A stretch of DNA of 64,000 bases from Guillardia theta CCMP2712 (Eukaryota > Protista > Cryptophyta). Below the pieces are notes generated by a model. The model made no database searches, had not been told where the DNA came from, and saw only the letters and a list, made by a program, of their open reading frames with translations. A program made the translations under genes and the position numbers. The stretch lies in NCBI RefSeq assembly GCF_000315625.1, contig NW_005434645.1, positions 581,033 to 645,032 on the forward strand. The letters are read 5' to 3'. The stretch's first letter is position 1; each line of letters begins with the position of its first letter. Below are positions 1 through 64,000 of this stretch, piece after piece.

Positions 1-458
1 GAGTGCAGGTATCGGCTACAACAGGCGGAAAATGCCGTAAACAACGTTACGATGTTGCTCAACGCAAAGTCCCAAAGCTACAATGAGCTAGAGAAGAAGT
101 GTGAGGTGCTGGAAAAGCAGATCAAGCAACTTACCAACAGAGCAAGAACGTGTGAGACGGTATGCCGAGTGAGCAGAGTTTGTAATGGAGAATAGATGAT
201 GCATCATTTGATCAGGCGATGGGAGCGATGATGAAACGGGAAGCGGAGCTTCGATTAGAGGCTAAACAGCTCCGTGCACAACACGATGACTTTGATGAAC
301 TGATTGCAAGACCACCACCACCACCTCCTCCTCCTCCTCCTCCTCCTCCTCCTCCTCCTCCTCCTCCTCCTCCAGCTGCCAACCCCCTATCACGGCGGTC
401 ACATTCCATCCCTCGTCCTTGCACCTTCTGGCATTTCCCACCAGCCGCATCTCAATGA
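1..458 (+). CDS. 3' part of a coiled-coil protein with a poly-proline C-terminal tail (partial, spliced)
   Basis: Exon AENAVNNVTMLLNAKSQSYNELEKKCEVLEKQIKQLTNRARTCET, a short GT-AG intron (~160-215), then AMGAMMKREAELRLEAKQLRAQHDDFDELIAR(P)n to TGA at 456-458. Confidence 0.6.
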
Positions 459-572
459 CCTGATGCGGGCCTGGTATTTTCTCTCTTTCAGTTTGTCCTA
501 CCTCCCTCCTCGCTCCTCCCTCGCTCCTCCCTCGCTCTCCTCCTCACGTCACTGCCTCCTTGTCTCACGTGC

Positions 573-765
573 ATGAGGGCCAAGGGGAGCAGCTTCAGTC
601 TCCTGGTAGGCGTCAACCTCCTCAAGTTCACATCCTTGCCTCTCAGCAGGGGGTTTCATCTCACCTCTACACTTGCCATGGCGACGGCCGAGGAGTCAGC
701 GAACATGGTGCGAATGAGATATCATTCTGCTGATGGTGGTGCTCGTCCTCATGCTTCTGATTTTT

Positions 766-806
<41 letters not shown>

Positions 807-1969
807 ATTACTCCTGCTCCTCTTCGTCCCTCCTTCTCCTCCTTCTCTACTTCCTCCTTCTATTCCTCCTCCTGCAGTTGTTGCTGCCCTTTCGTTCCTT
901 TCCTTCCCCTCCTCCCATTCCTCCTTCTCCTTCTCCACCTCCTGCGGAGGCGTTGGCAGCTGCTCCTCCTGCTTCTTCTAGTGCTGCACAGCTTACACGT
1001 GGGGCCCCAGTATCTTAAGGACGGGCGAGTAACCATCTTGGCCTACGGAGCGCTTTTATCAGGCAAGAGGAGGAGAATAGTAGGATGTTTCTTAAGGGCA
1101 TGCAGAGAGGAGCGCAAGATTAACGTTTCCTCATCTTCGTGACTTTCGACTCGTGCGGGTGCAGGACCATCGCCGAGTCTTCGCTCACCCGTAGCTCCTT
1201 CTTCCTGCCTTCTCGCTGCTGCTCGGCTCCTGTCCTGCTCCCCCGCCACCTGCTCCTGTCCTGCTCCATCCGCTTCGCTCCTGCTGCAGCCTTCTCCGTC
1301 TCCACAACGCTTCAGACTCTGCTGCCTCACCTTTCTTCTCTTCCTCGCTCTCCTCGCTCTCCCTCTCTTTCTGCTCACTCGACTTCTGCTCCCCTTTCAT
1401 CTCTCAGTCTTTCTCAGACACAACTTCCTCATCCAACAAGGCATCATCGACCCATCGACGACGCTGCGCTTCGCGTCTCTCTCAGTGGAGCCCGCACTAG
1501 GGCATCAGCTGACTGCTGCCGCGTTCGAGGTGAGGCGCAGCTGGAAGGGAAGGCGGCTGAGCTGGTGCAGGTGGACATGGACGGCAAGCAGAGGCAGAGC
1601 TTTGTGGAGCGGGAGCAGGAGTATCAGTTCGGGATAGCGACGTTCACAGACATCAGAGGGGAGGGAAGGAGGGAGGGGGTCTTATGCCTCGCCAACGACG
1701 ACTCTTCCATCCCCGAGGAGACGAGGAGGAAGCTCAAAGTGCCGCTGGTGTGGGGGTGGGGAGAGAGGTCGGGGCTGGAGCCAGCATGGATCTACCTGCG
1801 ACACTGTATCCTTGCCTGCCGCAAAGGAGGAGAGGAAGCGGAGAGAAGCTTCTTGGACGAGACTTTCCTCGTCGACAGGAAGACAACCATAAGGGACTAT
1901 CTCCAGCTTCACCCCGAGGTGCTGGATTCCTCCCCTCCTCCTTACCTCGAAAGCCGCTTCAATGGTTGA
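573..1969 (+). CDS. Conserved uncharacterised algal/plant protein, probable gamma-glutamylcyclotransferase-like fold (multi-exon)
   Basis: Splices to VTILAYGALLS/ERSARLTFPHLRDFRLVRVQDHRRVFAHP/HNFLIQQGII..FASLSVEP..AFE/VDM..FVEREQEY..YLRHCILAC..FLDETFLVDRKTTIRDYL. The YG-x-L motif and RE-x-EY are GGCT-like. The 5' exon structure is uncertain. Confidence 0.7.
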
Positions 1970-2051
1970 AGTTGCTGTTGCGACAAGGAGGGAAGGAGGA
2001 AGAAGAAGGAGGGAGGGAGGGAGGGAAAAGGAAGAGAGATGCGGAGTGTCA

Positions 2052-4171
2052 TTATATTCCATGCCTGGCAATTGTCTGCGTATTCCTCGAATTGCTATCT
2101 GCCTTCATACGCAAAAGTTTCCTGCGATAGCATGAGATGCCGGCGGATGGTAAAAAGGACGATGAGGAAAACAACTTGGCGAGGAAGGGAAGAGTGAAGG
2201 AAATGGAACGTGAAAGAAAGAGCGAGAGATGCAACAAGACCTCAGAGCGTCTTTCTTCTGCTGCTCTCTTGTCTTGCTTGCTCCATGTCGATGAAAGATC
2301 AGTTTCGGCACCTGCCAGCCTTTGCCTACAGACTCGTTGAGGAGAGGACGAGAGTCGAAGCCTCAGGCTCACCGGAGAGAGGAGGAGGAGGAGCAATGGA
2401 TTTGCGGCTCGAGCCCTGTGAAGAGCGTCAAGTGGCGGGCCGCCATCCTTGCACTCAACCTGTGTGTGAGAAGAGGTCGAGGAGGAAGGAGATAAGACGG
2501 CCGGCGCATTCTTCGTCTTCCAAGTCTTCTGCAGGCGACGAATGGCATAGCTATCAGCATTTGACCAGTGCGACCGCTACCCATGACCTTCGCGTCAGCG
2601 ACGAGCAGACGTGAAGAGGAGGAGAGCATTGGAAAGAGAGGAGGGCTCTGAACAAGAGGAGGGACCGAGGAGCGGAGAGGAAGAGAGGGAACCTGCTTCG
2701 TGGGAGGTCGAGTAGCTGCATTGGACGGGTGGGATGATACATGGGATGCATGGGGAGAAGGGAGAGGAGAAGGGGGAGGAGGAAAGCGAAGCGACGACTT
2801 GGACGTATTGCTCGCAGGATGGAGGACGGAGGATTTCGGCCAGGGGACGAACTTCTTCCACTGCTTCTCCTTCACCAGACCTGCAGGGCAGGGTGAGCGA
2901 TCCAGGCAGAGGAAGGGAGGATCCCAGCAGGGCAAGGCGGCACCTTCCATTGTCCCGACGCTCTCAGCAGTCTTATAGAAGGTCTTGTCTTGATTTAGCT
3001 TGTTCACGGGTACCTGTTGTGTGCAGCTAAGGACCAAGAGAGCAAGTTCTCCTCTACCTCTACCTCTACCTCTCCCTCCTCTCTCCTCCATGTCCCTCCT
3101 CCTGCTTTTGACCATCTCAATCCTCCTCATGCTCTAGATCTTTCTCTTGCCTACGGCACTCTTCACCTTTGCCCCCTTACATTCGAGCTCTCTATCGCTC
3201 ATCTCTCTTCCTGCCCCCACACTCTCCTACTCTCACTGCCTTCCTGCCTCCCTCCTCATCCTGCCTCACCTCAGGGTGGGGAATCCATTTACGCTTCCAT
3301 GCCTCCTCCGGCTTCTTAGTCCAGCTGTTCTCCAGCTTTCCCTTGCGACCCATGTTCCACTTGCTCCTCTCCTCCTCCTCCAACTTGTTCGCCTCTGCCG
3401 ACGACTTCTTGATCAGCCCCTCCGCCTGCTTGTAGATGTGATGCGCCTGCAGCGCCTCCGAGCTGCCGGCCCGGGGCGGCGCCTTCTCGATCTCGTGCTT
3501 CCACACGTCAGCTCCCATGAAGTTGCTCCACAGGCCCACGGCGGTGACCGACAGGCCGAAGAGGATGAGGAGGAAGGAGAGGAGGACCATCTGGAAGTGG
3601 TGGGAGCCCTGCCTTGCCTTGAGGTAGAGGATGGGGGGGATGAGGTAGGTGATGGCGGAGAAGGTGACTGAGCCGAGGATGGAGAGGACGTGGCCGAAGT
3701 GAGGCACGCAGAGGGCGATCAGGCCTGTGACCAGGACCCCAAGGACCTTGAAGATGCTCAGGAGACGATCTGAGATCTCAACGTCCGCCTCTCCGTCCTT
3801 GCTCGCTCCCGCTCCGACTTCACCTGCTCCTCCCCCTACCTCTGATCCTGATAAACCCAAAACAGTCGACCACCTCCTGGCCATGGGCGAGGCTGCAAAC
3901 TTCTGCGCTACCTTGGAGAAGATCTGAGCGACGGGGAAGAACTGGAGGGGGTAGGAAAAGAAGATCACGACCACCATGAGCATCTTGACTGAGATTCCCC
4001 ACAGCCCGTGGATGTTGAGGGTGATAACACTCCTGGTGTTGTCGCCGTAGAGCCAGTAGCCCATGACCCCGAAGCCGATGAACACGACAGTGACGAGAGT
4101 CTGCGTGATGTCGAACATCCGCTCGAACAGCTCTGGCTGCAGGAGTGTAAGTTGATGAGGACGGCCATGAC

Positions 4172-4213
<42 letters not shown>

Positions 4214-5803
4214 CAGGGAAAGAAGAGGGCTGGTGGGGAACCAGGGACAGGGGCAGAAGCAGGAGCAGGTACAGCAAGTTGTGGGGGGAGAAGAAAAAGG
4301 GAGGGAGGGAGGTTGGGGGGGACACGACATCATTGAACGCATCGATTCCAGAGCTAGGCACCATCGCAAACTCTTAACCATCAGAATCATCGACAGTCTC
4401 ACCCGTTCGAGGGAGTCTTCTATCGCCAAAATCGTCGGTATCCCCTCCATGGCAAACACGGCGATCCCAACAAAGATCGGAAACGTTTGCCACCTTGCCT
4501 CCCAGTGCACCCGGCAGAACACCTGGGTGTCTGCGTCTCGATCGCAGACAGACGGGTGAACGAGTCCATGAGCTATCACAAGAGCTGAGAAAAAAGTGAT
4601 CAGAGCTCCCTGGATGTTCCCCTCGTCCTCTTCCCCTTCTTCCTGTTCTTCCTGTTCTCCTTCCTTATTCCTCGTGTTGTGACCACTCTTGTTGTTCAAT
4701 TCTCTTTCGATACCATTTCTAGTCTATGAAAGCAACTTTCATCAACTCTTCACCTACCTCTGCCACCTACTGCCCCTCCTCTTCCTCTTCCTCTTCCCCA
4801 TCCTCATCCCGGCTCTCGTCCTCGTGCTCGGGCTCACCCATTGCGGTCATCATCGCCCCTTGCGCAAAGATCAGCAGAGGAGCCATGCGGGCAAAATCTT
4901 TGAACTGGCGAAAACACACGTTAGTGTTTGTGCGTCAACCACCAGCAGACTTGATTGCTACCCACCTGCACCAGCAGACAGAACAGCATCGTGTTGCACA
5001 GCACGAAGAACACGTAGGGGTTGTACCCTCGCGTCTGCATCTCAGCATAGTTGTGGGTGGGATACAACTCCTCAACGATGGCGGTGAAAGAGACGCCAAG
5101 GAAGATATTGTATGCTATGCAAGTGCCCAGTTGGCATAGTATGACAACAAGGTTGGCCCATTTTTCTCCTAACCCTGGAGAGATCACAGCTGCTATGTGA
5201 GGGATACTTGCTACATGCTCCCCGTGGATCTTGACCATCTCTCTCTTCGTCCACACCAACAACTTGGTAGCGATGTTGGTGGTGACAGCGACAATGAAAC
5301 ACGCGATGATCCCCGCAGTTACCCCGGAGTTGCGGAACGCAAACCTGCAGCATACTCAATCACACGCTTGTCCTCCTCTCCTCCATCCTGCCCCTCTTCT
5401 CCACCCTCCTCCTCTCACGGCATGCCAAGGATCCCAACGCCGAAGCAACTCTTGAAGAAGACAATGCCACCCTGCAGAGCGAGATCATCAGTCCTCTAAG
5501 ACATCGACCTCCTCGTCTCTGCCTGCACGAGGCTTATCTTCTCTTTGACTGGCTGCTCGTCTATGATCTGGCAAGCACTCAATTACAAGCCGAAGCCTCA
5601 ACATGCGAAAGGATTCACATTTCCGAGCACATGCTCGTTGTCAAGCACGGGTCCGTGATGCTCGGCATGATGCTCCCTGAGAGCTCCTGCCTGGTAAGAC
5701 AAGCTGCTTCGAGTGAGAAGCTTCTGGAACAGTGCACAGCACAACAACACGACCTGTCTCCGTCTGCACCATGGCGCGTGCCCTGGTTCTTCACCTCCTC
5801 CAT
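2052..5803 (-). CDS. Amino-acid transporter (Aa_trans / AAAP, proton-coupled type) with a long hydrophilic C-terminal tail
   Basis: Motifs FFKSCFGVGILGMP, CQLGTCIAYNIF, FVGIAVFAMEGIPTILAIEDS, GVMGYWLYGD, FFSYPLQFFP and VPHFGHVLSILGS. Downstream exons chain in frame to TAA at 2052. Confidence 0.85.
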
Positions 5804-6319
5804 ACCAGCAGGTACCTGGGAGAATGCAACCTGATTCCCAATTGAAAGTTAGCGTTACGTTCCAACAATAAACACATCGTTGACGATCGTCCCAGGACAA
5901 GTCAAATTTGAGGGTTGCGAAATCCGTCAACATACAGATCTAGAGGATCAGCGGATACGAAATCGAAAGATCCAACACATTCAGCATGTGCACCAGCGAC
6001 ATTGCGACAATTTCGTGCAGGTTTTCAACAAAACTTACGACGATTTCACAACTTGCTGTAAATCCCTGCAGGGGTTTTCATCCAATCAGACGAAAGCAGA
6101 CGGGCTCCTATGTGAAACGAGTGTCTTTCAAGCTTGATGTCCCCTCGAGCATGACGCCTCCTGCTTCTCTCCTCCTCACGCCACCTCCCTCGTCCACGTC
6201 CAACTTCTCAAATGCAAGTTTCGCTGTTTCGGGGAACTACCATGTCACAACCAGCCCGTTACAATATGAAACTGCTCGTTACCTTCCGTTGAAATGAGAC
6301 GGTTCTAAAAGCGGCAACT

Positions 6320-6800
6320 TCGGCCTGGTGGCCGCGGGCGGCCGGCGGCCCGGCCAGTCACCGGGCCGTCGCCAGAGGCCCGGGAGTCAGTCCCGCCCCC
6401 GTCCGGGGGCCGGGCTCGGAACTCACTGAGTCAGTCGGAACCGTTCAACGGTTCCGGGGAGTACGCTGGTCACGTTACCCGACTCCGAACCGGGCAGGCC
6501 GCCCCGGCTCCGTTCGGCCGGCCCGGCCCGCGGGATTGCCCGGGCCCGGCCGCGGGCGACCGTCTTAGTACTACCGGCGGTCCTAATCTTCTTTACTCAA
6601 AGTTAAGTGAAAAATCAGTACGAGGACAATCACTGACTGAAGTGTCAGGGTCAAGCCACCTCGACTCTCGGAGGCTCCTCGAGCCGCGGAGCCTCGTGAT
6701 CTTCTTTACTCGTGATCAACGGTACCACGGGTACGCGTGTCGTTCGAGTCTCAGCCTGCACGGGCCGGGCCCGGACTTGAGTGCGGTGCCAACCGTTCAC
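6320..6800. promoter_or_regulatory. GC/CpG-rich, palindrome-dense island in a divergent intergenic region
   Basis: Dense CCGG/GGCC/CCCGGG words with TGAGTCA-like words, lying between the transporter 5' end (-) and the DPH6 5' end (+). Confidence 0.5.
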
Positions 6801-7277
6801 TGAACTCAGTTGAGGTTTTTTGAGATTTCAACTTTTCGTAAAACTTTGGCGAGTTGCTGGTACCAGAACAATTCAAAAACATATTGTATGCTTATCTATA
6901 CATTATTTTTAAAACACATTGACATTGTAAGATCTATATTTATCCATTTGTAATATCTATATTATTTTAAGGAACCCAAAGGATGTGTTTTGGAAAAACC
7001 ACTCCTGAAACGCTCCCTTCAGGAGATGTTTCGAAGGGGAGAGGCATCGTGTGCGGAGCATCGAGTATCTTCAGCGAGGTCGAGGGAGGAGGAATGGAGT
7101 TGATTGGGTAAGAACACTGTATCCTTGCCGTCTCGTCTACACAATCGTCGTCTTCCCGCTATCGGCCCCCATCAGGTGTGTACACTCGTCCCGCAAGCGC
7201 TTCTGACCATGTTGCTGCTGGTGGCTGGCAGGCTCGTCGTGACTGCAGCGCTGTTATCAACGTATCCTTCTCAAGCC

Positions 7278-10149
7278 ATGTCAAGCAAGTTCAACGTTGT
7301 CGCTCTTGTGAGCGGGGGCAAGGACAGCACCATGAACATGATTCGCTGCGAGCAGCAAGGTCACAAGATAGTAGCGCTGGCCAACCTTTTCCCGGAGGGA
7401 GAGGAGGATGAGATCGACTCTTTCATGTATCAGACCGTTGGGCATGACGCGGTCGAGAGCCTCTCGGCGTGCATGCAGCTGCCCATGTATCGCCGGCCAA
7501 TCAAGAAAGACCGTTCATTGAACCTCGAGCTGCAGTACGAGCAGACGGAAGGGGACGAGGTCGAGGAGCTGTACAAGCTGCTCAAGTTTGTTAAGAGCGA
7601 GAACCCTTCCATCAACGCCGTGGCATCAGGAGCCATCTTGTCCAACTACCAGAGGATCCGCGTCGAGACTGTCTGCATGCGACTGGGGCTGACTTCGCTG
7701 GCGTACTTATGGCAGAGCGACCAGAAGGAGCTGCTGGATGAGATTATAGAAAGCGACATAGAGGCGATATTGATTAAGATCGCATGCATCGGATTGCATC
7801 CGGGTGAGGAGAATTCTTAACTCGTTGTTCCTTGTTGCGCTTCCTCCCTGCCTGCCTACCTCCCATCCCCACTGAATATCTCCCTTCCTCCCTCCCCCCC
7901 AGCTGGAAAAGAACACATACAACTTTCCCTCGTTCTCACTCCCACCACCTCCTCTTCTCTTGATGACTCCTGGGCCAGATCGTCACCTGGGACAGACTCT
8001 TGCAGCTGCTCGGAGCACCTTGTTGAAGCTGAATGCTGACTACGGCTGTCATATCTGCGGCGAGGGAGGAGAGTATGAAACATTCACCCTCGATTGCCCT
8101 CTGTTCAAGAGCAAGATTGTGGTACAAGCCTCGACCAATATCACCTTTTTTCTATTCCTCTTTTCTCTTCGTCTTTTTCCTCATCTTATCCTTCTCCTCT
8201 TCCTTCTCCTCTTCCTCCTCTTCCTCTTCTTCCTTCTCCTCCTTTCCTTTCCTCCTCCTCCTCTTTCCACCTGTTCCTGCTCCTCCTCCTCCCCCCTCTC
8301 GTTTTGTTCTGAAGACCTTTTGCGATTGTTCAGGTGGACGAAACAAGAACTATCATGCATCAGGAGGATCACTACGCGCCTGTCGCGTACCTCAAGTTTG
8401 TCAGGTGGCACCTGGTCAGCAAGACAGAGGGAAGGGCAGCAGCAGCTCCCGACATCGTGATCGTCTCAGATGAGCTGATGGAGGACAGAAACCTGAGGAT
8501 TGACTCAGAGAACGCTCGGCGTGTTGTGGTGCCGCAGACCGTCGAGCACAAGGACATGACGCACTACATCCCGGCGTTCTCGCTGCTGTCGAGCGAGACC
8601 AAGGCGGAGATGAACGGGCGGGACGACAACAACATGTCCGTACAAGAAGAGATGCGAGCTCTGCTGGGGTTGTTGCAGGACGAGATGAAGCGGAGAAAGC
8701 TTGACTTCTCCAGCGTCTCTTTTGTCTCTCTGTACCTCCACGACATGTCAAACTTTGCAGATGTGAACAAAGTCTACAGTAATGTTTTCCCATTGAGGTA
8801 AGAGATAGAGGCGAGGAGCAAGCATGGAGGACTGAGGGGAGAGGAGTGTCGATAGAGCACGAGGTAGTACATCCTTCCCCCACCTGACATACCCTTGGCA
8901 GATGTCCAGCAGCTCGGATGTGCGTCGGCCTCCCGCTGTCGGGGAGAGGAGGAGATCGTATCATGATCGAGATTTGTGCCAACGATTGCACACAGACAAC
9001 ATTGCACGTGCAGAGCATCTCACATTGGGCGCCCTGCAACATCGGGCCGTACAGGTAGGCTGGTCTGTCAGTCATGTTTGCGTTTGACAACCCTGCCCTC
9101 CAGTCAAGCCAAGACTATCCAAGGCAAGATTGTCCATGTCAGCGGGCAGATCGCTCTTGAGCCGGCGAGCATGACGTTGGAGGGTTCAGACCCAGAGGCT
9201 CAAATCTATCAGTGCCTGAGAAACTTGGAAGTCAGTACCATGCATATCCCTCTCCTCCTCGTTGTCTCTATTTTCGTCCTCCCCCTTCGCTTTCCTTCTC
9301 CTCTTCTCACCCTCGTTTCCTCCAACTCACTTCTCCTTCTTCCTCCTCTCCCTTCTTCAAGCTGACCTTCAACCTCAGGCAATCTTGTCCGAGTGTGATT
9401 CCGCAAACCGGCTCATCTTCAAGAACTCTGTCTACATGGTTGACGTCTCGAGCGCCCTACGAGCCCAGCAGGTCCTCCACGAGTCTCTCTCCTCCGACTT
9501 CGCCCGCCCCATCACCAGCTTCATTGAGGTCTTTCCCCTCCTCTACTGGCACCCCAGCTCATTCCCAGCTACATTTTAGGTTTCAAGTCTCCCACGAGGG
9601 GCGCTGGTCGAGTTGCAGGTGGCTGCCTTCACCACCTCGCTGGCCCGCGGGAGCCTGGTAGACGTTCCCAGCTGGTTGTCTGCTGGGCTCTCACCAGGGT
9701 GGCAGGCTGAAAAGTTCGTCTCGAGGGAGAGTAGGGAAGGGATGCTGAGCCTGAGCTGCGGCATGCTTGCGTCCTGCTGGTCCTTCGTCGCCCTCATGGA
9801 CACGGAGGCCGCAAACTGCTGCGAGGACGCGATGAGGTGAGGAGGCCGAGGATGGTTCCAGCTGACGCTCTGCTGGTATCGCAGGATGATCGAGGCAGCA
9901 GTGGATGACATGATTGAGTTCGAGCTGGACGCCCAGGACGTGTCAACTTGCCGCATGTGGTATGTGAATGAGTCGCTTCCCCCGGCTGCAGTCCAACAGC
10001 TCAGCCTTGCCCTCCGGTCCCAGCAGAAGCTCCAGAAGGTCTCGCTGCTGCCGGCGAACGGCCTTGGGGTAGAGGACGAGGATCGGGTAACGCGAGGAGA
10101 CCTCCTCCTAGAGGTTAGCGGGGTCAAGCTCCGCACCACCCACCAGTAA
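7278..10149 (+). CDS. DPH6: Diphthine-ammonia ligase with C-terminal YjgF/RidA-like domains
   Basis: VVALVSGGKDS, EIDSFMYQTVG, GDEVEELY, GAILSNYQRIRVE, HICGEGGEYETFTLDCPLF. RidA-like parts: LYLHDMSNFADVNKVY, LHVQSISHWAPCNIGPYSQA, VSGQIALEPASM, LPRGALVE. Confidence 0.95.
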
Positions 10150-10394
10150 ATAGCAAACAACTAGATGCTCTTCCATTTCCTTCCCTCCCTCCCTCCCTCC
10201 TCTGCTCCCTCCCTCTCTCCCTCCACTCTCCTTCCCCAGCTTCCACTTTGATCTCTCCAGTTTGTCTCATGCACAAACAGTTCATCGGAAATCATGGGAC
10301 CATTACTTTATGTCACTGCAAGCTCTCCTCCTCCTCCTCTCCCTTCGCAGCTCCGTTATTCTGCTCCGTCAAAGTCATCGTGACGCAACCCATG

Positions 10395-10481
10395 TCACTC
10401 GTTCACCTCATCGTTTCGTTGCGCCTCTTGCTCGGCTGAATGCGATTCATGCCCCTCCTCCCCTTTCACCAATCCATTCCT

Positions 10482-10538
<57 letters not shown>

Positions 10539-11135
10539 GTTTGTGTCCTGTTGTTGCTCCTTCTCCTGCTGCTCCTGCTCCTCCTCCTGCACCTGCCCCG
10601 CGCTCTCCCCCTTCGCCTCTCCCTCCTGCTCCTCGTCATCCTCTTCATCCACGTGCTTGTGCGTCTCCTGGCATCAGCGTCATTGCAAGGCTCCGCCTCC
10701 TCCTGTCTGACCGTCTCTGTGTGGGAGTCTTCCGAGCTCTCTTGCGACTGCTGAAGGAAGCCTCCTGCTAACGTGATGTTGTCATGAGATGAGAGAGGCA
10801 GAGAGAAGGCGAAGTAGAGGAGTGGGGAGGACAGGACAGGACAGGACAGGACAGGACAGGAGCGGGGATGGAAAGAGAAGAGGACGGAACAGAGGAAGGA
10901 GCGAGGAGCAGAGGGAAGGGAGGAGAGGGTAGGAAGCAAACCTCTTTTCCGTTGTAATCAGCTGAGCTTGTCTCTGTCATGCTCGCAAAACTTCCGCCTG
11001 CTCGACAAGAAACGACAGTAAGAGGAGACAAAGTGCGATAAGGGTGTGTGAGAGGGAGCCAAGCAGAGAAGAAGATAGGAGAGAGAGGAAACGAGGAGGT
11101 AGGGGCGGAGGACGAGAAACGAGACAGGAGGAAGA

Positions 11136-11172
<37 letters not shown>

Positions 11173-14098
11173 ATAAGAATAGGAGAAATATACCAATCTC
11201 GGCTTCTCCATTGTTGCCCTTTTCGGGTTTGCTGCTCGTCGACTCTGTTGAAAAAGAAAACAAGTAAGCAATCAATATTTGATCAGCAGCAGAACAAGCA
11301 AGTCTGGGATAGGAAACATGATGGGGTAGGAGAGCGGAGGAGATTAGAGGAGGAAGGAAGAGAAAGGAGATGGGAGGTGGGAGTTTGGAGGAGCAGGCAG
11401 GAGGAGTAGAAGACTACCATTATCCGCTGCTGTTGTGTCATCCCTGTATCGTCTGCTGCTTGAGGAGTCTTGAGGAGTATGTCAGACATTTGAGGAAGTG
11501 TCCGAAGGGAGAAGAAAGGAAGGGAGGTTATACGAGCAAGAGCACGAGCAAGGAGGGAAGAGGGAGATGGAAACAGGAAAGAGGAAAAAAGGGAGCAGGA
11601 GGTACAGGGAGCAAGAAACTAGAGAGTAAAGCAGAGAGACAGGAAGGACAAGCTCGCAACAAGATCACCGTCCACGGAGCTGGCAGGAGTGAACATCGCA
11701 TCAGCCTCGGCACACACAGCAGAGAGCTCGTTGTTCTGCTTTTCCTGTTGGCGTGTGAGAAGGAAAATGGGAAGAGGAAGAGGAAGAGGAAGAGGAAGAG
11801 GAAGAGGAAGAGGAACCGAGAGGGGGAGGAGGAGGTAGGAGGGGAAACGGAAGAGGAGCACGGAGCCCAAGCTTCGACAGAGGAGGAAGGAAAGTTTGAT
11901 CCACCATGACAAGACGAACAATCGAGGGGAGGGGGAGAGCTGGAGGCGAGGGACTCACCTGCTCAAAGGCGAGACGACTGGCGGGGAGGACAGAGCCGTC
12001 AAGCTCGGAGAGGTTGAACTCTTCTTGGGCCTCCACCCTATGAGGATTCGTGAGGAGAAGATGAAAGAGAAATGACGGAGAGGAGAAGCAGCAGGAGCAA
12101 GAAAACAGCAGGAGCAGGAGGAGCACGAGAAGAAGCAGGAGCTGCAGGAGGAGCAGCAACAGTAGGAGCAGGAGCAGGTCAAGGGCTAGGAAAGCAATGG
12201 ATAGGAGGAAGAGGATCATAACTTGCCCTTACCTCTCCCAAGTTGCGCTCATCCATTTCGGAAGATTGAGCTTCTTGTCAGCGCGGAGGGGGGAGAGGGG
12301 AGGGGAAGAGATGGAAGAAGGGGAAAGAGCAGGAGACGAGGTCGGAGCAGCGTGAAGAGCATCGCCCTTCCTGGTTCCTGCCAGAGTTTCTCGTGCCAGT
12401 GCGGACAAAACTTTCTGGTCCTCCTGCAGTTGGTCGAGCTAACGTCCGATCAGGAGAGGACCAAGACAAGAGTCGTTGCTCACGCAATGAATGCGGATGG
12501 AGGTAAGCTGCGCCTCAAGCTGGTCTTGGAGGGACTTTGAAGTCTGCTGTGATGTGAGGTAAGAAGAGATGAAGGAGAAGAGGGGAGGTGAGGTGAGGAG
12601 AGGGAAGGTGAGGAGAGGAGAGGAGAGGAGAGGAGCGGAGAGGAGAGGAGAGGAGACAAGAAGACGAGGACAACAAATAGAAGGAGGGGGGGGGGGGGGT
12701 AGGGATAGAGACGAGAGCGGGAACAGGGGAAAGACAGAAAGGCTAAGTAAACCAGGCAAAGACTCCAAAATTCAACACCAAGAGAAAGAAAGTGCCAGAG
12801 AAAGACAAAGACAAAGACAAAGACAAAGACAAAGACAAAGAGAGAAACAGAGATCAGTGAAAGCAGGTCTTTACATGTGAGTTGGAAGACGGTTTGTGAT
12901 TCAAAAAGTCTGCAACGACTATCAGCAAATGCTGAGATCTCGAGGCTCTCTGAACCTGCAAGATTGATCTCGGGGGTTTCACTTCTCACTTTTCTTTGAG
13001 CATTCTGCAAACCAGTCATCTCCTACACGTCGAATCGATCATGCAGATACATTGTTTGAAGAGGAGGAGAAGCTTTCGCTCTCTGAGAAATTACAAGCTC
13101 AAGAACAAAGTTGATGGCATCCAGGTCAAACCTTTGCTGATATTGTCTGAGTAGTTGCAAATCGTCATTTCCGGCAGATTGCGATGTCCTGGAACCAAAG
13201 TGAGGAATGAAAAACAATTCATGCATGTGATCATCTGGTATCATTGTCGTTGACAACCATAACAATATCGTCACCATCATTACTACCATAAACACCATCC
13301 TCATCCTCGTCCTCATCACCATCACCATCACCATCACCAAAAAGAACAATAACAAAGTATAACTCCAGCTTCATAGTCACGATCATCAAACGTACCAGAT
13401 TGTGAAAACATCCAGGTTGCAATCTTAGACTGAAAAACTTGTCTGCACAAGAAAAATCATGCTTCATTCCCCGCTCTGTGTCCTCCTCCACCCCTTCATT
13501 CATCCCTCTCCCCCCCCCCCCCCTATCCTCCTTCTCTTCCTCCTTCCTTTCAAACCTCTTCTGCTCCTCCAGCTCTCTCTTCGAAATCGTTCCAGCTGCT
13601 GCTAGGGCGGATGCTGACAAACATCAGCATAAGATGTAGGTAAAGCACATTTTGCACAAGGAGCTGGAGCAGGATTAGCAGCAGGAGCAGGAGCAGGATT
13701 AGCAGCAGGAGCCGGGGAGCGGGAGCAGGAGCAGGAACAGCAATAAAAGGGAGTTTACCCGACTCGAGGATGAGGGAGAGCTCAGCTGACTGATCTCCCA
13801 TGCCTGATAGAGAGACGTCAAGACAGCAGGTAAGGAGGCCAGAGACAAAAGGAGAGGAACAAGAAGAGGAAACTCGTTGGAGGTTGTGGGGGGAACGGAA
13901 GATTGAGAAATCAAAAGCAAAGGAAGTGAATGAAGAATGAGCAAAGGGGAAAAATAATGAGTAGAGATGGAAAAGTCACCAGGAGGAGGAGGAACGTCGC
14001 TGCCAGAGGATAGAGGATGCTTGGAGCAGATGGCCATGCAGTAACCTCGAGCACACGAGATCCTCTCCACTCGATTTGCGAGGCGTGAAACTGAGAAA

Positions 14099-14153
<55 letters not shown>

Positions 14154-15988
14154 AGCGAGAAAAAGAATCAGTAAATGAGAGAAGGAAATAAGCGACTTCG
14201 TACATATCTTCTCCTGGTTATCTAATCCCTTCCTTCTCTTTTCCTCTCCTCTCCACTTGACAATGTTCTGTCCTCTAGTCTCCTCATCCTGCTCGCGAAC
14301 CTTACCACCTACTTCAATTTCTACCTCTACCTCTACCTCTGCCTCTGCCTTCTCTCCCCCCCGTTCCTCACCCAGCTTCGGCTCGGAAGCGTTCTTCATC
14401 TCTGGCTCCTTCTCCTCTTTCTTCTTCCTTTCTTTCTCGTTCTCCTCCGCCTCCTGCCCCAGCGCTGTCCCCTGCCGCCACGTCACTCCCTGCTCAGCAT
14501 GGCAAGACTTTACCAGCCCCCACGTGTAGAGCTGCCCGAACTTGTTGATCGCTGCCGAGTGAGTCTGCGCGCACGAAATGCCCACGATGTCCTTGAGACC
14601 TAAGGAGATAACGATGACGAGGAGCAAGGGGAGGAGGAGGAGGGGAGGAGATAAGCAGCAAAAGGAGCGCAAGGAGAAGGAGAAGCAGCAGCAGCAGCAG
14701 CAGCAGCGAGAAAGTCAGAGGTGGGCCCGAGCCAGACAATAAAAACAAAGGGGGGGAGAAGCGAGAAAGGGAAGAAGCTAGTAAATATCCCAAGGAGCCC
14801 TAAATATCCCCACAGCCCTCCGCCTTCCGCACCTGACACACAGGCTGGCTGGTAGGATGACAACTTGCTGGGCCCCAACCCCAGCTGCCCCTCCTCCCCC
14901 TGCTCTGCTCGTCAGACTCGAGAGCATCTACTTGCAGTAAACGTTCCTTGCCCCACACAAACACATCTCCCTTCACTGTCAGGGCCATCGAGTGCGTTTG
15001 CGCACAGGCGATCTAGAGAATGGAAGGTCAGCAGGGGTGCTGGTGATGAGCTGGGCAGGACCTGGCAGACAGGCTCTTCTCCTTCAATGTCGTCTTGGTG
15101 TTTACGGAAACCGAGGACTTTGACAAGTGAGCATGACAGCTGGGAAAGCAGGTGGGGGTGTACCAGCCTTGGGTGACAAACACGTGCTCTTGTCTCCATG
15201 ACCGACCTGACCAAATAAGTGAGAAGAATGAGGATGAAGATGAGCAAAGAAAGTTTGAGACTAAAAAAAAAAGAACAAACTATCTTCGTATAAACCCGAT
15301 ACCCGTCATCATCACAATATTCGTCGTCGTCATCATCATCATCTCAATCATCATTATCCTCTCCATCATCATCATAATCATCATCATAATCATCATCATA
15401 ATCATCATCATCGTAGTCGTCGCCTCATTCTTCTTCCTCTTACCTGTCCTTGGTCTCCCGTTCCCCAGGTAACAACTTGTCCATACTCGGTGACAGCCGC
15501 CGTGTGCCACGTGCCGCAGCTTATCTGAAGCCAAGATGAGAAGCGAAGGACGCGGGAGAGAAGGAGGGCGAGGAGGGAGAGGGAGAGCATGGAAGAAGAT
15601 AGAAGCAAGGGGAGGAGAGCATGGGAGAAGGTGGAAAGAGGAGGAGAAGAACACGGAAGAAGATCGAACGAAGGGGGGGAGAAGGAAGGAGATAAGCAGA
15701 GAGACGGAAAGTTCGAGGAAGCAAAGGAAAGGTGGGGGAGCAAGAATGAAAAGAGCGGTACATAGTTGAAAAAATAAAGTTACGGGGATAGGAATGGAGG
15801 AGGGAAAGGAAGGGGAAAGGAGGGGGTATGTGTGGATAGGAGGGGGTCGGGTCAGCATCTATCACCGTCCATGCTCTCCCTCGCAGGCCGTGAAAGGTGA
15901 CGAGGGTTGGAGAGGCTCTGAGGAAGACTTCGTGTGAGTTCTGCGACATTGCTCTCTCGCTGCTACTTTCCCTTTCCCACCACCATAG

Positions 15989-16051
<63 letters not shown>

Positions 16052-16052
16052 T

Positions 16053-16110
<58 letters not shown>

Positions 16111-19100
16111 CCCTGCTCCTGCTCCTTCCTTCTGCCCGACCTCCTCTTCTAAGTCACCTCTCCCTGACTCGCTCACCTGTCAAGCGTATCGCCCAGCCCG
16201 AGCTGACCAGTGAAGTTGAGGCCCCACGTGTAGACCTGCAACTGGTTACATGCTGGAGGAGACAAAGGAAAGAGGAAGTGAAGGCAGTAGGACGGGGAGG
16301 AGGAAGGTGGCTGGAGGAACTGAAGGAAGAAGGAGACTGGAAATAAAAGGAGGAGGGAGCAGGAGCTTACTTGGCCTGTGTAGGTGACGACAGCAGCATG
16401 ATGGGGTCCGAGAGAAGCCTGGAAGACAAACAGAAAGTTGAGCAAGCAAGAAATCGAGAGGTGAGGGAATGACAGACAGTTCAAAAAAGAAGACGTAAGG
16501 GCGGCAAAATTGAGCGAAGAAGATTCAAGAATACCAATGCGAGAGAGAGAAAATGGTGCAAATGGGTAAGGGCAAAGTCGGAGGGGGGTTGGGGGGTGGG
16601 GCGGGGAGGAGGCGGAAGTTGGAAGAAGAGGGGGGGGGGGGAGTGGGGGGAGAGGAGGCGGAAGTTGGAAGGAGAGGCAATCGAGACCTCCCAGACGCGA
16701 TGCGAGAGCTCCAAGACGAGCAGGGGGATCCAACCATATGACCTCTTGCCGTCCGACGCCCACGAGATGTCTCCCCATACGTATAGGTCACCCTGAAGTC
16801 CACGTGAGGAGGAAGGAATAGGAGGGGGAGGAGGGGAAAGAAGGTACGGCACGCTAGCTCTATGAAAGAACAAGGAAGAGGAGAAACAGACGAGAGGAGG
16901 AGCAGGGAGGGGGCAATGGGGAGCAATGTTAACCTTGTCCGTGACTGCCATTGACGCGAAGTCTGAGACTGCTATCTGCCTGCGAAGCGCCACGGGTTAC
17001 AAAAACAAGTCAAACAGATTCTTATCACAGACCTCACTGAAGATCCCGAGAGGTAGGAGACAGCACAAGGTTCTGAAGCAACTTTCAATTCTCCATCTCT
17101 CCTCTCCTCCTCTCCTCCCTCCTCTCTCCCCTCTCCCCTCCTCCCCTCTCCCCTCTCCCCTCTCTCCTCTCTCCTCTCTCCTCTCTCCTCTCTCCTCTCC
17201 TTCTCTTCCTCTTTCTCATTCCAATTGCACTCTTCTCCTTCATTACCATTCCGGGAAAATTCGTCACCATGGCCCAGCCTGCCTCCTGTGCCAACTCCCC
17301 ATGTGTAGACCGAGCCATCGCCCATGAGAGCCGTGCCTGAGGATGAGCCGCAGGCGACCTAGTCATGCGTGTGAGGGGAGAAAGCAAGGGGAGAGGAGCA
17401 GAGAACGGACAAGTGAGAAAGATTGTAGGCACAAGGAGACAATACAGAGAAGGAGAGATGAGAAATAATCAGTGAGCGAGGAGAGATGAAACATCAAAAC
17501 ACGACAGATGATGCAGGAAAGGGGAGAGCCGCAGACGACAGAGCTCTACGTACTTGAACGACGTTGGTATCAAGAAAAGCTTGCACAGCTGTAGGAAACT
17601 GCACAATCTTTGCAGTCTGCAAAGACACATCAGCATGTTTGGAGTGAAATACAACTGCGACGCAATCACAACCTTGGCTCGCATCCCGAGCTGATTGTTC
17701 TGAGCATCCCCCCAAGCATACACCTAGGAATAACAGGAGCTTTCACGTGAAGACATTGACGCAGTTCAACAGACCTCCTTGATGTCTCTCATGCAGCTCT
17801 GAATCGTCTCCAGCCAAGCTCGCACTCGCTGCATGCCATGACCCCTCAGCTCTCACCGCCGACTGCCCGCCACCCTCCGTCACCTCAGCATCCGCTGCAT
17901 CCAGCACGATGTGCCTTCCATGCTGCTTGCTGTCTCGACTTGTCTGCAGCTGCACCTGACGTCACTTCCGTCGGCACATCTGCCATCAGCGAGCAGACCC
18001 GGAGGCAGAAGGGATGGTTCTCCTCCGAGCACACTTGCGCAAACACAACCTCGCCAAGGTTGATACTCTTGTCGTCCTGACGTGCCGCATCGCTATCAGC
18101 CAACGAAAAAGATGGAAAAGAATCAAACGTTTCTCACCTTGTCAAGAAGGAGCCTCTCAGCTGGGGTGCTTCCTTCCCCGGCCTCTAGGTTGTGCTGCGA
18201 GAAAGTCGTCGCAATGTGAGGAGCGAGGACTGGAGAGGAGACGAGACGAGTGGAGCAACCTTGAAGTAGAAGAGCTGTCCGTTCTTGAGGACGAACCATC
18301 GGGCTGCCCACATCTGCGAGAGGACGAGTCAGCGTCAACAGGGGCAACAGCATCTGCTCACTCCGTGGCGCGATCGCTTGAGGAGGTTCCCCTCCTTGAG
18401 AGAGTCGGAGTACAGGCGGACGCTCTTCATCCGCTGCCATCGGTGTCATCCCCATCCTTCTCATGCGGCGACAAGAGGATCAGCAGACCTGGTTGATGAG
18501 TCGCAACCAGTCGATGGCCTCGTCCTCGGAGTTCACCGCTGCAACCTCCATCAGTCGCTGAAGGGAAACCGGAAGGGGCACGGGGTTACCGAAGCTCATG
18601 CTACTGTTGGATATCAAAGAGAGCGTGATGATGAATCCTGTCCATAATGGTCGATGTCTTCCCTCTATCAAGGATACGCTTGTTGCCGCTACCGTTCTCC
18701 GACATGTCGGACCTCTTGGCTGGGGCGGCAGAGACCGTTATCACTTCTACCAGGTGAGTTGTCTGCACCTGCGCCGTCTTAGACGCGATCACGTGTGCAT
18801 CATTTTGCAAACTTTCGACGTCGACTTGCTCTCTTGCGATCTCTTGACCATTAACTTGTCCGCCTTCAAGGTCAACTGCGCTGACACCTGCCCGATAGTT
18901 ATTACCATCTGAACTGGTCACGCTGTGTTCCCGCACCATGGTGTTGGTTGCTGGCTTCAGGACCAACACCTGAGGGACAGTGTCACAAGCAGGAAGTGAG
19001 ATGATAATGCCACTTGCAACCTCTCCCTCCCACTCGGGCAATGAATCTTCGGATTCTGACTGCTTCTGGTACGATGCTAAACCACAAACTCACGGATCGT

Positions 19101-19720
19101 TGGGACTTGCAGGGCTACAAACCTCGCATCAGCTGTGGCGTCATGTACGCGACTCCCTTCATGAGCCCTCCGGAGCTAGCATGGTGAGTGAGAAGATTGA
19201 GGCAGAACAGGCACGACAGACAACATTGGGTTCAGAGCTTCGTTGGCAGTCATCATCTTACTGCCTCTGGCTTTCGTGTCCTGCACGAACCGAATTCAAA
19301 CATGAAAGATTGGGAGGGAAGACAAAAATTATCAACCTGCACAGGGGGGTTCTTCAGGAAGTTGTTCAGCGTTGATGTCCTCGCCTTGGGACAGATTTTA
19401 GATACAATTCCGCATACCAAAGCAACAAAGATCATACTGTTGTGTCTTTTTTCTTTCCATCCAGTTCTCTTGAGCTGTTGGACATGGTCCTTTAAGGTTA
19501 AGTCAGCGGAGAACGAAGATCAGCATCAGTTCTTTTATGTTGCCCACGATGCAGAGGCTGTTTTCAAAGCGTGCTACACTCTCAATGACAAATCATCTAC
19601 GACGACCACCTCATTGAACTGAAGCTCGTCTACGTCATCGGCATTGCCTCGCCACGTCTCCATCAAATAAAAGACATCGACCTCCACTATTGCCTTCTCT
19701 TCATCGCATGCCACCATCAT
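10395..19720 (-). CDS. Multi-exon protein with PH domain(s), an RCC1 beta-propeller, a coiled coil and an acidic (EQ)n tail
   Basis: PH motifs KEGNLLKRSRHG/MWAARWFVLKNGQLFYFK and RVRAWLETIQ splice in frame to VYAWGDAQNNQLG. RCC1 blades GSVYTWGVGTGGRLGHGD, YTWGLNFTGQLGLGD, ISCGTWHTAAV, ISCAQTHSAAINKFGQLYTWG. Terminal exon boundaries are uncertain. Confidence 0.75.
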
Positions 19721-20348
19721 GCGGCCCCTCCCTCTCCCCTGCTTCAACCCCCGCCTGCCATGGGAATCGGAGGACTAGCGATGGGGGTGTAGAGAAACAT
19801 TACTCAATATATATAAGAAAAGAATTAGTATGAATCCGTGTTTAGCCTAGGCGGGCCCGATTATCACTTAAGCAGCTGAGGCGGGCTCTTTGATCTCGAT
19901 TGCAGTTCAACCGAAAGGACCCACCGGAGGTGTCGTGGATATTTTACTGGTCAAGACCACCCCTCCGTCCCTGCTCCTCCCCCCTCCCAGCCTCCTCCCA
20001 CGTGGAACCAGGCTTTCCGTTCCTCTCCTTTCGGGTCGGCAGGAGCTTCCCTCATGCAGATCTCAGCTCCTAGTGTCTGCTGCTCACTGTCCTTCAAGTC
20101 CTCTTCTTCTCTCCTCTCTGATTGATTATTTTCTTCTCCTCCTCCCCACACTGGTCACTAACAGCTCTTTTTTTTTCAGTCGCGGTTGCGTTGTACTACT
20201 GCTTCTTGGCGTCTGCACAAGCTGAGTGTATTGTTACTTGTTTGAGCTGCTGGGGTCTGGCGTATTCAAGCTAGTGTCTTGTCCTCGTGTGAGCTGGCTG
20301 TGTTGCCACAGCGTCCCCTGTTAGTTTTCTTCGAATTGCAACCAGCCA

Positions 20349-20734
20349 TGTTGGATGGCGCCGCCTGCCAGCCGGGGTTATCTAGCGAAGATTCTCTTTC
20401 AGCCCAGCTATCATTCGCTTCAAAATCGCTGAACAACTCGACCAAACGGTTGATAGAAGCATGCAACTCAGTGAAGGAACTGCAAGGTCATCTAAAGAAC
20501 ATGAACTTCATGGATATAACAGCTCAGTGCAAGACCACTGGAGCAGAGTTCTCACTGTCCGATGCATCAAGCTCACTGGACAACCTCAAGTCTCGAGTAC
20601 AGTCCCAGAAAGAAGGGGCGGGAACAGCACCTGCTGTCGTGAGGACATGGCTTCCGCACCTTGATGGAGAAGAAGCTGATTTAAAGGAACAGGGGTCCGT
20701 CAATCTCGTCAGGACCTGGTTGGGAGCAGTGTGA
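20349..20734 (+). CDS. Small intronless hypothetical protein, predicted helical/coiled coil
   Basis: ORF MLDGAACQ..SLNNSTKRLIEACNSVKELQGHLK..LDNLKSRVQ has protein-like composition; no recognised family. Confidence 0.45.
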
Positions 20735-20908
20735 CCAGACTGTTATTCTGGCTGCAATTGATTAATCCCAGTGAGCATGCAGCTTTCTTGGGAACAGACC
20801 TCATGGCTGGTCTCCCGTTACGCCAGAACAGTTGAGGTGTTCACCAGTTCATCGTATCATATCTGCTAGCGACTCGTCTTGGCTGGCTCTTTTCTAGTTT
20901 ACAAAGAA

Positions 20909-22315
20909 TTATGAAAACCTTACCCTCTTTCTTGCCCGCCCCTCACCCGATGATGCCCGATGTTTCCCGCGTGGATTGCTATGCAGAAGGCTATCCATTA
21001 GCTGGGTGTTGAGGTATTCTTCAAAACAAGAAATGCGCTCGACCAATTTCCCTGTCGAAATCGATTCGTTGAAAAGAGCAAGAGAGGTCAGGTTGTTGAT
21101 GAACTTTGAGAGTCTCCGCTCCTGGGGATATGTAACCAACCATCTCCATTCCTCCTGCTCATCGTAGAACTCAGACATTTTGATGGTCAAATTTCGACCA
21201 GCAGGAGGATCGTCTGACAAGCTTGCATTAAAATTTCTCTTCGGAATCATTCCAAATGCCTCATAAACACCACGAGGCCTGAGGTCCAGGCCCTCCCACT
21301 CGCCCCGCTCAAGTCTCTCAACGCACGTCTCGTTGATCCCGTACCACGAGCCAAGCTCCCCAACGGCTCCTTGCGGGAGTTTCAGTGTGACTTTGAGGTC
21401 GATGTTCTGCTCAGCAGCAGAGGCATTCAGCTTCTCAAAGTCTTCATAATCGGGCATGAAGTCGGTCTTGGAGCACTCCAACCCGTGCTCTTGGAACAGC
21501 CGATCGAGCTCGGGGTCAGAGGCTCTCTCGATGAGGGGAAAGCGTATCCCATCCTCATCCGTCTCTTCCGAGCCTTGCTCTGCTAGCAATGGATCTTCTA
21601 CTCCCAGGCTCTCCAAGTATTCAACGACTTCCTCCTGCTTGTTCAAGCGTGCCCATGACAGAGCCGAAGCATTCATATACATCCCGCTGTCGGCAATGGC
21701 ATGCACGTCTGCCCCTGCCTCCTGGAGTCTTTTGACCATGTCGACGCTCCCAGACATAGCAGCAAAGTGTATTGGACGATGACCAGAGGCTCCTGCGGCG
21801 TTGGGATCAGCTTCCAGCTCCAGGAGCGTCTTGACCACCTCGTCGCGACGCATGAAGCACGCGAAATGCAACGCCGTGAAGCCCTCCTCGTCCGGCAGGT
21901 TCACATCAGCTCCTAGCGAGACCAGCTTGAGGGTGGAAAGGACTCTCCCTGCCTCAGCGGCGCATTGCAATGGCGTCTTGTTGATGAAGTGCGTACAGCC
22001 GTTCACGTCCACCCCGCTCTTTACAAGCTCCTCGATGGTGGTCAGGTTCTCATAGGTTGCCGCCATGCAAAGACTATCGATGCGGAAGTAGTTCGGATCT
22101 GATTCCCTGCTCCTCACTCTGCTAGCCTTGTGCGGGTAGTCTGCACCTCCTGATCCGGACACGCTCCCCTGCAGCGAAATTTTCGTGGGGCCCGAGCTTT
22201 GCTCAGCTTGTCGGAGCGGGATGAGTCGCACCTGGTCATGATGGGAGGGCAGCACTCCAGCAAGGCCATGGCTTGCGAGAAGAAGAGCAGAGAGTAGGGT
22301 CCTCGCCTTCGCCAT
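20909..22315 (-). CDS. Ankyrin-repeat protein with a probable N-terminal signal peptide, intronless
   Basis: MAKARTLLSALLLASHGLAG; ankyrin repeats KTPLQCAAEAG, GFTALHFAC, GHRPIHFAAMSG, SALSWA. Confidence 0.85.
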   Translation of the reverse strand: MAKARTLLSALLLASHGLAGVLPSHHDQVRLIPLRQAEQSSGPTKISLQGSVSGSGGADYPHKASRVRSRESDPNYFRIDSLCMAATYENLTTIEELVKSGVDVNGCTHFINKTPLQCAAEAGRVLSTLKLVSLGADVNLPDEEGFTALHFACFMRRDEVVKTLLELEADPNAAGASGHRPIHFAAMSGSVDMVKRLQEAGADVHAIADSGMYMNASALSWARLNKQEEVVEYLESLGVEDPLLAEQGSEETDEDGIRFPLIERASDPELDRLFQEHGLECSKTDFMPDYEDFEKLNASAAEQNIDLKVTLKLPQGAVGELGSWYGINETCVERLERGEWEGLDLRPRGVYEAFGMIPKRNFNASLSDDPPAGRNLTIKMSEFYDEQEEWRWLVTYPQERRLSKFINNLTSLALFNESISTGKLVERISCFEEYLNTQLMDSLLHSNPRGKHRASSGEGRARKRVRFS

Positions 22316-22761
22316 CGATGTGCATGCGCTATCATGGGCCTTGATACGCCATGGTCCTGCCCCGTCGTTTGCGACGTCTGGTCTTTTCTCGCGCTGCCCT
22401 CCATAGTACTTTTGCTTCAAGGTATTTAGTGTTCTAATAATTTATTGCTGCCTTTCTGGCTTCCATCAGCCAGATTTGGCGAATATGTAGAAGGGGGGGG
22501 GAGGGAAGAGGACAAAGATCTGACTGCGGTGACTGCGACGAGGACGGGAGCGCATGAGAGTAATAGTCAGCATGGTATGTGCAGCAGGAGGAGAGGGGTG
22601 GAGGAGAGGGCAATGAACGTTTGCCTCTTGATCATAATGTGCTGTCAAAGGTATCTGACGGTGCTTTGTCTTCAGCATCATTGAATTCTGGCCATCATGC
22701 GCGTTGAGGTCTTGAGGGTCTAAGGAGGAGGAGGAGGAGGAGGCTGCGTCGTTCATCCGCC

Positions 22762-23725
22762 ATGGGGATCTTCTGGTCCAAGAAGAAGGTCTACTGGGTC
22801 CCTCCCCACCGCAAGCTGGAGGATCTGTTGGAGGACAACTCAAAATGGAAGCAGACCATGGACATGACGGGGTGGCAGCTTCAGAACTCAGTGCAGGACA
22901 AGCTCGGAGACGTCATGTCGAGCATCAAGACAACAGTGGAGATCAACTTGAGCTACAACGGCATCGGAGACGACGAGTGCGAGCAGCTTGCCAAGGTGAT
23001 CAAGCAGTCCAAGACCGTCAAGAGGCTCATCTTGGAGAACAACCACATCCACATGAAGGGAGCCCAGGTCCTCGCCGCTGCTCTCACGCCAGAGACGGGC
23101 AAGGACGACCCCGCGCTGGAGGAGCTGAACCTGAAGAACAACGGCGTTGGGAGCGAGGGAGCGACGGCGATCGCGCAGGTGCTGACGAGCAACAAGAACC
23201 TGAAGCAGATCAATCTCTACTGGAACAACATAGGAAACAGCGGCTTGCAGGCCATATGCCAGAACTTGCGCAATGATTTCCCGAAAGACTTCGTCCTGGT
23301 ACTCCCTCCTCGTCCGATTCCCCCCTCCTTCCATCCCCTCCCCTCTTCCATCCCCCTCCTCCTTCCATCCCCCTCCTCCTTCCATCCCCTTCCTCCTCCC
23401 TTCCCTTCCTGACTTTGCACTTGTCCTCTCATTCTCCCTCACCTCTCATCACTTTCCTCCATCATACGCCTCTTTCCTTGGCTACCTTGCTGTTATTCCC
23501 TTTGCTTGTTCAACCTCCTCTCGCTGTATCTCCTGCTGACATCACACTCAACATTCTCGTCCTCCTCTCACCCTGCTGCTTGCTCCTCTCACCTCTCATT
23601 GCAGGACATTCGATACAACGGCTTTGACCGCACTGACAAAAGGTAACTTGACACTTCCTGTGATACACAAACTCACGCTTTACAGCGTCAACTGGACAGA
23701 GATGGAGAGCAAAATAAGGAGGTGA
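22762..23725 (+). CDS. RNI-like leucine-rich-repeat protein, possibly N-myristoylated
   Basis: MGIFWS N-terminus; LRRs INLSYNGIGDD, LILENNHI, LNLKNNGVGSEGA, INLYWNNIGNSG; two further exons DIRYNGFD../SVNWTEMESKIRR*. Confidence 0.85.
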
Positions 23726-24105
23726 CAGCTGCTGTCTCGCCTTCCTCCCTCCGCCTCCCCTCGACTCCTTTCTGATGCTCCTCCCTGCTGATCCTTTTGA
23801 GCAGCTCCCGCCTGTGTTTGACGGCCAAAGGCGTCGGCCCCAAGCTTCTCGGTTGGCCTCCGTTTTGACCAGCCTCTCCCTTCCTCATCGCATGGGTGTA
23901 AGCGGCAAGGGCTGCGAAATGTAGGAAAGATTGGGGAGAGGAGATCAGGGAGACTGTAAAAAGGAGAGAAGGAGATGGGAGTTTTTGGCGGGATAGTGAT
24001 ATTTGTATAATGTGACACGTGAACGACGAGTTCGGTAGACAAACATCTAATATTTCAAGATTGAAACATTACAAGTAAATGAGCCGCTAGATTGCCGGAA
24101 ACAGT

Positions 24106-26400
24106 CTACTGCATTGCATTTCTCGGGGTAAAGACGAACTTCATATCAAACTTTGTCATCTGCCACAACATTAGAAAACCGTTGAGAAGACCATAATGAT
24201 GGAAAGAAGAAGGGAAGGATGAGAAGAAGGGCAGAGAAGAGCTCATGTGTGCAGGAAGAAGAGGATCAAGAGATGACCTGCTTTCGATCCTCCTGTTAGT
24301 CTGCATCCCATCTTGGCGGAAGGGACATAGTTAAAGCTGGAAGAGATGAACAACTTGGTGTGCGCGTGGATGGTGGGGACCTGCAGAACTTCAGGCGGGA
24401 AGAGGAGAGGGGAGGAGCTGCTCACCACAAACAAGAAGAAATCAGCGAAAGGGAACAAGAGCAGCTGCAGAGCTCTCGAGAAAACTCCCATGTGATTGGG
24501 CGAAACCTGCGGACAGGGTCAGGGAGGACGCCAGGCTTCGCGACCGAGTACTCACGTCGAAGTAGAGCCGATCCTTGAGGACTGAAGTGCGGAGAGAGTA
24601 GTCGGAAAAGCACATGAAGATGTAGTGGAAGATACAGTGCACCACCCAAGTCCAGATCATGACATCCTTGAGGGCGACAAGGTCCTGCTGCCCGGTGATG
24701 AAGTCGAGGTTGAACAGAACAGGGATCTTTCCGTAGAGGAAGGGAGCTGTGATCAGCGCCACGCACATCACAACCACCAGCAGATGATGGTCGTAGGCCG
24801 TGAAGAGCAGCGAGATCCTCTTGGCTAGCGGCACCTTCCAATTACACACGCTCTGGACCAGAAGGTAGCCGAAGTCGACGGCTCCCCATTGCCACCTGAC
24901 CGACTGGTCGTAGCATTCCTTGACCGTGTCGAGGTAGCCCTTCCCCTCTACTGCCTCCGTCCCGACTGTGATCATCATCCTTGTGCACGCCACCTTCCCA
25001 TGATCGGCAAACACGCAGCGGAAGTACATGTGCCAGTCCTCGGGAATGACTGAAGGGTCCCAGTAGCAGGCACGCTCTGCCAACCTCAGCGGAAGCGAGT
25101 AGATGGCGAGGGGAAAAGGGTTTGAGATGGGACAGCCGAGTTCCGCCATACGTCCGATGCTCAGCACTGTATACCTCGTGGAGCAGATCCCCGGGACGTG
25201 ACAGACATTTGGCATGAAGTTGGTCACTGGGATGTAGAACCGATGATAACGATTGTCCCCGTCACAGATGAAGTGATGAGTGAGGCAGGCAAACTGATTC
25301 GGATGGAAGAACGTATCAGCATCGCACGTTGTGATCACGATGTAGTCGGGGTTGATACGCATCCTGTCCACCATCAGCTTCTTGACGCATCGTGCCGCCC
25401 AGTTCTCGTTGGACGACTTGCCGGCGACTTCTCCTTCCTTGACTTCATGGATGGCATAGCAAAGACCTCCCAGCTTATGGGCGTACTCCTGCTGGAGGAT
25501 TTCAGCCGTCTCCTTTGCCTTGGGGTCTCGGGCCTCCATGGCCATGCAGACCACAATCTGCTTGGCGATGGACTGATAGGCAATAGTGTCCAGCGTCTGC
25601 CTGAGCTTCACGAGCGGTTCCTTGTAGTTGGGAACAATGACTGCATGCCAGACCGCATTGAAGTCCAGGGAACCAAGAGGTCTCTTCTGCTTCTGCCAGT
25701 AGTCGGGAGCACGAGAGTCGTACTTCTGCAGCAGGTTCAGGCCATGAAAAGCACTGGCCCACATGATCCAGAATCGGATGACTCCATAGAGCATGAAGAA
25801 GCCAACGATGCTGACTGCGATGTCCGGCCTCTGCATCAACAGCCAAACATGCCCAAAATAGATGAAGAAAGCAAGAGTCGTGTATGTGTGGATGGCTGGC
25901 AGTCTTGCAAGGATGGAGTAGGCAGTCCTCTCCACACCTCCACAACAGGCTTCTGAGTTAGCCTCTTCTGTTTCGCCATCAATGAGTAACCCATGTGCAG
26001 ATTGCGTCACAGTTGCTTCTCTCAAAGTGTGGCCCTCTCCTGCAGGAAACCTGCGTTCATCCTTGACAAGCGAGTTGGTTGAAGGAGGAGCTGTCAACAG
26101 CGCAAGCCCACCCAGAAGAGGGGTCCGCTCGCATCCGCTTGAAGCGGATGCATGCCCTAAAACAGGTATGCGTCAAGAAATAGATACATTCATGATGATC
26201 CCCACTCTGCAAAATGAAACATCACAGATGAAGGCCGGAGGCAACAACCAACGCTGTGATGCAACATCTTTCTCTTAGGAAAGCAGCATCCCCCTCACCC
26301 ACATCTCATGATATCTCGTGACACCGCACTTAACATCTCGCCGGCACTGCCGTGCTGCTCTATCCTCAGACTTACCATCTTCCTGCATAGCCGGCGCCAT
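24106..26400 (-). CDS. Membrane-bound processive family-2 glycosyltransferase
   Basis: VIVPNYKE, GKSSN, TCDAD (DxD), IPED and QSVRW (QxxRW), with TM helices on both sides of the catalytic domain. Confidence 0.9.
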
Positions 26401-26479
26401 CACCGCATCCTCTAAATCGGGCAGCAACTCGGAATCGTTAAAATACTTTATTACCGCGACCGTTACACTACAGTTTTTC

Positions 26480-26870
26480 CTGGCGGCCGCCCGCACCGCG
26501 GCCGGGCCCGGCCCGCCCGTCACCAGGCTAAGATGACTCCGATCGCGGCTCGGATCGGATCGGACGCACGCGGCCAAGTTCTGGGTGGTCGGCCCCCGGC
26601 GCCGTGCACGCCGCGCGCCGGCCCGGCCGGCCCAGACCGTACAGTGTCAGCGGGGGCCCCCCGTCACGGCGGTGCCCGGCCCCCAGTGACACGGCACCGT
26701 CACGGTGACTCGGCAGCGCCGGACTCCCGGAAGGCCGTCAGTGCTCGCCGGACCGGGCTGGCGACCGTTGCCACAGTGGCAGGCTTCCGATTGAATTGAT
26801 TTACTGATTACGAAGTGGCCGGTCGTCATCATCCGACGATCCGATCATGGCCATCGGAGCACGGTACCGG
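26480..26870. promoter_or_regulatory. GC/CpG palindrome-rich island upstream of the GT2 gene
   Basis: Same composition and word usage as the island at 6320. Confidence 0.5.
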
Positions 26871-26875
26871 GCCGA

Positions 26876-28053
26876 CTAACATGATCCGCCACCGTCTCCT
26901 CCTCCGCCACCGCCGTCTCCCCCTCCGCCGCCGCAGTCTCCTCCTCCTCCTCCGCCGCCGCCGCCGCTGTCCCAGGATCCTCCCCACCAGCCGGGTTCTC
27001 CAATTGAAACATTGAAAAAGTAAGCACCGCCATTCAAATTAGGGTCATTGCTTCCTTCCCGGCGGCGCCCCCTGCCAAAGCAGCTCTTCTTTTTGCGCTC
27101 CTGCTTCTTTACCGGCTCCTTCACCGGCTCAGGCTTCACCGGCTGCTGGAACGGCGGCTGGAACGGCGGCTGCGGGTTCCCTGCATACTGCGATGCGATA
27201 TAAAGGTGAGAGACCAGCAAAAAAAGATGGAGAGGCTTGCCAGAGGTGAAGGAACGTCATTCTGCATGAAGGCTTGCTGTTGGGGGTATGGAATCCCATT
27301 CTGCATGAAGGCTTGCTGTTGAGGATATTGACTCTCATTCTGCCTGAAGGCTTGCTGTTGGGGGGGTTGACTTTCAACCATTGTAGCTTGAGGAGCCTCC
27401 TTTAAGCTGTAGAAACCCATATAAGTTTTGAAGAGATTCATCGACAACACCTTCAAGGTGTATGAGCTTGAGTTTACCTATTACGTCGCTTTTGCATGTA
27501 ACAAACGAACCAGACGAGGGCAAGGAACGCCACCACTGTTCATATCGTTCAGTGTTGGAAAGAGCATGGCTATTATTGCAGTTACCTCCAGCGACAACAC
27601 CGCAGATCAAAGCGACACTAGGCTTAGCAACGCAGTCGCATGGCATCTTGCAGTGGTTGATTGGGCATCTACCGTCGGATAACAACGGATTCAATTTCCC
27701 GGTGTCGCATTCCTAATCACACGCACAGGACAACACAAAGAAAAGTTAGTGCACATGTAACAGTAGAATCTCCACCGAGTGCCCAACATAGACTTGATAT
27801 CTTGCTATGAACACAAATCTCCTTCATCTCAGAGCATGCATATGCCTTAAAAGATAGTCTCATATTCATCTTGTGTGAATGAGAAAACATCACGAGCGAT
27901 GATGGAAAGGTGTAGACAAAAGCCTGTTCAGCATCTTTCCATGGAAACGGCGGATCAGCAGCATCACAGCTCGTATGTGTCTTGATCGCTGACTCCCGCT
28001 CTCTTCCCGCGCTCCTTCCTCCGCTCCCCTCTTACCTTGCATTGGACCGCCAT
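26876..28053 (-). CDS. Hypothetical single-pass membrane protein with a Q/P-rich cytosolic region and a Gly-rich C-terminus
   Basis: TM segment SVALICGVVAG/VVAFLALVWFVCYMQKR, (QQQAFMQN..YP)x3, and GGGGGDCGGGGGDGGG..SC*. 5' exons are uncertain. Confidence 0.6.
27259..27363. repeat. 39-nt coding minisatellite, about 3 copies
   Basis: Unit cattctgcatgaaggcttgctgttg(g/a)gg.. encodes a 13-aa QQQAFMQNGIPYP-like repeat on the minus strand. Confidence 0.85.
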
Positions 28054-28334
28054 GATGCAAGGATTCCGAACCTACTCTGAACCCCTGAGTGACCGCGCCG
28101 GGGTTATCATATAGTAGTGCACAAGGCCATTATAGGCTCAAAGTAAACAAACTGGTACTAATAAATAGTCACTAATAGTACCAGTTACCACCAGGTAGGC
28201 TCAATTTGTATCCCAAAGTTGCCGGGGAAAGATAGGTAGGGTAGAAGGATTTCTGGCGGGGGAATTTTTGTACCGGCCGGAGTCTTTACTCAAAGTTAAG
28301 TGGAGGCGTGTCAGTTAATTTGGCATTTGAGTTG

Positions 28335-28370
28335 AGATTTGAATTCAGATTTGAATTCAGATTTGAATTC
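28335..28370. repeat. (AGATTTGAATTC)3 tandem repeat
   Basis: Three perfect 12-nt copies. Confidence 0.9.
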
Positions 28371-28909
28371 AAGTGACTCAACTCATAATAAAAAGTGAGG
28401 CCGCGGCCTCACCGCTGATTGTAGATTTTACAACACTGCAGCTTCTTGAGATCTCCAAAAACACATCGTTTCTGAAAAGGCTGATCAAAAGCTTGTCATC
28501 GATTCCAAATTTCGTGGTAAGCGAGCTCCAAACGCTACATTTTTGCCCCATGTGTGCCATGGCATCCTCGTGATCACATAGATTTAGCCTTGTGACATGT
28601 CAGCATATCTCTTTACAACTAATGCTCCCCCTGAACATCTTCATTTCGTGGCTCATTCCTCACATTTCGGGGACCCCTGCTCGTGCTGGCTGTGAAACCC
28701 CTGCATCGCCATTCCTTTCCACTCCCTGCACTCTCGCTCCCCTTCTCCGATCCTTTCCCCTCACCACCTCCTGGGTTCATAGACTTTGTTCCAATTACCT
28801 GTCCTTGCTTCGCGTTCTCTGCTCGACGAGAAGAATCCCTAGCATTGCTCATCGGTACCCAACAGGGTGCTTTCGACAACGTATTCCGTATTTAAAGGCC
28901 TTGCCACGA

Positions 28910-29236
28910 ATGGAGCATGATTCATCAGATGATGTCATCTCTATGTCATCCTTCGATCGAACTCCGTTGTCAAGATGCTATTCTGAAACTCAAAATCCTG
29001 ACTCAAGATCCTCTTCCGATGCTGCTTCGTCGTGGATCAGCGAATCAGTCGATTCGTCCCTCCATCCTAGCTTTTCATATCAGATGCTCATGCAGTGGTC
29101 AAGCTTCTCTGATTGGAAAAAACATAAGCTTCGGGCACTCAGTCACTCGATGGATGTCATCCAAAAAGCTATGACTGAGGCGCGCGAGGGCGAACTAGCA
29201 AAGCTGCCTTCGTTGGAAAGTTTAAGGAAAGACTAA
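28910..29236 (+). CDS. Small Ser-rich hypothetical protein
   Basis: MEHDSSDD..WSSFSDWKKHKLRALSHSMDVIQKAM; intronless, no recognised family. Confidence 0.45.
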   Translation: MEHDSSDDVISMSSFDRTPLSRCYSETQNPDSRSSSDAASSWISESVDSSLHPSFSYQMLMQWSSFSDWKKHKLRALSHSMDVIQKAMTEAREGELAKLPSLESLRKD

Positions 29237-29422
29237 GCCGCATGATTAACAGCCACTGTGCAGCACTGTCCGACATATCTTCGCAATGTTTTCCTTGTGT
29301 ACTTTACTTTCGAATATATTTCCTTTACATTCGTTTCTATCCAGAAGGTTCTCGAGACCGAATCATCTTGTGACTGTTGTTGAGCGCGAACCAACCAGAC
29401 AAGCTGAAACTACTTCAATAAG

Positions 29423-30377
29423 CTAGTTGGACACCTTGATCACTTCAACTTCCATAAGAAGATTCTCGTCAAAACGTCTTGATAGTTTTCTCTTGGCCTG
29501 CAAAAATAAAGTAAGAGGTTCGTTCCACGACATCGTAAGCTTGGCACACCTGAAAAGTGGCTGGAGAGGGAACACGGAAATAGTCGAGACATGTTTCTGC
29601 TTCCGTGACGGCGCCTCCGGGTAGCCCGACGGCAGATCCTATGTCAACACTCTTTACACATGATGCATCTTCAAGTTTCCAGCCCCGCTCGGGCTTAACT
29701 GAAATTCTTCGTAGCCCTCCTTGTTTCATGCCAGGCAAGGATGAGCTCAACGCATTGATCAGGTTTGCTTCACCAACCACAAATTTCAACGTGTCTGTCT
29801 CCTTGTCATCATCCTCGCCGTAGCCATAGCTAAAGACCAAGCTAGCTTCACCACTCAGCCCATCCCTTGATCTCTTTCCCAACCTCAGCACTCGATACTT
29901 GATTTCAACCTCAGAACCTGGTTTTACCTCTGCTCCTGTTCCTATTCTTACATCTCGGTAGCGATCACCCTCCTTAGTCACAGAAAAATTTCCATCTTGC
30001 TTATCGAAAAGTGTTGCTTCCCTCTGGGCCCCGTACTCTTGGGCTTCCTGTATGTTTGTGATTTTCTTCGTTGGCAAATCTTTCTTCTTTCCGAAGTCAG
30101 GTGGAGGTGCAATTCCCTTCACTAGAGCTTGTGCATTCGGAGGAAGATTAAGGGTGAGCATCAATCCGCCACACATCGAAACCAAGTCGGCCCTTGTGAA
30201 TGTCGTCCGATCCTTCATCCTCAAATTATGCTGTACTCCACTTTCACAGCACGATCGGCTCGTCCTCTGCATTCTTGCAGGTGCAGGCGAAAAGCCAAAA
30301 GAGTCTGCGTAGGGGAGGCACAGCAGCGCCATAACGACACCAGCTGCAGCGGCTTCCTTCCACCCCCTCGTTGCCAT
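29423..30377 (-). CDS. FKBP-type peptidyl-prolyl isomerase, plastid/thylakoid-lumen targeted
   Basis: Signal peptide ..ADS|F, transit peptide, second hydrophobic segment ending AQA; FKBP motifs RYRDVRIGTG, GMKQGGLRRISVKPERG, LLMEVEVIKV; one intron near 29500-29549. Confidence 0.9.
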
Positions 30378-31001
30378 GGGCGGCTTTAGATGTTCCGACG
30401 TTCACAGTCTTTGGGCGAACGACGAGAAGTATACCACTGCCCAGGTCATTTACTAACAAATTAAGTGAGGCAGACTCTTTTGTTTAATCACACATATTTC
30501 AGTCAACTTTTATTTCTATCATAGGCTTGTCCGAGTCAGTCCAGGACAACACCCGGGTGACTCGCGGCTGGGTACTGACGCCGGTAGGGCCGGGCCAGGC
30601 TAAATCCGTCGGACGGTCCGGCAGCTCTGCTTCGGAGCGGAAAATGTCCCTAAAGGAGAGGAGGACGACACTGCCAGCAAACCGCCGAGTCCGATCACAG
30701 TGAACGAGCTGCCTAGTGATGCGGATTCGTAGTACTGAGTTCGGAAGAAAGTTTGTGAGTGACAGTGAATTTTGAGCATGTTTGCCATGAGGAGTGATGA
30801 GCTGAATCGTGCTAGAACAGAGGAGTTCGAGTCTAGTGCCACTGGTAGTACGCCTCGATATGGCGGGTTGCGGCGGTAAATCATACTTCAAATTCAGTAG
30901 AGTCACTCGGATTCGAACTGAACAAGTTTGTCTTGATTATAGATACACAGCTAGATTGTGCTTGATATATTGGGGGGTGACAAACAAACACTAAAAAGAG
31001 T

Positions 31002-32014
31002 ATGGGGACTCGATGCAAAAGCATCCTTTCTGTGCAAGCAACATGATGTACGTTCTTTAGAAATTCTGTGAGTTTGCTACTTTTGATTCAACAGCATCAT
31101 CTGATGTCGTTATGATATTTTCTCAGAGTTATATTCGCAATTTCCCTCTTTTGCCACAATCACAGAATATGTGGATATGACGGACTTTGTTGCACCTCAA
31201 TCTGCATCAAGAATTGTTCTCGCAAAAACGAGTTTCGATGCTATCTCAGCACAACGCAACTTTTCTTAGCAGCATCGATTCATCATCATACAAAGAAATA
31301 TTTTTGTTTGGTTATTTATGATACAGGGCTACTTATCGTTTACATATGGGAAACAACAACAGCGTTATGGAATGCTGCGGTCCATGCACAGTTGTACGAG
31401 ACAAGGTGGGTGAAATTGTCATTTTCTATACATGGAATATTTACAAAATGATCTGAAACAGAAAAACACGTTAGATATCGACATGGAAGACCAAAAAATG
31501 CAGGATCCATTTGAAACAAGTTTCGATGGCATAGATCACAGTTTGCTATCCAACAGTGCCTTCCAAGGTTTTCACTCTGCAACATTTGTGTTTTTTGACA
31601 TATGTATCCAAGAGAGCAGGGAACGGAAGCAAGGCGGAGGGTTTTCATTCGGTCAAATGACAAGACAGGTTTGAGCACTATTTCCTTCTCAACTTTCAAA
31701 TGTAATGTAAACATGTAGGACTATTTTCTCCTGTACGATGCAATTCACTCACTTGTACGATCCAGAAAAATCTCCAAAGAAGAGGTTTTTGTAAATGATT
31801 GCAACCCCAAAAGAGAGATGTTAACTGATCTGTACGATGAATGCCAAAAACAGGAAAACAAACTGTATGACCTCATTGGAAAACAGGATCCGGCCATAGC
31901 TATGGCATTTCAAGTGCGACTCAAGTTTGTGTATTGCTGCCACAGCCTGATAGTTGAATTTTACAGAAGTATAAGGTGTCAGGCGATACAACAAGCCTTC
32001 AAGAAATTGTATAA
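31002..32014 (+). CDS. Hypothetical multi-exon protein (AT-richer)
   Basis: Exon-like segments DLKQKNTLDID..GQMTRQ, DYFLLYDAIHSLVRSRK, MLTDLYDECQ..AMAFQ, KYKVSGDTTSLQEIV* joined by short introns. Confidence 0.5.
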
Positions 32015-32229
32015 CAATGAAACTTTACTTCCGTGACAGTTGACTTCGTCACCCTACTGTGACACGTGCTCATTGCTCCACATGACTTTACCGTATAGAC
32101 CCTGCCAGGCTTGAGCCTGGCAGTGACTGGAAAGGGCGGGCTGGTCACTGAGTCACAAGTTCCGAAGTTCAACGCCGAGTCATAAGCCTGTTTCAAAAGA
32201 TGCCGGGCCCCCATAACCATACTACGGTA

Positions 32230-32720
32230 CTGTGACTTGGGCCGCCAACGCGGCGGGCCGGGCCGCGCCCCGGCTAGATAGTACGGTCCGATCGGCCCCG
32301 GCGGGATCGGACCCGGGCCGGGTCGGGGCCGCCGTGCCAGTGGTGACTGTCACAGTGTGAAACGGTCACCCGGCCCGGGCCCGGTACCGCCCGGCCCGGC
32401 CGGGCTGCGGCCGCCCCCCGGTACCGTCGCGGCAGACCGTACAGTACGGTGTATCACCGGGCCCGGGCCGGCTGGGTGGCAGCGGCCGCTGGCCGCGCCT
32501 GCGGCAACGCCGGGCGTTGACCGATCACGGCCCTGAATGGCCACTGAGGAGCCGGGCCCCGGCCGGGCCGGGCCCCGAGGCTCGGAGCAACAGCGGCGCC
32601 CGGCCGGGCCACGGCGATCAGATGCATTAGTCGCCTGACTGATCGGACTGTAGGGCCGGGCCCGGTCCGGGGGTAGTCAGGCTGTGACGGCAGTGGCAGC
32701 ACGCCGCCTCAGACCGGGGC
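32230..32720. promoter_or_regulatory. GC/CpG palindrome-rich island upstream of the iGluR-like gene
   Basis: Very dense GGCCCGG/CCGGG/GGTACC words. Confidence 0.5.
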
Positions 32721-33248
32721 TACATCGGTACTTTACCTTTACTGGTACTACTAGTCTCAGATTTATTTCCGGGGGACCACACCGATGCAGCGAGCCAGTG
32801 GTGCTTGGGTAGGGTAGGGTCACCTCCACAGTACAGATAATGGCTCAAACCACCCAAAGTCTGGGACAACAGGGGGGTAGGGTCCATCAGATTCAGGCGT
32901 GGGGGCTGATGGGGTGGTCGCAGTTCCGACAATAATTGCCAGGACGGTAGCTCTGCGTCAACAAGAGGGTGGGGTCAGGCTAGGATGGGGTCTTGTTGAG
33001 CCATGCACGAGGGAAATGGGAGGGTAGGGTCATTTGAGTTGCTGAAACAGGGATGAAGTGGTGGAGTATGGCAAATGCTGGCATATGATGTAAGAGCGGA
33101 GGAAGAAGTGAAACAGAGCCAACTTGGAAGTACAGGAGCCAGCGATTTTCCAACGCGAATACATACCATGCCGAAATATCTGGAACAACATGCTGATACC
33201 TCTGAGTCGGGAGATACTGATACTCAGCAAATTTCTGTGCGCAAAACC

Positions 33249-36071
33249 ATGGCCATCGTGAGGAGACACAATTTGCAGCTGCTCTTCGTTGCTGTAGTGT
33301 TGCAGGTACAAATGATGGGTGTTGAGAGTCAGTCGTCTTGTACAAGCTCGTCTTGCAACCCAATGACCTTACCCTGCGGGAAAAATTTGAGGATATTAAC
33401 TCATTACTCTGCTCCATTCGTCATGTTTGATGCTAGTGAGTACTGTCAATGTTTGGAAGCAGAGTTAAAAGGTTTTTTTCAGCACTTTGCAACAAACAAA
33501 AATGCCCCCCTATTGCATTTGGATGCTCAGAGGCAAATCTCAGCTCATGCAAGAATGGTGGACTGACATATTATTTTGTATGTTCTGTGAACAGAGATGT
33601 TGTATTAAACCTGACATTACGTTCAGGTCAATCGATATTTGAAAGAACAGTTGAACACACAGTGCCAAGTAAGCTGTGCAGAAGATGCCATCGTTCTGAG
33701 AAACTGAACTCTCTTCTCAGGAACTCAAACTTTCCAACTCGACTTTCGAGTGGTACATCGCGTCAACGGATATGTGACAAGTAATCGAAACCAGCGCACA
33801 ACCTAACGGAGCTATGCAGTTCCTCTGATAACCTCATCGTCAACATTTTGTGTGATGGACGTTTCAACTTTACAAGTGAGACGCCGCCGCTTCAGAATGG
33901 AACGGTTAGGAAAAATGCATCAGTGCATTAGCATTAGAGTTCATGTAACCCAGTGCACTACAGTGCCCCTCCGCCCTACTAGGAAATCCAGGATATTATA
34001 AAGGACCTAGCCCATTGTCTACATGTACTAGCATTGACGACAGTAATTCTTTTCTCTGCTCGCCGTTTTCCTCTCTTGACTCACTTATTAACAGAATCTT
34101 GTGTCAGTCCTGGGCCGGATATGGCAAGTGTCAACTCTCAAATATGCCCAGCCAAGGCATTAGCTGACAAAGATATTTCTTTTAGATCATCGGATCCGTT
34201 CAAATCACTCTCAACCGATTGGCTCTACTGCAGTTCTCTTCACCGTAAGTCCTCGCTGTAGTACCAGAAAACGATAAAACGATTGTGAGATGCGCACAGA
34301 TACGCTACGATACAGCAGGCACTTGTGACCAAACAGAGTGTCCCGATTTACGTCTTCAGAGACATCGGCACCAACATGTACAACATATTTGGTCCCTTCG
34401 ACGTGTTTTTGTGGATTGGTATTGTTGTCGAATGCTGCATTATTTGGATTCTATTCTTAATCATCGAAGTAAGTCCTGCCGTTCTCCTGTCGCTCTTTCT
34501 GAGAGCTTTTGGCTAGGCGCCTGTGAATCACGGCATTGCCAAAGGATTAAACTCATTTCCAGACACGTTTTACTGGGTCTTTACGACCTTGGTAGGGGGT
34601 CCAGACAAGGCGCCTGAAACAACAGGAGGAAAATGGATATTCTGCGCTCATACCCTGTTTTCGATCATCATCGCAGCTACTTACACAGGAGCTGTAGCCG
34701 CGTTCTTGACATCTTCTGCTGGAGCAGCACAACTGAACGACTTTTCGAGCCTTGAGAGTGGAGCGTTCACGACAGTTGTGGTGGGGCCAGCATGCCCAGA
34801 CACGGCATCGTGGTCAGCCAATTGGCGAGGGACGTACAACGGGGGAAATAGCAAATACTCCTGCAGCTCAACAGGGAGCGTACAGGTGAGAGATAGGTGA
34901 GAATGTAACTTCCTTCCTTGATCGTCTGTGCAGTTCGAATACTTGCAACTGTTGCAGAGGTCTTCCAGCTCCATCAGCTTCTCCATTTTCACCACGTCGG
35001 GGCTGTTCTCCAAGTATGCCAATGGGCAGACCTTGATGTACAGCAAGACGGTGGATCCCTGCTCTGTCAAGGGTACAATCACGTTGAGATTCTTTCGTGC
35101 TGCTGACTCCACGCTGTGCAGATGCTCAGTTGGGAGCCTTTGACATGGTCATGTGCGGGATCAATGGGTCTGCTGGACCAGATTCCATGTTCGCCAATGG
35201 CCCATCTGTGGTATATGAGCTGACAAGGAGGTTCAAAGAAACTGGAAGGTGAAGTAACAGCCTCAACCTCTTCTGACGAACTCACATCAACCTTACCATC
35301 AGCTGTCTTTTGGCAACCAAAGGTTCGCAGTTCAATCCAAGCGGTCTTGGAATTGGCTTCCCATTCAATGGAGAACTTCAGATACCGTGAGATGGAACTA
35401 TTACAACAAGATCTGAGTGACGCAAGGCTTTACAGGTTCTCTGTAGCGGTGCTGAACGCCTCTTCGAATGGACTGGTAGAGAATCTCATGGCCGAATTCA
35501 AAGTCAGGAATGTTGATAATCCATGCGTATATGTGGATCCTGGAAAGGGAAAGACTCTTACCTTGCCCGAGATGTCTGGATTGTTCGTGATTACTTTTGC
35601 TGGATTTCTAGTCGCATTTCTCCAGGCAATCTTCGAGCGATACTTCTATGACAAGGAGTTGAAACAGGAGCAAGAAAGGATGGAGTTGGAGAATGCTGAG
35701 ATGGATGTCGTTGAAGAGTGTGAGGTTGAAGCATCGGAAGCACCCGCATCTCAAGCTTCAGAAGATAGCGATCTGACAGTAGAGAAGATGCATCATGAAG
35801 AGCACAACTTAGATTATGGTGAGGTCAACGAATACCTAGACGATGTGAGTGTCTCAGAATTTTTCGAAACATGTTTTGATTCTGTTTTGAACAGTTGATC
35901 CAGCAGACTAACAGAATTAAGGCTTTGGCTCAGAAAGTGGTTGAACAACGAGAAAGAGACAAAAACGAAGCAAAGAACACAACAGAAAACGAGCCTCAAG
36001 CAAATGGCCACAAGACAATGGACTGGGCTGGGTCTATAGCAAATGTTTTCTCTAGAACAACAGATAGTTAA
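33249..36071 (+). CDS. Ionotropic glutamate-receptor-like ligand-gated channel
   Basis: Signal peptide; S1 start LRILTHYSAPFVM; M1 IFGPFDVFLWIGIV; pore FYWVFTTLVGGPDKAP; M3 IIAATYTGAVAAFLT (SYTANLAAF-like); M4 LTLPEMSGLFVITFAGFLVA. Confidence 0.9.
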
Positions 36072-36088
36072 TGATTGGCTTATTGTTA

Positions 36089-37648
36089 TCAAACGCCTTC
36101 AGTTTCCTCTTTGAAACAAGCTCTTGACAGCTCCAGCGCTGATGGCAGGATGATTTTATCGATCTTGTAGACTATTCCATTTTTCATTCTCTTGAACTTC
36201 AACCCTTCTTGACTGACTCCTATGGAAACGATGAGCAGCAAGTCCTCAAAAAACTTCACGATCACTCACCCAGTCTTCCAAATACGTCCTCCAATCGTAT
36301 TTTCTGTCCAGCAATAGAAGTGACCTTCAATCTGGAGTCAGGATGTTGATGGCATTGTCATACTGCTCACTTCCTCTCGTTGCGCGAGATCGTCAGGATC
36401 ATGAAGATCGTCACACACGTGCGATAGAACGAAGGAAACCCAACCATCAAACCCTGAGAACCCTGTTTGATTTCGACGTGCCACCATTCTCTCAACACCC
36501 CGACAAGCCATTGCAGAATCTTTGGGTGCAAAGATCGTCACATTTTCGCCACTTTCTATCATCTACAAAAGCATCATCAGCGTAACATTGCTCTGTGTGT
36601 TATCAAGTACCAGCCGTGCGGAGACAGCTTCCATTCCGTAAGCTTCCACATTGTTGAACAGGTCAGAAAGACAGGCGTCGAAGAGAGAAAGCTCCGGGTC
36701 CTTGCGGATAGCATCTCGAACATCTTGAGGAGGGTCCAGCATCGCATCGCTCACATCCCAGTCCAGCGGGGTCACCCCATTACAATTGAGGAGAGCAGAA
36801 AACGCGCCCACCGCCGCTGCGACCCAAGTGAAGAACAAGTTGTGGGGGTCCCACAGATATGCCGGAATAGCAAGGAAGAGAGATCCGGCCACGACCTTCC
36901 AGAAAAGCCGCATGCGGCCCTGATACAGGCTATGCTTGCTCAGCTGATACAGGCTATGCTTCCTCAGCTGATACAGGCTATGATTGCTCAGCTGATACAG
37001 GCTATGATTGCTCGGCCCTTATACAGTCTATGCTTGCTCGGCCCTTATACAGTCTATGCTTGCTCGGCCCTTATACAGGCTATGCTTGCTCGGCCCTTAT
37101 ACAGGCTATGCTTGCTCAGCCTTGATACAGTTTGTGCTGCAACCCTCTCTTGGCATTCAGTCCTGCGAGAACAGTCAAAATTATACTAGATAAGATTCGT
37201 ACTGAAAAAATTCGAGTAAGCAACCGTACACTCTCTTATCACTCTTCGACATCTCAAGATTTCTTATGGAAATCTGTAATTGCACCTATTTCGTTCATCT
37301 TGACCATGCCCTTAGCAGGTTAAAGCCAATGCGCTGAATATCATCATCCCTTGCAAGAACGCACCAAATCAAACAAAATCATTGTCTGCTTCCACTTCTG
37401 CTTTCAAACATCCCGATCGGACTTTCATATCGCAATGCTTCCTATTGAGAGTTCTACTTGACTTACACCATGATATGTGATCTTGCTACCAACATCAATT
37501 CCGCGCCGCTGGAATGGCCAGCAACTTTTCTCGAACAAGTTTGTCAATGCCAACAGCTTTGATGTTACCTACAGCTCACTCGCCTTCAGTCTTGTTTCTA
37601 CCCATCCAACTTCACGGTTTCCTCTTGCATTTCTTCTCCGTCCTTCAT
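36089..37648 (-). CDS. Fasciclin (FAS1) domain membrane-associated protein
   Basis: DPELSLFDACL, H1 VTIFAPKDSAM, VLSHV, H2 KNGIVYKIDKIILP; hydrophobic segments before the domain; 5' exons tentative. Confidence 0.8.
36920..37130. repeat. Intronic minisatellite: 4 x 24-nt plus 4 x 26-nt related units
   Basis: Units ctgatacaggctatgcttgctcag and cccttatacag(g/t)ctatgcttgctcgg, contiguous with no spacers. Confidence 0.9.
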
Positions 37649-37689
37649 ACCGCTCCGGTTGAAGGCACCATCAGTGCGCTGCGCAGGTA

Positions 37690-38110
37690 GCACTGCCCCC
37701 CCGGGCGCCCGGCGCCCGGGCCTTCTGAGCCTGCCAGTGGGGGGCCGGGGGGGGGGTTGCTCTCGGATGATGAGCGGGTGAGTCGGCCCGGGCCGCCCGG
37801 CTGAGTGCCACCGGGGCTCGCCGGGAACGGAACTGCTTGTAAGCCTTTCGCCCCCCGGGCCGAGCTCCGGAACTTCCGGCCGAACCGGGCCTATCACCGA
37901 GTCTCCGGGCGGCCCGGGCCGGCCCCGGTCGCATCACCGTGAGAGTCCGATTGTACAAGTGGGTTAAGTTAGACTCAGTCCGCCGGGGCGGCCAGGCTCC
38001 TCACTGGTCACTGTGCTCCTCCGAATCCGCCGGCTTGTCATGACTCAGTGAGTGCCAACTCAACCACACGGTTGAACGGCCGGGCCGGGCGGTTCAAGTC
38101 CGACGGTTCC
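37690..38110. promoter_or_regulatory. GC/CpG island in a divergent promoter
   Basis: CCGG/GGCC-dense with TGACTCAGTGA, between the FAS1 gene (-) and the plastid-protein gene (+). Confidence 0.5.
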
Positions 38111-38343
38111 CGCAGGAAGAATGATGGCCGACCGGAAGATTGTTCTGGTTCAAGTGGCCACCGAAGATGTTATAAAGGAGGAGTCACCACCACCCCACCA
38201 CCCCACCCAATAAATATCCACCCTGTTTTTTACTACCCCACCCACCTGAAAACCTTCCAAATAACCCTACCTCCCGAAGAAATCGAGTCCATACAACAGC
38301 GTTTCTGAGACCAGTACCCCCCCCTCCTGCGGTAAAGAGCATC

Positions 38344-39171
38344 ATGCTCGTTGTAGCCCTTGCGCTCCTTCCCTGTGCCATGGCCTTTGCCCCAGCGCCC
38401 CTATCGTCAACCTCTGTCTCAGCTCTCTCAGCTCTCTCTCCGCTCTCTCACAGCCTCTCCTCCCCCATCAGCCGGGGTCATGTTTCCCTCCGCTCCCCAT
38501 CTCGTCGCATGGCTGGGTTGACATGGGGCAAGGTAAAGCTTGCATGCACAGAAGGCAGCGGTGACAAGGAGCTGCAGATGAAGGTGGACAATGCAGCAGA
38601 AGAGAAAGTCCAGGAGACTGTGAAGGAGTTGAAAACAGAGGAGGTCAAGGAGGAGAAAAAGGAGAATCTCATGACCAAGGTCAAGGATGCTGGTGTAGCC
38701 GGACTTGTTGCGTACGCGATCTGGGAATTCATGTAAGTTCTTGTTTGCAAACATTTTCTTGTTCATGTTGGAATGTGTTCATCGGAATTGCTATTGGTTC
38801 TTCTTTTCGGCTGCCAGTTGACATTTTTCCTTAGCTTCTGGGCGATCAGTGTTCCAACAGCTATCTTTGCTTACCATCAAACTACCGGAGAGTGGCCCTC
38901 CTTTGACAACCCTGAGTCAACTGCCAAGGTGACATGACCTAACAGCTCCCACTTTCATATCTTACGCTCCTCCCCAGGTCTCTGCTGTCATCTTCGGCTT
39001 CCTCAACGTGGCTCGTGCGCTTGTTCCTGTTCGCATCGCCATCACTCTAGCTACCGCTCCTTTCGGTGAGTGCTCCCGATGAGGTTCCATGGCATGCGTC
39101 TCCTGACCTCCAACGCAGTTGACAAGTACATTATCAAACCTTTCAACTTGGGAAAGAAGGAGGAGAACTAG
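38344..39171 (+). CDS. Plastid-targeted small membrane protein (DUF1279/FAM210-like)
   Basis: Bipartite leader MLVVALALLPCAMA|FAP plus a Ser-rich transit peptide; KDAGVAGLVAYAIWEF..FWAISVP, ARALVPVRIAITLATAPFVDKYI. Confidence 0.75.
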
Positions 39172-39265
39172 GCTGTACAAGTAAATGAGAATTATTTATT
39201 CACATCGGGGAGTTGGAGCCTTGTAATCACAGGGCAAAGGATGGTAGGATAAGCATCAGCTCGCA

Positions 39266-42200
39266 TCATTGGACATCGATGTTGTCGAGATGAACTTCAA
39301 TCAGCTTCCCCCCGTCTAGCTCCACAACAACTCGCTCCGGGTCTTGCGACGAGGGAGCCATGAGGTATCCTTGCAGCCCGTTGTAAGAGAACGACTTGAG
39401 TCCTTTGAGCTTCACCCATGCTCTTGTATGAAACCCTGGCATGTTCGGGAGGTCCAACAGCGTCAGCTTGTCCAGGTTGTAGCTCACCGTCTCGCCACCG
39501 CAGCCCTCGTAGACTTCGAAGAGCGTGACCATAACATGCTTCATGAAGCTGTCATCCTCTCGTACAATGATTCCCTTGCGACCATACAGGTCCTCAACGA
39601 CTCTGTGCAGGGCAAACTTCGGTAGAAGGAAGCTGAGATTGTCATATCGTACACTCACTCGGCGATCGCTGTTGTTGAGGTGTATCACAACTCGATCAGG
39701 GTCAACAGGGTCCACGTCCTCAACAGTGCCAGTCAGGTTGTTCATTGATACATCCGCCAGCTTGTTCTTGGCTCCAAGAATCACTCTGCCACCTCGCTCC
39801 CATCCCCTTCTCATCACCACTTCCAGCTTTGCGAAGCGAACAGCTCCAAGCTTTCTGTCACTCTCCCACCTGACCAGAGCCCTGCCGGGATCCGACTCCA
39901 AGGTCCTGATGATGGTGCCTACCTGCTCTTCTCGCGTGCCATTGACTCCTCTAGCTCGCACTCGCATGCCAGGACGGAGCCCGGGAGGAAGCTGATAGTC
40001 GAGGTTGTGGTACCGCACTTCCATGTCTGATCCGTCGGCTAGCTTCACTACCACCCACTCCGGGTCTGACGGATTGGCTTCAACCACTCGAGCGTGCGCG
40101 CCGTTGAAGACGGACGCGTTCTTGAGTTGCCTGATCACCACCATTCGCCCGGGTTCAAGCCCCTCAGGCAGCATGAACTCTATCGCATCTGCCAGCCGCT
40201 CCCTGCTGCACACCAGCTCTTCTCGGTTGTCAAACTTGATTCTAGCCGTGTTTGTATGGTCGTCGTAAACAATCGTCCCTGTCTTCTCCTGCTCTCCGGG
40301 GCCCTGCGCCTTGCTCCTGCAGCGACTGGTCCTTTGGATGGTTTGACGCACGTCCTGCGCCTCGACTATCGCCCTCTTGTTCCACTCCATGCACGCCTTC
40401 CACTCCGCCACTCTCTGCTGCTGCTTCGCTCCCTGCTCCTCTGCCCAGCTCCCTGGAAGGATCTCCGAGGTCCGACGAGGCGCATCCTGCTGTGCTAGGG
40501 CTCTTTCTTGAAGGACGCTTAAGAGTAGCTCATGGAGGGAGAGCGTGTCCGGATGTGAAGGGCCGAGAGTCTTCTCGAAGACTGTCAGCGCCTGCCACAG
40601 CAGGTCCTTGCTCTCCTCCATCTCCCGCCTCGCTACCTTGACCTCTCCTATGCATCGCAACATCTGCGCGGTGCCAAGAGAGTCTTTGCCGGATTTAGAC
40701 ACGTTGTGCTGCAGGACAGACTGGAACTCTTGTAGAGCGAGGTGAAGGAGTGCCTGCGAGTCGGCGGCAGCTTTCCTGGTGGACATGTCGAAGAAGACAG
40801 CTCCCATGTTACGTCTGATCTGTATGATCTCGTCGTGGTGTGCTCCATAGAACATTCTCATGATGTTGAGAGCCAATTTCAGCTTCGAGAGCGCATGCTC
40901 CAAGTTGTCGAGGTGGTGATAGCAGGCCGCCATGCCCACGAGCGCTCTTGCTGTGTTGGGGTGCCGATCCCCGAACCTCTTGAGGGCATGCTTGAAGGCG
41001 TTGCTGAAGGAGAGCAGAGCTTCCATGCACTTGGAGGAGTCCAGCTTCGACCTGCCCTCGTTCATCATGTCGTTGAGAGCATTGTCCTCTGTGACAACAT
41101 ACTGCGAGATCAAGCGCATGCTCTTGTCTCCACTTGACTGTCCGTCAGGCTGCAGTGTGGGAGATGCGATCTCAAGGTTTCGAGTTACGAGATCTAACAG
41201 TTTGCTTCTCTCACCATTGACATTGCTTGGCTCATCCATGAACTCCTTCCACTTGGCGATCTGCTTGAAAATTCCTTCACTAGTCTCTCCCTCTCCATTC
41301 TTCAGACGGGCGATGGCAAGGTTGTTCAACACCTCAATGCAGCTCTCAACGTCGCGATGCTCCTGAAAGATCTTGAGCGCTTCTTGATACTCAAACATCG
41401 ATGACTGGAGCTGCCCGAGAGCTTCATAGTTCATACCCAACAAGTTGTGCAGCATCCCGACTCGCATGTCTTCTTTCCCTAAGTTGTACTCCACGATTCG
41501 CTTCGACTTGTCGAGCCAGTGGATGGAGTCATAGAACAGGCCGCACCTGTACCTGATCAAACCGACGTTGTAGTAGAGCTCGCCCACTGTACTCGCGTCT
41601 CTGGTCTCGTTCTTGGAGTAGAGGTCCAGGCAGTCTTGCAGCAGCCTCTCACACTCGGAGTACTTCTCTTGCTTCAACCTCATACGTGCAAGGCTCAACA
41701 GGATGAGCACCTCCCATGCTGTATCCTCCTGCTGCATTGCTTTGCACCAATGCAGCGACTGATATGCAAACTTGATGGACAACTCTAGAGAGTTCGTCTG
41801 TTGATGGGCGAGAGACATCTGGTATAGCGTGTCCAGGACGATCAAGTTTTCCTCGTGCATCATTCCGTTGAGAAAGGGGCATGAAATATCTGACACTTTA
41901 AAGTGATATTTGCCGCACGGAATCAGAAGCCCGTCGATTCTGATCTCCTTCTCAAGGGCAGTGAGTTTGATCTCCAGGTCATTCATCGTGATCTTGTTGC
42001 GATTTACATGCATCTCCACAAAGCAGCTCTCACTGTTCCAGTCCTTCATGTCGAACGACTCTGATCGAGTGAGGCTGCGGACGATCTCTAGGGTCCGGCT
42101 GTCGAAGCCTAACACGTTCTCGATGCCTTTCTGCAGCTTTTCAATCATGCTCGGGCTGTCAAGCTTCTGCAGGACTTTGGAGTCGAACTTGAGAGTGAGG

Positions 42201-45200
42201 GACAGGAACTTCTTGTCCGCAAACTTGTGTATGAGGGGTTCGAGGAAGTCTAGAGTGAACTGAAGCCTGCAACAGACGTCAGCTCGTCCTCCTCCACGCC
42301 TCTCTGAAACCTGTTGAGAGCCTCAGCGACCCTCCCGCTCCTCAGGAAACAGACGCCTAGGTAGTGCATCACATGCGAGCTTTCCCTCGTCTCCGACGCG
42401 CTGAGGGTCTGCAGCATCCGCAGGCATCGCTCCAGCAGCGCGCAAGCCTCGTCCGCGTCTCCCTTCCGCAGCAGGATCTCAGCTCTCTTGATCTGAGTGT
42501 GGAGAATCACAGGGTTGGACGCGTCCTTGCTGGAGCTCAGGTGGTTCAGCAGCCGCTCCGTCAACCCGAGAGCCTCGCCGTGATCCTGCAACTCCGACGA
42601 CAGATGCTCGGCACACGCCTCGATGACGTCAAGGTCAAACTCTGACGTGTCACTGACTAGCTGGAGCAGGTTTGAGGTCCAGTATCCCCTCTCCGGCTTG
42701 ACCTTAATTCTCCTCCCCTTCCTCTCCATGCAAGCAGCTCCCAGGTGGCTGAGAGCCTTCCGGGCATCCAGCTGGACCTGGGGCAGGAGAACTCGCAGGC
42801 AGTGCAGCACGAGGGGATGAAAGGCGACGGTCTGACGGTCTTGCATGGCAGCGAAGCCATGCTGCACAACGAGGTTCATTCTGCTGCGAGATCGGAGCTC
42901 CGGAGGAATCATGTCCATGTGGATGCGGTAGGGCCCCAGGTGCACACACAAGGCGAGGAAGTCAGGCATGAGCTTGTCCTGCAACTTCATCTCGCTCATG
43001 GCGTACCCAACGTGTGGCAGGAGGAGGTTGACGGCCTTGAGGTCCTGCGCCTCCAGCTCGTACATGTCGGGGGAGACTTGTGCCTCGACGCGCTTGAAGA
43101 GGCTGATCTTCTGAAGGTACCAAGACATGGGCACCCCAAGAATCCTGATACACGAGGACGCCAAGGCGAGGACGAGGGGGATGCGGTCAGCTGCTGAATC
43201 AAGAGCTTGACGTCAGCTGGGTTTTCGTCGCTGGCTTGATGGATGACAAGCTCTCGAGACTCGTCGTCAGTCATGAGGTCGAGGACCAGCAGGTTTTGAG
43301 AGGGAGCTGCTATGTCAAGTGGTCTGGTGGAAGAGACGACGGTGATGCCTGCCTGGCTTTGCGCGGGGATTCGAAACTCGTCAAACAGCCTGCGGTCTTG
43401 CAGGTCGTCCAAGACCACCAGCCATCCGTCGTTGGCCTCCAGCCACATGCGGAACCTCGCGGTCAAAGTTTGAAACGACCCCTTGGCGCCGACATGAATC
43501 TGAAGGTGCTGAGCGATGTCAAGCAGCGAGTGATACGCCTCCTTGTACGTCTTGGCTCGCAACCAAAAGACTGCCTTGACCTTGTTGCGGCGTATGAGCT
43601 CGTAGGAGAGGTGGCTCAGAGCTGAAGTCTTCCCGCAGCCGTCAGGTCCGCTCACCAAGATCAGCGAGTTTGACTGAGTCTGGATGCGAGCGAGGCAGTG
43701 TCTCAGCAAGTCTTGCCGATGCTTCGTCATCGCAGGCACCATCACGCTCCTCGCCACGTGGTGCTGAGATCCGGTGTAAGCCAGGAGCGGCAGCCCGCAC
43801 ATGTAGGGGAGGTTGTAGGCCTGATACAAGGCTGCCAAGTCCTCCTGCCCGTAATCGAGGTCGACGTTCTCAGACTCTTTCATCCAGAAGAAGAACTTGC
43901 TGGAGATGGACCAATGATCTAGATGCACGCTGCTGAAGCTCTCCTTGTTATCAACGCTCATCTTAAGTCTGTGTAGCATGTCCACAAGTTCGATCCCCTG
44001 CATCTCAAGCAAGGAGGAGAACGTCGGCAGGAAACAACATTCTTCTATGTCCTCCGTGGTACATCTCAACAGCAGGGTATTACTTACAGCGACTGAGCTT
44101 GCTTTCAAGTTGGAATATTCAAACTCCCGGGATGCTCCAAACAAGAAGCAGAGGGTTGGAGATGCGAAGAATCCGTTCTTGCTGGCTACTTCTTGCAGCA
44201 GCCATTCCACAGGCAGACAGGAGTCTTGGATGCTGCGGTAGCCTTCAAAGTTCAGCCTGTTGGCGAGCATGCCTTGCAAGTCGCTGTCGTGGGGCACGAG
44301 GAACACAGACTCGTTCACTTTCATCATGTTTCCAACCAAGAGGAGCAAACGAGCTCCTGTATGCTCCGTGTTGAAGTTCAGGTACTCTCGTAGAGCCTGC
44401 TCGCTGTCGTACTTGCTCGGGTTCACAAGCAAGCTTGTCTTCCACATGAGCGCTTCCAGCACTTCACACGCTCTTCTCCCTCTTGACACAAACTCACTCT
44501 CTATCGTGTCGAAAACGACCACCATTGCAGAATTTTTGCGCTGTTGCATTGCATGCTTTTCGACTTCCTTGAGTGGGAATGAAATTCCTTGCAGCATGTG
44601 ACATTCTTCGTTGAGAAACTTGCCCTCAACGAGCTCGAGCAGCTTGCTCAGAGCTGCTAGTGTCAGGCAGGGGCTGCAACTCTTGTCCAGCTGCTGTAGA
44701 CTCTTACCCTCCAAGTCAGAGCACTTGGGCTGACGGACACAGCTTCTATGCAACTCCCATGGCTGTTTCCACTTCCATGCCGAGCCCTTGATCTCACACA
44801 AGGATGAACTTGTCAAGTGCTTCTCCATCCTCGCCATCTTCTCTTGCATGGAGGCAAACTTGGGTATCGCTCCCATCTTGGAGGCCTTCAAGCTCGTCGT
44901 GATGACATGCAGGCACGTGGCAGAGAAGTGCCGTTGAAAGCGATGCCGAGCGAAGGGTTCGTCGAAGAGGAGGTAGATGACGGTGAAAGTGAAGTTATTC
45001 AGGTTCTTGTCTCGGGGCCTGTTTGAGTGCATGATCCACACCTCCATCATCGTCTTGGGCTCTGAGGAGCGAAGCGGCCAAGGAAACTCCACAACCGCGT
45101 AAGTCTGCATGGAGGAAGAGTCGTCGACCAGCAGCTTCTGCAGAAAGTCTCTGCTCTCCGTCTCTCTGTTGGAAGCAAACCCTGCGTTCCAGTGCGCAAG

Positions 45201-45613
45201 CTCCCGAGCGACTCGAACCTGCTCCCAGTCAAGAGCACTCCGCTTCCGCTCGGACCGGAGGTACACATGGAAGCCAACGCTGGGAGGAGCTGAGAGATGT
45301 GCCGATGCTGCCTCGGTGCATCTGCAGCTCGACCTGGAGGAGAGGAGAGTCAGCGGGGGGTCGCGCAGCTGGAAACTCACCTGCGCGAGACGTCTGCTTG
45401 CGTCCCCGTCTCGAACTCAGACCATTGCCCTTCATCCGGCTCTCCTTCTCGCCATGTTCCAGCGAACTTGATCCCCGTGTTGAAGAAGAACGTCCCTTGC
45501 CCGTGCGGGTATCCGTCCTTCCACTCCCCCCTGTAAATCCCTTGCTCGCTGCTCCCTTCCGCCCACCCGCTCCCAGGTCGCCGCTCACGACCCTCCAGCT
45601 TGAAGGTCGACAT
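39266..45613 (-). CDS. NLR-like STAND protein: MORN - TIR-like - pseudo-caspase - NB-ARC - winged helix - TPR - SH3-like repeats; 1-nt frameshift at ~43189
   Basis: MORN YRGEWKDGYPHGQG; Walker A GPDGCGKT; VFWLRA; Walker B WLVVLDDL; GLPL-equivalent RIPLVLALA; FHPLV; kinesin-light-chain-type TPRs (FGDRHPNTA, LGPSHPDT); introns at ~45335-45380 and ~42268-42311. Confidence 0.85.
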
Positions 45614-45859
45614 GCTCGACTGATCAGCGCTGCTCGCACCCCTGTCGTACTATCCGACTGCTCCTGATGACGATGATGATAAGGAGGAGGAGGAGGAGGA
45701 GGAGGAGGAGAATATCATTTCATCATATCAACTACACAAGGTGCGCTACTAGCTCTTCTACTTCAACCACACGTTCAAACCGCCGCCATCCCCGACAGAG
45801 TGATAGGGCCAGTGAGCTAGGGCAGCAACACATGTACCTTTTCCTTCCTCTCTGCCTTG

Positions 45860-46060
45860 CGCCGGGTCGTCCGAGCCAGCCAGGACCGTACGGTCACTAC
45901 TGTAAGGCCGGAGACGAAGCCCGGGCCGGGCGGCGCGGCCTGCCGCAGAGTCCGGGCCCGAGCCGCGGTCTCCGACCGGTGTCAGTGACCCGGCGTGATC
46001 CACTAGGGGCCCGGCGTGTGCCAACATACTCAGTGATTGCCGCGCCGGGAACTCCGGGCT
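45860..46060. promoter_or_regulatory. GC/CpG island in the divergent promoter of the NLR-like and Sushi genes
   Basis: Same word composition as the other islands. Confidence 0.5.
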
Positions 46061-46228
46061 CTCTGATAGTACGAACTTTGCAACAACGGGGTTCTGAGGC
46101 GGGTGCCTTCAAATTATTGTCGAAAGTTTGACAAGAGCGGTTGCCATGAGGCGAGGGGAGCTACGACCAGGAGGAGGGGAGCATGAAGCTCGACACAGGA
46201 TGCCTGGCTGAGAACCCGCAAGCTCTCC

Positions 46229-49200
46229 ATGCCGCATCCTCTTCCTGCCACGAGCCTGCTAAGCTTCCTCTTGGTGATACTCTTGTCACAATGCCAGGGG
46301 AACGCATTGCAAAGTTGCCCAGCCTACCCATGGCCGGCTCATGGCAGGGCCTCACCATCCCGAGTGATGGGGCTAGGAGAGCAGGTCGAGATCACCTGTG
46401 ATGTTGGCTACCAACCAAGCTCTCTCGACCTCGTGACTCCCGCATGCCTAGGGTTCGATCCAGCCGTGAACGTGTCCAACCTTACAACAGCGGAAGCCCT
46501 GGGGTATTCCCCGGGGAGCTTGTGCATGCCCATAAGTTGCGGTCGCTTCCTTCCCCCAGCAAACTCAGAAGTGACGCCGACGGGAGAGGTGTTCTTCAAC
46601 CAGACCGTCAAGGTGGCTTGCTTGCCGGGGTTCACAGCCTCGGGAGTTTTCGGGTCTTCGGACTCTCCTAGATGTCAACCCGACGGGTCCTTCACTCTCG
46701 CCATCACCTGCCAGCGAGTTCCGTTGCAATGCGCCAACGCGTTTGACACCCGCGAGCTCTCGAGCGCGAGGCTGGGGAGCTTTCGCAGGGAGACGTGCCA
46801 TCCGAGCGCGGAGTATTGCGTGTCTGCCTTCTCGCAGGTGTCAGGATACTTCTGGTACGGCTGTGGACCTCCGATCGTAGAGGTTGCTGCAGCTATCATC
46901 CCTGTGCCTGACTGGGAGAACTTGGTCACTGCAGCCGACGGCATGCTCGGTCGAAAGTCCCCCTCCTGGCTCTCCTCGCACTTCATCTGTACGGGGACAA
47001 AACTGGAAGGAGAAGTTTACATCGAGTCCAGCGAGTTTGGGGGAGGCAACTGGACGTTCAGCTGCTGCTGCTCTCAGATGTGCAACCTCGGATTCAGGTG
47101 CGCTCAAGCTCCCTTGGGTCAGCCGCTCTCCTCCGAGTCCAGCGTCTTGACGGCTTCTGCTGAATGCAAGCAGAGTACTGGATGCTACCAGTCGAAGCCC
47201 TTTCCCAGCAGCCAGTGGAGGTATGACCCTCTCACCAACCAGCTGCTCCAGACCTACAGCCCAGAACTGGTGGGTCTCATCGATTTCAACACGACCTCCA
47301 AGCGCCCTCCTGGGTACGGCGAGGACGTGATCGGTTATGCTGCCCTCATGCGAGGGGCGGCGGACTCGTGGGTGGCTGCTGACGCTCCTGTGCTGTTTGT
47401 TGACACTTCCCGCGTGTTCCCGTACGCGGCCAAGCTGAAGGCCTGGGAGATCGTGGCGGATGCTCCTTGCCAACTGATGGTGCAAGTGTGGAGGAAGACC
47501 GGCAACGCCGACGAGTTTATGCTAGTTTCCAGCTCATCTGTCCAAGTGACGAGCAACTACGGCAGTCCAGCTCTGTTCCTGCTGCCAGAAGGGGAGCAGA
47601 CGGAAGTGGCCAAGGGAGACGTGATAGGTTGGGGGCACACAGGTCCTGGTCACCTGGTCTACGACGGCGACTCGTTGCAAGCTCAGTCGATCAAGTTTGT
47701 CTACGGAAGTTCAACGATCGGCGCCTCCCGTATCTTCATTTTCTCTGCCAGCAGGCGCTACTCGATCCGCGCCTTCTTCGACCCCACCCCGCTGGCTGAC
47801 AGCTGGATTGTTTCCGCCCCTCAGCCCAATGGGAGTGGCTGCTACGACTGGTCGCTTTCGCGCTACGGCCTCCACTGCAGCCAAGGCAGCATGAACATTC
47901 CCGTGGTCAACCTGAGCGACGGCAGCAGAGAAGTCTCTGAGGTTGGACTCCAGCTCTTCGTGGTCGGCTCTAGCGTGTTCGAGTACACCTGCTGCAAGAG
48001 CAGCATGTGCAACCAGCTGCCGTGCGTCAGGGCCGGCAGGTCTTGCGGCCTCTACCCGCGAACCAGCAACGCCATCGTCACTCCCAACTCTTCCATCGTC
48101 GTTCCCCTCCAGCACGTGAACATCTCCTGCGTCGTCGGGTACTCGCTTTCCGGAGAACCTTTCCGGAAAGTAGACCCGCAGTGCCTCAAGGACGGCAGCT
48201 TCGAGTCAGGCGAGGTCGGCTCCTCGTTCTGAAAGTGCTGCTGCTTCTGCTGCTCATCCGCTCTCCTTGCTCCTTTCTGCTGCTGCTGCTCTTCCCCCTC
48301 CCCCTCCCCCCTTCCCCCCCTCCGCTTCTTCTTCCTCTTTCATGCTGCTCCTTTCTCGTTGTTCCTGCTGCTGCTGCCTCGTTTTCCACTTCCTCCTTCC
48401 TGCTCCTGCTCCTTTTCATCCTTTCCGTTCACGCCCCCTTCATTTCTTCTTTTTCTCCCTGCCACCGCCACCCTCCACCTCCTTTCCGTCCCTCGCTCGA
48501 TTCTCTTCATCTGATCGCTCCTGCTCTCCCTTACCTTCTCCTCCGCACTGACGCGGCCCCAGGTCTGTCTTCCTGTTTCCTGCGGGAGGTATTCTCCTCC
48601 TCCCAACGGCAGAGTCTGGCCCCTCCGCCCCATCCTCTACGGGGAGAACGTCACAATTTCTTGCGTCCAGGGCTACGAGCTTGTGGGAGGAGGAGCTGTA
48701 AACCCTCGGTGCACAGCAAGCGGCAAATTCGAGGAGGGGAAGGTAAGGGGCGACGCTGCAGTCTTGGTCCTGACTTTCTCCTAGTTCTGCTCCTTGCAGA
48801 ACGGGGGGGCGATCGTAGGAGTGTCGATCGCGTTCTTCCTCCTCGTCCTGCTTGCCGGCTTCCTCCTCCTCTTCACGTGCAGGAGGCTTCTCAGTTCCGT
48901 GCGCTCATGGGAGAGGAGAGCTCGAGTCATTGGTAGGATGATGAGACGTTTGCTTGCAGAGCTGACTTTGTTGACAGATCCTGAGGAGGTAAATTCGAGA
49001 GAGGAGGAGGAAAGGCAGGAAGAGGCCGAGGAGGAGCAAAAGGAGGCGGAGGCGGAGGGGGCATACAATGACTGTTCGAGAGCAACCGGGAGGAGAAGGA
49101 GGTGGTGGGGAAAGGAGGAGGAGCAGAAGGAGGAGGGGGGCTGAGAGCACTACAATCTCATGATGCTGGGCAGGTGACGGATGGATCAGCGGAGAAGAAG

Positions 49201-49480
49201 TCGAAGCTAGTGGCATCGCTGGAGGAGCTTACGAGGAGGTACACAGGCGACAGGTGCGACCCTCCTGACTCGCTGGCAGGATACGGAAGAGCCGAGGACT
49301 GGAGGGGGGTGCTCAGGTGGGAAATGACAGGCGGATCATCTAAGTCCAGCTGACCCCCCGCTACAGGCTGTACCCATCCGACAAGGCGACTTCATCCTGG
49401 TGCCCTCGTGGCGCGGGCTCGGGCCGAAGCCAACCGTTGTGAAGCTGAGAGGAAGAAAAGGGGAGGAGGTTGAGAGGTAG
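46229..49480 (+). CDS. Type-I membrane protein with Sushi/CCP repeats and three-finger (LU-like) Cys modules
   Basis: Signal peptide; CCP patterns VEITCDVGY, VKVACLPGF..PRCQPDGSF, VNISCVVGY..PQCLKDGSF; CC-x4-CN twice; TM GAIVGVSIAFFLLVLLAGFLLLF; acidic cytosolic tail. Confidence 0.85.
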
Positions 49481-49557
49481 AAGGAGACTGCGGATTCGAG
49501 GAGGGCGAGCAGAGGCAGAGCGCCAGGGAGAAGGGAGAAGTCTATTGCACAGTTTGT

Positions 49558-52500
49558 TCAGTAAGTCTCAGGGTCTGGGATGTTCCAGTTGGTCAGGATC
49601 TTCACTTTCATCTCCTGCTGCAGCTCGTAGTTGGCTCGCGCCTCCGCAGGCTGTCTCCATGTCAGCAACTCTCTCCTCTCCTCCCCTCCGCTCCCCTCGC
49701 CTCTCCTCTCCTCTCCTCTCCTCTCTCCTTCTGTTCTTGTTCTCATCTCATCCACTCCTTCCGCTCCGTTTCCTCCAACTTCCTTCAATCTCCCACCACC
49801 CGTCCCCTCCTCGCTATCCCTCATGCTCTGCTCTCTCCCTCGCTCCCTCCTCTCGCTCACCTCGGTGGGGATCACGCTCTCCAGCAAGAGCTTGCCAAGG
49901 AAGAGGATGTGCTCGAACACGAGGGTCGCCCACATGCAGTCGGCCTGCTGGAGCTCAGGAGCGTGAAGCAGGGAGGAGCGAGTCACCATGGTCATGTCCG
50001 GGAAGTAGAAGTAGATGCCATGAGATGTTATACCCAGCAACCCGGAGGTTGTGATGATGGAGAGAACTGCAAAGACGTCGATGACCTGCTCTCCTAGTCA
50101 GTTCCTCTCCTTCTCTTCTTCTTCGCTCACTTGCTTTCTCCTCTCCTACTCATTCCTCTCCTTGTGCATCACTTCCCCCTACCTACCGCCTCTACCAAGT
50201 CCTGACACCATCCATGACTTCCATACGCCTTTCCCTCCAGCCCTTCTCCCTCCTCCAGCCCTTCTCCCTCCTCCAGCCCTTCTCCCTCCTCCAGCCTTTC
50301 TCCCTCCTCCAGCCCCTCTCCCCCCCGCTGCTTCCTCTTGTCCTCTCACCTGTTGGTAAGTCCCGATGTCCGAGGCGCACTCATACCCGGGCCTGCGCGT
50401 CTCGCAGAGGATGGAGTTTGCCTTTCTCCTTAGCTCGAACATGTTCACCACGTTGCACAACAGGGGCACAACGGGGCAGGCCAGGCCGAACATAGCCACG
50501 TATCCGAGCTGATACACCAACACCTGATGGGACAACGTCAGGGTTGTTGTGAGGGAAGAAGTAGCTCAAGGAAAGAGAAGGGAGGGTTGGAGAAGAGAAT
50601 GAAAAAGGGAAAAGGGAGAGATTTGTTCTTTCTCTTCTTCCGAGAGAGAGAGAAGAGAGAAAGCGAGAGAGAAGCGGGAAGGAGAGAAAGAGGAGGTAAG
50701 AGAGCGTGCAAGAGAGTTGAGCAGAAGAGTGCAAGGAGAGGAGAGAAGGGGGAGGGAGGAGAAGGTACCATGTAAAAGTCCACGACGGCACCTGGCTCAT
50801 CTGAGATGGAAAGCTCAGGCAAAGACAAGGCAGAAGGATAAGACAAAACTTACGCCATTCGTACTGAATCTCCATGGGAGCGCGGATGACTCGCATGCCT
50901 GAGGGAGGGACCGGTTTGCCCTCTTGCGACAGCATCTTCCTTACTGAGGGGAAGACATACAGCTGCACGTAGTAAAAGATTTGAAGGAGAACAACTTGTG
51001 TGACTAGCACGATAGACAAGACAGGGTAGCACTCCCAGTTGTAACACCGCCAGTACTGTCCGGAGACCTTGGCAAGGCAACACACATCAGTCGTTGTGGT
51101 AGAGACAAGATGGTCTACCTTGACGTTGTTCGCAAAGAAAGCGACCCATAGCAGCGGGAAGAACTTGTTGACCATCTTGTACATGAAGGTGTGCATGATC
51201 AGAGCGTCTTCGTACCTCGTGAACGTGTCCCAGTTTTCGTTGTCTGTCAGTCGGTCTACTATTCCTTGGAAGCCCAACTCAGGCACACCGTCCATGGCAC
51301 AGTCTGCTGCAAAGATGACGAAGCTGCTGGCAATGCCGTACATGACGCTGCCGACCATGATGTCCTCGACGTTGATAAGCGAATATAGCATCTGCCAGAG
51401 GAAGATCTGAAGGTATATGATGACAATATCCACAACCAAGATGACGGCGTATGTCCAGGCTTTCTCCCTCGACCTCCCTGTTGGGATCGGAAAGTACTCT
51501 CCCTCGTCGAAGTAGTAGGCGTCCTTCTCCCCTGTCACCTCGTTGTCATGCTTTCCTTGCTCCTGCAGACGTCAAGGCCATCAGCGTATTGTGAAGCTCC
51601 CACTTGTTTCACCGTCTTCTCGTCCTCCATGAACTCTCGCCGTATCTCCTCCTGCTCTTCAAACGCAACGGTGTCCCACTCAAATTGTCGACTAGTAACG
51701 TCTCGAGTCAATAGGAGCAACAAGCATCAAAGCCTTTACGTCTTCTCCAAGCTCTTCCACAAGCAAGAAAACGCCGACGTCCACATGCTGAGAATGACTC
51801 CATACACGAGCATGTATGGGCTTTCCATGCTGTTGACTTCCATATAGTCTTGTATCTGCCTCAAGTCAGTCTTGCCTGACCAGCCTCTATGAACGGACCT
51901 GCAGAACGAAGAGAATGGCTCCGAGGATCCCGGGAATCCACAACATAGTGATGTAGAAACCAAACCAAGTCCAGAACAGAGCATGTTTCTCCCTGCGAGC
52001 AAGTCAAAAACAGCGCCAACATCACTACAGTTGTCGCACCCGAAATATTCACGAATGATTTCAAGCGGCTGTGGACTGAAAGGCCTCGTACTCCACTCGC
52101 TGATAAGTTTCAGTCGAATCCTCTCATGATGAAGAGGAAAATATGCACCTGCGACATGATCAACAATCACATCTGGCAACCTGCGTGCTCACAAAGTTTT
52201 GATCCCATCCCCGACCGTCCGCAGCCCTCGAACTCGCTCATCTTCGCTTCAAACTCAAACTTGAGCTTCTCCTCCCCATCATTTCTCCATGGCTCTGTCC
52301 TTGACACCTGATAGAGACTGTTACGATTACCTCCTCCTTTGCAGCTCTTTCCATCACCTCCTCGATTATTGTCAGCTGCTGTTGACTGCAGAAAAGTTCG
52401 AAGCCATCCGAGGTCTTTGTAAACGCTTTCTTGGCTTCAAGTTCCCCCGTGTACTTGCACAATGCACTGCCCAAGTGCTCCCTCAGTCGTAGCCTGACGC

Positions 52501-52897
52501 CTTTCTCCTGCAATGGCGATTAGCCCCGCCGCTCGTTTGCGGTCCATTCGTTACCTGTGCTTCATAGCGGAGCATCGTATCAGGGGCTGAGAGCTTGAAG
52601 AAACAGAGGGTCCTGTCCTTATTCTTCATCTCTTGCACGTTGAGATTGAGCGATCTCATCAGACCCTTGAACTGTCCCCACGTCATGTCAGCAACAGGGT
52701 AACAGCAAGCAAGCTCTTACTCTGATCCTCTCCTCTTCCGCTGCCTTCACCACCTCCTCGATCGCCTCGTCAGGGTCGGGCAGTGAGAAGACAGCGCACA
52801 TGGCAGGAGGTCCCATGGAGACAAGAGCAACGGCTGCGGCATCGTCGTCTTCCCCTCCCGCGTAGCGCGTCGCCCGTGATCTGTCCTTGGTGCGCAT
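49558..52897 (-). CDS. Anoctamin/TMEM16 family protein
   Basis: QPLEIIREYFG, ENWDTFTRYEDALI, QLGYVAMFGLACPVVPL, NMFELR, RRPGYECASDIGTY, VFEHILF. Confidence 0.9.
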
Positions 52898-53471
52898 GGC
52901 GAAGAGACGCGGCAAGAATTGAGGGTGGGGTAGTTCAGAACTGGACAATGGGGTAGTAGGAACGATTGTCAACAGGGGTGGTCGACTAGTCAAAGTCGAA
53001 AGACAGACTCAGTCAAGTCAATTTCCGAGTCACTCAGCCGCCGCGCCCGGCATGCTGTAATCGGACAACGCGGCCCGGGCCGGCGGCCTGCCCTCTGTTG
53101 AGAGCCTGGCTTAATTAAACCCTTGGCGGCGATCGGATCGGACGGTGGCAACTTTGGCAACGTCAAGTAATGACTGCACATGAATGACGACGATTGAGCT
53201 TGAACCTTCCGAGTTTATTCACGGTGGACACATTGAAATCAGTGTTAACATCTACTTCAGGCTACTGTAGGAGCTTGCAAAACGAAGCGTTAAGTTTTCA
53301 GGACCAGTGAGTGACTCTAGACTTCAGTCAAGTTGTGTTCTTGGACTCATGCTCATGGTCAGATCGTCGTTGAACAGGACCGTGTTGACAAGGACTGTTG
53401 CCCCTCGAGTCCTCCTCCTCCTCGGTCTTCCAGCCTCGGACATCGGTAGTTTAGTTGAGACTCGAGGAAGA

Positions 53472-55154
53472 CTAGCCGTGATTGACATCAGCCTCCTGAC
53501 CAGCTATGGCGTCCACGTTAAGCGAGCACGTGTAGGTGGTCACAACCCCCTTGTTCTTGAGGTGAACGTTCAGCCGCTCTTGCCACTGCCAAGGGCCCTC
53601 GTCCTTCATAGCAGAGACGTCGACATTGGTTCTCTCCTCTCCTCCCTCCTCCTCCTCTCCTCGCCTCCTCGTGTGGCAGAACATTTCTTGGAAGACCTCC
53701 GCGCTCACCTGCAGCTGGCCCACCGGAGCTGTGCTTTCCATCCTGCTCGCAACGTTCACGGCGTCGCCAAAAAGGCAGTAGCGCTTCCGGATCCTCCCAA
53801 CGATACCCGACATGACAGGGCCAACATGCACGCCAACTCGCAGCATCATGGGATTGCCCCAGGGGTCCTTGACGTCTCGAGCGGCTACGATCATCTCCCT
53901 TGCAAACTTGACTGCATCCTGGACGATTTTCTTCTCTCCCAGCCCTTGCTCTGAGCTGAACAGTCCAGCTGCGGCCATGTACGAGTCACCAATGGTCTCG
54001 ACCTTGTAAACATTATTCACTTCGCAAAGAGTATCGAACTTGCAGTACAAGTTATGCAGCATGTTCATGACCTCCTGGGCTTCAAGATTAGAAGCTATCT
54101 TTGTGAAGGACACAATGTCTGCGAACACGATAGCTACTTTGTCATGAGACCTTCCATACACGATCGCACTGGAGTCTGCGTCTGTTGACGAAGAAAGAGA
54201 GTCTGTGGTCGAGGTTCGATGAAGGCTTGTCCTCTTGCTCACACGCTGCTCTTCGCCCTGCGCGTCTCCGACTTGTTGGATCGCGTGGATGACGTTCTCA
54301 GGGATAATGTCAGTGAGCAGCTCATGCTGAATCTTCATGGTGACTCGAGATAGAGCTAACATGACTGAATTTTCTGATCGGCCTAGCACGTAAGCTAGCA
54401 TCAATGCGACAATGAAGGCAAGGGGGTGAACGGATACGAACTCATCTGTAAAATTTGTTTTGGCGAGGTTGAACCATTCCAACCAAACACACAGCAAGAT
54501 GAGAGAAAAACTGAGAAGCAGATAGACATAATCTGACAGAGCCTTGTATGTCCCGAAGACCAAAGAGAATGAGTGTAATCTACGGGAAATATCTTCCATG
54601 ACATCATGGCACTCCCCATTGAAAATGGCAGCAAGAGTGCCTGGCGCTATCACGCAAATACCATACAAAGACACGAAAAATGCTACCAGATGCAGGGTAG
54701 AAACATCTTCTCGGGTATGATGGATCCACGCACTGTAAACAAAACTTTGGAGGGTACCTGCAAGTGCAATGTAGGCCACGGAGCAGCGGTAACACAGGGG
54801 GCAAAGGAAAGAATAGAGGAATGCTTCGCTGATATAGTGTCTCTTGTACCGCAGTGAAACATCAACGACCCAAGAAACCACAGGCACCCAGAAAATCGAA
54901 AGACATGCCAAATTCCTTGTTGAGCTTGAGCATCGTTTTCTCAGCAGCAGAATCAAGTAAAAGATATGAATAGCTATTCCTGGTCCACTCGAGAAGGTGT
55001 ACCCTATCGCCATGCTTCTCTCCGCAACATCCTCGTCCGTCCGTGCCTTGGTTAAGAAGAAAAAAAATTGCATGCACAGGCCGAGCAGGGAAGAGATGCA
55101 GATTGTAAAATCCAAAAGACGAGGGCGGTCAAGGAAGCTGTCTAATCGACTCAT
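53472..55154 (-). CDS. Multi-pass membrane class III nucleotidyl cyclase, guanylyl type, intronless
   Basis: IVFADIVSFT, VYKVETIGDSYM (Glu) and RYCLFGDAVNVASRMES (Cys) give GTP-specific residues; multiple N-terminal TM helices. Confidence 0.92.
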   Translation of the reverse strand: MSRLDSFLDRPRLLDFTICISSLLGLCMQFFFFLTKARTDEDVAERSMAIGYTFSSGPGIAIHIFYLILLLRKRCSSSTRNLACLSIFWVPVVSWVVDVSLRYKRHYISEAFLYSFLCPLCYRCSVAYIALAGTLQSFVYSAWIHHTREDVSTLHLVAFFVSLYGICVIAPGTLAAIFNGECHDVMEDISRRLHSFSLVFGTYKALSDYVYLLLSFSLILLCVWLEWFNLAKTNFTDEFVSVHPLAFIVALMLAYVLGRSENSVMLALSRVTMKIQHELLTDIIPENVIHAIQQVGDAQGEEQRVSKRTSLHRTSTTDSLSSSTDADSSAIVYGRSHDKVAIVFADIVSFTKIASNLEAQEVMNMLHNLYCKFDTLCEVNNVYKVETIGDSYMAAAGLFSSEQGLGEKKIVQDAVKFAREMIVAARDVKDPWGNPMMLRVGVHVGPVMSGIVGRIRKRYCLFGDAVNVASRMESTAPVGQLQVSAEVFQEMFCHTRRRGEEEEGGEERTNVDVSAMKDEGPWQWQERLNVHLKNKGVVTTYTCSLNVDAIAGQEADVNHG

Positions 55155-55299
55155 GCCTGCTTGCTGACTGATTTATGGATTGGTGGCGATTGTTCCAGCT
55201 AGTCAAGCTTCACTCTGTCACAGCATTGCCCTCCATACACTATCTCGATGATGCTCCTGCCAAGACTCCCAACACGTTCGCAAGTCGTTCATTGTATGC

Positions 55300-56200
55300 C
55301 GTTCGTGTACCAGGCTGTGGTAAAAGATAAAACCTTTGTCCTGTAGCGGGAGGGGTGCGGAAGGTCAATCAGAGGGGTGGGGGTGTAGAAAGGTAATGAA
55401 AACACACTGAGGCGAGCCCAGTGTGGCCGTAGTGACACGAAGTAAGCTAAAACTGGTACTAAATTATTAGTCAAAGAGGATCTATGGGGGTAGGGTGTTT
55501 AATGACTGATATGAGGGGGTAGTACGTTGAAAGGGTGGTGTGGAAGGTCATGTAAAGGCCCACAAGTGCGGGTGGTCAGTGACACGGGTAGTTTAAAGGG
55601 ATTTATGGAGGGTAGTGGTGGGGAACGGTGAGGAAGGTGAGGCAGGCTCGGATCGCTCGTCCCGTGGGGGTAGGGTACCTCAATTTCCCTGAAAATGCCT
55701 GGTGGGTTCTAAAAAAGGATTGAGTAAGCAAGCAAAGGGGTGGGGGTGTCAAACCTGTTCCATCACCCCAGATTTTTACTGAATATCATTGCAGATATTG
55801 AGAGGACATAGGGGTAGGGGGTGATATTTCAGGAAAACGTGGGGGTGGGGTAGAAAGCAGGAGCGCGTGAAGTTCCTGTCCCAAGGGTAGGGTACTTAAA
55901 AATGATGGGTGGGTAGGCCACGAGGGTCGTATTAGAACGGGGTAGTCTGGAGGTAGGTAGGGTAGTGATTCTAGAATAATCATACAGATAGGTATGGGTA
56001 ATATCGAGGCATGAAAGGTATGTAGTACATATTTACTTAAAGGCACAATCGAAAATTCTCCCACCTATGCAAACTTCTTTCAACTTCCAAGCATTTGCGG
56101 AAGAAATGATGGGTAGGGTACCATTTTTCATGGGGTCCTCTGAAATTTGAGGTGGGTAGGGGTGATCTGGCGGCTGTGAGTCATCGCGCGGTTCAATGCA
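55300..56200. repeat. G-rich block with many GGGTAG(G)GT words; member of a dispersed intergenic repeat type
   Basis: Recurrent gggtagggt/ggggtag; shares AACTGGTACTA with 28150; similar blocks at ~32720, ~38150, ~52915 and ~60585. Confidence 0.55.
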
Positions 56201-56279
56201 GAGGAGGCATGGGAGTCGGGGAGGAGGAGAGGAGAGGAGAGAGCAAGGAACATGCGTGAGGACGAGGAAGGAGAACAAG

Positions 56280-57200
56280 AGAACACAATGAAAGTGTCTG
56301 TTCATACGAGATCAGATGCAGAGGGTGAGGAGCAGAGTACGTGGATTCAGAAGTTGGTACAAGGAATTTTTCGGGATCAGTTTACATGGAGTAAAGACAG
56401 GGAAATCAGGAGGAAAACGAAGGTGGTCTTGGAGGTATCACAGTCTATGAGGGATAGGAAGAACCTTGTAATGATCAACACAAGACTACTGGAGTATCAG
56501 CTGCATAATTGGTGCAAGATGTACCGGAACTGTTATCCCGGCTGAAGGGGGTTGTCCGAACACATCAGAGAGATGAGTGAAACATTTGAAAGATAACTTG
56601 GGGTAAACAGAATGAGTTTTAATGCTGTAGTCCTTGGGGAAACCTGACCTCACATGCTTTCCCATGGTAGAAATCAGGTTTAGCAGGAAGGAGAAGGCAG
56701 TAGCCGAGTTGTGAGAAGGATACCTTGACTGAATTACGAGAGCAGCATGAGTGGCCTCAACCCATCTGATGATTGAATCACAGTTTTGAGAAGGAGAGCA
56801 TCTACTGGGTTATGAACTGAGGTTGCAAAGTGATAAGAGATAACAACTGAGAATGTCTGGTACGTATTGTGTGGTGTTGCCGTTGCTGCTGTCATGTTCC
56901 CCCTTTGAGTATACTGTTCTCCACATGAAGCTCGCAGGATATGCTGTTTTCTTGCTAAAAGATGTCATTCTTTCATGCCCTGCTATGCTGTACTGGACTT
57001 CCTCTTCACTGCACCCTGCTGGCTTCCTGTTGGCTTGGCCTGACACGTCTGAGTAGCGTGGACTGGCATGAATGGGTCTAAAGGCGGAGCTAGCAAGAAT
57101 CATCAAGGCAAGCAGGTAATCTACCTTGATATGCTGAGTGTTCTCCTTCTGAATTGGAGCTGAAGCAGACTGCAAGCGACGTGAATTCATACTTCAAAAT
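56280..57200 (-). pseudogene. Decayed, CpG-depleted gene or element remnant
   Basis: Intron-like GT..AG segments persist while the reading frame has repeated TGA/TAG/TAA codons; low CpG by hand count. Confidence 0.4.
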
Positions 57201-57360
57201 TAATGATATCGACAAGATCATCAACATTGCTATCAACAAGGTGGATCAACACTAATTTTGCCTGAGGAAGCTAAAGGGTTGGTTTCCATGTTAGGTCGCT
57301 GAAGAGAAACCGAATGACTTCAAGAACGGACTTGCAGATGCTCTTGAGAACGCCTCCCAT

Positions 57361-58433
57361 ATGGCCAAGAAAGATAAGAGTACGGATGGCAGATGGTTGT
57401 CTCCTCGCTTGACATTCCAGCAGAGGCTCATTCGAAGGAAGATGCAGAGTCTGCAAAGAAGTACCTTGAGAGTCACAACGCTGAGGTGAGTTTGTTGAGT
57501 TCTCGATGGTGGGTTGGTCCTCACATCACGCCAGGCCATTCTCAGTGAGATCCTCGGGAAGATCGCTGTCTCCATGCCATCCAACCCAGCTCAAGTATTG
57601 GCTCATCATGCCAGAGAGGCTACAGGACAAGCTCCTGCCGGACAAGCAGCTTCTAGCCCTAGCCCTAGTAAGTCTTGTGTTTGTGAATGCTTCATGCTCA
57701 CAACAGCCCCAGACAAGGGCGGCAAGAAAGACAAGAAGGATGACAAGCCTGCAGCCGCTTCTCCGGCTCCCAAGCAGCAGGTGAAGTCATTCTGAACATC
57801 GATTTGTTGGACCTTGACGGCTGTGTCAGGACACCAGCGGACCCCCTGCTGGAGTCGACGCTAAGAAGTGGAAGGCCGCAGTCAAGGAGGGAGGTCTGAG
57901 CGGACTGTCGGCCATGGCGGTCTGATTGACTCGACTTGACAGGAAAGAAAGGCGTAGAGCTAGCTGGTTGTGCCGACATGGGAGGGCTCGAGTTCTTCAC
58001 CACTACCATCGACTCTGCTGACGGCGCGTTGGAGTTGCTCGTTGCTGCGATGGATGGAGCGAACAAGGAGCCTGACCCAAACGAGGAGGAGGCCAAGGGT
58101 GGCTCGGGGATGGTGGGCAAGATGTTCCTCTCCTCCAGCGACAAGCAGCTTGGTCTCATGTGCTACGTGCCTGAGGGCAAAACTAGCAAGTGCAACGCGT
58201 CTGAGTGGATGAAGGCGGTCTTGGCACCGGTGAACGGAGAATTCGTTGAAGGCAACGAGAAAGTGGCAAAGGGCCGTTCGGTCGGAGATGGGCAGAACAA
58301 GTTTCCTCTCAAGGACAAGGATACTTGCCAAGCAGCGTCGGTCGCGTGGCTGAAGGAGCGAGGCCTCTTTCCGCAGGGTGACGACGAGGGAGACGACTGG
58401 GTCCCCGATGAGGATGCAGGCATTGAATGGTGA
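57361..58433 (+). CDS. Conserved protist protein with an N-terminal Dpy-30/RIIa-like docking domain
   Basis: AKKYLESHNAE/AILSEILGKIAVSMPSNPAQVLA, then KAAVKEG/GKKGVELAGCADMGGLEFF..KGGSGMVGKM..FPLKDKD..LKERGLFP and an acidic tail. Confidence 0.75.
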
Positions 58434-58639
58434 GGTCAGTGAAGTGACGATGAGAAACTCTTTGGCCTCGAGTCTGTCCTAGCGCGTCACGCCTTGAGGT
58501 GGTGGAGATAAGATGATGGTTAGCCGAAACTGTGAAGCTTTCGCACGTAGTAGATCCTGGCATTAAATTTTGTCCTGTCATTACATTTTTCCTCGAGCGT
58601 TTGACTCCCACTCTCGGATTAGCGAGCATGCCGCTTGCT

Positions 58640-60582
58640 CTACAAGTCTACTCCGCTCGCAGGCAGCGTCAAGGTGCTCCACCTTCCTTCCGAGAGCTTG
58701 TCGAGCGTCAGGGTCAAAGTGCCCTGGTGTTGAGGGTTAGGCATCAGCAAGAGACTTTCATCAGAGCTGTTGCCTTGGAGAAGGTCCAGTTGCATTCGTC
58801 GGGCCGGATCTTGTCAAACAAGTCTCTGCCGAGGAGCTTGAGAGACAGCAGGACACAGGAGAGGAGCGAACTCACAAGCTGAGGACCTCCTCGCCCTTGA
58901 CCGTGGTCGTCACCTTCTGCGACGAGAACTTGACTTTGACATCCTTGCTCGAGGCAGCCTGGGGGACCTGAAGGGACCACCTAGTCAAGTCTGGTGGGTA
59001 GTCGTAGTTTTGACCTCCAGCAGAATCTCGACGCTTTCACTGTCCTGAGACCACTTGTATCCGCCGCAGTCATGCTCGTCGTCATCTGCACGTGACCAGC
59101 GTCACGTGGCTCCTCCTGTACCCTTGCATCTCACCGTTGACCGTCTGCTGCACCCCCTTGGCCTCGAGCGCGTCCTTCACCTCCCGCATCGCAAGCCCGT
59201 ACTCGTAGTTCTCCGTCGCCGCTCGCCTGAGCACTCCATCAGTGCCAAGTGGAGTCGTCCCGCCCGCTTCCCACCTCAGCCAAGGGGCAGCCGAGTCGAT
59301 GTCGGACAAGGGAAAGTCGACGTTGCGCATGGGAGCTGGCTGAACCTGCGTGCGACCGATGAAGACCTGTAGACGAGACGCAGTGAGCATGAACACTCGC
59401 TCAACCATCTCCTCACATCTCCGTAAAATTCCGCGTTGTCGAACCCGCAGGACTTCGCAATTCCACATGCCCTGCAAGGGAAAATCAGGTTTGAAGCAGG
59501 AGAGCAGGTAGAGCTGGAGTGCGGAGCAGGAGCAACATTTAGGGCAGCACGAGCGCTTTACCTCTCGTTCTTGGGAAGCTGTTTCAGCAGTCCCACCTGG
59601 GGTCTACCCTCAGCAACTCTTGCACACCAGCAGCTCAATCGCGCACCTCGTCCAAGTAGATGTAAACCCCACAATGGCTGTTGCTCTTGGCAGGTCGCAC
59701 AAGAGCAAAAGTCTCGACCTGAGCCCCTCCTGTCAAGTTTCCCCCACTTCTTCCTCACCGCCCGCTGCTCACCACACCCTCACTCGCTGCCTGGTCGAGC
59801 GTCTGCAACTCATGAGCAGCTGTAGTCTCCACACAGGCCAGTTACCGAGAGGCCTTCGGATCCCAGAGGCTGCGCGCTTGCTCCCAGGTGCTGCGCCGCT
59901 GCTCGCTGCGCGGCAGTGGCGTCGATCTTTCCTCCAGCAAAGACCGACTTGAGCATGGTGAGAAAGTTGTCTCGCGCTTCCGGCCCCTCGCCTGCATCGC
60001 CAGCTGAGGTCAGAAGTTTGCGAAGCTGAAGACACGTCACCTTGAATCTCTTCACATGGGAGATTCGGGTCTGCTGGTACCTTGACATACTTGAAACTGA
60101 GAGGAGGGTGAGAGGAGGAAAAATAGGCGAGAGGAAGGGAAGGTGAAGAATGCAGACGAGGGGACAAGAGACCTTATCCTCTTTCCAGGAGCGGGATCCT
60201 CGAGATTTTGTTTCTGTTGCGCAGCTGCTTTGCGACGGTCCTCGGGAGTCTCAATGACAACACCACGAGATCTGCATGAAGATGAACGCGAAGCCTGCTA
60301 TGAAAGGAAGAACTGATGATGCAGAGAATGATGCAGGAAACATCACGAAGAGGGGGAGGCAAGATGTGAAATGGCACGAGGAAAGTCGGTCGGAAGGCAT
60401 GCATGTGATGGAGTTTGAGAGCAAGGATGAGGATGGAGGGGCGAGGATGGATCAACGGACCTGAGCCACTCGATCTTCTCCTCTTGCGATCGTCCATCTG
60501 TGTCTTCATCTTTCCTTCCTTCCTCCTGCCTTCGCTTCTCCTCAAGCTTGTAAGCTTCCAGCGCTTCCTCCGTTCCCGGCAT
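58640..60582 (-). CDS. Protein with a DUF3846-like domain and a C-terminal CS (p23/NudC-like) domain
   Basis: GVYIYLDE/VGLLKQLPKNER..FYGD/VFIGR; CS domain YKWSQDSESVEILLE/VPQAASSKDVKVKF..LFDKIRPDECNWTF/GTLTLTLDK..W. Confidence 0.75.
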
Positions 60583-60789
60583 GCCCCGACTAGTCTGGTG
60601 ACCCTACCCCACCCCTCTAGTGAAGTTTTCACTCACATCGATCATCGACTTCTATATACCCCTACTTTATAGAAGCTCACAGGGTTGTTTTCATGGGTCA
60701 TAAAAGCCTTTTGTCTTTTAGTACCCCTCATCGGACTACCCCTACCCCAACAATTCATCCCATCCCCATAGAGAATACTCGAGAAGCCC

Positions 60790-61400
60790 GGCCGCCGGGC
60801 CCGCCGCCCGGGCCCCGGTACGGTCCAGTCAGCCACCGGCAAGGATCGGATTTTCAAGTTCGGTTTGGAGCACCTGTTTACTCAAAGTTTAGGGTTTTTA
60901 CCGTCTCAGTTATGCTGAGTGGGCAATAACCGTTCAAGACTGAGTGGACTGAGTGAGATGCGGGCTGGCGAGCGGGTCACCTGAGATCATCTGAGTACCG
61001 TACCGTACGTCGGACTACGAGAGAAAGAGAGACTGACTCGGAAGCGAGCCCCCGGGCACTGATTTGCTTTGAAGATGTTGGGAGCCTTGTTCGGCGCTGG
61101 CACTGAGGAGTCCGGGCTAACTCGGAGGCCCCAGAGTCACTGACCGTGTGAGTTATTTCCTGTCACAGCCCGGCTAGCTCCGTGACATGATCGGACGACG
61201 CCGGGATATTATTGTACCGTAGTATCATGATGATCATTTTCCGAGGCACTGACCGCAGGGTCACCGGGGTCGGGCCCGGCCGGCAGCGGGCGGCCCGGCG
61301 CATCCAAGTACCGGGTCCGATCACTGTGCCACCGTGGCAGTGGCAAGTTACTCAGTGCGGCGACTTCATGATCATCGGATGGGCCGGGCGAGCCAAAATT
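60790..61400. promoter_or_regulatory. GC/CpG island in a divergent promoter
   Basis: CCGG/GGCC/GTAC and TGAGT words between the CS gene (-) and the RCC1 gene (+). Confidence 0.5.
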
Positions 61401-61514
61401 TGAAACTCCCGCGAAACGCACGTCACCCCAGTTCCTGAGCCGGAGACTCGAGGAGAGGGAGAGGGAGAGGGAGAGGGAGAGGGAGAGAGGCGGGACTCGG
61501 GAAGTTCTCCTGAG

Positions 61515-64000
61515 ATGGGAGAAGCCGTGAGAGGAAGGGAGGGAGTCGTGTATGCTTGCGGCGAGTGGGAGCAGGGGCAGTTGGGTTTACCTCGCTCATC
61601 ACTGACAGGATCGCCGTCGGTGCCGACCAGCGGGGCGCTGATCTCCGACAAGGGTTCGCACCTGCCTCCTGTTGCTGTTGTGGACGAGCATGGCAACATC
61701 TCGAGGCCGATTGCCATCCCTTCGCTGCTGGCAGGCCACCATGTCGTGCAGGTAGCTGCTGGAGGAGACCATACGCTCTTCCTCACTGACGCGGGGAGGG
61801 TCCTCGCATGCGGAAGGAACGACTGCTACCAGCTGGGAGTGACCCCAGCTGGACCTGAGTACCTTGCCGGAGGGTCAAGGCTCGAAGGTTCAAAGTGCCT
61901 ACAGGATGGGTACGAAGGGAGGGAGGCTGGGCCAGAGCCGCAGCAAGTGTCGACCCTCCGCTGGAAGAGGGTGGTGGAGATGGCATGCGGTGACGCCCAC
62001 AACCTCGTGCGGTGCCTGGACGGGTCTGTGTACTCGTGGGGTCTGGGATCGAGTGGCAGGCTGGGGCTGGGAAACTTCAAGTCTGTGCCGCAGCCCTGCA
62101 AGGTCAGCGGGCTGGGAGAGGAGAGGTGCGTGTCGGTGGCTGCCGGGTACTACCACTCGTTTGCTGTGATGGAGGGCGGGAAGCTGTTTGCTTGGGGGAA
62201 CGGAACATGCGGCCAGTTGGGGACGGGGAAGTTCGAGAGCTGCTGCGAGCCAGTGCAGGTGGAGGAGCCAGGGAACGGGCAGCGATGGAGGGCGGTGAGA
62301 GGAGGGGAGTACCATTCGCTGGGGATGACCGACGTTGGCTCCCTGTGGTCCTGGGGGCTGAACAACGACGGGCAACTGGGACACGGAGACGAGGAAAGGT
62401 GTGGAAGACCAAAGGGGATCTCCGAGCTCGTCGGAACCAAGATCTCCTGCTTCTCCTGCGGGCCCAACTTCAATGTCGCCATCTCGAACGGATCGCAGGT
62501 GAGACGGAGGGAGGGAGGGAGGGAGGGAGGGAGGGAGAGAGGAAGAGAGTGAAAGAGGTGGGAGGGAGGGAGGGAGGGGAGGGGGGGAGGGGCGAGAGAG
62601 AGATAGGGAGGGAGGGAGGGAGGGCGGGAGGGAGGGAGGGTGCATTGAGATGACTGCTGGCATGATCCTTATCTCTCCTTGCAGGTCTTCTCCTGGGGTA
62701 ACAATCGCTACGGCCAGCTCGGGCATGGCGACAAGGTTGAGCAGATTGTCTTGGTGGAGGCTTGACGAACGAGCTGCCAGGAGAACCGCAAGGTGCCGAC
62801 GATGATTGTGAGTCTGGGGGGAGGAGCAAACATCGAGAAAGGTAGGAGGAAGAAACGTTGCGATCAGGCTCACATGGTCCCCTCGTCCTCTCAGTGAGCT
62901 GCGGAGGGCGGCATGTGCTCGGGCTCGACAGGAAGGGACGCATATGGGCATGGGGCTGCAACGAGAGCGGGTGCCTGGGAATAGGAGACAACATCCCGCG
63001 ACTTGCTCCTGTTCCCATCAGCAACAGCGACAGCCTGGAGCTGCAAGAGGTGATAGAGGGCGGGGGGTGCTGGAGTTGAGAGCTGGCGGCTCAGATTGTC
63101 TGCGGGGTCTCGCACTCCATCTTCTTGTCCAAGTTCTCCGCCAGTGAGGTGCAGTCAAGGAAGTTCTACCAGGTGAGCAAGGAAGAGAAGTTGCAGAAGC
63201 CAGAGGAGGAGGAGGGAAAGATGGGTTGGAAGGGGAGGTGGGAAGGGAGAAGGGAATGGGACGGGGGGGGGGGGGAAGGGGGAAGAGGAGATCCGGAAAT
63301 CACAGGACGAGTCAGGAAGGCCTGTTGCATCACGACGACGTGGTAGAGGACGGCTTCTGCCTGTACCAGTATGGGGTTTCTTCCCGCTTCTTCCCTCTCT
63401 CGCTCGCGGAGAATTTTGCCTCGAAGCACGCGGTCGCAATCTCTGCCGATTTCATCACGGTCGCCAACCCTCAGGTGATGAGAAGTGGTGGAGGAGAGGC
63501 GGCAGAAGAATGTTGAAGACTGGAGCATGATGAGGAGAGGGGCTTTGCGGCATCTGGGACAAGGAGAGGGAGGGGGAGGGGGAGGGGGAGGCGAGGCAGA
63601 GCAGCTGAGGAGCATCGGCAGCTCGACAAGCGGCTGTCCGAAGTGTTGGACCGCATGCAGGAGTTGGCGCTACAGGTCGGAAGTGTGAAGCTGAGAGGAG
63701 GAGGAGGATGATATTTGCAACGAGAGCAGGCCTCCTCTCCCCTAGAGCGAGTTCGTATCCTCGCCCTCGCCGCCTACTACGAGCTAGGAGGAGCTCAAGT
63801 TGCTCTCAATGAGGTGAGGCCAAGACCGCAACCCTCCCTTGTTGCCCTCCTGTTTCTGAACGCCTGCCTGCCCGCCTGCTGGTCGGCCTGCCTTCCTGCC
63901 TTCCTGCCTTCCTTCCTGCCTGTCCTTGTAATCACCTTCTCGTTTCATTTCATTGTTTGTCTTCTCCTCTGTCCCCTTCGTTCCTCTTTCCACGATCTTC
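61515..64000 (+). CDS. RCC1-repeat protein followed by an EDR1/CTR1-type N-terminal-like domain (runs off the window)
   Basis: About 7 RCC1 blades (VAAGGDHT, MACGDAHN, VAAGYYHS, GGEYHS, CGGRHV, CGVSHS), then LLHHDDVVEDGF..FFPLS..LDKRL..RVRILALAAYYELGG. Confidence 0.8.

What the first reader, a model, noticed from the sequence alone, without database searches (positions are those of the whole stretch)
39266..45613. Candidate algal NLR-like immune receptor: MORN-TIR-like-pseudocaspase-NB-ARC-TPR-SH3 array
Seen: one gene of about 2000 aa, with few introns in an intron-rich genome, carrying a full STAND motif series (Walker A GPDGCGKT, VFW, Walker B LVVLDD, SST-R sensor, IPLVL, FHPLV). Two effector-like domains precede it, and TPRs plus beta-barrel repeats follow it. 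Established: effector-STAND-TPR is the design of fungal NLRs and bacterial Avs antiviral proteins, with TIR and caspase as typical effectors. Inference: a pattern-recognition or cell-death receptor, perhaps against viruses, in a lineage where I know of no characterised NLR system. I do not recognise this domain combination. The MORN repeats suggest membrane anchoring.
Basis: partly seen in the sequence, partly recalled or inferred. Interest (0 to 1): 0.9.

Follow-up and report, generated by a model that had tools for sequence, protein, structure and literature searches.

The report
Cryptophyte STAND switch with dead caspase
A real, spliced, single-copy gene of the alga Guillardia theta, conserved in other cryptophytes, joins an NLR/Apaf-1-type molecular switch to a catalytically dead caspase-fold domain; the proposed TIR domain is not supported, and the gene's steady conservation fits a fixed signalling scaffold better than a fast-evolving immune receptor.

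Summary
The gene is real: one minus-strand, 3-exon, 2,085-codon gene (G. theta GUITHDRAFT_138112). RNA-derived contigs show two GT-AG introns and one base missing from the assembly, so the third 'intron' is an assembly error. Confirmed domains: about two MORN repeats, a caspase-fold domain lacking the catalytic Cys (His also lost in most), an NB-ARC STAND module, TPRs with an inserted domain, and six KOW-like (SH3-fold) barrels. The 'TIR-like' domain is not supported (profile probability 0.7%, no TIR in fold searches); it is a conserved alpha+beta domain with no database match. The layout is conserved in Teleaulax, Rhodomonas (partial) and metagenomic relatives; the gene is single-copy, with dN/dS about 0.2 in every domain including the TPRs and no repeat-number change among close relatives, unlike diversifying fungal and brown-algal NLRs. 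Best reading: an Apaf-1/TNP-like conserved switch whose dead caspase acts as a scaffold, possibly for the genome's intact-looking caspases of the same type. Immune function is untested and not favoured. I found no paper on this architecture. The scan has noted many other caspase and STAND fusions elsewhere in this genome, but none with this layout among the notes I saw.

The parts
45381..45613 (-). Exon 1 (start codon 45613)
   Evidence: RNA contig joint; mapping of P0001
45416..45568 (-). About two MORN repeats (beta-hairpin sheet)
   Evidence: Pfam MORN E 2e-4, below gathering; model pLDDT 73-85 and VIA Z 6-7 to MORN proteins; also present in 6 related loci and the Rhodomonas protein
45334..45380 (-). 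Intron 1, 47 nt, GT-AG
42311..45333 (-). Exon 2; the assembly lacks one base after 43190
   Evidence: insertion in contigs of runs X1, X2 and X4
44622..45284 (-). Domain X: conserved alpha+beta domain with a four-strand meander and a Cys-rich tail; not supported as TIR; no match found
43884..44552 (-). Pseudocaspase, bacterial/paracaspase-type C14 fold; His site is Asn (44328-44330), Cys site is Ser (44130-44132)
   Evidence: hhalign 98%; Foldseek and VIA Z 13 to cFLIP-L, caspase-9, MALT1; site table
42793..43724 (-). NB-ARC STAND module (NBD, HD1, winged helix); Walker A 43626-43649, Walker B 43404-43421, MHD-like motif 42808-42822
   Evidence: plant NLR 8yl6, Apaf-1 3shf; FxSxx_TPR E 1e-27, below cut-off
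43190..43191 (-). Assembly error (one base missing) just before the GLPL-like motif; the database gene model bridges it with a false 29-nt intron
42260..42645 (-). First TPR block (spans intron 2)
   Evidence: Pfam TPR_12
42267..42310 (-). Intron 2, 44 nt, GT-AG
39266..42266 (-). Exon 3 (to stop codon)
41879..42229 (-). Alpha/beta domain inserted in the TPR array (two copies in Teleaulax-type orthologs); SEA/ferredoxin-like by eye only, no database match
40484..41851 (-). Main TPR array (TPR_12/TPR_10 type), repeats not similar to each other
39269..40333 (-). Six KOW-like (SH3-fold) beta-barrel repeats of about 60 aa
   Evidence: (GPKOW E 2e-4)

Best explanation
A conserved, single-copy NB-ARC-type switch that works as a signalling scaffold, closer in logic to Apaf-1/CED-4 or plant TNPs than to a diversified receptor. 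Shown: the domain order, intact nucleotide-binding motifs, a caspase fold without catalytic Cys, transcription, and long-term conservation. Inferred from the STAND family: the TPR array holds the NB-ARC closed; binding of a constant ligand (TPRs, insert or KOW barrels) allows ADP/ATP exchange and oligomerisation, which clusters the N-terminal domains. Inferred, weaker: the clustered dead caspase binds and activates or restrains catalytically intact caspase-like proteases, as cFLIP does with caspase-8; the nearest relatives among the genome's caspase loci I examined are intact-looking caspases, at least two of them next to a kinase domain. MORN repeats and domain X would add further protein contacts or localisation. 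The likely output is stress or cell-death signalling; whether infection is the trigger is open.
For: One spliced transcript. NB-ARC above Pfam gathering, profile hits to a plant NLR and Apaf-1; Walker A Lys kept in 11 of 11 homologous sequences, second Walker B Asp in 10 of 11. Caspase fold Z 13, Cys absent in 12 of 12, yet the domain is under purifying selection (dN/dS 0.13-0.18), so it has a non-catalytic job. Closest own-genome caspases L003-L006 (E 1e-16 to 1e-12; hhalign 97.9%) keep His and Cys; kinase ORFs lie just upstream in L004 and L005. Single copy; dN/dS about 0.2 throughout.
Against: No interaction, oligomerisation or phenotype data. Sequence kinship between the dead and live caspases shows ancestry, not partnership, and only 15 of at least 28 caspase loci were compared. 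One ortholog group has weakened Walker A/B residues and several lack the sensor-1 Arg, so switching may be degenerate in some lineages. The NB-ARC itself was not folded here. Caspase folds also serve as plain docking domains (Raptor, seen).
Confidence: 0.45

Rival explanations
1. Non-immune, non-death scaffold, for example a flagellar or trafficking protein in the manner of the animal STAND-TPR protein NPHP3; the dead caspase is only a docking surface as in Raptor.
For: Single copy and uniform purifying selection; no catalytic effector; MORN structural neighbours include many ciliary proteins; weak TPR_NPHP3 matches; the genome holds other STAND proteins wired to C2 signalling domains; flanking genes are not defence-like.
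Against: The NTPase is NB-ARC/FxSxx-TPR type, not the NPHP3 NACHT type; TPR_NPHP3 scores are far below cut-off; MORN hits to ciliary proteins reflect what is in the PDB; caspase plus STAND fusions are otherwise linked to cell death (PMC3501461).
Confidence: 0.28
2. One reading: a pattern-recognition receptor against viruses, like bacterial Avs or fungal NLRs, whose TPRs bind a pathogen protein and trigger cell death.
For: Effector-like/STAND/TPR layout; nearest NB-ARC relatives are bacterial-type NB-ARC-TPR proteins, 25 of which match a TIR/SEFIR-type profile; a receptor for an invariant viral fold need not diversify; contig depth differs widely between RNA runs.
Against: TIR not supported; no active effector; no Avs model matches; no paralogs, no internally conserved TPRs, no repeat-number change, TPR dN/dS 0.09-0.27, against the fungal NLR pattern (PMC4986451). 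Other families in this genome, LRR-Roc-COR-TIR and tandem caspase/ART/ankyrin loci, are the multi-copy ones.
Confidence: 0.22
3. Pseudogene or several separate ORFs.
For: The genome sequence has a frameshift after 43190; only 6 raw reads in the one raw-read run.
Against: Contigs from three studies restore the frame and carry both splice joints; orthologs are open over more than 2,100 codons with dN/dS about 0.2.
Confidence: 0.02

Closest known systems
Plant TNP proteins (TIR-NB-ARC-TPR; PMC9806590)
   Same: NB-ARC with the same motif series followed by TPRs; conserved, low copy; related to bacterial and fungal NB-ARC-TPR proteins.
   Different: No TIR NADase here; instead MORN, an unmatched domain and a dead caspase in front, an inserted domain in the TPRs and six KOW-like barrels behind.
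Fungal and brown-algal NB-ARC-TPR NLR candidates (PMC4986451; Teng et al. 2023 as cited in PMC11378527)
   Same: Effector-position domain, NB-ARC, TPR_10/TPR_12-type array.
   Different: Those are expanded families; the fungal ones show internally conserved, number-variable, positively selected repeats and the brown-algal ones exon shuffling. This gene is single-copy and uniformly conserved.
Apaf-1/CED-4 apoptosome with caspase-9, and cFLIP (own knowledge; structural hits)
   Same: Single-copy NB-ARC switch; caspase fold; cFLIP is likewise a dead caspase.
   Different: Here the caspase fold is fused to the switch and is dead; no CARD or DED; TPR instead of WD40; the caspase is of the bacterial/paracaspase type.
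Bacterial caspase-STAND fusions (metacaspase-NACHT-WD40, metacaspase-NB-ARC; PMC3501461) and FxSxx-system NB-ARC-TPR proteins
   Same: Caspase domain directly before a STAND NTPase; the NB-ARC is of the FxSxx_TPR type; dyad-less caspases are common in some bacterial phyla.
   Different: None of the ~140 nearest NB-ARC hits carries a caspase domain; no relative of the N-terminal region in GTDB or viral contigs; MORN and KOW additions.
Bacterial Avs antiviral STAND proteins
   Same: STAND plus TPR layout.
   Different: No PADLOC Avs model matches; no nuclease, protease or TIR activity evident.

Membership tests
STAND NTPase, NB-ARC (AP-ATPase) clade | NB-ARC profile match | tested here: met
   Pfam PF00931 27 bits vs cut-off 23.5 on the exon; ortholog profile hits plant NLR 8yl6 (E 2e-4) and Apaf-1 3shf (E 5e-4)
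STAND NTPase, NB-ARC (AP-ATPase) clade | Walker A, RNBS-A, Walker B, sensor-1, GLPL-like and MHD-like motifs in order | tested here: met
   some orthologs show weakened Walker A/B or no sensor-1 Arg
STAND NTPase, NB-ARC (AP-ATPase) clade | NBD-HD1-winged-helix three-dimensional fold | not tested
STAND NTPase, NB-ARC (AP-ATPase) clade | Nucleotide-dependent oligomerisation | not testable with these tools
   needs biochemistry
TIR domain | Profile similarity to TIR domains | tested here: not met
   hhalign vs TIR alignment probability 0.7%; no Pfam hit at E<10; TIR profile finds 25 other proteins but no family member
TIR domain | Flavodoxin-like fold of alternating strands and helices | tested here: not met
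   both models give four consecutive strands; no TIR among listed fold hits, best Z 4.5; model confidence is modest (mean pLDDT 53, core about 70)
Caspase-hemoglobinase fold, C14 | Fold and profile | tested here: met
   hhalign 98%; VIA Z 13.1, rmsd 3.0 over 183 residues to cFLIP-L, tied with caspase-9 and others
Active C14 protease | His-Cys catalytic dyad | tested here: not met
   Cys absent in 12 of 12 sequences; His kept only in the P0152/P0002 group
Diversifying fungal/brown-algal NLR-type receptors | Expanded paralog family | tested here: not met
   single copy in the genome; the search scores only the best candidates
Diversifying fungal/brown-algal NLR-type receptors | Internally conserved, number-variable, positively selected repeats | tested here: not met
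   no TPR self-similarity; 0-1 gaps among near relatives and TPR dN/dS 0.09-0.27 (measured on the P0157 group, domain-wide; site-level selection not tested)
Avs antiviral STAND | Match to Avs models and a catalytic effector | tested here: not met
   PADLOC gives only generic TPR and P-loop hits
NLR immune receptor (functional sense) | Senses non-self and triggers defence or death | not testable with these tools
   no infection data available here
MORN repeat | Repeat profile and beta-hairpin fold | tested here: met
   Pfam E 2e-4, 21.2 bits, just below the 22.5 cut-off; fold hits Z 6-7
KOW/SH3-fold barrels | Repeat profile match to KOW proteins | tested here: inconclusive
   GPKOW E 2e-4; weak KOW6_SPT5, DUF4314, Cul7 hits; not folded; no canonical SH3 hit

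The most novel reading that the evidence does not exclude
A one-chain apoptosome regulator of cryptophyte algae: an NB-ARC switch that carries its own cFLIP-like dead caspase and, on activation, recruits the genome's intact bacterial-type caspases to start a death or defence programme, with a previously undescribed domain (X) as a second output.
Probability: 0.2. Interest if true: 0.8.

Novelty: new variant of a known kind. Interest (0 to 1): 0.48.

Why it matters
How unicellular algae switch on caspase-like proteases is unresolved. A conserved, expressed STAND switch fused to a dead caspase is a concrete candidate for an upstream regulator in cryptophytes and can be tested biochemically. It also shows that an NLR-like layout in an alga need not mean a diversifying immune receptor. 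Domain X is a conserved ~220-aa domain with no match in the libraries searched. Practically, the public gene model (EKX46768) is wrong at the GLPL-like motif because of an assembly error.

Tried and rejected
TIR for domain X: rejected by profile, Pfam, Atlas features and three fold searches. Third intron or pseudogene at 43190: rejected by RNA contigs. Paralog family: none (14, 55, 56; PF00931 finds nothing genome-wide at E<=0.001 in this search). Recent horizontal transfer: GC3 0.70-0.81, at the upper end of neighbours' 0.59-0.76; no close relative in GTDB or IMG/VR (114, 115); the NB tree puts cryptophytes in one clade (SH-aLRT 96) on a long stem with no resolved sister (96, quick tree only, taxonomy of most rows unknown), so an ancient bacterial origin is neither shown nor excluded. 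Word-based homolog searches with P0001 or A1 found nothing new. PDB sequence-profile searches for the pseudocaspase, domain X and the insert gave nothing significant. Literature searches found no description of this gene or layout; the library misses most subscription papers. The corrected spliced protein was not sent to any tool: exons were searched by reference and whole-protein scans used the database model P0001, which has a wrong stretch of about 8 residues in place of 18.

Full report
Identity and gene model. The genome has 87.1 Mb in 669 contigs, and the protein database names the product as Guillardia theta GUITHDRAFT_138112, EKX46768 (P0001, 2,075 aa). The window shows four open frames on the minus strand. 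Contigs of three runs from three studies, whose RNA nature is guessed by the tool but shown by their splice joints, skip 45380-45334 and 42310-42267 (both GT-AG) and all carry one extra base after 43190. In X1 and X2 a single contig covers the laid stretch 39720-45700; at 6,406 and 7,029 nt they are long enough to reach the stop at 39266, which I could not lay because of the 6,000-letter limit. With the extra base the CDS is 6,258 nt, 2,085 aa. So there are three exons, and the apparent break before the GLPL-like motif is an assembly error that the public model bridges with a false 29-nt intron. The one raw-read run gave only 6 reads, so expression level is not established.

Confirmed domains. 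The NB-ARC passes the Pfam cut-off on its exon. A profile of homologs hits a plant NLR and Apaf-1, and the best bacterial family is FxSxx_TPR, well below its cut-off. The Walker A lysine is kept in all 11 sequences that cover it and the second Walker B aspartate in 10; one group has weakened Walker A and B residues and several lack the sensor-1 arginine. Residues about 339-561 have the caspase fold: hhalign 98% against the genome's own C14 domains, Foldseek E 1e-4, VIA Z about 13 to cFLIP-L, caspase-9 and MALT1, all tied. The catalytic Cys is missing in all 12 sequences and the His in all but one group. About two MORN repeats open the protein. TPRs are strong and are interrupted by a ~115-aa alpha/beta insert with no database match, present twice in Teleaulax-type orthologs. 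The tail has six ~60-aa barrels whose best match is the KOW protein GPKOW.

The TIR call is not supported. The region between MORN and caspase is conserved, but it gives 0.7% probability against a TIR alignment, where the caspase test gave 98%. A TIR profile finds 25 bacterial-type hits but no member of this family. Two models show four consecutive strands rather than alternating strands and helices, and fold searches list no TIR and nothing above Z 4.5. The model is of modest confidence (mean pLDDT 53), so I call this domain X, unmatched, and do not claim a new fold.

Conservation. Relatives sharing the N-terminal region are few: Teleaulax amphioxeia (P0190), Rhodomonas salina (P0170 cluster, partial transcript) and unnamed metagenomic sequences that group with them. 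Full-length ones keep the order from domain X to the KOW barrels, and a MORN segment lies upstream in all six loci checked. Identity to G. theta is 18-35% per domain outside the MORN repeats. The NB domains form one clade (SH-aLRT 96) on a long stem with an unresolved sister (quick tree). Nothing related was found in GTDB genomes or viral contigs by a search that reaches close relatives only. In G. theta the gene is single-copy. Between relatives of P0157 at dS 0.1 and 0.5, dN/dS is 0.22 and 0.19 overall, 0.09-0.27 in the TPR blocks and 0.13-0.18 in the pseudocaspase; near-identical alleles differ by at most one gap. The TPRs are not similar to each other. TPR and insert numbers do differ between distant lineages.

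Genome context. Other genes in the window are an amino-acid transporter, an ankyrin protein, an FKBP, a Sushi-domain protein, an anoctamin, a nucleotide cyclase and an RCC1 protein; this is not a defence cluster. The genome does hold multi-copy immune-looking families: at least 28 C14 loci, some in tandem with ART and ankyrin ORFs, and 17 TIR loci, the two checked being Roc/COR-TIR. It also holds other STAND proteins with C2 domains. Of the 15 caspase loci examined, the pseudocaspase is closest to L003-L006 (E 1e-16 to 1e-12), which keep His and Cys; L004 and L005 have a kinase ORF just upstream.

Mechanism. Shown: an expressed, conserved NB-ARC-TPR protein with a dead but conserved caspase domain. 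From STAND biology: ligand binding at the C-terminal repeats should release the NB-ARC, allow nucleotide exchange and oligomerisation, and cluster the N-terminal domains. Inferred: since no catalytic effector is evident, the output is recruitment, most simply of intact caspases of the same type, in the way cFLIP pairs with caspase-8 (confidence 0.45 for the switch-and-scaffold model as a whole; the specific partner is weaker). Rivals are a non-death scaffold such as a flagellar NPHP3-like protein (0.28) and an antiviral receptor for an invariant ligand (0.22). Membrane anchoring by MORN repeats is not supported by current structural work (PMC7725318).

Comparison and novelty. NB-ARC-TPR proteins are known in plants (TNPs, PMC9806590), fungi (PMC4986451) and brown algae (cited in PMC11378527), and caspase-STAND fusions in bacteria (PMC3501461). 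It works like those switches and belongs to the NB-ARC clade by sequence; it fails the tests for TIR, for an active caspase, for Avs and for a diversifying NLR family. The combination MORN, X, pseudocaspase, NB-ARC, TPR with insert, six KOW-like barrels was in no paper I could search. Verdict: new variant of a known kind, interest 0.48. Earlier scan notes on this genome list many other caspase and STAND fusions; they are unchecked and were used only as context.

Noticed in passing
G000 C150, C149, C23, C92, C184, C221, C228, C33, C72, C19 (L036-L045, L049, L052): A dispersed family of near-identical ~1,300-aa ORFs ending in a TIR domain; the two checked are COR-TIR and LRR-Roc-COR-TIR. A better candidate for an expanded immune family than the gene studied here.
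   Followed up: partly
G000 C97:156000-232000 (L014, L016, L055): Tandem array of at least seven caspase-like ORFs with intact-looking dyad; one unit is followed by ART and ankyrin ORFs.
   Followed up: partly
L003, L004, L005 (C308, C118, C6) and L006 (C266): Three near-identical caspase loci, two shown to have a kinase ORF just upstream, plus one related locus; His and Cys intact; closest relatives of the pseudocaspase among those examined.
   Followed up: partly
L053:1773-8138 (C87): 2,122-aa ORF with five C2 domains, DUF4062, NACHT and NPHP3-type TPRs.
   Followed up: partly
window 42808: One C>G difference in the contig of run X2, a possible strain variant.
   Followed up: no
window 46229-48232 (+): Neighbouring secreted or membrane protein with Sushi repeats and cysteine-rich modules.
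   Followed up: partly
window 38344-39170 (+): Small multi-intron gene ending about 95 bases from this gene's stop, convergent; the X2 contig (7,029 nt) is long enough to overlap it.
   Followed up: no
P0152/P0002 (L026): This ortholog group keeps the caspase His but has weakened Walker A and B residues and a shorter TPR region; possible divergence in mechanism.
   Followed up: partly
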